Assembly: GCA_951406725.2 (NCBI GenBank)
Contig: OX597816.1
Span: 123,008,001 to 123,072,000 of the forward strand
Direction of reading: 5' to 3'
DNA from: Octopus vulgaris
Lineage: Eukaryota
Length of the DNA stretch: 64,000 bases
The translations under genes and the position numbers were made by a program. Each line of letters starts with the position of its first letter. Within the stretch, counting starts at the first letter, position 1. Below the pieces are notes generated by a model. That model searched no databases, was not told the origin of the DNA, and was given only the letters and a program-made list of their open reading frames with translations. This document shows positions 1 to 64,000 of this stretch, piece after piece.

Positions 1-1224
1 AAATCAAACACAGTAGGATTTATAAAGAGATGAATATCTAGTAAGGAAAGATTTTGCATAGATCATAACTATAGGAATGATGAGAAGTGGAGATGGCTAC
101 ATGAAATGGATTCAGATATATAACACAGATTTGCTTATTCAGAGAAACAGAATCTGTGATAGAAGGGAAAGAAATAGGCTGGTGATTGCATTGGTGACTG
201 AAATCTTCACCAATCCATTAGATACTATTTTGTTTAAGTGAAGTTTTGGATTATTTTTATGTAACAACCTTACTATTTCAGGCATGTGATACAAATGTTG
301 TTCTGAAAATCCATCAACAACTGATCACAATTTAAATATTTTATTGAGGAAACTTAGCTTTTTCACTGTGACATTGATTTCATTAGAAAAAGCTGATAGT
401 AATTGTAAACTGTTCCATTTATATATTTTGCTCTATTTTCCTTTATATTAATGTTCTGCTCCTATAAATGACTAATGTCACAAAAATAATAGAAAAAATG
501 CAATAATTTAAATTATGAGTAGAAATAAATTTGCTACTTAAGAATTTCAAAGCTTAAATTGGATATATTGATCAAATACTACTAAAAAGGTAAAATTAAG
601 TTTAGGCCATAAAAATTCAATCTTTATGAAATAACTAATGTGAAATAGATATGTAGATTTTGTAAAAATATGAGATTTATAGATATGAATATTGCTACTG
701 TAGGAATTGTGATGCAATTAATTTCATCTCTATATTTGTTTTCTTTCTTCATAATTATAATACTGTAACTTAAAATGTACTGATATTTATAGGTTAATAA
801 AATTAATATATGTATAATTTCTATATTCTAAAAATACCGGGCACAATAAAACCGAAGGTATATGACATAAAAATTTCTTCAAAGACTTGAGAAGTCATAA
901 GAACTTACATTTAACTTTGAGCAGAAGTGACATGAATGCTATTCTGAAAGGAATAGGAAGATTTTTTTTTCACATGAAATCCTCTGAAAAATCTGGTATC
1001 TATCATTAAGAGGTGAAGTGAAACAGACAGTTACTGATTGTCTTATTTATGCAGATAACAAATGTAGATTTGAAACAGAGCTGTAGGTAAATAACACTCA
1101 GTCATATGTAAATTAAACCACAGATTTGATTGAGTGGTTGAAATTTTGAAATTGTGATTAGTGTTTAGCTTTAAGTCAGCCCTCATGAAGCTGATCTGTA
1201 CTTAAAAGCAATCTGATGTTGAAT

Positions 1225-1619
1225 ACTCTTACTCTTTTACTTGTTTCAGTCATTTGACTGTGGCCATGCTGGAGCACCGCCTTTTTTTTTTAGTCGAGCA
1301 CATCGACCCCGGGACTTATTCTTTGTAAGCCCAGTACTTATTCTATCGGTCTCTTTTGCCGAACCGCTAAGTGACGGGGACGTAAACACACCAGCATCGG
1401 TTGTCAAGCAATGCTAGGGAGACAAACACAGACACACAAACACACACATATACATATATATACGATAGGCTTCTTTCAGTTTCCGTCTTCCAAATCCACT
1501 CACAAGGCATTGGTCAGCCAGGGGCTATAATAGAAGACACTTGCCCAAGATGCCACACAGTGGGACTGAACCCAGAACCATGTGGCTGGTTAGCAAGCTA
1601 CTTACCACACAGCCACTCC
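1225..1619 (-). mobile_element. tRNA-derived SINE, family A (full length)
   Basis: Minus strand starts GGAGTGGCTGTGTGGTAAG (box A) ... GGTTCAGTCCC (box B); has an internal (TA/TG)n tract and an AGTAAAAGAGTA tail; more than 10 related copies in the window. Confidence 0.9.
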
Positions 1620-2319
1620 AGTTCATATTACTCTCAGAAGCTATATATCCAAAACATCATCCAATGTGTGTTTTGTAGAAAATTTAGCTATGATTTTTTT
1701 TAGATTAAACAACCATGTAGAGGCCAAATATTTTGCAGTTTATCTTTTATATGTGATCTACAAGATAATTACTGAACTACATATGATCCTATATAATTAC
1801 ATGCAATAAATAAATCTCAGTTTGATATATGAACCTGTTCTATCACCATATGTTTCACATAGATTTCATAATGAAATTAATTTGAATTATCACACAAGTT
1901 CATTCATTGTCCATCACAAACTGTTCTTTATAAATAATTAAACCATGAAATACTCTGTCATAGATAAAGCCAATAGAATATAAGATCTACTGTTTATCAC
2001 CTGAATGTTTGCTTTCATTATCATTTATTGCATTTTATATGACATTAAATTACCTGGTGTTTAAGATACATATAGACTGGGAAGATGTTACTTGAAGTTT
2101 AAAGCAAATCATATTTATCAACAAGTATGACAATCTTGTTTACGTACAACAGATTATTGATTTCTTTTGATTATGTAAAATTAATATTTTCATGAAATCA
2201 AAAGTCTACTGAATTAATTCAGTACATGTACTTAAAAAAGCAGAAATAAAAGTGATATGCACATTGTTGCACTGCTTAATTAGAGCCAGAAAAATATCTA
2301 ATGTAATCAGTCACGATAA

Positions 2320-2450
2320 CTTCAAATCTTGCTAAAGTGGATTTTGTCTTCCACCCTGTTGGTGTTGATAAAATGGATGTTAATTGAGTAATAATCAACT
2401 AAGCTCATGCCTCAGATTTGTGGCCTTAGGAATATATGCTAGAAATCAAT
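2320..2450 (+). mobile_element. Degraded SINE, family B (Meta-like core)
   Basis: ttcaaatcttgctaaagtggattttgtcttccaccctgttggtgttgataaaatg aligns loosely with the core at 4866-4930. Confidence 0.4.
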
Positions 2451-3039
2451 TATAGTTTTAACAGCTTGAGGCTGATGAGAACACAGTACAGGTAAATATA
2501 AGAATTTTGATTCATTACTACTGTTACTCCCAGAAGTGAATGATGCCCTACAAGTTGCTCAAATAAGACATGGATAGGTTAAATTGATATATTTTTGTAT
2601 GTCTGACATGTAGTCTCTTTCTAAAAATTTTAATATTAAAATATTTTAGGAACAGTTTTTATGTGTTTTTAAGATCACTTTATAACCAATTAATGCTAAT
2701 TTTGACCCAGTGTGTATGGTACCTTGATAGAAAAATAGGGAGGAAGATAGGTAATGTGATTATAGATGAAAATTGGGGCAAAATTAAATATGAATTGATT
2801 TAGTGATCCCTTTTCACATGGTATGTGTTTATTACCTTATGTGCTCACATTCATTTTTACTGATTTTATCATACAAATAATCAAATTCTTAAAAACAATT
2901 ATCCAAATTGGCAAAACTTATACTTTATATAGTTTATGGGGAAAAGGATTGTATATCATTGAAAGAAAAATCCATTGTTTGAGCTATAAAGGTGAGAAAC
3001 CAAAATTGAACTTTAGACTGATTAACTTGGCAAATTATT

Positions 3040-3285
3040 GGTGGACAGCATTAAGGAAATATTTTAAGATCTTCCCAGGGACACTGTGAGGAGTGCATGT
3101 GCAGATTCCAGAGCTATCTTGAGGACATGGTGGAAGCTAAGGGCAACCGCTTTGGTAAACTGTTATCTCTTAGGTACAATTTAGTTGATATTCTTAAAAC
3201 TTAAAAAGTACTTTTATCTTTGGATAGGAGGTTGTCCTTCCATTTCCTTCTATGAAATCTGTCAAATTAACCCTGCAGACCCTAT
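3040..3285 (+). mobile_element. Tc1/mariner (maT/DD37D-like) 3' relic
   Basis: Broken frame reads ...DLPRDTVRSAC/RFQSYLEDMVEAKGNRF, like a transposase C-terminus; ends in TIR-like ...aattaaccctgcagaccctata. Confidence 0.5.
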
Positions 3286-3446
3286 ATACATATGTATTCA
3301 TCTGCGTGCACGCGTGTGTGTGTGTGTGTGTGTGTATGTGTGTGTGTCTGTGTCTGAGTATTTGTGTATGTATATACATATGCATTTGTGTATGTGTGTG
3401 TGTATATATATATAAATTAGAAAAAAATATATACACACACATGCAT

Positions 3447-3491
<45 letters not shown>
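3283..3491. repeat. Compound (TG)n/(TA)n/(CA)n microsatellite
   Basis: Directly visible; produces the spurious VCVC/HTHT ORFs. Confidence 0.95.
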
Positions 3492-3492
<1 letters not shown>

Positions 3493-4089
3493 CAACCCAT
3501 GTGTGTGAAATGAGTGTCCCGCAAGGAGACCTGGGTGAAATCTTTTATAGCACAGATTTGGCAATGATTTGTTCAAATATAACACTATTCTGTTATTGAT
3601 TTTTTTCTATTCTTAACATATTTCATAATTATCATTTTCTCTACCTCATAATCCATTTATAATGAGAAGTAGAATATCAACTGACCTACTAGCCTTAGGA
3701 ACTAGATGTCTGAGGAAATTTATTACTAGGTTATGGCAAAGTTCAAAAGAAATTATAGGTAAGCTTTTGGGAATGTTAGTAAATATTTGTCAGCAGTTCA
3801 TTACAAATATAGATTATGAAGATAACAATATTGTTGATGAAACACTTATATCAGGTACGTCTAAGAGTAGGCTAGGAATAGATTTTAACCAGACTATATT
3901 ACCTAAGATTTAGAAAAGCAAAATTCTGAGATGGTTGACATTTCTATTAACATTACATTAGCAATTTATTTTTACAAGATTTTGACAAGTTAATCAGATC
4001 AAAGTTATACCTATACAATATTTTTTTACACAGTTTCTGTTTATCAGAATATTTGTCAATATTAGATGTAAAATAAGGATGGTATATGT

Positions 4090-4260
4090 CCATGAGTGAG
4101 CAAATGAATGACATGATGTTCCTTTTTAACGAGAAGGACTTTAGATAATGTGGAAGGAAGTTATGTGAGCTAATATCAAGATCCTAAACCTTATAAAGGA
4201 AATAAGAAAAGATTGTGACAAATGGAGAGTTTCTGTCTTGAAACTGACCTACTAGATTAT
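4090..4260 (+). mobile_element. Highly degraded RTE LINE C-terminal relic
   Basis: MWKEVM*ANIKILNLIKEIRKDCDKWRVSVLK resembles TWDKVVKHDLGTLGLTKEITRDRDLWKYAVHEK from the copy at 38091-38200. Confidence 0.35.
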
Positions 4261-4334
4261 AACTTCATGAATAATTCAATGTAAAAATGAATATGATTAT
4301 AGACAATACATTCATGAGTTTAATCTAATATATA

Positions 4335-4620
4335 AACTGGTACTCCATTGCTTATGACAACGAGGGTTCCGGTTGATCTGACCAACCAAACAGCCTGCTT
4401 GTGAAGTCAATGTGCAAGTGATTGAGCACTCCACAGACATGCGTTCCCTTAGTGTAGTTCTCAGGGAAATTCAGCATGACACAGAATATGACAAGACTGG
4501 CCCTTTGAATTGATTATTTGCAGCTGAGTGAACAGGAGTGAGGTGAAATAAAGTGTCTTGCTCAAAGACACAATGCACCACCGGAGGCATCGAACTGGCA
4601 ACCTTAAAATTGTGCTGTAA
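4335..4620 (-). mobile_element. tRNA-derived SINE, family C (tail type 3)
   Basis: Shares the head segment TTGAGCAAGACACTTTATTTCAC...CACTCAGCTG; tail matches the copy at 19663-19975. Confidence 0.75.
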
Positions 4621-4754
4621 ATACATGCTGACAATCATGATTCAGTTTATTCCATGTGGCTGGATAGTTGTAGGAGGAACATTGTGTTTTAAGCACTTCT
4701 ACTCTGTCAATCAACAAATTTCCAAATGAACAAAGATTCCTCCATTTTTGTAAG

Positions 4755-5360
4755 CATAGGCACAGGCATGGCTATAAGAAAAGAAACTTAAGTAGTGAGG
4801 TGGCAGAAACGTTAGCATGCTGGGCGAACTGCATAGCTGTATTTCGTCAGCCGTTGTGTTCTGGGTTCAAATTCTGCTGAGGTTGACTTTGCCTTTCATC
4901 CTTTCGGGGTCGGATAAATTAAGTACCAGTTACGCACTGGGGTCGATGTAATCGACTTAATCCGTTTGTCTGTCCTTGTTTGTCCCCTGTGTTTAGCCCC
5001 TTGTGGGTAGTAAAGAAATATATAAGAAAAGAAACTTGCTTCACAATGACACAGTTTCAGGTTCAATCTCATTATGATACACCTTGGGCAAATGTCTTCT
5101 CCCGTAGAGTGTGTGTGTATGTGTGTTTAAGCATGCATGTGTGTTTGTCTTTCAGTTTGTTTGTATTCTCCATCACAGATTGACAACTGGTGTTGGTTTG
5201 TTTAAGCGACCAGGACTTAGTGGTTCAGCAAGAGAGAGGTTGATATGATAAATACCAAACTCAAAAACTAATAAGTACTGAGGTAGTTTTGTGTGACTAA
5301 GCCCTTCAAGGTGGTGCTCCAGCATGGCTGCAGTCCAATGACAGAAACAAGTAAATGGCA
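4755..5360 (+). mobile_element. Older family A SINE interrupted by a family B SINE
   Basis: Head ggcacaggcatggct... resumes at 5038 gcttcac...ggttcaatctc; 3' end ggtgctccagcatggctgcagtc...gaaacaagtaaa. Confidence 0.8.
4790..5020 (+). mobile_element. SINE family B (Meta-domain-like) with 17-bp TSD
   Basis: tRNA-like head (TGGCAGAAACG, GGTTCAAATTC); core GACTTTGCCTTTCATCCTTTCGGGGTCGGATAAATTAAGTACCAG; direct repeat TATAAGAAAAGAAACTT at 4773-4789 and 5021-5037. Confidence 0.9.
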
Positions 5361-5636
5361 AAACGTTAAAAATAGGGAAATGGATTTATATATATATATA
5401 AGAAAACAGTTTTGCTAAAAGCTAAGAAACATATCTCATAAGTTACTATCAAGTGAAAGCCAAAATGAGTTTCCTTCTCAAATAAAAGAAATGGCACAGA
5501 ATATCTTGAAATTTAAAGATCAGAAATAGTAAGTGTATTGATGATTAATAGATAAACTAAGAAGAGATTAAGTAATTATTTATTGCATTGCTTCAAGCTC
5601 ACAAAGTAAGATTGTATTTTTGTAATAGTATTTAGT

Positions 5637-5880
5637 GTCATCACCGTCATAGTTTTAATGCCAACTTTTCCATGCATGTATGGGTCAGATGGAAGATGTT
5701 AGAGTAGAATTTCCATACCCAGATACCCTTCCTGTGGTCAACCCTCACCTACTTTCAAACAAGTTAATGTTTACTTGTGTCTGAACATATTTTCATGAAC
5801 GAGTTGAAGTGAGAAACACTGCTTGTATAATGTTGATGAACATTTCAACTGTTACATGATGTCAAGGCAAGGAGACGCAA
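5637..5880 (-). mobile_element. Degraded orphan RTE-type 3' end
   Basis: (cat)-like tail followed by tttccatgcatgtatgggtcagatgg...gatacccttcctg, homologous to 37509-37660. Confidence 0.5.
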
Positions 5881-5955
5881 AGAACCCCCATGCACACGCA
5901 CATACATCTATACATACATACATATATTTATGCATTGATATATATATCAATGCAT

Positions 5956-5996
<41 letters not shown>

Positions 5997-6024
5997 TAAG
6001 TAACAATTGATGGACAGGTGTCAA

Positions 6025-6108
6025 TTTATGACAGCCGTTTCTAGCCAAATTTTCACTTGATTAACGAGTGTAATATATCAATATAAAAAGCCGTATTTTT
6101 CAGATGTA
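6025..6108 (-). ncRNA. Degenerate type I hammerhead-like motif (left arm, long stem II)
   Basis: Minus strand: CUGAAAA - AU-rich hairpin - GAAAC-GGCU-GUC-AUAAA; G8 is mutated to A. Confidence 0.4.
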
Positions 6109-6284
6109 TACATGAATTTTACAATGATGGACATTTAAAATAATTAAAAATTCACAGCGCATACATATTTAGGGATTCTACAACCAGCCCTTGCAAGTCG
6201 TCTTGCCAGTCATATAATCCCTAAATATGTATGTGCTGTGGATTTTGAATTATCTCAAATGTCCTTCAGTATAAAATTCATGTA

Positions 6285-6368
6285 TTCATCTGAAGAAAAA
6301 GGTTTTTTACAATGATATATTGTATACATTAATCAATTAAAATATTCTCTAGAAATGGCTGTGATAAA
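6285..6368 (+). ncRNA. Degenerate type I hammerhead-like motif (right arm, long stem II)
   Basis: UUCAU-CUGAAGA - AU-rich hairpin - GAAAU-GGCU-GUG-AUAAA; cleavage triplet is mutated to GUG. Confidence 0.4.
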
Positions 6369-7002
6369 TTGACACCTGTCCATCAATTGTTACATATTTA
6401 TTTTTAATTCACCTATCTTGGAACATGCCCCTCATGTATTATGATATATATTATAAACTGTATACTTAATAAAATATACATGTCTGAATAGCTCAAGAGC
6501 AAATTATATATTCAGTTGGGTCCAATTTATCTGCATGCATTACCTAAATATTTTACCAGCACTTCTGTACTAAGGTTGGTAATTATCTATAATTGGTGTG
6601 TGTGCATTTTATCCTGAGCAAACAAGGTGCAAACCTTTAAGTACCTCATTCAACTGAATCTTGTTATATTATATTTTATTACACTAACAAATCAACCCGT
6701 CTACGGTGGAGGCATAAAATGAAGGAGGGAAGACATAACAGCAGTATGTATTGAGAAATGTAATGGGCTTGATAGATTACTGGATAATGTCTTAGAGAAA
6801 TCATATTATTGTTGGTGATACAATATTCTATTGCAGCTATATGACATGTGTTTGCAACTGACATGTGATGATGATTCATTCCCGAACTGAAATAAGCTCC
6901 CAACCTCTTTATCATGAATGGCTATGTGAACCACTCTTATTGAAAGCCAGAGCTTCCGTCAACCACTACATAAAAAAGTATTAAGAAAACAAATGTTATC
7001 TA

Positions 7003-7326
7003 TTGTGTCCAGGGAGAGTCATTCTCTTTTGGTGCCTTATAATTTATACACTCACTGGTAAAATTTCCACTTATTTCTTTTTTATTTTTCTAAACTTTTC
7101 GTTGTGTCTTGCAAAATTTTCAATAGTTTTGACTCAAAACTATTGAAAAGGTTGCAAGACGCAACGGAAATTTTAGTTTAGAAAAATAAAAAAAGAAATA
7201 AGTGGAAATTTTATTGGTGTGTTAAATTATAAGACACCGAAAGAGAATGACTCTCCCCAGACACAACAGAATATGCTTCAACACACGAACTCGCATAAAG
7301 AATCTTGCAAACCATATCCAAAAACG
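7003..7326. mobile_element. Asymmetric palindromic non-coding element, copy 1 (PLE-like)
   Basis: Palindrome centred at 7133 (caatagttttga-c-tcaaaactattg) with arms 7003-7132 and 7134-7267; about 60 nt unpaired tail 7268-7326; direct repeat AAATGTTATCTA at 6991-7002 and 7327-7338; second copy at 61538-61814. Confidence 0.85.
7137..7179 (+). ncRNA. Variant (U3-A8) minimal hammerhead-like motif
   Basis: AAACUA-UUGAAAA-G-GUUGC-AAGAC-GCAAC-GGAAA-UUU-UAGUUU. Confidence 0.45.
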
Positions 7327-9589
7327 AAATGTTATCTAGATATACTTTTATTTTAGTTGTTTACACTATTTTATGCTTGTTTATACTCTTATACATTCAA
7401 AGTCTTATACATTACTCATATATTTTTGCATTCAGATTTCACTGGAGTTGACTTTACCTTTACATGCATGCATGCACACATGCACGCACACACACAGGTA
7501 ACTCCTTCATTACGTCAATGCATTTATAATTATTTTTCTATTGATGGGAAAATTTATAACACTAGATGTGATCTCATCCTATCAGTAATGAGTAGGTTTG
7601 AATGTGAAACATCTGTTAAGTTGTCATTGTTATGTAAATCATGTCTAGGCCTGTTGTTGATAAAACAATAACCATTTTGCATATCATTTTCCACTTCATC
7701 AATAGTTGCCCATCCATGAGATGACTCCTTCATTCTTGTCATCTGCAAAATATATGATTGTCCATCAAGCTCCTTTCGAAGCATGACAAATCTGTGAGAT
7801 CATTTTAATTTTCCAGTCTATTTTTGGACAGTCCTAACAGCAAAACGCTATTCCCCAATATCTAAAAAGGCCTTTTATGAATTTTGGTTTCTGATGGAAT
7901 TATTGATAAAGCAAAATTGCACCTCAGTCTCCAGAGAGCTACTGCAATACTGCTTGAATATTTTTATTTCATGTAGTGAAATAAGAATATTCTAGTAGCT
8001 CTCTTGCAGTGTGTCTAAAGTAAATTAATTTGGTTGATGCTATCCTTGAGAATTCTATATTCAAGGAATGATATATACTCACCACTTTTACACATGTATA
8101 GCAAGTCAACATCATAACATCTTAATATTTCAAATACCAGTTTGCAGGCAATGAGAATAAAGTTTCATGTTCATGGATTCAATGCTTCTCCTATTACAAG
8201 ATATGAAGTGTCAAAGTTTTAAGCAAATTGTTTGACATTCTACTAAGCTGTAACTTTCTCTAAGAAAGTTTAGATGAGAGTAAATCAAATAACTAGAAAC
8301 ACTAAGATGCAATACTTAAACATTGAGCTTTGTATCAATGTTTAATTTCAACTGAAAGTTGGGATGTTTACTTCATACTTGGCTTTTGTCTGTTAATGAA
8401 AAATAATTTGAATGTAGTATTGGTAACTGACTTTCCTAACCTCTGTAGCCTAAGGAAAAGCAGAGTGTGACAAACCTTGTAATGGTCTGCATTGGCAAGA
8501 ATTATACAGTAAAATTCATGTTTTGATAAGTTTGCATACTGAAAGTAGTCATACAGACTGAAATTTCATGGCTGTACTTTCATCTGACACAGAACAACTA
8601 TTTACAGCTAACATAGATTAATTAATGGAGCATCAAAAGTGCTAGATAATCTTTGTGATTTACTGGAATACGTATTAGAAAAACATGGAAAAATGATTTA
8701 TGAAAAAAGATACTAAATACCAGATAGTAGGAAATTTTTATACTAAGTGGATGATACGTTTATCTCACACATACAGGTGTCTTGTCAATAGTGGTAATTA
8801 CGATAAAATTTTCTGACATAGCTACAACAGGACTATGATATGTTTTGCTTACAAAACCTATCATGTGAAAGTTAATGTGTATATACTTTGCTCATGGTTC
8901 AGAAAATGTTTCTTTAAACTGATTTTTATGATAGTTGATAACATTCTCTCTCTACAATTTAAAATATTTTTTGCATGGAATACCATTGGGGATTCTGTAG
9001 CATTTGTACGTGCAGACTTAGGATATAGGGAGTAAATTGAGTGATCTAAAGTTAGATCTCTCAAATGAGATGATCAAAGGCTATAAAAATATCTTGCACT
9101 TTTGCTCTTCTCAATAGCATAGAAAAGATACATATCTGAGGATGATTATCTACTGCCAAAGTAGATAGGAACTACTGGCTCTTATATGCAATTATTGATA
9201 TATTTGTTGTATATGACGTTCGATTCTTTGCTCTACATTTAGATTCCCATTACACACAGGAGAAGGTAGAAAAGCACTCTCCTGAAATGAACTTCATAAA
9301 CTGTTCATTTGGCTAATGAGATTTTGTAGATAGCCTCCTTTACCTAGTCCTGTGACATAGCTTCATAAGGCACTGATAACAGAGTAAATATAGTAGAATT
9401 AATCTGAAAAATTAATCAAAAAAGTTATTTACAGAAAAATTTAATCAAAGAAAAAGTAATTTAAAAATTGTTGAAAAGATGGGAAGACTGAATAAAACTT
9501 GTGGAATGAATAAGACAATACACATTAGGGTTGTATTGGCACCAGCTGCAGAAAGTCTGTTGAGTTGGAAACAAAGAAATTTATTTTAT

Positions 9590-9875
9590 CTTCTATCTTT
9601 TATCTTTTATTTGTTTCAATCTGGGGCTATGCTGGGGCATCACCGTGAAGAATTTTAATTGAAAGAATCAATATGGTACTTATTATTCATTTTCTCAAGC
9701 CTGATGTATATTGTATTGGTTACTTTTTCTGAACCACTGAGTTATGGGGGACATAAACAAATAAAAAAAAAAGACACACACATGCATACACATTTATATA
9801 CACATACACACGTACACTTATAAACACATATATACACACATATGCACACAGATATATATATATATATATATGTGT

Positions 9876-9912
<37 letters not shown>

Positions 9913-10055
9913 AGTGATTGACTTCTTTCAGTTTCTGCCTACCAGATGCACTCACAAGGCTTTGGTTGGCCTGGGGCTATAGTAGAAGACACTTGCCTAA
10001 GATGCTACAGAGTGGGACTGAACCCAAGACTCAGAAGCATACTTCTTATCACGCC
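9590..10055 (-). mobile_element. SINE family A (diverged, expanded internal microsatellite)
   Basis: ctcacaaggctttggttggcctggggctatagtagaagacacttgcctaag...gtgggactgaaccc. Confidence 0.85.
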
Positions 10056-10199
10056 TTTCATAAACTAAATTCGCTAGGGTCCAAATGCTTGAATACTTTT
10101 CTTAATATGCACTTTGTAGAATATGCAAAATGATCCAACCACTGCTGAGGTGTATTAATAATTCATTCTCACTTACATACTCTCAGAAATAAATTATAA

Positions 10200-10370
10200 T
10201 CTTTTCTACTCTAAGTACAAGGCCTGAAATTTTGGGGGAGGGAGCCAGTCAATTTGATTGACCCTAGTATGCAACTGGTACTTAATTTATCAACCCTGAA
10301 AGGATGAAAAGTAAAATGGACCTTAGCAGGATTTGAACTCGGAATGTAAAGACAGATGAACGAAATAAAT
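10200..10370 (-). mobile_element. SINE family B, second monomer
   Basis: actggtacttaatttatcaaccctgaaaggatgaaa core; tail matches 40110-40170. Confidence 0.8.
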
Positions 10371-10513
10371 CCTAATCGTTTATGAATTTGTGTTGCAAGA
10401 TTCCTGATGTGAAGTTGCATTGAAACAAGTATTGTTGTATTTCAGGATATACACACTATATATTCATTCTTTACTTGTTTATTACTGTTCTTAGTTTGTG
10501 TATCCTTATATAG

Positions 10514-10599
10514 GGATACACATCATAGAAGAACAGAATGGACTAAGCAGAGCAGGAATACACAAGGGGATGGAAAGTGTCCCTGAAGAGGTCACAGAT
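10514..10599 (+). other. Weak candidate exon (86 nt)
   Basis: T-rich acceptor ...ccttatatag; purine-rich body with open frame IHIIEEQNGLSRAGIHKGMESVPEEVTD; donor gtatga; no recognisable protein homology. Confidence 0.2.
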
Positions 10600-11341
10600 G
10601 TATGATAAGAGATTTCCCGACAATATACATGAGTTAAAATAACAACAATTATAAATGAGTGAAGAACGAATATATAGTGTGTGTGTTTATTTGGCAAAAA
10701 GAAAAGAAAATAACCATCCTGAAATACAACAATAAATTATTATCCAGCTTTGTTATTAACATATCAGCTTTCTTTTCTCCCACTGGTAATACACTGCTTA
10801 ATATGAATGTGTATGTTTTCCCTAATAAACAGGAGGTTAAAGTTAGTAATACTAACTTACTGCATTACTCTTTTATTTACATTAGTATTTCTTTTTAGCA
10901 TAGTCTTTTGTTAAAAAAGAAGTTTAAAAATAAATATTAACACTTATTCTTAGTTTTATTTCTCAATTTAATTCATTAAAAACAAAGATATTTTGATAAC
11001 TTGAAAATCTATTTTTGAAGTGCCTGTTCAACTTCCATTTTGTGTATGATGAATATTTTTCTGCATGTTGTGTTCTAGTCATTTTTATAATTTTCTATTG
11101 TGGTTATATGAAAAATATGTGATCAAATTATCAAAGAGCGAGAGGCTTATATGAAGAGATTATGATGAATTTGTACAGAATCAAAATTGAATTTAGTTGC
11201 ATATATAAGAACAGACAATGTTAACTTAGAATAAAGAAAAAGCACAAATGGGTTGAAAAAAGAATCTGAGCACCAAAATAATTGGTTAATTCCTGTTGGA
11301 AAGATGCTTATAACTATATAAAAATCTTATTTTGATTACTT

Positions 11342-11575
11342 CTAACCTTTTAGAATTCAGATTGCTTTGTCATATTTAATGTTTATCTTTTTTTTACATT
11401 GCTTTGAATTAATCAGGCATTAACTTGTAACTTTAAGATTTTGATTATATTACTGTTTATCTTTATACTGACCATGTAGGGTCGGTGTGAGAGGCAAGAT
11501 CTGGTTAGTTAACATAAAACAGATAGAATATTTGGGCCAACTTGGAGTGATTTAAATTGTTTAAATGCTAAGTGC
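11342..11575. mobile_element. Degraded MITE with piggyBac-like (TTAA-CCC) ends
   Basis: taaccttttagaattcaga ... tttaaatgctaagtg form imperfect inverted termini. Confidence 0.35.
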
Positions 11576-11644
11576 AAAATTGATTTGTAGTAATAGTGCA
11601 AGTAGACATAGAGTTAGATTACAAGTAATGTGGTAGTCTAGTAT

Positions 11645-11985
11645 TTATTCTATTGGTGTCTTTTGCTGAACCACTAAGTTATGGGGATGTAAACACACCA
11701 GCGATGTTGTCAAGTAATGTTGGGGGGACAAACACAGACACACACACAAACATACACATGCACATACACACACACACATGTAAAACTGAAAAAGCCCATC
11801 GTATATATATATATATATATATATACGATGGACTTTTTCAGTTTCTGTCTGCCACATTCACTCACAAGGCTTTTGTTGGCCTGAGGCTATAGAAGGAGAC
11901 ATTCGTGCAAGGTGCCCTGCAGTGGGACAGAACCTGGAACCATGTAGTTGGTAAGCAAACTACTTATCACAAACCCACTCCTGTG
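11645..11985 (-). mobile_element. SINE family A (3' truncated) with internal inverted duplication
   Basis: Homologous to 1340-1619; palindrome at 11783-11844. Confidence 0.85.
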
Positions 11986-12849
11986 ATATCATATACATGG
12001 TTTATTAATATGTCACACAAAGAAAATTACAAATAACTGTGTATGGTTATGTGACATATTTACAATACCTAGTAATGGCTAATAATGAAGAAAAGCAATC
12101 TTATTTTTGCAAAAACTAACAAACCTTATATATCTACTTAGAGTTTTTATGTTTTTAAAATTTTTCTGCATTAAGTTTATTTTCTCCAGACACTTTACTT
12201 TTATATTTTAGAAGATATAGTTTTCCCTCTTCCTTTTTTAGTAATGAATAATTTGAGCATTCAATGAAAACATCAATAATAAACTGCTGTAAGTTGTTGA
12301 TTAATAAAATCTTGATTAATGATGCAGTTATTTAGTAATTACACCTTCTTATTTGATATAACTTATTTTTTAAAATATTTTTTCATTTTGACTGAATAAC
12401 ATACAATATAACAAACATTCATTTTTAATTTATTTTAAAAAAGTGTTTCCTCTCATGGAGTAGCCTGATAATCCAGATAATTATTAAAATTTGAGAAATG
12501 CAATGATGGTTTGTTTTACTCAAGCTTTGAAACATTAAGTAGAAAGATATATATCTCCTTTTAATAGTAAGCTCATTCATCCTAGAAATATTCTGAAACT
12601 ATGGTGGCTATTATATTGTCTAAGCAGCCATTATTTCTCCTAATAACATAAACTATATATGCAGTTACAGATTTATTACCTACCCAGAGGAAATTATATT
12701 TATGATTAAAAAATCTCTATGAATTGGTCTACATGATTCATCAATTCTTGTACACCACCTACACATGAGATAAACCAAATTACTTGCGTTCTAATATATT
12801 CCATCATTTTCAAAAACCCTACATTCCATAATTCCTACACTATCTTTAC

Positions 12850-13080
12850 TTAACTCTTTTCTTACCATTTTTCTCTTCTATTGAAATGAACTGCTTTTAT
12901 TTCAGCTACTTTTGAAGATAACAGAAAATTTAGAAAAGTAACTCAATCATTAAGCTAATGTTTGGAAAATAAATTGATATGGAGTTTTGATGAAAGATTT
13001 TAATATTGGACACTTTAAACAAGAAGTTTGTATCTTTGGATTAAGAGTGGTCTTTGGCAAGTTAATGTCAAAAGTGTTAA
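12850..13080. mobile_element. Degraded MITE with piggyBac-like ends
   Basis: ttaactcttttc... and ...gtcaaaagtgttaa form imperfect inverted termini ending in TTAA. Confidence 0.3.
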
Positions 13081-13717
13081 GGAGTAACTGTTTAAATGAA
13101 AAAAAAAGGAAAGATAGTGAAATTACTTGATTACAACTGGGAATATATGTAGTTTACATCATTCTATGTTACAATTTGTGAGACCATTATGGTACCAAAT
13201 AGTCTTGTTCACACATTAGTTAGTATTTTAGATATTTTATATGGTCTAAAGTCTGTTTTCATCTCTTTTTCACTAAATAGCAATCTGTTTGGAAGTATAT
13301 ATTGAATACATATATGCATGTATGTAAACAGTAAAAGCAACAAGTCATCAGCTGTAATAAAAAGCCATCTCCCATTTGAATCTCATTAACAAGCAGTGAC
13401 CATGATCACTAGCATTTTGACTCCTATCATCACACACACACACACACACATATATATATACATATATATACATATATATTTATATAGAAGTGATTTTACT
13501 ATTATTATTACTATTATCATTTCTTAAAAATAGCCATGAAACACGCGTTGTTATTCTACCATATATATAAGTTTTATTTAGTATTTTGCACATTACTTAA
13601 TCATCGTTATATGTTTTATCTTATATTTAATCTTTCTATAATATGTAATTTTTCTAAATGGTATAATTTTATTTTTCATTATTGAATTGATAAAAGGTGT
13701 CTTTTACCTAATTTATA

Positions 13718-13763
<46 letters not shown>

Positions 13764-14929
13764 TTTTGACTTAGTATTTCTAAATTGAATTTTTCCCTGT
13801 ATGTTTTGGAATAATATTCCCTCATATTATTATTATTATTATATATATAGATTTGAATAATCTTTCATTCCCTCTCCCTATAATATAAATTCTATCAACC
13901 CTATTTCTCATTTTGCTTTTGATACTTTCTCCAAATTCTGAATCATGCGTGTTAGTATTGACAACCATAGTCCCTAATGGCTTGAAATGACCAGTGAGAT
14001 TCATAACTGCATGGACAGACATAATTTTTAGTCATTATTTCTATCTTTGAACATTTAGTTAGCAGATTAATTTTGATTCCATCTCTAATTAAACTAATCT
14101 GTTTTAGATACATGTCAATGAAAGACTTTTACTTGGCAAACTCAGTATTACTTTGTGAACCTCAATCTTGGCACAGAACCAACTTATATGAAATTTGTAA
14201 CTTTTGAATACAAAATCTTATATAGATGAATAAGAATCACATACCAAGATAATATGATTAATGAAAGAGTCAGTGAGATTATTTATGTAACACCGATTGA
14301 TAATTTTATGATAGAGATTAGAGGAGCACATCTTTAGACAAGCTGGAAGCTTTGTATGGGATGTACTCAACTGTGAAGCAGATGACTGGGAGTCTATGAG
14401 ATCCATTAGTAAAAGAAATGAGCATGGAGGTGTGTAAAGAATATCACAAAGGCTTAAGCAAGATATCACATGATCAGGGAGTTTGGCAAAATTCATCAGA
14501 CAATTATGTACCACCTGGGCATAAAAGAATTGAATATTAAAACTTTTCCTGCTGAAGATTGTATTACATAACATACGCTAATACCTGGTAATTTCAGAGT
14601 CAGAACTTGGCAGAAACAGAAATGAAAGATAGCATGGAGAATGAGGATATTGGCATGAAAGGACAAAGCAATTGGGAATAGATTTACAGAAATTCTAATT
14701 AACACATATGACTAGGGAGGAAGCTATTAAGACCTGTAGCATAGATGAAAGCTGAGAATCTCTGTGAAATAACATATTCAGGACTACAAATCAGACATGT
14801 TGCTGTAGCAAAGTTCCAGTCAAGTCAAAAGTAATGTGATGGTGGAGGAATGATACAGCTGATAGGACAGTATAGGCTAAATGACATCTAAAATTCATCC
14901 CTAAATTTTTAGTAAACTTTAAATATCAA

Positions 14930-15140
14930 TTTCTAATTTAACCACAAGAGCTATAAATTATTTCAGTGAGAGAACAGACAATTAAATCAACTCCAGTACT
15001 TGAATGCTACTTTACTTTTGTCTACCTCGAATAGATGGAAGGTAAAGTTGAACTCAACAGTATTTGAACTACAAACATAAACAGAAGTCATACTGCAATT
15101 CATTATTTTCCATTGCCCTAAAGATTCTGCCACTCTAATG
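14930..15140 (-). mobile_element. Degraded SINE family B
   Basis: tacttttgtctacctcgaatagatggaaggtaaagttgaactcaacagtatttgaact resembles the reverse complement of the Meta-like core and box B. Confidence 0.5.
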
Positions 15141-15351
15141 CAATCAGTCAGCTTATAAATATTAAAAATCTTAGCATAGAGTTTCACAATAGAACAAAAA
15201 ATATCAATGGCTGTTTGGGCTTAGGATCGTATAATACTAGTTAACTGTGTATGCATTAATCATTGATGCAGCATTTGTAAATAGGTTTTATCTCTTGTCT
15301 AATGTAAATCACTTTTCAAATTAGTATTCTGTTTTAAATGTTTTTATTGCT

Positions 15352-15750
15352 ATTACTATTACTACTTGACTTCTCAGAGCTCTCAGTCTCACATGTGCCG
15401 ATTGATTCTGTGAAAGCTGACAGAAACATGTTGTCAGAGGTCCTACAGGATGTCATTCCACAAATTATAAGCATTGGTACTTGGATATTAACTTATCATA
15501 GAAGACCCAACACCCAAGCACCAATCTCAAAATTCTAGCTGTCCCCGTGAGAGCCGTTTTTTCTTGAACCTGGCAATTAGGGCTCCGAGTGTCTCTACAA
15601 CTACTAGGATTACAGTTACTGCCCTCATTGCCCACATTCTTGCATTTTCGTCGTTTAGTAGTCTGTATTTTTCCATCTTTTCCAGGATATACTGTATTTT
15701 ACCCTCTTTCCAGTTTTTTTTTTCCAGGTTGTTATTATTATCATTATTAT
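15352..15750 (-). mobile_element. R4/Dong-clade LINE 3' fragment (restriction-like endonuclease C-terminus)
   Basis: Minus strand reads EKMEKYRLLNDENARMWAMRAVTVILVVVETLGA.../KTALTGTARILRLVLG; flanked by (TAA)/(TAG) repeats. Confidence 0.8.
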
Positions 15751-15941
15751 TACCTCTGGCTTAGCAAAGGCAGAGGTATTGTTTTTTAGTCGTGTTTGTT
15801 TGTCTGTCTGTCTATGGACAAGATATCTCAAGAACCACTGAATGGATTCGGATGAAACTTTCGGAGATGTTTGGCCTCTAGACTTGTACGAACTTATTAG
15901 ATTTTGGGATCGATCTGGTACCGGACGAGGATTCTGGATTA
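15748..15941 (+). mobile_element. Helentron-associated non-autonomous element (HINE/DINE-1-like), 5' part; probably resumes after 16945
   Basis: Subterminal hairpin TACCTCTG...CAGAGGTA followed by (GTTT)/(GTCT)n and gatatctcaagaaccactgaatggattcggatgaaac. Confidence 0.65.
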
Positions 15942-16345
15942 TCTTTCTATATATAAAACTGAGAATGTGTGTCTGTCTGTCTGTGTGTTTCCCTAAAACT
16001 TGAGAACTACACCACCAATTTCGCTCAAATTTTACACGTTCCTTATTTAGGGTCCGGGGAGTGTTATCGGCGAAAGATTTTAAACTTTTTGCCTAGGGCG
16101 AGCCCACAGCAATATCATATATATTCTCCGCTATGATTCCCTAAAACTTGAGAACTACACAACCAATTTCATTCAAATTTTACACATGCCTTATTTAGGG
16201 TCCATGTAGTTTTATGGTTTTATGGGCAAACAAAATGTTCAACTTCTTTCCTAGGGCGAGCCCACAGTAATATCATAGCTTCTCCACTATTTCAGTATTA
16301 CGCGTTAAAAGTGAAACAAAAACATCTCTCTATTGTATGTATATG

Positions 16346-16380
<35 letters not shown>

Positions 16381-16944
16381 CAAAATATAAAGTTATATCT
16401 TGAGATCGTTAGTGACAACAACGCTCAAAATATACATAACAGACTGGAATAGTAGTGCTCAAATGAGCTGTATACACTTTTTAATCCGAGGGGAGGCAAT
16501 GCGAGCAGCAACTACAAGAGCACTACAAAATCTACAGAAATATCAAACACATACATATATTCATATATATCTACAGAACAGATATAAAGCCCGGTGTTTA
16601 GAAATATATAGTAATATATAAATATATAAACATCATATAAAAATATATTCTACGCATAAGATCCACTCGACATTCCATAAGAAATTTAGAAATAGAAATA
16701 GCAATAAAAGTTAGAGGTAATAATAACAATTGAATTAAATATAGTAAATATAGTAAGTAGTAATTAGAATAAAACTAAAGTATGGTAATTAAATCGTAAT
16801 ATAACAATTAAAAGAAAAAATAGCAATTAGTATAAAATGTATCAAGGACTTGAACTCGAATAAGTGGCTTTGCATGATTGGAAGAAATTAAAAGATGAAA
16901 AAATTAATTGAAAAAAGATGAAAAACGCCGGATCATAATGCTAG
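15942..16944 (+). mobile_element. Non-autonomous Helitron with two 148-bp internal units
   Basis: a|TCTTTCTATATATAAAA 5' end; (GTCT)n; tandem units start at 15991 and 16139; 3' end aacgccggatcataatgCTAG|t, i.e. inserted between A and T with no TSD. Confidence 0.7.
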
Positions 16945-17584
16945 TTTGTTATATTTACTTTACATGAAATATTACGTTCTTACGTTGACTTTCAAGTTTT
17001 TCTCTAATTATCTCCCTTGAAAACATGCTCATGGTTTCCACGTAAGTTATGGCGGCATTGCTGTTTACAAAGTTTTATTTTCGTTTCACTATTATTAATT
17101 TTACTCATGTATCTATTTTAGTAGAAACTGATGGATAAGGAAATCAAACTACATAAATAAACGGCAGCAAAGCCGTTCAGAAATTAAATAATGCTAACAT
17201 ATTCAGTAACAATAATAAATTTAATTTATACTCGACAACTTTCAATTTTGCCGGTTTTGAATATATCGCTCCTGTTTAAAACATCTTACCTAATTTACAA
17301 TTGCATTTCTAACTCTGCCTTGTAGGTAGCTTTACTTTTTGAACTCACATTTTAGTGTGCAACGATGTTGTTAAATTCCGTTAATAGCACCGTGTTCAAG
17401 TCCTTTCCGTTTTCTTTCACACATGGATAAGTTTTTCACTACAGATCTTAATGGTCATAGAGACACTAAATCAGTGAAAACTGTTCCTGTTCCCACTGCA
17501 GACGACATATACATAATATTACAAACACGGCCCGCGCACCCACCTTCACGTTCCATGACTACCATCGATTATTATTATCGTTAT

Positions 17585-18905
17585 TTGCGTTGAAGGCCTG
17601 GATTTGTTTCTAGAAATTAAAAAAATATCTGAAGGAGAACTGGTCTGGAATCAAGTTGAAGATTTTTGATCCAGGTAAAAGGTCCCCAACCTTATTGAGC
17701 TGCCCAGCGGAGCACAACTTCAAGTAGTGGTAGAAGGCAGAAAGCCAAGGTGTTACACTTGTGGGTCTAAGGCCCATTTGAAGGTTCTCTGTCCAAAACA
17801 ACAACAAAATGGAGCTAGAGAAACAACGGTTCTGCTACCACCACCACAAGAAGGTAAAATGCTGCAACAACAATCACTGCAGCAACAACCATTAAAGCAA
17901 CATCTTCAACAACAGAATCCCACCACAACAATGACAGTGGTGGAAACAAACAAGCAACGCCCGACCATCCCTACAGGTGAGCGACATAGATACACCTTGT
18001 ACGCCTGACACTGGCGATTCAGAAGCAACAAGAAGGAATTGAATCCCACCCCGCAAATGACTTATGTTGGGAAAAGCGGGAAAATAGTTCCAGAAAAGGC
18101 CGTCCTAAGCTGAAAGTGGAGAGACAGGACGAGGAAAATTCATCTAATTCATCAGCTACATCACTGGTACACTAACCTAAATCCCAACAAAAAGAGCAAT
18201 GCACCCTCATTCAGTCACAACCACAACTACAAAAAGCACCAAAACAGAAACAAATACACAAAGAGAACCAACAGTCATAAGCTGGCTTCGGAGGTACTCT
18301 GATCAATTTGAAAGCAGGCGGTTTCAGAAACGTTCTCAGAGGCTGGATTTCTGCAATGCACAGTGACATCGGTTCAGTGGTCAAAGTAAAAAGCCACCTA
18401 TCGGAGCCATTTGGCATCGCACGTTCGGTCCGTCAGGATTTCCCACTGTTACCTCTATATACATATTGGCACTCGAGCCATTGCTGCAGAAGACGGAACA
18501 GCTAATGAGAATCCCTTTCGAACTGGGACAAGGAAAGGCAGTGTCGGCATACACGGACGACGTCCCCGTCATGGTGTCCAACACCTCCGAAGTGGAGACG
18601 GTCGGTACCATCCTAAAGGAATATGAATCGGTTACAGGGGCTAAAAATCAACGTTGACAAATTGGTTGGCTTGCAGTTGGGCTCCTGGAGAGGCAGGACG
18701 TTGCCATCGGACGACGTTGTCGGGAGCTGGACCGACAGACAAGTTAAAGTGCTTGGGGTCTGGTTTGGTCCCGACATCCAGATTGATAAGAACTGGGATG
18801 AGATAGCAAAGAAGGTGGCCAGTCTTACCCAGAAATGGGATGAAAGAAAGCTGTCCCTGAAAGGTTGAGCAGAGGTAGCGAATGCTTACATCACTTTCGT
18901 GATTA
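17585..18905 (+). mobile_element. L1/Tx1-clade LINE relic (ORF1 zinc knuckle joined to RT)
   Basis: CYTCGSKAHLKVLC (CX2CX4HX4C); RT pieces SVRQDFPL, LALEPLL, SAYTDDV, VKVLGVWF, WDERKLSLKG with frameshifts and a stop. Confidence 0.85.
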
Positions 18906-19400
18906 ACATAAACATATCAAAAGAATTATTATGAACTGCATATCAAGGTCTCTTTTACAAAAACATCAAATACCCATAATAGAGGTAATTTTATTCCAGT
19001 TGGTACTTATTTGGAGGAAAACTATTTATTTGTAACTGCTATATTTTCAAACTAGCTAAAGTAGATTTATGAATAACGTTCATGGAATTTTTGTTACATT
19101 CAGTCAACAAGGAAAATTATTTTCATCTATTTCTATCCTTGATTACTTCTAATGTTCATCAATTTTATTCAGCTTCAGTAAATGCTTCATTATTCTTAAG
19201 GTGTGACAACAAAATATTTTAACAGACTTCCAAATCTGAGTTTTGACAGGCACCATTGTGTCATGTTGTTTGTTGTCTTGTAATTATTTGTAATTAGCTT
19301 GTTTCAGCTCTCATTCACATGTCATTAGGAATTTTTTAATGTGTTGAAGAAATAAATTCCATGCTGAAAAAATAAATCAAAGTTATTTTTTCTTTAAGGC

Positions 19401-20199
19401 ATGAAGAATTTGGACATCTTACCAGTTAAAGTTGACAGTGTCTGATATCTTCATTGGGGATATAATTATTAACTTTTATTTTAATACTGTAATACTGCCA
19501 TGACAAAAGATAAAACATCTCTTCTGTTATGTTGATCTGGGAACATAGAAAATATACACTTTTAATTTCTTATGGCAATGCTACATGTTGATGCACTTAT
19601 TTTAAATTTTAATATGTATGTTTTAGTAATCATGGCAATATTTGGAGTTGTGCAAAAGTAACTGGCACCCCTTTGGTTATGATGATAAGGGTTTTAATTG
19701 ATCCAATCAATGGAACAGCCTGCTCATGAAATTAACGTGCAGGTGGCTGAGCATTTCATAAGCATGCATACTCCTAACATGGTTCTCAAGCATTTTCAAC
19801 ATGACACAGTACAGGACAAGGTTGGCCTTCATATTACAGGTACAACTCATTTCTACCAGCTGTGTGGACTGAGCAACATGAAATAAAGTGTCTTGCACAA
19901 GGACACAATGCAAGGCCAGAAATTGAACTTATGACCTTACAATCATGATCTGAATACTTTAACCACTAACCTACAAAGGTATTGAATAGTATTTGCTATT
20001 AAATGTCTTATAGGATTACATTTATTTTTTCATCCTGTTTCTTTAGTCTTTTATCGTCCCATAGTTTCATGTCAGACTTTTTCACATGGAGAATTTGGAC
20101 ATCTTACAAGTTCAAGTCAACAGTGTCTGACAAAAGATAAACCATCTCTTCTGTTGTGTTGACCTGGAAGCATAGAAAATATACACTTTTAATTTCTCA
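19401..20199 (+). repeat. Dispersed direct duplication (19401-19574 vs 20084-20199)
   Basis: gaatttggacatcttac...acagtgtctga...gacaaaagataaa...catagaaaatatacacttttaatttct occurs twice; the second copy lacks about 55 bp. Confidence 0.85.
19663..19975 (-). mobile_element. SINE family C (tail type 3)
   Basis: Homologous to 4335-4620 and includes the tRNA head (taaccactaacc). Confidence 0.8.
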
Positions 20200-20499
20200 T
20201 GTCAGACATTGTGAGTAATTCAGTTTTATTTTGTTTTGTTTTGTTTTTTGTTTTTTTACTTATAAAACATTTCAACACTGATGATGCAGCTCTTTTACTC
20301 TTAACTTGAAATGAATTCATGAATCTGAAACATATGGAGTTTATGATCTTTTGCATTTATGAAATCCTAAGCACATGAAATTGAACCAGATGATAATGCA
20401 GATCATGTGTAGCATTTCCTTGAAATGTAAATATTTCTTATGTTATGCAGATCTTTTCATATTTTATATTGCTCTATTATGATGTGAATGAATAAAGTG

Positions 20500-21968
20500 A
20501 GTTTTACTAATTCAAAACTCAGGCTATATAGAGAGCATTGTATTATATAAGTTATAGCACATTGTATTGTTTGCTGTTGTTGAAAGGTTAACATAATGCA
20601 TGCTTCCCAGTTATACAGCTGATATCTAAATAGCAAAAAGATAGCAAAAAAGAAAATATTTGGTTTGGATAAAATTTCCCATGGTGGTACACTGTTGGTT
20701 TTTGTAAATAGAACAAGCTCTTAATTAACATGAGCCAAATGAATTAACATCACCATCTGGTTCTTGGATTCCTTTAGTAGAGTTTGCTCTGTTACAAGAC
20801 ATACAATCAATACTCAGTTTCCTCTGCATTCTCATTTGTCCTGTAGACATTCCTGCAGTAAACTCAGAAGATTTTGTCTGGGTCAGTGATTCTCAATTAT
20901 TTTTATTCTGGTCCTCCCCCCAACAGCCATTCATCGTTTAAAAACTACTTCCTTAGATACTTCATTTAAAATTCCTATTTTGATTTTCACACATCAACTT
21001 GTGTAAGCTTAACTATATAAAACATCAGAGTAAGAAACCTCATGGTTTCTTGCAACGCATCCATATAAAGCAAAACATTTTCATAGAACCCTAAAATACT
21101 GCTGTGGATCATCCCCAGTTTACTATTTTGCTTGTGTGAACCCACAAAAGCCTTACATGGACCCCAGGGGGTCATATAGATCCTTGTTGAGCCCAACTTG
21201 TCTAGGTCATGGACTGTTTCCATGCCCCAGATAAATAACAGATAAATAAAAAAACTTACCATAAGTTAAGTCTGGATAGATATGACGTGGTAAGGTTTGA
21301 AGCCAATAGGAACAAAGTCTATTGATGAATGCATATTATTAGTAAAAGTGAGGTAGGTGAAACCATTTTATTGCATGTGACAAACATAAATTACTTTAAA
21401 ATTTTTGCTTATATAATGATATCCTTCCAAAAACTTTCTATTATATGAAAGTTATACATTCACTTAAGATGCTGTATCTTTTTGAAAGTCAAGCAAAGTT
21501 GTTTTCTCCCTATGGAATATAGCGTCTAAATCTGTTCTTGAAACACTCATCTGACTTTTCAAGGTAAATTTTCAAGATTACCACCTCATACACGGTAAAT
21601 GCAAATGCCACTTTGATAACAGCAATCAGATAATACCATGTAACAAGTTACTGAGACGGATCTGACTATCACTGCACAGTAACGATAACAACAGGAAAAA
21701 TCTACAGCTTTCTATTTGTAGAAACTATAGATATTTCCAAAATTATTGAATGATATTGTAATTCTAAAGTCTATATCTCAAACGGAATTGTTCCAACCTT
21801 GTTTTCTGTCTTCTGAGAAAACTTTACAAATGAACAAAGCAAGTTTTAAGTTTTACTAATTCAAAGGTCGTGCTACATAAACAGTATTGCATTACATAAG
21901 TCACAACGCATTATATTATTTGGTGCTGTTGTAAGGTTAATACAATGCACTCTTCAGTTATGTAGTTG
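20500..21968 (+). repeat. Old about 120-bp direct duplication (20500-20621 vs 21849-21968)
   Basis: agttttactaattcaaa...aaggttaa...aatgca...cagttat occurs twice. Confidence 0.75.
20884..21200. mobile_element. Degraded hAT-like MITE
   Basis: CAGTGATTCTCAA start, subterminal GGACCCC motifs, ...GTTGAG...TG end. Confidence 0.4.
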
Positions 21969-22409
21969 TTATGTAAATAGGAAGAAAAAAAGATTTGTTT
22001 TGGATAAAATTCTTGCAGACATTTTATGTCTGCAATTGTCTGTAACAATTGTACATGATAAAGATGCACCTACATACATATATATATATATATATATAAC
22101 AATGGTTTCATATATATACATACATACGTAATACATACATATATATATATATACAGGTATGCCTGACTTTTCCAATTTTCGATTATTTTCATCATTGGTA
22201 CAGAGTCTTTGGGTTTTGTTCACTTGCCTGCTTTCACCTTTGTGTTTCAGGGAAAACTTGTGGTTTGATCATTTTGATTGCTATGTTAGCATGCTGGTAC
22301 TCTGGTACTGCCTGTTAGTACCCTCAATTATTAATTGATAATTTTTATCTTTATGAGATTTTTATGCATGCTAAGCCAGTGATATTATTATAAACAGTAA
22401 CATCTTCAT

Positions 22410-22572
22410 ATCATCATCATCATCATCATCATCGTTTAACGTCCGTTCTCCATGCTAGCATGGGTTGGACGGTTCGACCGGGATCTGGAAAGCCAGAAGG
22501 CTGCACCAGGCTCCAGTCTTATCTGGCAGTGTTTCTACAGCTGGATGCCCTTCCTAACGCCAACCACTCCGT
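22410..22572 (-). mobile_element. Orphan RTE 3' end with (GAT)n tail
   Basis: Near-identical to the 3' terminus of the RTE at 37509-37662. Confidence 0.9.
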
Positions 22573-22586
22573 ACATATGTATGTAT

Positions 22587-22651
<65 letters not shown>

Positions 22652-22816
22652 TATGTATATCTATCTATCAATCTATTTATCTTTCTATCCATCTATCTAT
22701 CTGTCTGTTTGTCTGTCTGTCTGTCTGACTGTCTATCTATCTATCTATCTTTTTATATATATACATACATATCTATATATATATATATATTTGCATATGC
22801 ACATATACATATATAT
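22573..22816. repeat. Compound (TA)n/(TCTA)n/(TCTG)n microsatellite
   Basis: Directly visible. Confidence 0.95.
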
Positions 22817-23105
22817 GTGATCAACAGTATATGGACACCCACTTAAGAATGAAGCTGTACAAGTTTGGGCCACCCTCAATTGGAAACAGTGGCAGTCAAT
22901 ACAGTGTTGGCCCACCCTTAGCCTTGATGACAGCTTCCACTCTTGCAGGTGTACTTTCAATCAGGTGGTGGAAGGTTTCCTGGGGAATGACAACCCATTC
23001 TTCATGGAGAGCCAAAATGAGCAAAGCTATCAATGTGGGTCAGTGTCATCTTGCCCAATGTTGGTATTCCAAAACATCCCAGAGATGTTCAACGAGATTT
23101 AAATC
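22817..23105 (-). mobile_element. Tc1 transposon 3' fragment
   Basis: Minus strand DLNLVEHLWDVLE...ALHEEWVVIPQETFHHLIESTPARVEAVIKAKGGPTLY*; TIR-like cagtatatggacaccc. Confidence 0.85.
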
Positions 23106-23177
23106 ACTAAGTTCTCATAGGGAATTGCAAAACCTTACACTGTTTTTTTTTAAAATTTTATCCTCGATAATCATATA

Positions 23178-23570
23178 AGCACAGGAATGGCTGTGTGGTA
23201 AGGATCTTGCTTCCTGGTCTCATTGTTCTGGGTTCAGTGCCACTCTGTGACACCTTGGGCTAGTGTCTTCTACTATAATCTCAGGTCAACCAAAGCCTTG
23301 TGAGTGGATTTGGTAGATGGAAATTGAAAGAAGCCCATTGTATGCATATGTCTATGTATCTATGTGTGTGTGCCTGTGTTTGTCCCCCCATCACCACTTG
23401 ACAACTGGTGTTGGTGTGTTTACATCCCTGTAACTTAGTGGTTCAGCTAAAGAATCCAATAGAATAAGTACCATGCTTAAAAAATGAAGTACTGGGGTTA
23501 ATTCATTTGACTAGAAATTCAAGATGGTGCCCCAGCATGACCACAGTCTAATGACTGAAACTGGTAAAAG
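23178..23570 (+). mobile_element. SINE family A (full length)
   Basis: ggaatggctgtgtggtaagg...ggttcagtgcc...atgactgaaactggtaaaag. Confidence 0.9.
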
Positions 23571-23574
23571 ATAT

Positions 23575-24440
23575 CTGAAATTCTTGCCTCAGTAATATGG
23601 TCAGTCCTTTTAACGAAATAGCACAAGATCTTGTAATTCTCATTTTCTCTCACAGCCTCTGGTTCATATTCCAATGCACTCTTTTTCTTACACAGACATG
23701 TCTGCATTTATACTGCTTTTCTGCTACTCTACTGCATTCACTCAAAATGTAATTGATACTCTTGTCTCTTTTCTTGCAGATTCTACATTTGCTGTCAAAG
23801 TTTTGTCAATCTTTGCCTTTATCAGATCATGTTAAGAGCTTTTCTTGAGTGGCTATTATTAACATTTCTGTCTCACATCTCAAGTTTCCACCTCGAAACA
23901 TGAGATGTGAGACAGAAATGTTCTCGGAGCCAGAGATGTTCACTTCTAGTTTGTTTTATGTTTTGACCATGTAGTTCCATTTCTTTCCATTTATTTGTGC
24001 TGTTCTTTCTTCCTTTTCTCTGGCTGCCAATAATATTCTTTTTTATTCTGCACAGTACAATTTTTCAGACTCTGTACCACAGTACTAAGAGTGTCTTTCG
24101 TATTTAGTAATTTTCTGCCACCTTCCTTTCTATGTAGGTAGAGATAGTTGGTATTGCTTTTAGGGTGGAGTGCAATATGCACTTGAAGTTATGTAGTGTA
24201 GCTCAACCTTTGAAAATTTCAGAAAGGGAGTAGGGTGTCTTACTACTGGCATTGTCCATGTATGTATGGCTTGAATGATGTTCCCTCCATTTAATTATGT
24301 TTTGAGTACTTTAATTTTGTTTCCAGCACCTCTTGTACTCTTTAGGGACTTACTCATTTCTACTCCAGTGTCCTATCTTCCTGCAGCACTCCTAGGTATT
24401 AATACCTCTCATTATTTCACAGCAATCTATTGATGTTTTC
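23575..24440 (-). mobile_element. Old R4/Dong LINE relic
   Basis: YLGVLQ, LHPKSNTNYLYLHRKEGGRKL, GNLRCETEMLIIATQEKAL in broken frames. Confidence 0.75.
23861..23922. repeat. 62-nt near-perfect hairpin
   Basis: 22-bp perfect arms (23861-23882 and 23901-23922), one mismatch, 5-bp inner stem GTTTC/GAAAC, 6-nt loop. Confidence 0.95.
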
Positions 24441-24457
24441 TCATTATTATTATTATT

Positions 24458-25827
24458 CAGTAGTTTTATTTTTATAGCGTACTTTCACTTCACTACCAAG
24501 CGCAGCTCTGTGTGCCTTAGGTATGTGCAGTGATTTGTTGTGATGCTCTGATGGTTATTGTATGGAAAGTGTTCTGCGTAGGATGTGTGCAGTGCCTAGT
24601 AGTGCAATTTTTTGTATGTTATATGTGTTTGTAAGTCCTGGTGTTTTTGTTATGTATTTGTCTGAATATTTTTTTATCATGCCTAATGCACCTACTATGA
24701 TAGGAATTGTTTCTGTTTTTAGATTCCACATTCTGGTTACCTCTATTTCCAGGTCTTTGTATTTTGAAAGTTTCTCCAATTCTTTTAGAGACACGTTGTC
24801 ATCTGCCGGTTTTGATACATCAATTAGAAAGCATTTTTTTCTTCATGATCTCTGACAACTATATCTGGTCTGTTGGCCTTAATTTCTCTATCTGTGTGTA
24901 TTGGCATATTCCAGAGTATGGTTGCTTTCTCGTTTTCTGTGACCTTTTCTGGTGTGTGCCTATACCATCTTTTTTCTGTTGTTATTCCATAATGTTGGCA
25001 TAGCTTCCAATGTATGTAGGTTCCAACTCTGTCATGTCTGTGAATGTATTCCTTCTTAGTCAGGACTGGGCAGCTAGAGATAATATGATTTATTGTTTCT
25101 TGTCCATCTCCACATATTCTGCAGTTACTTGTTATATTTCTTTTCATTACATGTTTTTGGTAATTTCTGGTGGGGATGCTTTGGTCTTATGCTGCAATTA
25201 AAAACCCCTCTGTCTCTGCTTTGAGTCCTGAGCTTCTCAACCATTGCTGGGATTTTTCTTTGTCTATTTCTTTTGCGTTTAGTTTAGTCCAGTATTTACC
25301 ATGAAGGGGCTTTTCGTGCCATCGTTTTATCATGGTTCGTTGCTGTTCTATTTTTAGTTTGGATTTCATTTGTTTTATAGCTTTTGTTGTCTTCTTCTTC
25401 TTCTTCTTCTTCTTCTTCTTCTTCTTCTTCTTCATATTTATTAGGTGGTATGATTTCTTGTTTGTATTTGTCAGCTTCCTTAAATACTGAGAACAGTTTT
25501 TTGTTTTTTTGTTTTGCTCGTGTTTCGCCACTATTTGTATCAGTTTTCCTTCCTTCTGAAGTAGATATTTTTGCAGTCCTATGGTGGTTATTTTATAGTA
25601 GTTTTCCAGCTGTATAAGGCCTCTACCACCTTCTATACGTTGTATATATAGTCTTTCTATGTCAGATTTTGGGTGATGCATCCTAGATCCTGTCATTATT
25701 TTTCTTGTTTTCCTATCTATTTTGGTCAGTTCATTTAGTGTCCAGTTAAGGATATTGTAGCTGTAACTTATAACTGGGACAGCTAAAGTGTTAATACCTA
25801 TTATCTTGTTTTTAGCATTGAGCTCTG

Positions 25828-25829
<2 letters not shown>
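24458..25829 (-). mobile_element. Young 5'-truncated R4/Dong LINE in (TAA)n
   Basis: HPKSDIERLYIQRIEGGRGL, KPLHGKY, CRICGDGQETINHIISSC (CCHC), RHD, RPDIV, KYKDL, QKIALLGTAHILRRTL; (TAA)n on both sides; internal (GAA)n expansion, a stop and frameshifts. Confidence 0.95.
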
Positions 25830-25869
<40 letters not shown>

Positions 25870-25884
25870 CATCATCATCATCGA

Positions 25885-27290
25885 CATCATTATTATTCTG
25901 AAAGACTCTTAGATAGTTCTTAATTACTGGTTGTTCTTTACTTGAAAGCAGGCCATGACAAATCGCCAAAAGTTTCAAGTGGCGCCTTCTCCTGTGACTC
26001 AAAGAGATAATACTCTCCTTAGAATGCAAGCTGTACCCAACAATGCTGTCTTCTGGATCACTTCAAGCCTGATAGCAGCCAAATATTCTTAATATGTTTT
26101 TCAAAGCTCTTAGAAACTGCTCTTAATGCTCCGATTACCACCAGTATCACCTTTACTTTCCTCATGCCCCATATCTTTCCTATCCTGTCCTGCAGTGCAC
26201 CTTTCTACAAGCACACATCTAGCTGTTTTGCTATCCTTTCATGGAGTCCTTTCAGCTTCTTCATCTAATATCCTTGGACCCCATCTGGTCCTGAACTCTT
26301 CCAATTTGGGAATTTTCTTAACTGCATTTTTATCATTTCTGTAGTTATTTTTATGTCTTCTTGGACTTCTATATCTCTTGACCTATCTTGGTTTTCACGT
26401 AGCCACTCCACTTCATCATTATACTCTACAGGCTGGTCTAAGATACCTCTCCACAATGCCCTGCTTTCCTCTGCATCTGGTTTCATAGTTATGCATAATT
26501 GCCCATCTAGTTCCTGAAGCAGTTTCTTCTGATTTGCTTCAAACAATCTGTTCTGCCTGAATTATTTTCTTCTATTGTTATATCTTTCCAGTTTTGCTCT
26601 GATTGCCACTATTCTTTGTTTCAGTTCTTCCAATATCACACCATACTCTTTATCTCTTATTTTATATGTTCTTTCCAGCATTATTCTTATGCTTTCATTC
26701 TGCAATTCCCCTCTACTCAATCTATCAAATTGTCCTAAATGTCTTTTTAACTTTGTTTCTCCCAAATTTGTCTACACTAGTATTGTTCTTTACATTCTGT
26801 TTGTTCTCTTCTTTTGTATTCAACTCTATCTGCAGCAACCATAGCTTCAGCCCAAATAATCTTGTTAGTTTCAGTTATATTTCTCGTCTGGAACAGCCTA
26901 AGGACCGAATCTATATTTACAGTTTCAACTTTGAGTTTGTGTAGATCAATGTACCTCAGATTGGTTGATGCTTGATCCTGTTCTTCTCTAATATATTGGC
27001 ACAGCATCCTCACTATGTCTTGTTGGTCATCATCATATTCTTGTGATATAGCCCTTCCCATTATTCTGCTTCATTTGCTGAGAATGAATTTACATTTTCA
27101 CTTGGCTCTAAATCTTCACTGTCCTAGCTGGGCACATTATTTATTGGTGAAGTATTATTTCTATTTTCTACTTTACATTTTATCTCTTCAATTTCCGTGT
27201 CTGTTAACGACTCTATTGCTTTTATCGCAAAATTCTTATAAAATGTCATTGCTCTTTCTTAGAGGAGGAGTATTATGCATTGCTATATAA
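25885..27290 (-). mobile_element. Third, internally deleted R4/Dong LINE
   Basis: N-terminal pieces (LEELKQRIVAIRAKLERY, FEANQKKL, PNWKSSGPDGVQGY) joined to the C-terminus (VVIGAL, IQKTALLGTACILRRVL). Confidence 0.85.
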
Positions 27291-27919
27291 AACTGTGAGT
27301 TCAAGCCCTACTCTAACAATTTTGATGATTGTAGCTGTCTCTTTCATGTTATTTCCGTCTGTAAACTAACAGACTCTAACACTTGAAGAAATAATGTTAG
27401 CATGAGGAGACTTAGAGGAATATTGATTAGATAGAAATACATTCTTCTCTGGTTGACATACAGTAATACATTCAAAGAACATACTAAAAAAAGAATTCCT
27501 GAATTCTTCTCCATAAGTACATAGTCACCTATAATTAAGAACAACACTAAGACAGAAATTAATGTAGCTTCATTCACGCAACAGCTACACTGAGATACAT
27601 ATTTGTATAAACAAAGGCTAATAAATAGAATTAAATTATAGCATGCAATAGCAAAATAAAATAGAATAAACAGCAGACAATTCCCCTTATCTTTTACTCC
27701 TCCTACCATAAACCCATAACAACCATAACAAAGTTTAAAAATTAATGAAACACCCTCTTTATATTCTAACCAATCATAATACGATATTTATATAGCAAGC
27801 AGCTTATCACTAATTTATGTTGTTGCACTACAACTGAATCTTAGCAGAATGTACTTTCAGTCAATATTTATAACATAAATGTATGTATGTATGTATGTAT
27901 GTATGTATGTATGTATGTA

Positions 27920-27954
<35 letters not shown>

Positions 27955-28064
27955 ATGTGTCTGTGTGCATGTATGTTGGTATATATTTGGTGTCTGTGTA
28001 TGTGTATGTATGTATTAGGTATCTGTGTATGCATGTGTGCACATGTCTGTTAGTGTTTGCATGT

Positions 28065-28300
28065 ATCATCATCATAATCATCTTTTAAGACTCGTCTTCC
28101 ATACTGATATGGGTTGCAGGTTGTGACATCATCTGACTAGCCTGACTTCCGTGTAAGTCTGCTATGCCTGATTTCAGCATAGTTTCTAAAGTTGGACGCA
28201 CTTCCTAATGCCAACCACTATACGAATGTAATGGGTGCTTTTTTAGAGTCACTGACACTAGTGAGGTTACCATGCAACATCCAAAATCAAAATTTCCTTC
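28065..28300 (-). mobile_element. Degraded orphan RTE-type 3' end
   Basis: (cat)n followed by ...ggacgcacttcctaatgccaaccact. Confidence 0.65.
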
Positions 28301-28416
28301 TGGTGATTTGGAGCTACACTAGGGCGGTGTCTTTATGCTAAGAAGATGAAAGGTTAAAGTATGGGAGAAGGAGTCAAAGCAGGACAGGTTTCTTGCTCTT
28401 TCTCTCTCTCTCTCTC

Positions 28417-28509
<93 letters not shown>

Positions 28510-28865
28510 GGCTTCTTTCAGTTTCTGTCTGCCAAATCCACTCACAAGGCTTTGCATGTTCTCATAAGCACCATTTGAGCAACAAATCGGGACATTACTT
28601 ACATCCTCCAATAATCAATGATCCTGTATTTTTGTGGACAGTTGCCAACCATTTTACTTGTAATGCAAATGGGTTTACAATAAGTATCATCTAACTCATG
28701 AAAGCATGGGAAATGAATGTAAAAGTACTGATAATAACGATGACAACAATGATATAATAGCATATTATTAAGAATATTCTGACATCAGATGATATTCAAA
28801 AATGATTCATTGAAAGTATTAGCATGTTTTCTTGTGTACTTAGTCTACCAACTAACATCGTTAAA

Positions 28866-29083
28866 TGAGGGTGTGTCAAAAAGTTCCTGGCTTTAAGGGT
28901 ATTGCCAAAAGCCTGGTCAGAGGTCCAATCTTCTGAATTCTTTTACAGGGCTAAGAAAAAACCGAAGGACTGCTGCAATAAGTATGTTAAACCAAGAGTG
29001 GAATGCATTGAATAAAATCATGATTAACTGATTCTCTCATATTGTATTTTACTCAAAGCCAGGAACTTTTCAGCACCCTCTCA
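28866..29083 (+). mobile_element. Mariner-derived MITE
   Basis: TIRs tgagggtgtgtcaaaaagttcctggcttt and aaagccaggaacttttcagcaccctctca; internal relic of a transposase C-terminus ending attgaataa. Confidence 0.75.
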
Positions 29084-29199
29084 TAGGTATCAATAAATCC
29101 CTTTGGATTTACTAACATAGGTGTAATTGCACCCTAGAGTTTAGGCAAGTACCTAGATGCACAGAATCTGCTCTCTACTCCTAGTACTACTACAATAGA

Positions 29200-29535
29200 A
29201 TCAAGTCTTTTCCTCTGAAGTAGCTGGCTCTTCACATTCACTTGCAAGTGTGTATGACTGGGTACCATTAATCTAGTACCTATCTGCTTGCAAGCAGACA
29301 CAGACATGCTCTTGACCCTCCTATCCTTGTTAGTCCCAGCAGAACATTAAGGATCTAACAGCTGGAGAGAGGCAGGCTTGCACCAATACTCAGCTGGTAT
29401 ACATTTTCAGCTGAGTTGACTGGAGCAGCATGAAATTAAGTGCTTTGCACAAGGATATGATGTATCATCTAGTCTAGGAACTGAATCTGTGATTTGTGAA
29501 CATAAGCCCAAAATCCTAACCACAAGGCCATGTGC
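29200..29535 (-). mobile_element. SINE family C head with a fourth tail type
   Basis: cagctgagttgactggagcagcatgaaattaagtgctttgcacaagg...cctaaccacaaggccatg; left boundary uncertain. Confidence 0.55.
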
Positions 29536-30147
29536 AACATGAAAAAATCTCACCAGTCAGGGAGGACCTAAAAAGGCTAAGAGAAGTTCCTTAATTTCTG
29601 ATTAAGTTATATAAAAGTCCATCAGCAGGATCAGAATAGCCTTAATCTCTGTATTGTCTCTATGCAGTTGGTGACATCCTAATAGATTAAGTACGTTTGA
29701 TGTTAGTGCATTTTTCATATGTCTGATAAATAACAGTTACAGCAACACAAAAATTTTAGATAACATCTCTAAAGTATTTTTTTGTTTGGCTTAACTCCTC
29801 TGTAAATCATACTTTAACTGCTGCACTATTTTTATGATCTTTTTATTTCAAAAGGTCTTCTGAACTAATAAACTATGCTCCATCCAGCCAACACATATGT
29901 ATCTTCCTCTCCTCATCTATAAATTGCATTATGCCTCATTAGACTAGATACTAAACACTCAAATCTAGTGCCACTATGCAGCTGCTTGCCTGTTAGAAAT
30001 AGTGGCCAGATTACATGCTATTCTTTAAAGATTACACCAGTTAGTATAGTCCTTGATACTCCAAAGTATAGGATGGTTACAGCTGGAATATTTTTGAACC
30101 GAGGTCTGTTTGATTAGGGGTGACTTAGGATGAAACATTTACATGCT

Positions 30148-30560
30148 TTAGGTGCAGGAGTGGCTGCGTGGTAAGCAGCTTTCTTACCAGCCACATGGTT
30201 CTGGGTTCAGTCCCATTGCATTGCAACTTGCGCAAGTGTCTTCTACTATAGTTTCGAGTTGACCAAAGCCTTGTGGGTGGATTTGGTAGATGGAAACTGA
30301 AAGAAGCCCGTCGTATGTATATGTATATATATATGTATGCATGTGTGTGTATATGTCTGTGTGTCTGTGTTTGTCTCCCCAACATCGCTTGACAACTGAT
30401 GCTGTTGGGTCTATATCCCCGTAACTTAGCGGGTTCGCAAAAGAGACCGATAGATTAAGTACTAGGCTTACTAAGAATAAGTCCTGGGGTCGATTTGCTC
30501 GACTAAAGGCGGTGCTCCAGCATAGCCATAGTCAAATGACTGAAACGAGTAAAAGAGTAT
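30148..30560 (+). mobile_element. SINE family A (full length, young)
   Basis: ggtgcaggagtggctgcgtggtaag...gactgaaacgagtaaaagagta. Confidence 0.92.
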
Positions 30561-31571
30561 GCTACACATTTCACTTAACACACTTTCCTTTCAGAATGGC
30601 AGTTACCTGCAAAAGATTGTAATATGCCATCAGCAACATTTATCTTATCAATCTGGAAAATTTGGCAAATTCTATGAACACATCTCTTAGAAAATAAGTC
30701 AACCTCTATATGTGCCTCTGTATGCATGTGTGGGGGATGGGGTACATAAGTGTGTACGTGTGGTAGCATAAGTGTGTGTGTGTATAAATAACTGCATAAG
30801 CAAAAAAGATCTAGTGCTATATATCAACTGATGAATTCTTTAATTAAATAAAAGGATGAAATGAAGGAAAACAAATATGAACATACTAGTTTATGTTGAT
30901 GTTTCTCTAATTATAAGTTGAAAGATTAAATTACTTCTATTATTTTCAATTTGTTTTTCTATTTTTCGTATTATTATTATTTAAAATTAACTTATCAAAT
31001 AACATTAAAATTCAATAAATAGCAAATATATATAATGAAATTCTCCGAATATCATTAGTATGTCAGTCTATGATATCACAGCTGAAATGCATTAGTTATA
31101 AGTGCAGGATGTGAAGAAAATAGTACAATAAATAATGTATATAATATATATTCTTTCAAAAATCTAATGTTTTATATCTAAAATGCTGAAATGTTACAAA
31201 TGAAGAATAATGAATATCATGACTGCGATATGAAAACATATCTGCATGCAACATCCTTCTTAATAGGCTGTGAATTGACTGATGAAATGAAGAAACAATG
31301 TTTATTGAGAATCAATGAATACTTCAGCTGACATGCAATCAACATGGATATCATTATTTTCTTAGTTTATCTCATGTATCATATGTTTATATCATGTTCT
31401 TTACAATTGGCTTGTCTTTCATAAATACATACTGGATACAGATATGGATGTGAGGTGTAAAAGTTACTTTGCAACAAAGAAGTCTGGAAGTTTGATCCCA
31501 CAGCTTGCACAATGGCCAAATTCTTCTATACCTTTAGATTGAAAATTACTTTCTAAGAATTTATGTATGTA

Positions 31572-31609
<38 letters not shown>

Positions 31610-31744
31610 TGTATGTATGTATGTATGTATGTATGTACGTGTGTGTATGTATGCATGGATGGGTGTGTGTGTGTGTGCATGGATGTATGCACACATGTAT
31701 GATGTACATATGTATGCATCTATGTATGGTATGTATGGTAAGTG

Positions 31745-32078
31745 AAGGCACAGGGTTCAGTGGTTAGAGCATTGAGCTTATGATTGTGAGGTTGAGAGTT
31801 CGAATCCCAGACTGGGCTGTGTGTTGTATTCTTAAGCAAGACACTTTATTTCACATTGCTCCAGTTCACTCAGCTGTAGAAATGAGTTGCAATGTCACAG
31901 GTGCCAAGCTGTATCGGCCTTTTGCCTTTCCCTCGGATAACACTAGTGGCATGGAGAGTGGAGGCTGGTATGCATGGGCAACTACTGGTCTTCCATAAAC
32001 AACCTTGCCCGGACTTGTGCCTGGGAGGGTAACTTTCTAGGTGCAATTCCACAGTCAGTCATGACTGAAGGGGTTCTC
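31745..32078 (+). mobile_element. SINE family C (tail type 1)
   Basis: tRNA head cagtggttagagc...gttcgaatccc; tail shared with 47095-47298. Confidence 0.88.
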
Positions 32079-32660
32079 AGCAATGTATGGTAGGGATGGC
32101 ATCTGCTGAAATTTATTGTGATGGTGATGAGCACATAGTATACCTGGGCAACCCGTGAAATACTTAAAGACTGGTGAGACACTATCATGGTATCTTTGTA
32201 CAAAAGTAAAGGTCCAAATGAGAACTGTAAAAGATAGTGTGGCATTGCTTTGTTGGCAGTGGCAGAAAAAAAATCATTGCTGTGATACTTCTGACAAGGC
32301 TAAATGCCCACATTACCAGATTTTCAGTGTAGCTTCAAACCAAACTGAAGTAGAGCAGATATGATATTCATGGATAGACAAATTCAGAAAAGGTGTTTTG
32401 AACAACAGCAATGTCTTTAAAATGAAAGTATTTGACACTACACTGTGAAATACTTTGGCATTTAAAATGCTATCTAAAATTTACAACAGCTGTTTTGGTA
32501 GAATTTTATTAATGCATTTAGAGAAGATTAATCTTCGAGAGATGAGGGGGAGAGAGTGGGAAATAGATAGATAGATAGACAGATAGAAAGACAGACAAAC
32601 AGATAGATAGAGAGAGAGAGTGTGTGTGTGTGTGTGTGTGCAAGGAAGAGAAAGATTTAT

Positions 32661-33062
32661 GCATGGCTGTGTGCCTAAGAAATTTGCTTCCCAATCACAT
32701 AGGTTTGGATTCAGTTCCACTGGATTGTACCTTGGTGAAGCATGTAACTTAGTGGTTAGGTTGTTGAACTCATGGTCATAAGATTGTGATTTCAATTCCT
32801 GGACCGGGCGATGTATTGTGTTCTTCAGCAAAATACTTCATTTCAAATTGCTCCAGTCCACTCAGCAAAAATGAATAATCCCACGATGGACCAGCGTCCC
32901 ATGCAGTTGAGGAATATATGGACCATGGAAATTGGGAAACTGGGCCTTATGTGTTCGTATGACTCAAGAAGGAAGTTTTACCTCTTTCTTTTAACTGTGC
33001 CTTGGGCTGACCAAAACCTTGTTAGAGGATTTGGTAGATGGAAAATGAAAGACACCTTGTAT
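32661..33062 (+). mobile_element. Family A SINE interrupted by a family C (tail 2) SINE at about 32737-32982
   Basis: A head runs to gtaccttgg, then C head ttagtggttagg...gatggaccagcgtccc, then A resumes at ccttgggctgaccaaaaccttg. Confidence 0.75.
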
Positions 33063-33485
33063 AAATGTAGATAAATGTGTGTGTGGTGTGTTTATGTGTG
33101 TATGCGTGTGTGTATGGATGTCTGTGTCTGCCAGTCTTGACATCATGAAACAATATTTAAATAGTATCACCATCATAAAAGTGGAGCTATTCCTTTCTAA
33201 CCCTTCTGGGAACATATTCAGCCCTGAAGGGAAAATACCTTGCTTAGAAAAAGCTTGGATAAAGAAAGCATATCTACTCATAGAAAATATGCCTCAACCA
33301 ATTCTTTTTGACTCATGTATGCATAAGAATGTGGATGTTAAAATGATAATGATAATGATGATAAAAATGATGATGATGATGACAATGATGATGGTGATGA
33401 TGATGATGCTAATGGTGATGATGATGAGGTTACATATATTTTGTTTTACAATTGAGTGAAAATGAATTCAATACATAAAATGGAG

Positions 33486-33533
<48 letters not shown>

Positions 33534-34498
33534 CGTGTGTATGCTACAAGAATGGTTAAAGGGCCTAGATATTCATACCAAGATACTTATCTGTTTCAAT
33601 TCTGATTAGGTCTTGACATGCAACTCTTGTAATTCTAAGATAATAATATATGTATGTATGTTTGAGTGTGTGTGTGTGTGTGAGTATGTCTTTTGCCGAT
33701 GTATATTAGCGAAGGCTATAAACATCATAAAAGATAACAAAAAAAAATGGGTGGAGTTCACAAACAATATTTTTTACTGTATTTGTTATGTATCAAGTTA
33801 GAGATTCCATTGCTGCATTTCATGTGAGGAATATGATGAACTAGTCTACTGGAAACCTGTAACCAATAATATACTTCTTAAAAAAAATTTCTTCAAAAAT
33901 TGTAATATAAAATATGTAAATAAATAATAAATGACACATGTATCATTATAAAAGGCATACAGGCATTACAAATATGTATGAAAAATTCACATACTATTAA
34001 AAATAGTACAGGAAATTTCACTCTATGAAGGTTGTTGAATATTTTATTGACATTGTATATTACTGGTACTTCTTTCATTCACTCAAAGAAGAGTGGAAAG
34101 TGAAGTCAATAAGACTAAGCTCAGAAAAGAATGGAACTAAATTCAGTATCTTATTTTGTTTAAGAGTTTATGATATTTACTGTCTATCTTCTCATAAGGT
34201 GATAACAGTGATGACAGAGTTAGGAATGTGGTTATGGTTGTGGTATTGATGACTGTAAGCATGTTCTGGGATATGTCAATTGACATAAATAAATTAGGGC
34301 TTATCAACCAGATATTGTTACCAAGGAGAGGAAAGGAAATTCTGCCTGATTGAAAGGTAAATCTCAACAGCTGATGATATATCTTAAAATGAAATAGGGG
34401 AAATGTTTGTAAATAAAATGTTATAAGTATATTAAACGAAATTTTATTTATATATAAATATTTTGTCAATCCCCAGGTATTGAGAGCAGATCTTCTTA

Positions 34499-34549
<51 letters not shown>

Positions 34550-34629
34550 GCCTGCATGCCTGTCTGTCTGTCTGTCTATCCACCTGCCTGCCCATCTATC
34601 TAACTAGCTATATATATATATATACTTTC

Positions 34630-35345
34630 CATCATCATGACCATCACGATCATCATCATATCATCATTTAATGCCCATTTTCCATACTGGCCTGCCAGAG
34701 TGCTGGCCTGCCATGGAGCTAGCCTGTCAGGGAGCTGGTGACCAGACTCCAATTGTCTGTTGTGGTATGGTTTCTGTAGCTGGACGCCCTTCCTAACACC
34801 AACCACTTAACAGAATGTGCTGGGTACTTTTTATGAGCCACCAGCAAAGCTGAAATTTACACGGCACCAGCATTGGTGCATCTTATGTGGCACCTGCATC
34901 CATAAAGGACAAACCTCTATGTATGGATGACAATAATTTTAAATAGCATGGCACATCTTCTCAAGCACAACTCCTGGTCCCTTGTAATTTCCTGAGTGAG
35001 TCCCAGCAATTGAAGATCCTTTCTCACCACTTCCTTCGTCTTGTTGGGTCTACCCCTTCCACAAGTTCCCTCCACAATTAGAGCTCAGCATTTCTTTATG
35101 CTGCTGTCCTTATCCATACTTATCACATAACCAAACCAACACATTCTTCTCTTTTACACCCTACATCTGATGCTTCTTATACCCAATTTTTCTCTTAAAT
35201 CACTTACACTCTGTCATGAATGTACACTGACATTGCTTGTCCAGGAGAGCATGCTAGCTTCGTTTCTTTCAAGCCTTCACAAGTCCTCTGTAGTCAAAAC
35301 CCATGCTAAACTGCTATGTATCATAGCTGTATGAACACAGGTATC
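34630..35345 (-). mobile_element. Older RTE LINE 3' fragment
   Basis: (CAT)n tail, 3' UTR and ORF end homologous to 37509-38510. Confidence 0.85.
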
Positions 35346-35480
35346 TGCATATATGTTTGTATGTAGGTTTATTTGAAGCTGTATATATATATATATATAT
35401 AAAGGAATTAAAGGTAATGCTAATGCTACTTCATAATAATCCTTATTATTATTAGTAGTAGTAGTACTTATATGTATATA

Positions 35481-35850
35481 CAGGGTGTGGCAGAAGTAGT
35501 GCCCTTTTTATTTAGTAATTTTTATAGTACAAAGATTTTTTTCATTTAGTAATTTTTTATTGTACAAAAATTTATTACAGTAGTTAAAGAAATGTAAAGT
35601 AATGTAAAGAAATGTAAAGTAAACCAATTAATGAAAATAAATTGCAGTAGTTTTAAGAACTTTATTAAGTATTGCACCATCAAAATTATGTAATTCATTA
35701 TGCTAAAAAATTTAATAAACATGTTCAAAATGCTCCCCTTTGTTTTCAATACAATGCTGAACCCTACAAGCAACACTTCTACAAATCTCTTGATACATTT
35801 CTACGTTAATTGCAGAAAATTTATCAGAAATTGCAGATCTTCACTTTTTG
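35481..35850 (-). mobile_element. Tc1/mariner (CAGGGTG-TIR type) 3' fragment
   Basis: ta|CAGGGTG terminus; minus strand reads INVEMYQEICRSVACRVQHCIENKGEHFEHVY*. Confidence 0.7.
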
Positions 35851-36143
35851 ATCTACAGATTTAAAAAATAATTTTTTGTAACTAAATACATTCAAACTTC
35901 AGACACTGGTAGAATGTGTCATATAAAACATATTTTACCTTTAGCATTTTTGAGAAAAACTTATATTTACAAAGTAATTACATGTTAAAGTAGTCCTATT
36001 TCGGTAATTTCAACCAATCAATGACATGTATTCAAATGAATAAAATTACTGCCGTTGTTTGTCAACAACAACTATCGGCGGTGTGTTTTTCGTTTGTCAC
36101 TGTTATTTATGATATTGTTTGTGTGTTTGTACTGGTTTCATCT

Positions 36144-36194
36144 TTAAGGTTTTAGGGTTCGGGTTTTAGAGTTAGGGTTTTAGGGTTAGGGTTT
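36144..36194 (+). repeat. Degenerate interstitial (TTAGGG)n array
   Basis: ttaaggttttagggttcgggttttagagttagggttttagggttagggttt. Confidence 0.85.
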
Positions 36195-36213
36195 CCCCAA
36201 GACACCTGATGAA

Positions 36214-36259
36214 GACACCTGATGAAGGCTGGAGGGTATATCAGCCGAAACGTTGTGTT
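36214..36259 (+). ncRNA. Minimal type I hammerhead ribozyme motif (Penelope-like)
   Basis: GACAC-CUGAUGA-A-GGCUG-loop-CAGCC-GAAA-CG-UU-GUGUU; palindromic AACGUU stem III. Confidence 0.75.
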
Positions 36260-37074
36260 AATGACAAACAAAATGAGGACAAATATCTGTCAAATGTAAA
36301 TGATGTACATAATTCCTCATCTCTTAAATATAGAACTGTAAAACCAGTCACTGACTGAATGTATATCATGAAGTGAAGACAATAAGGACATTTTTCTTAT
36401 TTCATTTTACAACATTTATATCCTTCACTGATGTTTATCAATAATGCGCCTGTGCATGTGTGTGTGCACACACACACAATGGGTTTGCATAGAGTTTTTG
36501 GTCAATCAATTTCCATTCACAAGATATTCATCAACATGTGACTATGGTTGAACAAAGATACTTACTGAAGGAACAGCACAGTGAAATTTGATCCAGAGCA
36601 ATGTAGTTCTGAAGGCAATCTTTTCACCATGTGTCCTTTAAGAATATTTCTTCTAAAACTTTTTATTCCCAGTATAAAGACTTTTAGAGTGCAATGAAAA
36701 TTCTTAAATTTAGACATATATTTATAGAACCACTTTTATTTAGACGAACAATTAAAATTGCATGCAGAAATGAATGACTAAATTTTTCAACAGAAAATTT
36801 TGATTAAATTAATAAATGTTAAACGCAGCACTGACAAAAACAGCAGCTCAACACTAAAGGAATCAAATATACACAATAAAATCTATTTCAGTAAATTTTG
36901 GCTTTATATTCTATAATCTTGTCACACTAAAAAGATCCTATAATGGTTTAAGGGTGATTAGTTGAAAGATTGAGAAGTTCACAGTGAAGATTTTTTTGTT
37001 TAGTTTTTAAAATTATATATATATATTCCTATTTTTTCCCATATAAAAATTATTGCTTAGTAATGGAAACAGAT

Positions 37075-37330
37075 GGAGGCGCGTGGCTTAGTGGTTAGGG
37101 TGTCAGCATCATGATCGTAAGGCTGTGGTTTCAATTCCTGGACTGGGTAGCACATTGTGTTCTTGAGCAAAATACTTCATTTCACGTTGCTCCAGTTCAC
37201 TCAGCTGGCAAAAATGAGTAACGCTGCAATGGACTGGCGTCCTGTCCAGCTCAGGAACACATACACCATTGAAACTGGGAAGCCAGGCCCATGAGCCTGG
37301 CTAGGCTTTGAAAAGGGCGCATTTATTTTA
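37075..37330 (+). mobile_element. SINE family C (tail type 2, V-domain-like)
   Basis: gcgtggcttagtggttagg head; CTGCAATGGACTGGCGTCCTGTCCAG resembles the V-SINE core. Confidence 0.85.
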
Positions 37331-37508
37331 TTCAATGGAAACAGAAGTAGGAAGCCAGACTTGTTAAATAAATAATTTCTTGTGATATTGATATATATAT
37401 CTAGACATGCTGAATTTCATTGATGTCTTGCTGATTTTAAAGAGTAAAGGAGACATTAGTACATTTTCCTTTAACGAAAATATACTCCTATTCAATCAAG
37501 AAGTAATA

Positions 37509-38894
37509 TCATCATCATCATCATCCTTTAGCGTCCGTTTTCCATGCTAGCATGGGTTGGACGGTTCAACTGGGGTCTTTGAAGCCGGAAGGCTGCATCA
37601 GGCCCAGTCAGATCTGGCAGTGTTTCTATGGCTGGATGCCCTTCCTAATGCCAACCACTCCGTGAGTGTAGTGGGTGCTTTTTACGTGCCACCCGCACAG
37701 GTGCCAGACGGAGCTGGCAAACGGCCACGAACGGATGGTGCTTTTACGTGCCACCAGCACGGGGGCCAGGCGAGGCTGGCAATGGACACAAATGGATGGT
37801 GCTTTTACGTGCCACTGGCACGGGGCCAGGCGAGGCTGGCAACAGCCACGAACAGATGGTGTTTACGTGCCACCGGCACGGGGGCCAGGCGAGGCTGGCA
37901 GCGGACACGAACGGATGATGCTTTTACGTCCCACTGGCACGGAAGCCAGACAAGGCGGCGCCGGCAACGACCACGATCGGATGGTTCACTTAACCACAGC
38001 TGCAATTTCCACAGATGTTGATCGACCTCAATTTTGGTTCTGCTTTCTGATATCTGATTTGATTTGGTTTGATTTTGATTTTGACTGTTCTCACTGGTCT
38101 TGCCGGGTCTTCTCATGCACAGCATACTTCCATAGGTCTCGGTCTCTAGTAATTTCCTTGGTGAGACCTAAAGTTCCAAGGTCGTGCTTCACCACCTTGT
38201 CCCAGGTTTTCCTGGGTCTACCTCTTCCACAGGTCCCCTCAACTGCCAGGGTTTGGCACTTTTTCACACACCTATCTTCATCCATTCTCGCCACATGACC
38301 ATACCAGTGCAATCGTCTCTCTTGCACACAACAACTGATGCTTCTTAGGTCCAACTTTTCTCTCAAGGTACTTACACTCTGTCGATTATGAATACTGACA
38401 TTACACATCCATCGGAGCATACTAGCTTCATTTCTTGCGAGCTTACGCAAATCCTCAGCAGTCACAGCCCAAGTTTCACTACCATGTAACATGGCTGTAC
38501 GTACACATGCACCATACAGTCTGCCTTTTACTTTGAGTGAGAGGCCTTTTGTCACCAGCAGGGGTAAGAGCTCTCTAAACTTTGCCTAGGCTATTCTTAC
38601 TCTAGCAGTTACACTTTCAGCACACCAACCCCCGCTACTGACTTAGTCACCTAGGTAGTGGAAGCTATCAACTACTTCTAGTTTTTCTCCCTGGAACGTG
38701 ATAGAAGTTGGTCTCTGCATATTTTCAGAGTTTATTGCTCCTGAGCATCTGCCACAGATAAAAACTATTTTCCTAGTTAGTCTTCCTTTGACATTACTAC
38801 ATCTCTTATGTGTCCATAGCTTACATTTGGTGCATCTTATAGAGTTTCTACCCATGCCTTTTCTACAGATCGAGCAAGGCCATCTACCTGAAGG
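37509..38894 (-). mobile_element. 5'-truncated RTE-clade LINE
   Basis: ORF end VVDSFHYLGD, KVKGRLYGACVRTAMLHGSETW, RRLHWYGHVARM, RGRPRKTW; 3' UTR and (GAT)n tail; in-frame stops. Confidence 0.95.
37675..37985. repeat. Five about 60-bp GC-rich tandem units in the RTE 3' UTR
   Basis: Units start near 37675, 37738, 37799, 37859 and 37918; consensus GTGCTTTTACGTGCCACCGGCACGGGGGCCAGGCGAGGCTGGCAACGGCCACGAACGGATG. Confidence 0.92.
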
Positions 38895-39224
38895 TATATT
38901 AAAAGAAATTTCCACTTTACCACATTAAAGACTACTTTGATTGTAAATGTTTAATGAGAAGAGTGGATGCTTCTCAAAGAACAATTAGTGAATAACAAGT
39001 TACTAATTCAAATTTCTTGAGTGGATAACTTTAACAAAAGTCATAGAAAGTTCATGTGTAACTATTATAGACAAAGTCCTTCATACACAGAAATGCACAT
39101 ATTTATGGTTGGCTGAATATTGAAAAATTGTTGGTAAAAAACAGTGAAATAAATAGCATTGATATATAACAAATATATTTCCATTTCAAGATGAGCACTA
39201 CTGAAATTATGAACTTCTTCTTCC

Positions 39225-39975
39225 ATTTACTGGTTTCAGTTATTGGACTGTGCTTATGCTGAAGCACTATCTTCAAATGCTTTAGTCAATTATTCATATC
39301 AACCCAGTACTTAATCTAGTACTTATTTTATCGGTTTTCTTGTATTGAATAACTAAGGTGTAGGAGTGGCTAATGGTTCTTGGTTCAGTCCCACTGCATG
39401 GCACCTTGGGCAAGTGTCTTCTACTATAGTCTTGGGCTGACCAAAGCCTTGTGAGTGGATTTGGCAGGCAGAAACTGAAAGAAGCCCGTCGTATATATCT
39501 ATGTGTGTGTGTGTGTGTGTGGTTGTGTGTCTGTTTTTCCTCCTCCCCCCAAACATCGCTTGACATCTGATGCTGATGTGTGTAACTTAGCGGTTCGGCA
39601 AAAGAGACTGCTAAAATAAGTACTAGACTTACAAAGAATAAGTCCTGGGGTCGATTTGCTCAACTAAAGGTGGTGCTCCAGCATGGCCACAGTCAAATTA
39701 CTGAAGCAAGTAAAAGAGTAAAAGAGTAACCTATATTTAAAGAATTTCTTCCTTATAGTGATACTGGTATATACAAGTAAAAATACACAGACACTTGCAC
39801 ACACACATGATGGGCTTTCTCATAGTTTCTATCTACCAAATTCCACTCCATAAGTTATTTCTAAAATGGAAGCTCTTGTAGAAGATTTTTGCAAAAGATA
39901 CCACACACAGTGGAATCCAATTCACAAGTACATAGCTGAGAAACTAACCTTATAAATCATCCAACCATATCTGTG
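39225..39975 (-). mobile_element. Old family A SINE hosting an opposite-strand younger copy
   Basis: 3' part at 39225-39356 and 5' part at about 39770-39975 flank the insert. Confidence 0.6.
39357..39730 (+). mobile_element. SINE family A (young, small deletion in head)
   Basis: ggtgtaggagtggct...ggttcagtccc...agtaaaagagtaaaagagta. Confidence 0.9.
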
Positions 39976-40109
39976 CCTTTTGTGCAACTCACCAACTGCA
40001 AAAAAATTAAAAGAAAGATGATTCATATGATTTATGAAGGAAAGTGATATAAGAAATTTATAACAAACTAATTATGTTGAAAAGAAAGTGGAGACCTTTA
40101 CAGGGAGAT

Positions 40110-40487
40110 ATATTCTTTTCTACTCTAGGCACAAGGCTCGAAATGTTTGGGGAGGGGCCCAGTACACAGCTGGTACTTAATTTATCGACTCTGAAAGGAT
40201 GAAAGGCAAGTCAACCTCAGCAGAATTTGAACTTATAATGTAAAGACAGACAAAATACCCATTTCTTTACTACCCACAAGGGGCTAAACACAGAGGGGAC
40301 AAACAAGGACAGACAAACGGATTAAGTTGATTACATCGACCCCAGTACGTAACTGGTACTTATTTAATCGACACCGAAAGGATGAAAGGCAAAGTCGACC
40401 TCGGTGGAATTTGAACTCAGAATGTAACAGCAGACAAAATGCCGCTAAGCATTTTGCCCAGTATACTAATGTTTCTGCCAGCTCACC
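40110..40487 (-). mobile_element. Dimeric SINE family B
   Basis: Two tandem box B plus Meta-like cores (about 40170-40235 and 40350-40420), each with a different tail. Confidence 0.88.
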
Positions 40488-42483
40488 ATTTCTGACAGTT
40501 TGTGGTGTTTATAGAGATTGTGAGACAAATGAGATTGGTGCTGGTTATAGTCTGATTAAATGGTTACAAGCCAACAACTACAAGAAAGACATGAACAAGG
40601 AGAGAAATCTAGAGATCTGTTATCCTAGGATTGAAGAACTAGGTATGATGGCTAGGGCAGACACTTGAATAGTGAGATGTAATATGTGTGATATGTGTGA
40701 TAAGAGGATGAGAGGTGAGTGAGTTGGGAGTGGCTGAGGGGAGATTGCATGAGACCAGCCAGTTAAGAGGACACTAGCTTGTTATAGCAGAAGAAAAGGC
40801 AGAGAGAGAGAGGTGGGGGACAGCATTTCTGTTGGCAAGAAGCAGAGACATGTTCATAACTTGATGTCAGTCAATCAAGAGCTGTTATACTGGATACAGC
40901 CAAAGATGCTTATGTGTACATGAAAATTACAAAATTTCTAAATATGTAGTAAGAGGATTTAAAGTTAATCAAGGCTTTAAATGGCCTTCATTAATTCAGG
41001 GTCCATTCCTCAAAAAATGTATTAAACTGCTTAGTGAGTAAAGAACCAGGATTACGTAATTTGTAAGCGTTTGTGTAAAAAAACGTTATCCAGATGCTGT
41101 TGACTGGCAATAGATACACATTCCACGATACAATAGTGAGCCTCTGTTTTCTGTTTTAAAATGATACTTATAATGTTTTGTTATTCAAGAGAAGTATTTT
41201 CATTTTGAGAAATAGAAATGTGTCCTTGAGGATATTAGTAGAAAACTGTAAGGAAATGCAAGTTCTAAAATTATGCAATAATGTGAATAACAAGTGGATA
41301 TACTGAGTTTGAAACCTTATAGAATTACATCAGTATAACTGGAAATTTGATGGGAGCATATGCTAAAGTAGTCAATATGACTCTCATTCTTGTAGAAGAC
41401 TTATAATATGGCTTTGAAATTGTGTAGAATGTTACTATAGTGAATATTGAAGATTGGATTGTGATTTGATAAACAATTTATGAATGTCACCTGATTGTTG
41501 TTGTTGTTATTGTTATAATTTATTATTGTGAATACAACTTCTCTGACTTGCATTTCTCTGGAAATCTACCAGTGGGTGTTGAATTATCTGAAAGTATATA
41601 TTCCTAGTAAAAACTTATTGTTAAATTCTAGCTGATAACTAAGAAAATCATTTAAAATTCCATTTGATCTTAACTAAATAATAATTAGAATTTATCTCAT
41701 TGAAACTACTTCACTTCGTTATAAAAATATCATATTGCTTAGATTCCTAATTGAATTGTTTTAAAGTAGAAATAAAGAGACTTAGCAAAAATATGTCTGA
41801 TGGCCAGCGGTGATTAAGAAGTTATCAATCATCAATTTAAAGGAGTTCCAGACTCTAAATGGAAATTTAATTTGAGATAATAGTGAAAATTATTCCAGGA
41901 TATTCAGAAATATCAAAAGTAGATCAATCACTACAACATGAGTCTTTCATGAGCCAAAATGGAAATATCTTATAAGAACTAATGTTTCTTTCTGTAATCG
42001 TTCATTTTCTCTTACAGAAAAGGTGTCTGATAACTACTTTTGAACAATTATGGATTGTTAATAAAATCTCCAAACTACAACAACTTTATCTCATATTTGA
42101 GAAGCAATTTTATTTCTAATGCTTTGCTTTTAAGACGCCTGTAAATAAGTTTTTTATGTACTTTACACATTTAAAGCAATTACATCTGCAAAGGTTTTTC
42201 CAGCAGGTGATTCATTCTAGCTGGAGTCAGGGAACTTGCTTGAAATTGATGAAAAATATCACAATCCTTGGAAACCTAGTTTTGATATGAACAATGTTAA
42301 AAATGATGTTCATTCACAAGAGAGGAAGAAAGTAGCAACTGATAATGGGAAAAATATTTTGAAATAGAAGCTTGCTATGTTAGTTCACTATTATATGTGA
42401 GGTTAATAGATCTTGTGCTGGGATTTCTATGAAATTTCTATGGTAATGTTCTCATTAGTAATGTTATCTCAAAATATACTTTC

Positions 42484-42542
<59 letters not shown>

Positions 42543-44469
42543 ATATATATATATATATATATATTCTAATTCTTCAAAATGGTTATTTGACAAAAGAGGA
42601 AAATAAAATTTAGTGGAATGTAACTAATATCTGAATAGCAACCAATATAATGTCATGAATTATTTAGACTATAACTTAATAGGAATAAAAATGCTGAGAG
42701 TTCTATAACTGTATTTTGTGTGAACTCAGTTCTTCCTTAATGTCTGAATAGAGATATTTCTTACATATAGTGCAATCCCATAAAATAAGATTACCACAGA
42801 CCAGTTCTTAATACAGTTAAAGATGATATATGTACTCTTTGCTTCATACAACAAAGAGATGAAGTAAAAGCATGTGTCACAGAATTTAAGATCTCAATAG
42901 GCATGGTTACTTGTAATTTAATTGCCATTTTCTGATTTTGAAATTTGTTTTATTCCCGCTTGTGTTTTCTCAGTTCATTTAGTTACAGAAATATTTGGCA
43001 TGACAAAAATATGCTCCCTGAGAATATTCGACAGATATTCTTCAGGATCTTTGTTTCTTTAAGAAAGTTTTTTTTACCCAGCTGCAACATTGACAATGTC
43101 TCTTAAACCTGATAGTTATTTAAACCTGATGGAAATTTAAATAAAAAAAAAAGAATGAACTAATTAATGTCATTAACTTCTCTTTGAGCAAATCCTTCTA
43201 GGTGACTCAAGCACTCACAATTCCTCGTGGATTTTACACTCATCCAAAACTAATGTTGTAGGGTAAAAGATAATCTTTTGCTGTTTTTAATTCTTTACAC
43301 CAATTTGTTTCATCTCCTACTCATATTCCAGAGTAGTTTGCAAATAATTTTCTCAGGGCAAAATTTAACCTCTACTAAACAGTAACTGTCACTTGTCACT
43401 GCACATACTGGGATTTCTAATCCCTGCTTCACCACGGCTATGCAACATGCAATGATTTACACACTCAACTGTTGCCTGGCTCCTGTAATACATCATAAGA
43501 GGAAGGGGTGCAGCTGTTCACCACTTTTATGCCAATTATCTCAGGCAGTGATTTTGTTTTATTCTTGACAAACTAAAAATAGCTAGCCAGTACCTGAAAT
43601 TATTCTTTTAGGCATGTCTTCTTCATGTCACATTCAGTTATAGCAATACTGAAATTGTTCAGGACATAAAAATGGAAAAGACAAGCAAGGCCTAGAATGC
43701 CTGTAAAATTTTACTCCCCTCCAAAAATGGCTTTCACCCACCAGTGCAACTCTTGTAAAATCCCTTTCTGGTCTGCAAAGTGTAATGGATGTCTTCATGA
43801 AAGACACATCCCTTAAGTGTTTTAGTTTTCTGGCTATTTGATGAAACGTTATGCATCAATACCGTTTTAAAAATGAAGGGAAATTACTAAACTGTTATAA
43901 CTCTGCTTTGCCTGCGTACTTATACATCGCTCGTTTGTTTCGTCATAAAAGATTATATAAAATATATCATAGCAGTATGTTTCAGAAATATTGATGAGAT
44001 TTCAAAATATTTTTGTTGCCTTTTGTCTTTTGAAGAAGCCAAATAAATGCTTTGTAAGTGATGTGACTAAACAACATCAATTAATATGTTAATCTGTACA
44101 AATTAACATGTTAATTATTTCTTACTATGTGCCTTTGCTAAATGTACTTGGAGTAATCACAAAATTGCTAGAGCATTTATTAATTAAATGTCAGAAAAAT
44201 AAATTATGCAAAAGTGTTAGTGAATACATGCGCACATACACACACACACACCCATACACAGACACAGACACACGAACATGCACACATGCACACACACAAT
44301 AACAGCAACAACAACAACTACACACATATATTTTAGAAACCTAATCACAAGATTTCAAAATCAACGATTCAAATGAATCATATATATTAATTATTGTATA
44401 ATTACATATAGATATATATATTTGAATCAATATCTACACACACACACACACACACACGCACACGTATGT

Positions 44470-44797
44470 CCCCTACTCTCTTCAAGGATCTTTGTCTTGC
44501 AAGTTACTCAGTGATCCTATCAGTGTTGGTGCCATGTGAAAAGCGACACAATTATACAATCATATTTGGTCTTTAAGAGATAAAGGTGTCGATTATAACA
44601 TACAATGTCTGTGCTGCTGTCACATAAAAGACACCCGGTATACTCTGCAGGGTGTTTGGTGTTAGGAAGGTTATCCAGCCATAAGAACCTTGCCATAACA
44701 GACACAGAAGTCTTGTGCAATCTTCTGCCAGAACAGCTCCTTTCAAACCATCCAACCCATACTAGTATGGAAAGCAGACATTAAACGATGATGATGA
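44470..44797 (+). mobile_element. Orphan RTE-type 3' end element
   Basis: ggtgttaggaaggttatccagcc...ccatccaacccatactagtatggaaagcagacattaaac(gat)n. Confidence 0.75.
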
Positions 44798-44948
44798 TAT
44801 ATATACAAATACATATATACATACATAATACACACACATACACATATATAAATACATACGTGTGTATGTGTGTGTTTGAGTGTGTGTGTGTGAGTGTGTG
44901 TGTATGTATACACATTCGTACTGTTCCATGATGATGCCAAGTGGGCAC

Positions 44949-45029
44949 AGCCTGAAGGATTGCATGAAAACACCAGACATGTTAATATATGCTGTCTGAG
45001 CTGTTGTTATTGCATGAAACTAACAGTAG

Positions 45030-45031
<2 letters not shown>
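44949..45031 (+). ncRNA. Type I hammerhead-like motif with long stem II
   Basis: AGC-CUGAAGGA-U-[UGCA..AACA..CAGACA / UGUCUG..UGUU..UGCA]-U-GAA-ACU-AAC-AGU-A-GCU; a truncated duplicate at 45128-45150 has canonical CUGAGGA. Confidence 0.55.
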
Positions 45032-45070
<39 letters not shown>

Positions 45071-45491
45071 TAACACACACACACACACACACACTCATAC
45101 TGTTCTGTGATGATGCCAAAAGGGCTCAGCCTGAGGATTGCATGAAAAATCCCACATACACATACACACATATGTAATCGATTAAGGAAACAGAAGATAG
45201 ATTTGGTATTAGTCTTTATTCCATATAACAATTGTTTCAACCCATCCTGCAACTATCCTTTATGGGTAGAATGTTGTGCATCGTATTGCGTTGCAGATGA
45301 AACCAGATAGCCCAAACTATGCTAGTGCTTTACTCAACACATCAACACACTAATTGACATATACCCATTAGTCCAAAAGTTACACACACATACACATATA
45401 TACATACATATATATATCTTTCAATATGTGACCGCATGTGTATCATTGGTGATTTTCTTTCTCCGTCTTCCCTTCTTTAGACTTTTTCTAT

Positions 45492-45526
45492 ACTTCTGAT
45501 AAAGAGCTCCGCTCGAAACGTGAAAT
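45492..45526 (+). ncRNA. Degenerate minimal hammerhead motif in a (TA)n-flanked PLE-like relic (about 45420-45610)
   Basis: CUGAUAA-A-GAGC-UCC-GCUC-GAAA-CG-UG; G8 and H17 are non-canonical. Confidence 0.5.
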
Positions 45527-45797
45527 CCTCTTTCTTTTCTTTCCTTTCCTGTACTTATTCCATGTCCTCGCGTTGTTGTTTTTTTCTTGCTTGTTCATGT
45601 TTGGATTGACTATATATATATATATATATACACACACACATGCACACAAGTATATACATAATCAAGATATAGTCACTACCCAAAACAAAAAGATTAAATT
45701 TATCTACCTATCTACTTATATGTGTGTGTGTGTGTGTGTAATACAAGAGGGATAATATGGACCAGAGTAATGTCTGTAAAAGTTCAGATATAATTAT

Positions 45798-45834
<37 letters not shown>

Positions 45835-46282
45835 TGGTTATGGTCAAGAAGATCACTTCTGTCTCAAGTTCAGTTGCCCTCCGCTACACATTTCCACATG
45901 TCCAGACATGCTATTGGAAATGAAGGTTACCACTTCCATGATAATGACACTCATTTGCAACTATCACACTATGGCAAGGCAAAGAGATAATAATACATAG
46001 AAAATAGTTACTAATTAGTGAATTTCTTCGATGTATCACCAGAACTGGAAACTGGTTTATATGCACCATATCACAAATCCAATGAAATATAATAATACAG
46101 CTTAAATCTATAACTGCACATATTATGTAATAATATAATAATAGTCTTGAGTTTCTATGTCAATGAAGCAATTAGAAATTAATGTAATGAAATAACTTGC
46201 TCACTTTACTCTCCGTGTTGATAACCATATATATGTATATATACATAGCATATTTGTATATATACATAACATATATGTAATA

Positions 46283-46840
46283 TCTATTATATAAAATTCT
46301 TTCTGTCTGTGTGTGTGTCTTCTAGAATCTCGGGCATCCTCGATCCAATTGCGCTCAAATTTGATATGTAGATACCGATGGTATCAGGGCGTGTATAAGT
46401 CTTGAAAAAATTGCAAAAATCGATTCCATGTGGGAATGCGATCGATAAAGCCGTGGGAACGTGCATTTGTACGTGAAAGTACATCAGCTGTTGCAGTTTG
46501 TGCAAAAAAAGCTGACTGGCTTGAAATAATGTCACAATATGCAGTATATTTAAGAGACCAAAAAAGTAAGATGCAAAAGAGATATTTTCTTCAAACTTGG
46601 CATGAAGGAAGGAAAGACTATTTTGGTTTCTCAAGAAGTTTTTTTTATTTTTTCCGTAACTTCATTTAACAAAACCAAAAACTTTATTGAAATAAAGGCA
46701 TGCTTAATTATTTTTTAATGAAAAGAAAACACTGATTGCTTTTTATTCAGCAGTCATGATTCAGCACTGTTCATTGGATGGTGGAGAGCGTTTTGCTTGT
46801 AACCTACATAGTAGATATATAAATGGGGTTAATTTAGTTA
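46283..46840 (+). mobile_element. Helitron-like non-autonomous element, 5' portion
   Basis: a|TCTATTATATAAAA start followed by (TG)/(TCTG) and a CpG-rich body; 3' end not identified. Confidence 0.55.
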
Positions 46841-47094
46841 TTTTCCTGTACATTAAAAAAACTGATGAACAATCTGTTTTAAAAATTTATTGGATTCTCA
46901 TGAGAGGAGCCCACATCAGCTTGACCGATCCAAGAGAAACAAACAACCAGTCAGTTTATATACTCAACAATTACAGTAGCTAAAGAAAAACATTTGCTAC
47001 TAATTTGCATACCATAAGTGTTTTATATATATATAAGTATGAGTGTGTGTGTGTGTGTAAATGCATTCATATATATATATATATATATCTTATG

Positions 47095-47298
47095 TAAAAA
47101 TGAGTTGCGACGTCACGAGTGCCAAGCTGTATCGGCCTTTGCCTTTCCCTTGGATAACACTGGTGGCATGGAGAGGGGAGGCCGGTATGCATGGGCGACT
47201 GCTGGTCTTCCATAAACAACCATGCCCAGATTTGTGACTAGGAGGGTAACTTTCTAGGTGCAATCCCATGGTCAGTGTCGTGACCGAAGGGGGTCCCG
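47095..47298 (+). mobile_element. 5'-truncated SINE family C (tail type 1)
   Basis: Matches 31878-32078. Confidence 0.88.
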
Positions 47299-49184
47299 GA
47301 TATATCTTATGTACATTGGATGAATCAAAGCTGATGTTTAATTCTGTAGCTACATCAACTTTCCCATTCTAAGATGTTCTTCAAAGTGATTGGTATTAAT
47401 AGCTTCTTTTTTAGGCACTTGATAGTAGGTGAACAGGATGTGACATTGCTGCTGTTTCATGCATATGGTGGATTTGCTTAGTACCTATCTGTGTAATTTT
47501 TTTTTATCTTTCATTTGTTACACAGAATGTTTCTGGTTCAACTATAACTAATCTTTATGCTGTTTTTGTTGAACAATTGCACAAGCTTTTTGTGGTCAAT
47601 GAAAAAATATTTTCATCAGTATTAGGAAATTTCTGGTAACATTAATATTAAAGAGTGGGGTCAATGCAATATGATGTTTCTTTGATTTGAGTTTATGAGT
47701 ATTTCACATTTTTTATTTAAATCCCATTTTTCTTATTTCATTATTGTTGTGATATTTCATGATTCATCATTTTTGTTTTTGTTAAGGAAAACATTAAATA
47801 TTTTCCAACTAACGTTACTTACTAGATTTATGATTAGAATTCTTTTTCATGCCAATAATAATTTCTATATAGATATATACTTACATGTAGTTAGGTAATG
47901 TAAAATTTAAGCACTTAAAGTGCTTAGGGGGAAGGTAATAGTAGTTCTTGGCCCTAGATCAATCCCAAATGTGCAAACCTATTATAAAACTTACATTAGA
48001 CATGACATAACCATTCATTTTTCATTCATAGTGTACAAAAAACTCAAATGTTGTGCTTTTCCTGGGTTTGCTACTGTTTTCAAGATGAATAATGCTGCTC
48101 TATAAAATTGATTGTGGTAGTTCTAACAGTATTATAAGTTTGTATATAGCTTAGAAATATTTCTGGAGGTTTTCTTTTCTTTATACATTGGTGGAGCTTT
48201 TGTTTGCCTTTAATATTTTTATATCATCAGCATAGCAAGTTAAAATGACTGTTCACATAAATGAGGACATGTTTGAGGGAGTTATTATAAAGAGTAAATG
48301 GTCCCAAGGAGTACTCTACTTAGAGTACTATTTTGAAAAAGTGATGCTGGTTACAATGGATTGACTTCTGTCTGTTCAATGTATAGTTTTCTCTTCAAAA
48401 CATAAAAAAATATATCGCAAGAAAATGTCCATATTCATGCCTAATAAACAATAAACTATTACAGATTATGTTTCTTTTTTTGTATTTCATACTCCTTTCT
48501 ATCAGATATAATATAAGTCAATGTAGTAACATGAAAGAATAAATGACTTGCAAATCTGTCCAGTTTGATTTTTGTAAACATCATCTAACCTACTCTCAAA
48601 TTTTATGATCTAATCAGTTCAGCTCTCAGATCAAAAATATTATCAGCTAAGTCAACTTTTTCTCCCAGCTTGATCTATTAAAGAATAATACTTTTGATAT
48701 TCTACAGGGTATGAGTGTCAGTTCTTTGTTCCTTTAATTGTTTGTTAGTTTTCATTAAGATGTTAAATATTGGAAAGCTTTATCAATCTACTTATAGATA
48801 AAATGTCTTTGAAATACATAAAATATTTTAACACTAATTATGCTGCAATTCTGAAAAATATTTAAAAACTTGTCTTATGAGAGGACAGGATAATTTTAAT
48901 AATGCTGATCTGAGTTGTTGCAGAAATAATGAGGTTTGGGGTATAATTAATGAAATTTATAGCAATAACCATCACTAAATTACTTGGAACAAATGACTAT
49001 GGATCATCAGATGAAACAGTATTACAAGCTGGTTTTTATATATAACTTATATAAATTCATATATTTAAAATTATATATCAATTTACATTTAAATCTCAAA
49101 ATGCTCTCAACTGTAACATATCTATTTTAAATGGTTCAATTTACTGCAAATTTTAAAATATAAAACAATATAATTATTGATAAA

Positions 49185-49258
49185 TTTTCTTTTACTTTTT
49201 CAGGTGAGTTACCATACTTCATTTAACTCTGTTTTCAAAGAACATCTCACAGGTAATA
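49185..49258 (+). promoter_or_regulatory. Candidate recursive splice site with 49-nt RS-exon
   Basis: ttgat branch-like motif at 49177-49181; TTTTCTTTTACTTTTTCAG|GTGAGT at 49203/49204; second donor CAG|GTAATA at 49252/49253. Confidence 0.5.
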
Positions 49259-51154
49259 ATAATTATTTCTAATATATGCATGTTATCTCAAAGTTTGGTA
49301 CAGATTATGTTTGATTAAGATCAATCATGGTACTAAACAGATACTTATTTTATCACACAAGGAAGCTGAAAGCAATGATGGCCTCAACATGACCTCAATT
49401 CAGAACTAAAAGAATATGACAAAAAAAGAGGAAGTTATTTTGTTGCCCTCTCAACCATTTCTCTGTGCTGCTCATTTTCATTTCAGTTACTCCAACCAGT
49501 TTTACTTTAGTAAATATGAGATACAAAGAACATTTACCATGTAAAATGCTAATCAGGGCAAATGGCATTGGTTTCGTTGTTTAACTTTCTCAATATTTGA
49601 GAAAACTTTGATTGTAGTAGTTCAACCCCAGGTCATTGTTCTATTCAACACAGTGTCCATTGTTTAAGAAAGATTTGGTTGTTATTTTGTGCAGATTGAG
49701 CCAATGGGAAAATTGTTCCTCATTGTCTAAGCTACAATGAAAGTGGAGTTCACATGACTCAATAGTACTTGCATCTAAATAAATCTATGTCTAACTATGA
49801 TAATTTCCCAGAAATTCAGACAAAGTTCAAAATAACTGTGTTGTTGGAGAACATTAAATAGTGTTTTAACGTTTTATAGAGATCACTTTGGTGTAGATGT
49901 TTTCCTTTTATAACAGCAAATAAGAAAGTAATTCTTCTGGCAGATATTTTGAAGTATTATTCATTGTGATTATTTGGCTTTTCAAGATCAACCAATATAA
50001 AATGTAACAGAACAAAGAATTCAATGTTTTAAAGTGTCCATACGGCTATGTAAGATATTTATACACTGGGAAGTGCTTCTTGTACCAGTCACAGTATTGT
50101 CTTCTTTTTTTTTCTTCTTGTTTACCTGAACTGAAGTTTTGGTCTTTTATGTAAGTTTTCAAATTTTGTTTTCTCTAAATTTAGTTGCATATGGCTCATT
50201 GATGATGAGAAAGCAAAAGAGAAAAAAATTCTATAAAAGTAATTGATTTTGTCAAACATTCAAATCTGAGTTTATGTAGGTATTTTTTTTTTATGTATAC
50301 CATTATATGTTACAGATAAGAAAAGATTTTGTGCACAGCTACTTTATTAAAGAAATAATTTCCAGCTGGAATCACAGGGATTAACATTAATGTTATGTTT
50401 ATTGCAAGAATCTCAATTCAACATGGATTTGTTTTTATTTGGTTAATTTTTGTAACAGAGTTGTGGAATATTGTAATATTGCTTGCATGAATGCCCAGAT
50501 TAAACAAATGTATTAGCTACACTGTAGTAATATCGTGCATGATAAGACACAGAGGTGTGAAGATGTAAATTAATGAATGTCCTTGGTTTTATTTCTTTTC
50601 TTTACAATTAAACAAAGAAGTGCACTGCAGAAATAATTTTTAGGAAATCCTTTCAGAAAACAAAATAATTTCAATTTCTTTTAACATGAGAAATTAAAGA
50701 GAAAAGCATAGAAAAAAGAGACTTGTAATGTACTCAAAATGTTATAATTCTTATCTGTAAATTACACACAATGAGACAAGTTCTTTGATAACCATATATA
50801 AACATCCTTTTTTTTTCTGTAATGTTAGTAATCATGTAACTGCTCTACAACAGGAAAACTGCTCTGTTTTGGTCTCTTCTTTTATATTTTAACCTTTCAT
50901 CTCCTAACATATATCTGCCTCCCTCTCTATTGTAGCTCTACTCATATGAAGGAGATTTTAGACTAGAATGCTGACTGGTGATTTCAATAATGCTTGTGCC
51001 TTGAAAAAGTACTCAGTACACTCTGTAAAGTGGTTGGTAAGAGGAAGGGCATCTAGCAATAGGCACCATACCAAAGCAGACATTTTAGCATAATGCAGTT
51101 CTCCAACCCAAAGGTGTGAAAGTTTTGGTTTATGCTATATATATGAAGTTCATG

Positions 51155-51380
51155 ATAAGGCACCAAGCTGACAGAATTGTTAGAGCATTGGTAAAAATAC
51201 TTTGTTGTATTTATTCTGGCTCTTTATAGTGAGAGTTGAAATCTCCCAAAGTCAACTTGATAGGATTGATAAAATGAGGAACCATTTATCAACCTCTGTA
51301 GGATTGATAAAATGAGGTACCAGTCAAGTACTAAATTTGATGGTACCAACTACTCCCACTCCCCACATAATTTCTGAGCA
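51155..51380 (+). mobile_element. Degraded SINE family B with local duplication
   Basis: taggattgataaaatgagg occurs twice, followed by gtaccagtcaagtact. Confidence 0.6.
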
Positions 51381-51473
51381 TGATATGCTCTCAATTTTAA
51401 TGAAACCTTTCAACATTGGTATTTCTTTAATTGCATGCATTTGGTGATTATATAAATTTTTGGTATTTTCCAG

Positions 51474-51538
51474 AACTATTGCAGAAAGAGTTTAAAAATT
51501 AGGTCTCTTTCACTCACCTGTTTTATTCTAGTAATCAG
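51474..51538 (+). other. Candidate 65-nt exon
   Basis: Acceptor tttttggtattttccag and donor CAG|gtgagt; open frame NYCRKSLKIRSLSLTCFILVI. Confidence 0.35.
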
Positions 51539-51894
51539 GTGAGTAATTATTGATGACTTTAAAAAGTGAAGGAAGGGAATTTCCAAAGTAGTAATTATTT
51601 GATAGTCTAGAGAAATAGTAAGGGAATATGAATGGAAGAGTCAAGAGGAGGCATGGGAAATCTTTCTCAAGAAGTGGGCCACATGAGACAGTGCTCATCA
51701 TCAGGTGGATCACACTTTTAAAAACTTCAAGGTAATTTTTCATTAGTTGTGCTGTTAAGAAAGTCCTACCGGCTGCAGTTTGCCCAAGACCGGTCTAGAA
51801 TGTGCAAAAGTGAGTCCAAGTGATAACTAAAGTCTTTTCAACTTGTTACAAAATATTTCTATACAACGTATTTCAAAAGTTACATAGACAATAG

Positions 51895-52295
51895 TTACAG
51901 GTGTGGCTGTGTGGTAGTAAAAGGTGTGCTTCCCAATCACATGGCTCCAGGTTCAGTTCCACTGTATGGTATCTTGGGTGAGTGTCTTCATCTATAGCAT
52001 CAGGCCAATCAAAGCCTTGTGAGTGGATTTAGTAAATGAAAGCTAAAAGAAGCCTGTCATATATGTATGTGTGTGTATGGGTGGGTGTGTTTGTGTCTGT
52101 ATTTGTCCACAACCAACCACTTGAAAACCAGTGTTGGTGTATTTATATCCCCTAATATAGCAGTTCAGCAACTGATAGAATAAGTACCAGGCTTAATATA
52201 TAAGTGCTGGGGTCGATTTGTTCAATTACCATTCTTCAAGGCATAGCTGCAGTATAATCAATGACTGAAACAAGTAAAAAGGAAAAGATAAAAGA
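51895..52295 (+). mobile_element. SINE family A
   Basis: ggtgtggctgtgtggtag...ggttcagttcc...atgactgaaacaagtaaaa. Confidence 0.88.
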
Positions 52296-52474
52296 CATAG
52301 GTATGCAGAATCCTATCTATTTAATTATAAAAGTCATAGCATTAGATATATTAACAATAATATGACTATAGTTTTTCCTGTGTGAATATCATCACAGTAT
52401 TATATATTATCTAAATATTTCTTTATGATATTTCTTAATAACAGTTGTTACTGATATATATCTTAAATCTGTCA

Positions 52475-52858
52475 CAGTCATTTGACTGTGGCCATGCTGG
52501 AGCACCGCCTTTAGTCGGGCAAATCAACTCCAGGACTTATTCTTTGTAAGCCTAGTACTTATTCTATTGGTTTCTTTTTGCCGAACCGCTAAGCCACAGA
52601 GACGTAAATACACCAGCATCGGTTGTCAAATGATGTTGGGGGGACAAACACAGACACACAAACATATACACACACATACATATATATATATACGATGGGC
52701 TTTTTTCAGTTTCTGTCTACCAAATCCACTTACAAGGCTTTGGTCGACCCAAGGCTATAGTAGAAGACACTTGCCCAAGGTGCCACGCAGTGGGACTGAA
52801 CCCAGAACCATGTGGTTGGTAAGCAAAGTACTTACCACACAGCCACTCCTGCACCTAT
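52475..52858 (-). mobile_element. SINE family A (young)
   Basis: Closely matches 1248-1619. Confidence 0.92.
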
Positions 52859-53176
52859 ATTAGTGAATTTCTTGCTTATTGTTGTCATTTGTGAGTTGTA
52901 AAGGGGGATGTGAGTTATTGTTGTAAACATTGTTCTATAGGAGTAATTTAACATTGGTAAAATGCTATAATCCCAATTCACTATACAATAATTCTTGAGG
53001 ACTTAAAAAGCCACAAGCACCATTTCTCCCACACACATAAATGAATTAACTTAAATCATATAGTAATAAATTTGCATGAAATAAATTATATGCCTCCCCA
53101 CCTTATTATAATGCACATGTATGAAATTAATCTCTTATGTGCTTACAATACATAGTATACAACTATTTCCATGTAA

Positions 53177-53630
53177 GGAGGCAAGTGGCTGAGTTCCTTT
53201 GAGTGTTGGGCCTCATGGAGGCAAGTGGCTGAATTCCTTTTGAGCGTTGGGCTTCTCAGAGGCAAGGTGACTGAGTTCCTTTTGAGCATTGGGCCCCATG
53301 GGGGCAAAGTGGCCAAGTTCCTTTCGAGTGTTGGGTCTTATAGAGGCAATGACCAAGACCTTTGATGTTATGCCGTGCTTGAGAAGCAGACCCATCAAGC
53401 TGAGCAGAATCACAGTTACGGTGGATACTGGTGTTATGCATATGGCACCTATGCTGGTGGCCCGTAAAAACACCCATTACACACTTGGAGTGGTTGGCTT
53501 TAGGAAGGGCATCCAGCCATAGAAAACCAGGCCAAATCAGACTGGAGCCTGGCACAGCCTTCCAGTGTGCCAGCCCAGTCAAACCGTCCAACCCATGCCA
53601 GCATGGACAACGGATGTTAAATGATGATAA
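53177..53630 (+). mobile_element. RTE-derived short element with four 40-42-bp tandem units
   Basis: Units start at 53177, 53217, 53258 and 53300 and grade into the RTE ORF end at 53342; then 3' UTR with AGGAAGGGCATCCAGCC and a (GAT) tail. Confidence 0.85.
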
Positions 53631-54533
53631 TATTATCCATCCATATATTATAGTAATTTACTAGTGGAACCCATAAATATTTCATGGAATTAAGGGTAAA
53701 TTTATTGGGTAATTTCTGAAAACTTTATCCAAAAAACTTGAAAGCATAGCCTGTGTTGTGTCTGTATCAAAAGATAGTCACTCATCTATTACTCAATGAA
53801 AAAAGAAGGAAATTGATATACAATGATTACTTAATACACTTTATATACTTTATACACAATTTTATAGACTTAATACATAGCACTCTCCTGCTTTCTCTCT
53901 CATTCTTCACCTTACTCTCTTTTTTGCTCTTTTTCCTTTCGCTCTTTAACTTTCCCTTCAATTAATTATGTGAAAGGTATACAGATGGGGTAAATAACGG
54001 AGGTAAAAAACTTAGAAAAATTATGCATTTCACTCTCCACCACCTCTACTTCCCTCCCCCTCCCTATCTCCCCCTCCCCATTTCTCCTCTCCACTCTTCT
54101 CCTCTCTCTCCTCTCTCCTATCTCCCCTTCAACTAATCATGTGGAAGTGTTATGGACGGGCTATGTAATGGAGAAACAAGCAAAATTATTATAAGATGTA
54201 GCATTAGATAAACCCATCTACATGCACACATACTCACTAATACAAAAACATGTGTATAAAATTTTATATTTATTATGTTGAGTCTTTTCCACACATCTAT
54301 CATCTCATAAACAAATTATATCCACATGCTGTGAAAAGCATTGTCACGAATAATCACAAGACATTATTTACCTTTGCAAAATAATTATTGGTCATTCAAA
54401 TATTCTCACAAGCATTTGATATTTTCCTGTTCATTTCATTAACACATTAACTCTACTGAAGCAATATACAGAAAGATTTATTTTCCTGTTGATACACTTA
54501 CACACATACGTTTATACATACATGCAGACATAC

Positions 54534-54600
54534 AATATGGACTCACAGTGCATATGGACTTGCAGTGAATATGGACTTGTGGTGCATATGGACTTGTGGC
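54534..54600. repeat. 17-bp minisatellite, 4 units
   Basis: (a/c)atatggacttgcagtg variants. Confidence 0.9.
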
Positions 54601-55318
54601 AACAAGGCCAATAAAAACTGAAATCACATGTAGCAATGGCAGATAATTATCTCCTGCTAGCTATATAAATCCTAGTGTTTATATGTACCACAAGTACATA
54701 TGTGAGGTTCTCGCATGGTAACTATCACAGTATTCTGTGTTCTAACACAACATCCACATTTTAAGTGGGGATAAATATTACATTTTCATATTAATACTAC
54801 TTCTGTCACAATTAATTATATAATATATACATGCATTATATATAATAATATAAATAATATATAAATATATGCATATATACATACATATATGTACATGCTC
54901 TAAATGCGGAGTAGACGAAACAGGGACAACTGAAGAAGGGGAATATTCCTTTTTTGTATATCTTGTAGTCTGTTTTTTCGTTGTTTGAAAAAAAAGTTTG
55001 TTTCCATGTTTTTGTTTTTATGTTTTCGTTTCTCATTGTGTTCAACGTTTTGTTTTTGATGTCCTGTACCCATATATGCATGTATATATACATATAGATG
55101 TAGGTATGTACATATATGTATGTATATATGCATATATTTATATATTATTTATATTATTATATGATCGAATGCCACACATCCTTTTCCAAGTAAGTATTAT
55201 CTTACATTATATATATATCTATATATAATATTATTAGAGACAAAACCACTATTTTGCAAAACAAACAAGGAAAGACTTAATCAATACATAAAATTTTTAT
55301 AAAAAGTCAAAAAAACCG

Positions 55319-55361
55319 CCACTACAATTGTTTCTTGTCCTGATCGACAATCTTCAGGTGG
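55319..55361 (-). ncRNA. Canonical minimal type I hammerhead ribozyme motif
   Basis: CCAC-CUGAAGA-UUGUC-GAUCAG-GACAA-GAAA-CAAUUG-UA-GUGG; all core bases present, stems I and II perfect, palindromic stem III; element about 55230-55380 flanked by (TA)n. Confidence 0.85.
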
Positions 55362-55389
55362 ACTTCCAATCTAAAATATCAATATATAT

Positions 55390-55680
55390 ATATGATGGAC
55401 TCTCCCATATGAGTGTTCAGCTTCTGCTGAAGGACCTGCACAAATGATTTGTTTATAGTGATAAAATGTGCATGCCACACATTAGCTCATGCTATCTATT
55501 AAATTGATGTTAACTGAATAGGAGCATGATGTATACCACACGTCAGGTATCAAAGGGATCACAGAGCAACATTTGATGAAGCGCTTTGGTCAAGAACACA
55601 GCGCACCACTCAGTCTGGTTATTCAAACCATGATCTGGCAATCTTGAGTGTAATGCATTAAACACTAAGCTATATTCCCT
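55390..55680 (-). mobile_element. Degraded SINE family C head with another tail
   Basis: cagagcaacatttgatgaagcgctttggtcaagaacacagcgcacc...taaacactaagc. Confidence 0.55.
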
Positions 55681-55960
55681 CATCATCATCATCATCATCA
55701 TTTAATGTCCTCCATCCATGAGTGGGATGGTTTGACAAGAATCAACCAAGCAGAAGACAACATCAGACTTCTGTAACTGTTTTGGTAGGGTTTTTACAGC
55801 TGGATGCCCCTCCAAATGCCAACCACTTAACATTGTGGACTGGGTGCTTTTAAGTGGCACCATGTACTTGCACGACAAAAAAAAATCTCTTTCAAGAGGG
55901 GGGGAAGGCATTGGAGGAGGTGAAATTGTGTTGGCTGATGAAAGGCTACAGTGAGACATA
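55681..55960 (-). mobile_element. Orphan RTE-type 3' end
   Basis: (CAT)n, tttacagctggatgcccctccaaatgccaaccact, gtgcttttaagtggcacc. Confidence 0.8.
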
Positions 55961-55966
55961 AAGACA

Positions 55967-56001
<35 letters not shown>

Positions 56002-59000
56002 GCATATGTATATTTATACATTATTACTCTATGCTCTAGAATGTGATGAAGTGTTTTGCTCAAGAATACAGTGCACCATCCTGTCTGGTAACTGAAACCA
56101 CACACACACACACACACATGTATATATGAGTGCCATACTAATACATTTGTTTGTTTGTACTCCACCTGCCTTCGTCTTTTGTTTATTTTCGTAAACCTTC
56201 CCGTTATATATATATATATATATATTACTGCTCTATGCATTAGAGTGTGTTTGTTTTTCAGATATATGATATACTAACAATCCATCCGTGTCCACACACA
56301 CAGTGTCTTACAAAAGCAACCATATGATTTGCATTTAATAGCTGCACCAATGCTTCACATGTCTGTATATTCATGATTGAGGGGGAGTTGAATAATTATA
56401 TGCCTTCGTCTTTAATCTGATGAGTTGTCTTTGGGGCTAAGCCCTTTATGGATGTGAAATTTTGTAATTTATCTGGAAGTTAAGCTGACATCAAATGCAT
56501 TTGACTTCATACTTTGAACTTGTGTAAGGTGAGCAATGTCTCTAGTTAGTTTAGAAAATCTAAGATTTAGTTGTTAGGGTAACAGCATGGGGTTAATTCA
56601 ATTATGTTGTATTTAAATTTATCAAAAAGTTGGAGGGTAAATGTGCATGGAACATTCATGTGTAATCTATTATATCTTAATTCTAAAACTTCTCCATATC
56701 AATACAAAATATTTTTACCAAGATATCTTGGTCACAAAGACATGTGTTTTTAATAATGTTCTCAGAAATGAAAAGTGTGATTAAAGAAAGAATGAGTAAA
56801 ATATTGATAAATTAATTAAAAGTTTGCAATATAATTATACCTTTTACTAGCTACAGGATTCATATTGAAAGTTGATTCTTCCAGCAAGGTCACAAGAATA
56901 GAAACCATTGCTATGACAACCAAATATGCAGAAAGGACTGATGACTGGTGGTCTGAAATTTTAAATAAGAAAACAGATGGTCTGCTTTTCTCTTCTCTCT
57001 ATTGCTATAATATTATATACATCAGCTTAAGTGAGCATAACATGAAATTTATTACATCAACAAGATAAATTTCAGTAATTCTATGTTGAGATTATTATAT
57101 TGAGAGATCATAGTTTAATGATATCCTTTTGAAATTATGGTTTTTGAAATATAGCTTCACAGAAGTCAACCCTTTCACCTTTTGATTTTGACATGTATAT
57201 GTGTAAAATATTTGTTCCATTCCACTATGTACAACTAGCACTTGATACTAGGTATTTGAGCATCTGTAAATGTTACATGGGATAGCTAGGCGGATTTGTT
57301 TCTCAACCGCTCATGCCATGAGACCTGACCTAAATCAAGTTATTAAAGGTCCTTCACAACTTGATATATTATTTACATTATATAATATAAAATCAATTTT
57401 CTTGTCTTTAGAGAGTAGTGTATTGTTCAAATTCTGATTAATTTGTTTATCTCTCTTTACAGTTTGTATAATATTTCTTGTAAAAGATGAATTTATTGCC
57501 ATCAGTGTGAATGAAGAATTACAAATCAGATAGACAGTACATTATTCAGAAATAAGCTAAACAAACTACAGCTCAGGATCTCTCGATCTGCAGGTGCTGC
57601 AAAATAATTTAAAAAGCAAATATTTTCAGTTTTTATGAAACCTTCAATATAATTCTTTAACAAGTGTCCTCCCACATTTATAGTTGCTTCAAGTCTCACC
57701 AAATCTGAATTTGTATTGGAGGTAGATGACATTTGGAGGTGGTGGGTAACTTATGGATAAGATATGATGGGTGTATTAATACCAAAGTGGGAATAAATTT
57801 TTCTGTAGGAGGTATTCATGTTTTGCATAGGTTCAACATCTTTTTATTGCTGAACTACTGCTCAGAGGTTTCTCACACTGCTACTTCCCATCTCCTATGT
57901 TAATATTGTCTTCCTCAGTATAACACCAAATATTATCATTAAAAGAAACAGCATAATAGATTACTTTTTCTGTATATATATATATATATATAAGAAAATA
58001 TCCGATATTCAATACTGAATTTAAGAAACTATTTTACTTTTTCCACTACAACCACAAAATCCTGTCACTGACATCATATTTGTTTTCATTATCTATTCAG
58101 CTCAAATTACTACCTAATCTTTTCATTTCAACTACATTAAAAAATGTCTTATAAAAAGTGAAATAGTGGTTCATGGGTAAAATCTCAAATAAAGACTACA
58201 TAATTAACTTTCTTAATTGACATTGACGTTTTTTCCAGAAAATTACAGTTCTGAGTTGAGATTCTGAAAATGTCAAATTTGTTTTATTATTTTATGATTT
58301 GGGATTTAAACGTTAATAATAAGGCAAGACTAAATTATAAAATATAAGTTATACAGAGTAATTTTATTCTCTAAGTTATTTAGTCAGAAGAGAATGGAAA
58401 TTTTCTTGCAATCCCTCTCAAGGTTGTTGCATTTGAATCAGTTGATATACAGTATGTGTTTCATTGTAGGCTTATGACTGTATTGAAATATGAGCAGAAC
58501 ATATAAGTAGCATATCTATAATCAATGTAGTTCATAGAGTCCTACATAGAAGGCATTGTAAGAAGAGATAGAGATAAGGTATTGTGTGAGCTTAGTCAAT
58601 GGAAGTTCAGCCTACTATTTCAGAAGAGCATGAAACAGTGAAGGTAGTAACAGAAGTCAGAGAGAAGACATTGCATGTCAATGGCTTGATGGTTGTAGTT
58701 TGTTGGTGAGTGAAGATTTTACAATTAATCACATTGCTATTTTTAGTGTAGTTTGATTTTATGTTCAAGTATGGTCTTTGATTTTATTTTTAAGAAGTGA
58801 CATTTTCTCAAATTGTTTGGCTTTAGAATTTGCTACCATATTTATGGAATACTTCCAGGAAATTAGACATGAGCTGTTCAAATCCATTAATTCAATAATA
58901 CAGCAGGAATACTTAATGAGGATAGAAATTATTTGATTACAAGAACATTTAAAATCACTTGATTTTCTTTTTCATGTAACAAGGAATATTTTGCTTTCCA

Positions 59001-60458
59001 ATAAATCTAGACAAGGGTTTCTTAACTATAACAATTGCAAAGAGAGAAGAATTCTAAAACATTATTTGTCCACTGTATATAAAACAGAATGTCTCATATA
59101 AACTCTAAGTAATATCATAAATGTGGGTGGTGATACTGTAATAAATAAGTTGTCCAGACACTTGATTGGTTTGTCAATATTTCCTTGAACCATACAGGAA
59201 TTGCACCAATAAACTTGTTGACATTAGAATGAAATGCAGTCCAAAATTTCAGTAAACTCAGAATGACTTTAATAGTTTTGAAGAAGAAGGAATATTATCA
59301 AAGCAGTGTTTAATTACTGAAGTGGATCACAAGAGAATACATCACTGTCACAGGAAATACCTTCCAATGCTTTAAAAATCCTTGTTGTTTTTATGATATA
59401 ATCTATCTTACAATCATCTTGGTTACAGCTTTGGGATTGTGTTTTATTAACTTTCTTCAGTATTCATACTTCAAGCTAAATGGCATTTGATCATTTCAAT
59501 TGCTTTTTTTATATTTTCTTTTCTTTAATTCTTTATTCATTTCCTCTGCTGTGTCAGAACTTTATATATTACCTGTGTTGCTTTCTTTCTAGTTCCAATT
59601 TCATTATAACCCATACACTGCTATTTAATAGTTTTGTTTTTGCTATATTTTATTTTGGTATTATTTTTATCTCTTTATAATTCTCAAATTACAACAACAA
59701 CTTTGTGAGTTTATTCCAACCATTTCCCGTTATTTAACCCACTTTCTCATTTTGGATCTAGTGACTACAAATCAGATCAAATTTTGAAATGTAAACACTT
59801 ATTTGTATGAGAATAAAATCTGATCGTTCTGTCTGTTTTATTACTGTTGCTGATGGTTCTGTTGTTGATTTTTCTTCCTCCCAATTGAATGTAATTATAT
59901 TTGATGTTGACTACTTTTGTCTGTCAGTTCAGATTTATTTGTAGTGGATTTATAACAGAATTATACTCAATAATATCAGGGAATTATCAAATTACTTTAA
60001 GAATTGAAATGAAACAAACATGGGTTCTTATTATATTTTATTGACATCTTTATAAATAGTAAGAGAAAGGGGGTGGAACAGAAAGTAGTAATCAAGGTTT
60101 TCTGACTATTTAGCGATCCACTGGCTTGAGATATTACAACATGAGTTCTCCAGATATCAGAATATTCATCGTGAGCAAACAAATGAGCTGTAGAGAATAT
60201 AACAACTGGTGTTTGCATTACAGCTTGGAAAGAAAAGTAAAACCAAAGTTTCACTGTGAGCAGTGGATGCAGCATTGGTTCGGAATCTCTTTCTGTATAT
60301 CTTAGTTAATGTGGATATACTGTAAAAAACAACAGAACTGAGAAGTATCTTGTATAGATATAGTGTTAAAAAGCACAGAAGTATCAGGTCATCCCATAAG
60401 TTCTGTCTGGATTTTGAATAAAGAAAACCAGTGATCAAGTGTTATATTTAATTGAAAT

Positions 60459-61474
60459 TTAATCATCAATGTACTTTCCCTGATTATCTTTGACTTCCTT
60501 CCATCTATTTACAAGCTTTTTAATCCCATCAATGTAAAACTCTTTTGGTTTCAAAGCGAAGAACTCTGAAATGTTAGTTTCGAATTCCTCCTGGGTTGCA
60601 AAAGTTATGTCCCCCAAATGATTCTGTAAGCTACAAAACAAATGGTAGTCTGAAGGAGCAGGGTCGAGAGAATAAGGTGCATGAGGAATTTTTTCCCAAC
60701 CAAGCTCTTCAATCTTCTGTGATGTGATCTTTGCAGTGTGGGGTCGCGCATTGTCCTGATGAAACATTACTCCTTTTCGATTCACTAAAACAGATCTTTT
60801 TTTCTTCAGAGCTTGGTTCAATCGCTCTAATTGCTGACAGTAGACTTGAGCATTAATTGTTGCATTAGGTGGTAACAATTCAAAGTGAATTACTTCTTTG
60901 CAATCCCATTAGATAGAGAGAAGAACCTTTTTCCCATGAAGTTCCATTCTCAGTTGTGTTTGAGCTTTTTCCCTTTTACCAAGCCACTGTTTACAATGTT
61001 TAACATGTTGATAGAAGATCCATTTTTCATCATCAGTCACAAGTCTATCCAAAAAGGGTGAAATGAGTTTGTAAGAATGGAGAGAAGAGCAAATGTCAAC
61101 TTGGGATTCGCAGTTGCTTTCGGACAATTCATGTGGCATCCATTTTCCAAGTTTAGGAACCTTTCCATGTTGTTGAAGATGAAGATGAACAGTTGTATGG
61201 TTTGAACTAAATTTTATTGCCAATTCTTCAACTGATAATGTAGGATTTTCTTCAAGTAATGCCTCAAGGAGTTTATCATCAAACTCAACTGGACGTCCTG
61301 TTTGATCTTCATCTTCAAGGCTGAAATCTCCACTTCTGAATTTTGCAAACCATCTTCTGCAAGTTCTTTCATTCAAGCATTCTTTCCTATAAACTGAGTC
61401 ACTTCGGCTGCAGAGTTTCCATTTTTGTACTCATAAAGCATTGTGTGCCTCAAATGTTCTTTGGATACCTCCAT
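60459..61474 (-). pseudogene. Mariner transposase pseudogene
   Basis: MEVSKEHLRHTMLYEY, RRWFAKFRSGDFSLED, KWMPHEL, VTDDEKW, HQDNARPH-(34 aa)-PSDYHLF; one N-terminal frameshift and one in-frame stop at 60909-60911. Confidence 0.95.
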
Positions 61475-61537
61475 GTTAGAAAGGGTTTTAATCAAAGAAA
61501 TTTTACTCCTATTATTCTGTAAAATAATATTTAATTA

Positions 61538-61814
61538 TATTTCGTTTTTGGATTTGGTTTGCAAGATTCTTTATATGAGTTCGTGTGTTGCAGAATATTC
61601 TGTTGTGTCTGGGGAGAGTCATTTTCTTTTTGTGCCTTATAACACACTCACCAGTAAAATTTCCACTTTTTTCTTATTCAAAACTATTGAGAAGGTTGCA
61701 AGATGCAACGAAAATTTTAGGAAAATAAAAATAAGAAAAAAATTGGAATTTTTACCGGTGAGTGTGTTATATTATAAGGCACAAAAAGAAAATGACTCTC
61801 CCCAGACACAACAA
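61538..61814. mobile_element. Asymmetric palindromic non-coding element, copy 2 (inserted in the mariner 5' UTR)
   Basis: Same family as 7003-7326 in mirror layout; direct repeat AATATTTAATTA at 61526-61537 and 61815-61826. Confidence 0.88.
61684..61720 (+). ncRNA. Variant (U3-A8) minimal hammerhead-like motif
   Basis: CUA-UUGAGAA-G-GUUGC-AAGAU-GCAAC-GAAA-AU-UU-UAG. Confidence 0.5.
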
Positions 61815-62009
61815 AATATTTAATTAGTTTAAATGTACCCAAATGCATAAAAATAATTTTTAATTCCATTAGACATTCTAAAATGCTATTAAATTTCATT
61901 CAATTTTAAGAAAGTAAAATTGGCCAGAACTTTTGGGGTGACCTGATATATCAGTGGACACTTGATACTGATAACTCTGTAAAAAGCATAAATCTAGATT
62001 TAACAATTC

Positions 62010-62500
62010 CACCACTACTGATGGATGTTTTTCATCTACTATTGACATACATTTGTGATTTTTGTCCCTATATATATCTATATGAGACACTTTTTCAAGG
62101 TGAATATTATAGCTTTGTGCTTTCTACAATATATCTATATTAATTAAGGTTTGCAGAATGCTATTTTGAACTAATACTGCTTCCTTTACTAATAACGATT
62201 TTTATCCAGTTTGCTGGCTATATATGGCACTAGTGATTTATTAATAAGTGTCTTTCTATATCAGTGAAGATGAAATTTGTTTAAGTATATGGTTGCTAAT
62301 GGATACTTGCTACTGATGATGCTGTGAGGAGCAAAAATACGTATTTAACTATGCCATCACTGCTGCTGGACACTTTTCATGCTATTGATATAATTCTGTG
62401 CTTTTTAACCCTATACATCTATATGAGGTGCCTTCTCAAGATGAATACTGCAGTTTTGAGATAAGAAAATCATTCAGAATGCCCTCTTGAGACTAGACGA
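62010..62500 (+). repeat. Old direct duplication, offset about 345 bp
   Basis: ccctata(t/c)atctatatgag...tcaag(g/a)tgaata occurs at about 62066 and 62408. Confidence 0.65.
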
Positions 62501-63440
62501 ACTTGTGAGGAGGTCAAGGATGCAGTTTTGAGCAAAAAAAATCGCGTAGTCTGATATTTGTTAAGGGAGTGTAGAAAGAATTTAAGTTTTGAATAGCTGA
62601 AGAAAGCATTCCAACAGTCAAAGAAGAACCCGTCGAGAGCTTGGGGCAACTATACACTGTAGCATTGTCAGATAGGAGTCACGGGATGGAAATTATGAAA
62701 CAAGCTGAGGCTGGATTATCAGTGATTGATAACTTGAAGTTACCAGGTAACTATAAAATTTGATGCTTGCAGTTCGGCCTGTATCCATGACTTTCGTGGC
62801 CACTTTTAATATATGAGGTAGCCTTGTCATGAGTTCAGATCATTGAACAAAAATGTAATGTGTTCATTAGAAAGTGGCTAGGCCTATCTCGGATGTTGAA
62901 CATTTCAGCTCTTTATTGTAAAAGAGCTTCGTTGCAGTTACCACTAGCGTCAATAGTCGAAATATATAAACTGGGGAAGATACAGACGGTGATGATGCTG
63001 AGAGAATCGAAGGATATGGAAATCAGGCGTAATCAGCCAGAGGTGAAAACAGCCAGGAAATGGAAAGCAGAAGCAGAAACTGATGATATCTTGTCTTCTC
63101 TTACACACAGAGATATGGTGGGTGCAATGCAAAACCATCGGAAAAGGCTAGGTTTTATGGCAGATCAGTGTGAGATGACTGTTGTTATCATTAGGCCTAA
63201 CTCATCATAAGGTAAATACTACCATGATCGATATCCAAACTACAGCGGAGAAGGCTAGCCACTGGATTTGGTTAAAAAGAGAGGATGAGTGATGGCTAGA
63301 GAAATATTGAGCTATATTTAATAACCAGTTGATCTAGCAAGTAGGGCTTCATATCAATGAGGTGGGGGCTGGTGTGCATTGATGCCGACAAGAGGTAGGC
63401 CTTGAAACGGCACGCATTCTCTCCTGATGATCCCATACAC
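62490..63440 (+). mobile_element. HERO-type (R2 group) LINE relic with internal deletion
   Basis: KKSRSL, IPTVKEEPVESLG, LPGNYKI*CLQF, WPLLIYEV, IRKWLGL...ALY...LQLPL, KTARKWKA, and terminal AEKASHWIWLKR. Confidence 0.85.
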
Positions 63441-63834
63441 TTGCTGGCTTTCAATATGCAGAGTTCTCGACTGGTAGTACTTGTGTGTGCAAGTTGTTTG
63501 CAAGAGATATAAGAGCATGACAGAAGACAGGAAAAATATATGCTTTACATTTATCAAAGGATTTTGACATAATGTGTGTGTATGAGTGTATTTTTGTTTG
63601 TGAATGGTCCTTAGCCTACGTAAGTTAAACATAAAAGTAATGTATATTTTCTCTTATTGGCCCTTCTTACATCTGTTTTATCGTCTCCTACATCTCAGTT
63701 TCTTTTTTCTTCTACTTTGCTTTTTTCCTTCTCACTTTCTTGTGTCAATTCTATTTATCACCTTTCAAAGTCTTCCTCTCAGTGATGCAATTCACATATA
63801 TTTTACATTTGTTTTTCTGGTTACATCATCTTTT

Positions 63835-64000
63835 AATTTTTACTTGTTTCAGTCATTAGACTGTGGCCATGTTGGAGCATTGCCTTGAAGAATTTTAGTT
63901 GGATGAATCGACCTAAGTATTTATTTTTTTAAACCTGGTACTTATCAATTAATTTTGCTGAACTACTGAGTTACAGCAACATAAACACATTACTGGCTTT
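63835..64000 (-). mobile_element. SINE family A 3' part (runs off the window)
   Basis: tttacttgtttcagtcattagactgtggccatgttggagca. Confidence 0.85.

Follow-up and report, generated by a model that had tools for sequence, protein, structure and literature searches.

Miniature inverted repeat transposable elements (MITEs) and foldback elements are short, non-coding repeats with long inverted arms, target site duplications (TSDs) and high copy numbers. In Penelope-like elements (PLEs), an inverted, 5'-truncated copy is found at the 5' end, a tail of 30-40 bp is present at one end only, and TSDs measure 8-10 bp (PMC3846280; PMC8557442). In vitro, the PLE of the green anole cleaves AT-rich DNA on both strands, extends each of them and uses uncut RNA; its reverse transcription begins at two internal sites bounding the tail, the first of them 111-118 nt after the start of stem II (PMC11167929). 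Minimal hammerheads with a U3-A8 core were published for Schistosoma PLEs in 2014 by Cervera & de la Pena (PMC4209133). The same work already states that a C3-G8 descriptor misses this variant, reports about 1,300 mostly single motifs for Cercyon of Schistosoma mansoni, and notes pairs of minimal hammerheads on opposite strands, 100-700 bp apart. Each single feature discussed below (U3-A8 minimal hammerheads in PLEs, inverted pseudo-LTRs (pLTRs), one-sided tails) is already published.

Here we describe two copies of a palindromic element in a 64-kb window of Octopus vulgaris DNA; the window is the whole stretch analysed, and its numbering is used throughout. The element is likely a dead-on-arrival by-product of a Penelope-like retrotransposon, not a DNA transposon.

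Two copies and their family

Copy 1 (6991-7338) is a TSD-bounded insert of 348 bp with no reverse transcriptase (RT) or GIY-YIG open reading frame (ORF) inside. An earlier note, made from the sequence, had described it as a head-to-head palindrome with a tail on one arm, flanked by a 12-bp direct repeat whose inner bases overlap the element end, and this architecture is confirmed. The centre lies at C7133, and 120 of 131 aligned bases match between the left arm (6999-7132, minus strand) and the right arm (7134-7270). The tail, on the right side only, is 56 nt long (7275-7330), both its boundaries being set by pile-ups of loose ends. The direct repeat (6991-7002 and 7327-7338) has no further occurrence on either strand of the window; on the right, its inner four bases (7327-7330) also form the end of the element, and on the left (6999-7002) three of the four match. 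No paralogous flank for an empty-site comparison is present within the 64-kb window. A symmetric palindrome at 5994-6399 of the same window has neither a tail nor a hammerhead motif.

The mariner that hosts copy 2 (Table 1) measures 1,278 bp without it; the canonical mariner size is about 1.3 kb. The tail belongs to the full arm in copy 1 and to the truncated arm in copy 2. TSDs are 12 bp long and AT-rich in both copies (n=2; inner bases overlap the element), and neither copy is a head-to-tail tandem (0/2). Three corrections to the earlier note are made: copy 1, with its extra G, fails the hammerhead descriptor given below, the tail of copy 2 lies on the arm lacking the hammerhead, and the left-arm motif of copy 1 is degenerate as well.

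Table 1. Features of the two copies and of the mariner around copy 2, in window coordinates
Feature	Position	Strand	Remarks
Left 12-bp TSD	6991..7002	.	inner 4 nt overlap the end of the inverted arm
Inverted pLTR arm without tail	6999..7132	-	degenerate hammerhead motif with changes in stems II and III, judged partly from the family letters at 7105, 7115 and 7116
pLTR-like unit	7134..7274	+	family-wide boundaries at ~7134 (5') and 7274 (the first of two 3' ends), from loose ends
Minimal type-I hammerhead motif, U3-A8 core	7140..7176	+	A13 is G at 7167; predicted cut after U7173
28-codon open frame, ATG through tail	7247..7330	+	candidate start of parent ORF, a lead only
Optional 56-nt tail	7275..7330	+	second family-wide 3' end at 7330
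Right 12-bp TSD	7327..7338	.	first 4 nt common to the tail end
Decayed mariner hosting copy 2 in its 5' untranslated region	60382..61948	-	24-bp terminal inverted repeats; Pfam Transposase_1 and HTH_48; not part of the element
Copy 2	61526..61826	.	own 12-bp TSD, 61526-61537 and 61815-61826
Copy 2, inverted 5'-truncated arm	61539..61675	-	equivalent to 7193-7330; with tail, without hammerhead
Copy 2, full arm	61678..61819	+	equivalent to 7134-7274; no tail; intact U3-A8 motif at 61684-61720

At the level of the family, positions 7070-7450 were compared with contigs of four public sequencing runs (14,425, 13,920, 7,924 and 114 contigs), three of them DNA and one only guessed to be RNA. Loose ends pile up behind 7274 (101, 111 and 76 in the three DNA runs) and behind 7330 (191, 252 and 153 in the same runs; the run guessed to be RNA adds 12). 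The sequence beyond both positions gives an AT-rich consensus with an agreement of only 0.44-0.50, i.e. unrelated flanks. Before 7134, 71 and 84 loose ends were found in the two of four runs for which they are listed. Six of the 15 joints listed, out of 94, are strand switches leading from 7134-7139 to 7217, 7222, 7240, 7248, 7274 and 7281, and none of the 15 is a direct tandem. No common continuation beyond 7330 or before 7134 occurs among the loose ends listed, beside which there are 939 further rows. We infer a copy number of the rough order of 10^4.

The hammerhead motif

In copy 1 the motif is composed of stem I (7140-7142/7174-7176), the 7-nt core (7143-7149), a bulged G (7150), stem II (7151-7155/7161-7165), the letters GGAAA, a stem III formed by a 4-nt palindrome, and U17 (7173). 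The earlier note had recorded that copy 2 has GAAAA at the corresponding place and that N7 is the sole difference between the two cores, and both observations hold. The N7 difference is no evidence of a free position: the change from A to G stays below 4% in three of the four runs and is too rare to count.

A U3-A8 core requires a Watson-Crick 3-8 pair, G5, A6, A9, G12, A13, A14, the pair A15.1-U16.1 and H17. Copy 2 possesses all of these, and copy 1 departs from them because of A13G: at 7167 (A13) the family has A at about 98% of the depth in all four runs, and copy 1 has G. The motif also shows a bulge after position 9, G10.1-C11.1, a palindromic 15.2-16.2 and a helix I of at least 3 bp, and a change of U3 to C reaches 4% in none of the four runs. 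Judged by its letters, a minimal type-I hammerhead motif with U3-A8 core, predicted to cleave, is a family-wide feature; the copy 1 motif reads as broken by A13G. The minimum-energy fold of the isolated motif is the hammerhead skeleton for both copies. For a transcript of the copy 1 type, folding predicts no stem II (pair probability about 2e-16) and a hammerhead buried inside the long hairpin. The U3-A8 hammerhead motif claimed for copy 1 is upheld for the family, with copy 1 itself a mutated example.

The descriptor used here, with stem I of at least 3, stem II of at least 4, a palindromic stem III, NUH, and either C3-G8 or U3-A8, is passed by copy 2 and failed by copy 1 with its extra G. 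In 500 shuffled windows, both strands included, it gave a mean of 0.028 matches and a maximum of 1; the real window gave 3. Scaled, this chance rate of 0.028 per 64 kb is about 1e-4 per given 300-nt element. An Rfam scan of the window at E<=1 returned 83 matches, none of them to a hammerhead family, and the exact element motif had 0 matches in viral and metagenome contigs. Matches to a degenerate core and stem II pattern (15 metagenome and 14 viral loci) were rejected as chance: 0/29 pass the full descriptor and none align to the element. These 29 loci double as a negative control.

Against the explanation favoured below speak the bulged base, which is G in the octopus family and A, C or U in the published >80% consensus (PMC4209133), a family stem I of just 3 bp, a stem III made up of four A-U pairs, and the lack of compensatory stem changes among the 40 of 62 variant rows listed, where little varies besides CpG decay. 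The 6-bp stem I that copy 1 shows is not typical of the family; it derives from a rare 4-base insertion, with a depth of about 8e3 (7179) versus 1.2e6 (7167). Within 7140-7176 the changes listed in the same 40 of 62 rows are CpG-type transitions at 7160, 7161 and 7165, plus copy 1's own at 7167. A hand count over these rows, leaving out rows 7167, 7230, 7234 and 7239, finds variable non-CpG places at 0/37 in 7140-7176 and at 12/69 in 7177-7245 (p=0.007; p=0.25 with CpG kept), which weakly supports a core more conserved than the linker 7177-7245.

Origin of the element and competing explanations

A 3' end that takes one of two forms, inversion junctions that vary in position, targets rich in AT and a tail on either arm point to a PLE-type insertion rather than a MITE, as the earlier note had argued when it called the element retro-mobilised. 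Four hallmarks of pLTR insertions are present: an inverted, variably 5'-truncated copy, two discrete 3' ends, an AT-rich target with a TSD of about 8-12 bp, and a hammerhead motif inside the pLTR. We consider the origin from a PLE highly probable. For the whole route, in which a PLE protein would copy only the 5' leader (pLTR) by target priming and head-to-head joining, we claim a reasonable probability; its steps are borrowed from a lizard PLE, not from the octopus family. By analogy with what the green anole PLE does in vitro, an AT-rich target would be nicked by the protein once on each strand, the nicks lying about 12 bp from each other. Each nick would then prime cDNA at the internal site 7274 or 7330, aided by 4-5 nt of microhomology between target and RNA, and each cDNA would extend back through the uncut hammerhead towards the start of the RNA at about 7134, though one of the two would often halt early. 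Joining of the two cDNA ends head to head would give the palindrome, with the tail on the arm begun at 7330. The ribozyme would act weakly, as a dimer or protein-aided, and solely in the RNA of the parent element, not in copy 1. Several observations weigh against the route: peptide searches link no RT/GIY-YIG ORF, both TSDs are of equal length (12, n=2), the tail of 56 nt exceeds the published 30-40 nt, no direct tandem is found among the joints listed, and the loose ends listed beyond 7330 and before 7134 share no continuation.

Both copies contain 28 open codons from ATG 7247 through the tail. In 7217-7368, no indel is seen among the variant rows listed, and silent and replacement changes are mixed. 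By analogy with known PLEs, this frame is possibly the start of the parent ORF, a lead only. As a single query against longer proteins, the peptide had no match. A peptide HMM run against 1.84 billion representatives found only three short ORFs of 40-77 aa, all unnamed Logan products, which a search at near lengths returned again, and alignment to longer proteins yielded 0 of 4,966 candidates. A Pfam search of the 7247-7330 peptide gave no domain, and the best ESM Atlas scores for two frames, 0.82 and 0.79, are at chance level. The supplement of Craig et al. held 0 matches for four motifs, and in the portion of it compared by eye no similar N-terminus was seen. The Penelope ORF that the earlier note expected to be linked to the element was found neither inside the 348-bp insert nor by the peptide searches.

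The same note had seen the element as a PLE parasite. Read as a self-propagating, retrozyme-like system, the palindromes would descend from a short ORF-less master RNA that has its own promoter and the U3-A8 hammerhead and that a PLE protein mobilises in trans. The very high abundance, the sharp common 5' end, the lack of a conserved continuation among the loose ends listed and the lack of any long protein in the peptide searches would all agree with it, and the literature already describes both non-autonomous derivatives of PLEs and trans-mobilisation by pLTRs. Yet junctions and arm lengths differ between copies, which means that what replicates is not the palindrome itself; such heterogeneous junctions better fit one-off by-products. 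Head-to-head motifs lie on opposite strands and provide no dimer within one transcript, in which stem II is moreover predicted to be absent in its copy-1-type form (about 2e-16). In both copies the frame that begins at ATG 7247 extends across the tail, which resembles the rotifer PLE pLTR+tail, and internal RT initiation on full PLE RNA accounts for short products, no separate parasite being needed. We therefore find a self-propagating parasite rather unlikely, and similarly doubtful is the fuller picture of a MITE-like, ORF-less Penelope parasite with copies of the order of 10^4 in several related animal species, inserted as head-to-head twins via two-strand priming. If a parasite were nevertheless at work, the thousands of junctions would document naturally, at genome scale, the way in which inverted repeats and tails of PLEs arise, and some 'MITEs' in animal repeat libraries would be class I elements.

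A PLE-derived element could also have acquired its inversion through self-priming by fold-back, either of an antisense template or of the first cDNA, instead of two-strand target priming. Palindromes at the inverted junctions of rotifer PLEs had led to this proposal (PMC3846280), and at its junction copy 1 forms a hairpin that is nearly perfect, with a centre of 1 nt. However, in the strand-switch joints and in copy 2 the inverted arm begins deep in the unit and joins the full 5' end without a perfect hairpin; in addition, the tail is able to sit on the truncated arm, and copy 1 has microhomology at both outer ends, all of which makes self-priming quite improbable. The lowest probability falls to a MITE or foldback DNA transposon (Mutator/FB-like, with long terminal inverted repeats and a long TSD) whose hammerhead-like motif is due to chance or is a captured passenger. 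The long inverted arms, non-coding nature, many copies and 12 bp of both TSDs suit it, but the asymmetric ends in two alternative forms and the variable centre largely refute it. Symmetric terminal inverted repeats with a constant interior are absent, the motif is expected by chance at the low rate given above for a 300-nt element, and the symmetric palindrome of the same window has neither tail nor motif.

Comparison with known systems

Structure-based tools would probably call the repeat a MITE, though it is most likely a retro-product, which bears on repeat annotation. Because its copies number in the thousands, with 3' ends at two sharply defined positions and junctions that vary, the family is good material for the question of two-strand priming versus self-priming in PLEs. 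We found the U3-A8 PLE variant in print only for Schistosoma, and the octopus family would extend it to another animal lineage.

MITEs and foldback elements differ from the octopus element in lacking asymmetric alternative ends, a variable centre and a ribozyme motif. Animal non-LTR retrozymes (PMC7229834; 10.64898/2026.07.22.740005) resemble it in being non-coding, in carrying a type-I hammerhead and in their kinship to PLE pLTRs; they are head-to-tail tandems with mostly canonical hammerheads and circular RNA, whereas the octopus element is a head-to-head pair with a minimal motif.

With the Cercyon hammerheads (PMC4209133) the motif shares the U3-A8 core, the bulge after position 9, G10.1-C11.1, the absence of loop III, the palindromic 15.2-16.2 and a short helix I. 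Among the PLE-linked rows of that study, one from Schistosoma agrees with it in the 7-nt core and also has U17 and a helix I of 3 bp, and one from oyster has identical stem III letters (PMC4209133). The stems and the host are others, the bulged base is G, no PLE ORF is linked, copy 1 bears A13G, and the octopus family apparently has far more copies (rough order 10^4).

The closest likeness in insertion structure is to the inverted pLTR+tail of EN+ PLEs (Adineta vaga Pen2a/Pen2, PMC3846280; Craig et al. 2021, PMC8557442; Anolis Poseidon PAc, PMC11167929). An inverted 5'-truncated copy joined at the 5' end, an optional one-sided tail, a TSD near 10 bp, AT-rich targets and two 3' ends bounding the tail are common to both; in the octopus family these ends lie 124 and 180 nt after the start of hammerhead stem II. 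The 348-bp insert has no ORF body between the repeats, and with it no telomerase-like RT and GIY-YIG ORF of an autonomous EN+ PLE, and its tail measures 56 instead of 30-40 nt. The pLTR+tail of EN+ PLEs possibly contains an ORF start, to which the frame at 7247-7330 is comparable.

Build of the element and of its family

The window is AT-rich and microsatellite-rich (GC 0.26-0.40) and is filled by decayed retroelements, together with one mariner (table). The palindrome, one-sided tail and 12-bp direct repeat described for copy 1, the element of the earlier note, are all present: 120 of 131 bases agree between two full arms around a centre of 1 nt, the tail lies on the right, and the flanking 12-mer occurs in the window only at 6991 and 7327. 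The related copy 2 differs in build: its only full arm lacks the tail, and its other arm, inverted and tail-bearing, begins 59 nt inside the unit. It is located in the 5' untranslated region of the mariner and is flanked by its own 12-bp duplication. Once this insert and a single copy of its duplication are subtracted, the mariner measures 1,278 bp, near the usual mariner size; we therefore infer that copy 2 is an insertion and its 12 bp a target duplication.

Features of the window
Feature	Position	Strand	Details
Symmetric palindrome	5994-6399		arms 187 nt, 84% complementary; spacer 32 nt
Copy 1	6991-7338		
Copy 1, left arm	6999-7132	-	
Copy 1, right arm	7134-7270		
High-copy repeat	7339-7407		
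Decayed non-LTR retroelement fragments	24555-27070; 17679-18657; 38091-38924	-; +; -	zf-RVT, weak RVT_1 and PHD-finger matches
Canonical C3-G8 minimal hammerhead motif	36214-36259	+	5-bp stem I, bulged A, 6-bp stem II
C3-G8 hammerhead motif	55319-55361	-	8-nt palindromic stem III
Decayed full-length mariner	60382-61948	-	both TIRs; transposase with stops; host of copy 2
Mariner TIRs	60382-60405; 61925-61948		24 bp
Copy 2	61526-61826		

Two further repeats neighbour copy 1. The symmetric palindrome 600 bp away is tail-less, without descriptor match and ordinarily MITE-like. Directly right of the copy 1 duplication stands a different high-copy repeat (summed depth ~1e4-1e5 in three DNA runs), into or beside which copy 1 may have inserted.

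Parts of the window occur in public runs from six organism labels, two of which contain only a small share of it; one of these two is represented below. Positions 7070-7450 were aligned at 80% likeness to contigs of four public sequencing runs (three DNA runs, X12 among them, and one of uncertain type), which gave 14,425, 13,920, 7,924 and 114 matched contigs. Summed depth over the hammerhead motif, itself no copy number, was 0.8-2.4 million in the DNA runs versus 45.6 over a single-locus flank in X12, suggesting a family of the order of 10^4 copies. Loose contig ends pile up behind 7274 (101, 111 and 76 in the DNA runs) and behind 7330 (191, 252, 153 and 12 in the four runs). The sequence beyond them is AT-rich, with agreement of 0.44-0.50, and thus represents unrelated insertion flank. 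Before 7134, 71 and 84 loose ends are listed for two of the four runs, with only a few terminal letters in common, and in six of the 15 joints listed (94 in total) the strand switches from 7134-7139 to 7217, 7222, 7240, 7248, 7274 and 7281. The unit thus begins at a common point, ends at either of two stops that lie 56 nt apart, and is joined to an inverted partner whose length varies.

The hammerhead motif

Our descriptor of minimal type-I hammerheads, allowing C3-G8 or U3-A8, matches the window three times: at copy 2 (U3-A8) and at two unrelated C3-G8 motifs, 36219 and 55357. Dinucleotide shuffles of the window (500) gave 0.028 matches on average and never more than 1; a separate set of 60 shuffles gave no match, as did 29 loci picked on core and stem II patterns alone. 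Rfam has no hammerhead match in the window. Copy 1 matches only with A13 left free. As about 98% of depth in all four runs has A at 7167, where copy 1 has G, A13G is a change of copy 1 itself, and its motif is broken there.

The state of U3 and A8 was read from per-run counts of change types at places of 4% or more. Both belong to the family state, and N7-G is rare, because all T-to-C places are accounted for elsewhere in four of four runs and all A-to-G places in three of four, with one unassigned in X12; the A/G difference at N7, earlier taken for a free position, is thus a rare variant. Among the 40 variant rows listed out of 62, the only other changes in 7140-7176 are CpG transitions at 7160, 7161 and 7165, and there is no compensatory pair of the kind sought by the covariation check proposed earlier. 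In these rows the core is more conserved than the linker when CpG places are left out (p=0.007) and loses this distinction when they are kept (p=0.25).

In predicted folds, each of the two motifs, taken in isolation, adopts the skeleton of stems I and II, with energies of -10.4 and -7.7 kcal/mol. Within the whole copy 1 transcript a long hairpin displaces stem II (pair probability ~2e-16), and in whole copy 2 stem II persists (0.997). Since a palindrome carries its two motifs on opposite strands, they cannot dimerise in cis, and any ribozyme role is that of the parent RNA.

This one window holds three hammerhead-bearing families. The motif at 36214-36259, with a 4-nt palindrome as stem III, represents a second, unrelated one; its 5' half is partly duplicated in front of it, and telomere-like TTAGGG-type repeats also precede it, at ~36150-36195. 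The motif at 55319-55361, within a stretch of ~170 bp flanked by (TA)n runs, appears to represent a third family, of the solo pseudo-LTR type.

Proposed mode of insertion

A MITE has a constant symmetric build, which the two alternative stops and variable inverted partner contradict. Common start, alternative stops and inverted partner agree with the Penelope-like element (PLE) arrangement in the excerpts of PMC8557442 and PMC3846280, and so favour the earlier reading of a MITE-like look with PLE-type insertion. Against this arrangement count the absence of a direct tandem among 15 of 94 joints listed, the absence of a shared continuation into an ORF among the loose ends listed, and the 12-bp length of both duplications (n=2). 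Copy 1 is a real palindrome of an abundant family and was probably made by a PLE.

In the anole PLE, according to excerpts of PMC11167929, AT-rich DNA is nicked by the element's protein, which extends both strands; reverse transcription begins at two internal sites bounding the tail with uncut RNA as template, and the hammerhead requires the protein. By analogy, both target nicks would prime cDNA, at 7274 or 7330; the cDNAs would copy only the leader, back to an RNA start near 7134, and their two ends would be joined into a head-to-head pair. This scheme predicts all that is observed: the 3' ends point outward, either arm can carry the tail, the partner is truncated to a variable extent, staggered cuts leave a duplication, and the outer ends have microhomology of 4-5 nt, found at both ends of copy 1 and one end of copy 2. 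From stem II to 7274 and 7330 there are 124 and 180 nt, of the same order as to the first anole site (111-118, PMC11167929). Rival explanations are inversion by fold-back self-priming (PMC3846280), an ORF-less master mobilised in trans (cf. PMC7229834 and a retrozyme preprint) and a foldback DNA transposon, the last being the least likely.

The linked PLE ORF anticipated by the earlier note did not emerge: four sequence searches with the frame from the ATG at 7247 gave no long matching protein. From this ATG an open frame of 28 codons runs in each of the two arms that carry a tail, and no indel row is listed within 7217-7368 for the four runs. We estimate that such an open run is not unusual in such DNA. 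The frame through the tail resembles the rotifer pseudo-LTR with tail, in which an ORF begins with its first 22 codons (PMC3846280, excerpt), and the ATG is a possible lead to an ORF start. In the family letters a splice-acceptor-like run (7171-7177) lies at the 3' strand of stem I, with a donor-like GTGAGT downstream (~7215-7222); both are intact in copy 2 near 61717-61762. PLE leaders can contain introns.

Comparison with published hammerheads

Literature searches with the exact element motifs gave no match, and the titles and abstract openings of the papers matched disclose no PLE-linked, MITE-like, palindromic, non-autonomous hammerhead family. Among the 25 papers listed, out of 51 matching hammerhead and octopus, only a squid genome paper and the Craig preprint seem possibly retroelement-related. 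An octopus repeat annotation counts 31 recently active Penelope-like families and, in its excerpted text, no mention of hammerhead or ribozyme (PMC13282606). The family may already be catalogued, for example in Repbase or Dfam.

The U3-A8 core variant is known but rare; among the papers matched it is described only in PMC4209133 (Cervera and de la Pena), for Cercyon PLEs of S. mansoni. The claim that a C3-G8 search overlooks such ribozymes holds for that published set, whose ~1,300 matches a C3-G8 descriptor missed; in that paper monomers did not cleave and dimers cleaved at a low level. The family's bulged G departs from the consensus there. Its motif agrees with the published ones in having a bulged base behind position 9, the G10.1-C11.1 pair and the palindromic 15.2-16.2, and PLE-linked rows are on record there that match it in the core, in a helix I of 3 bp and in U17.
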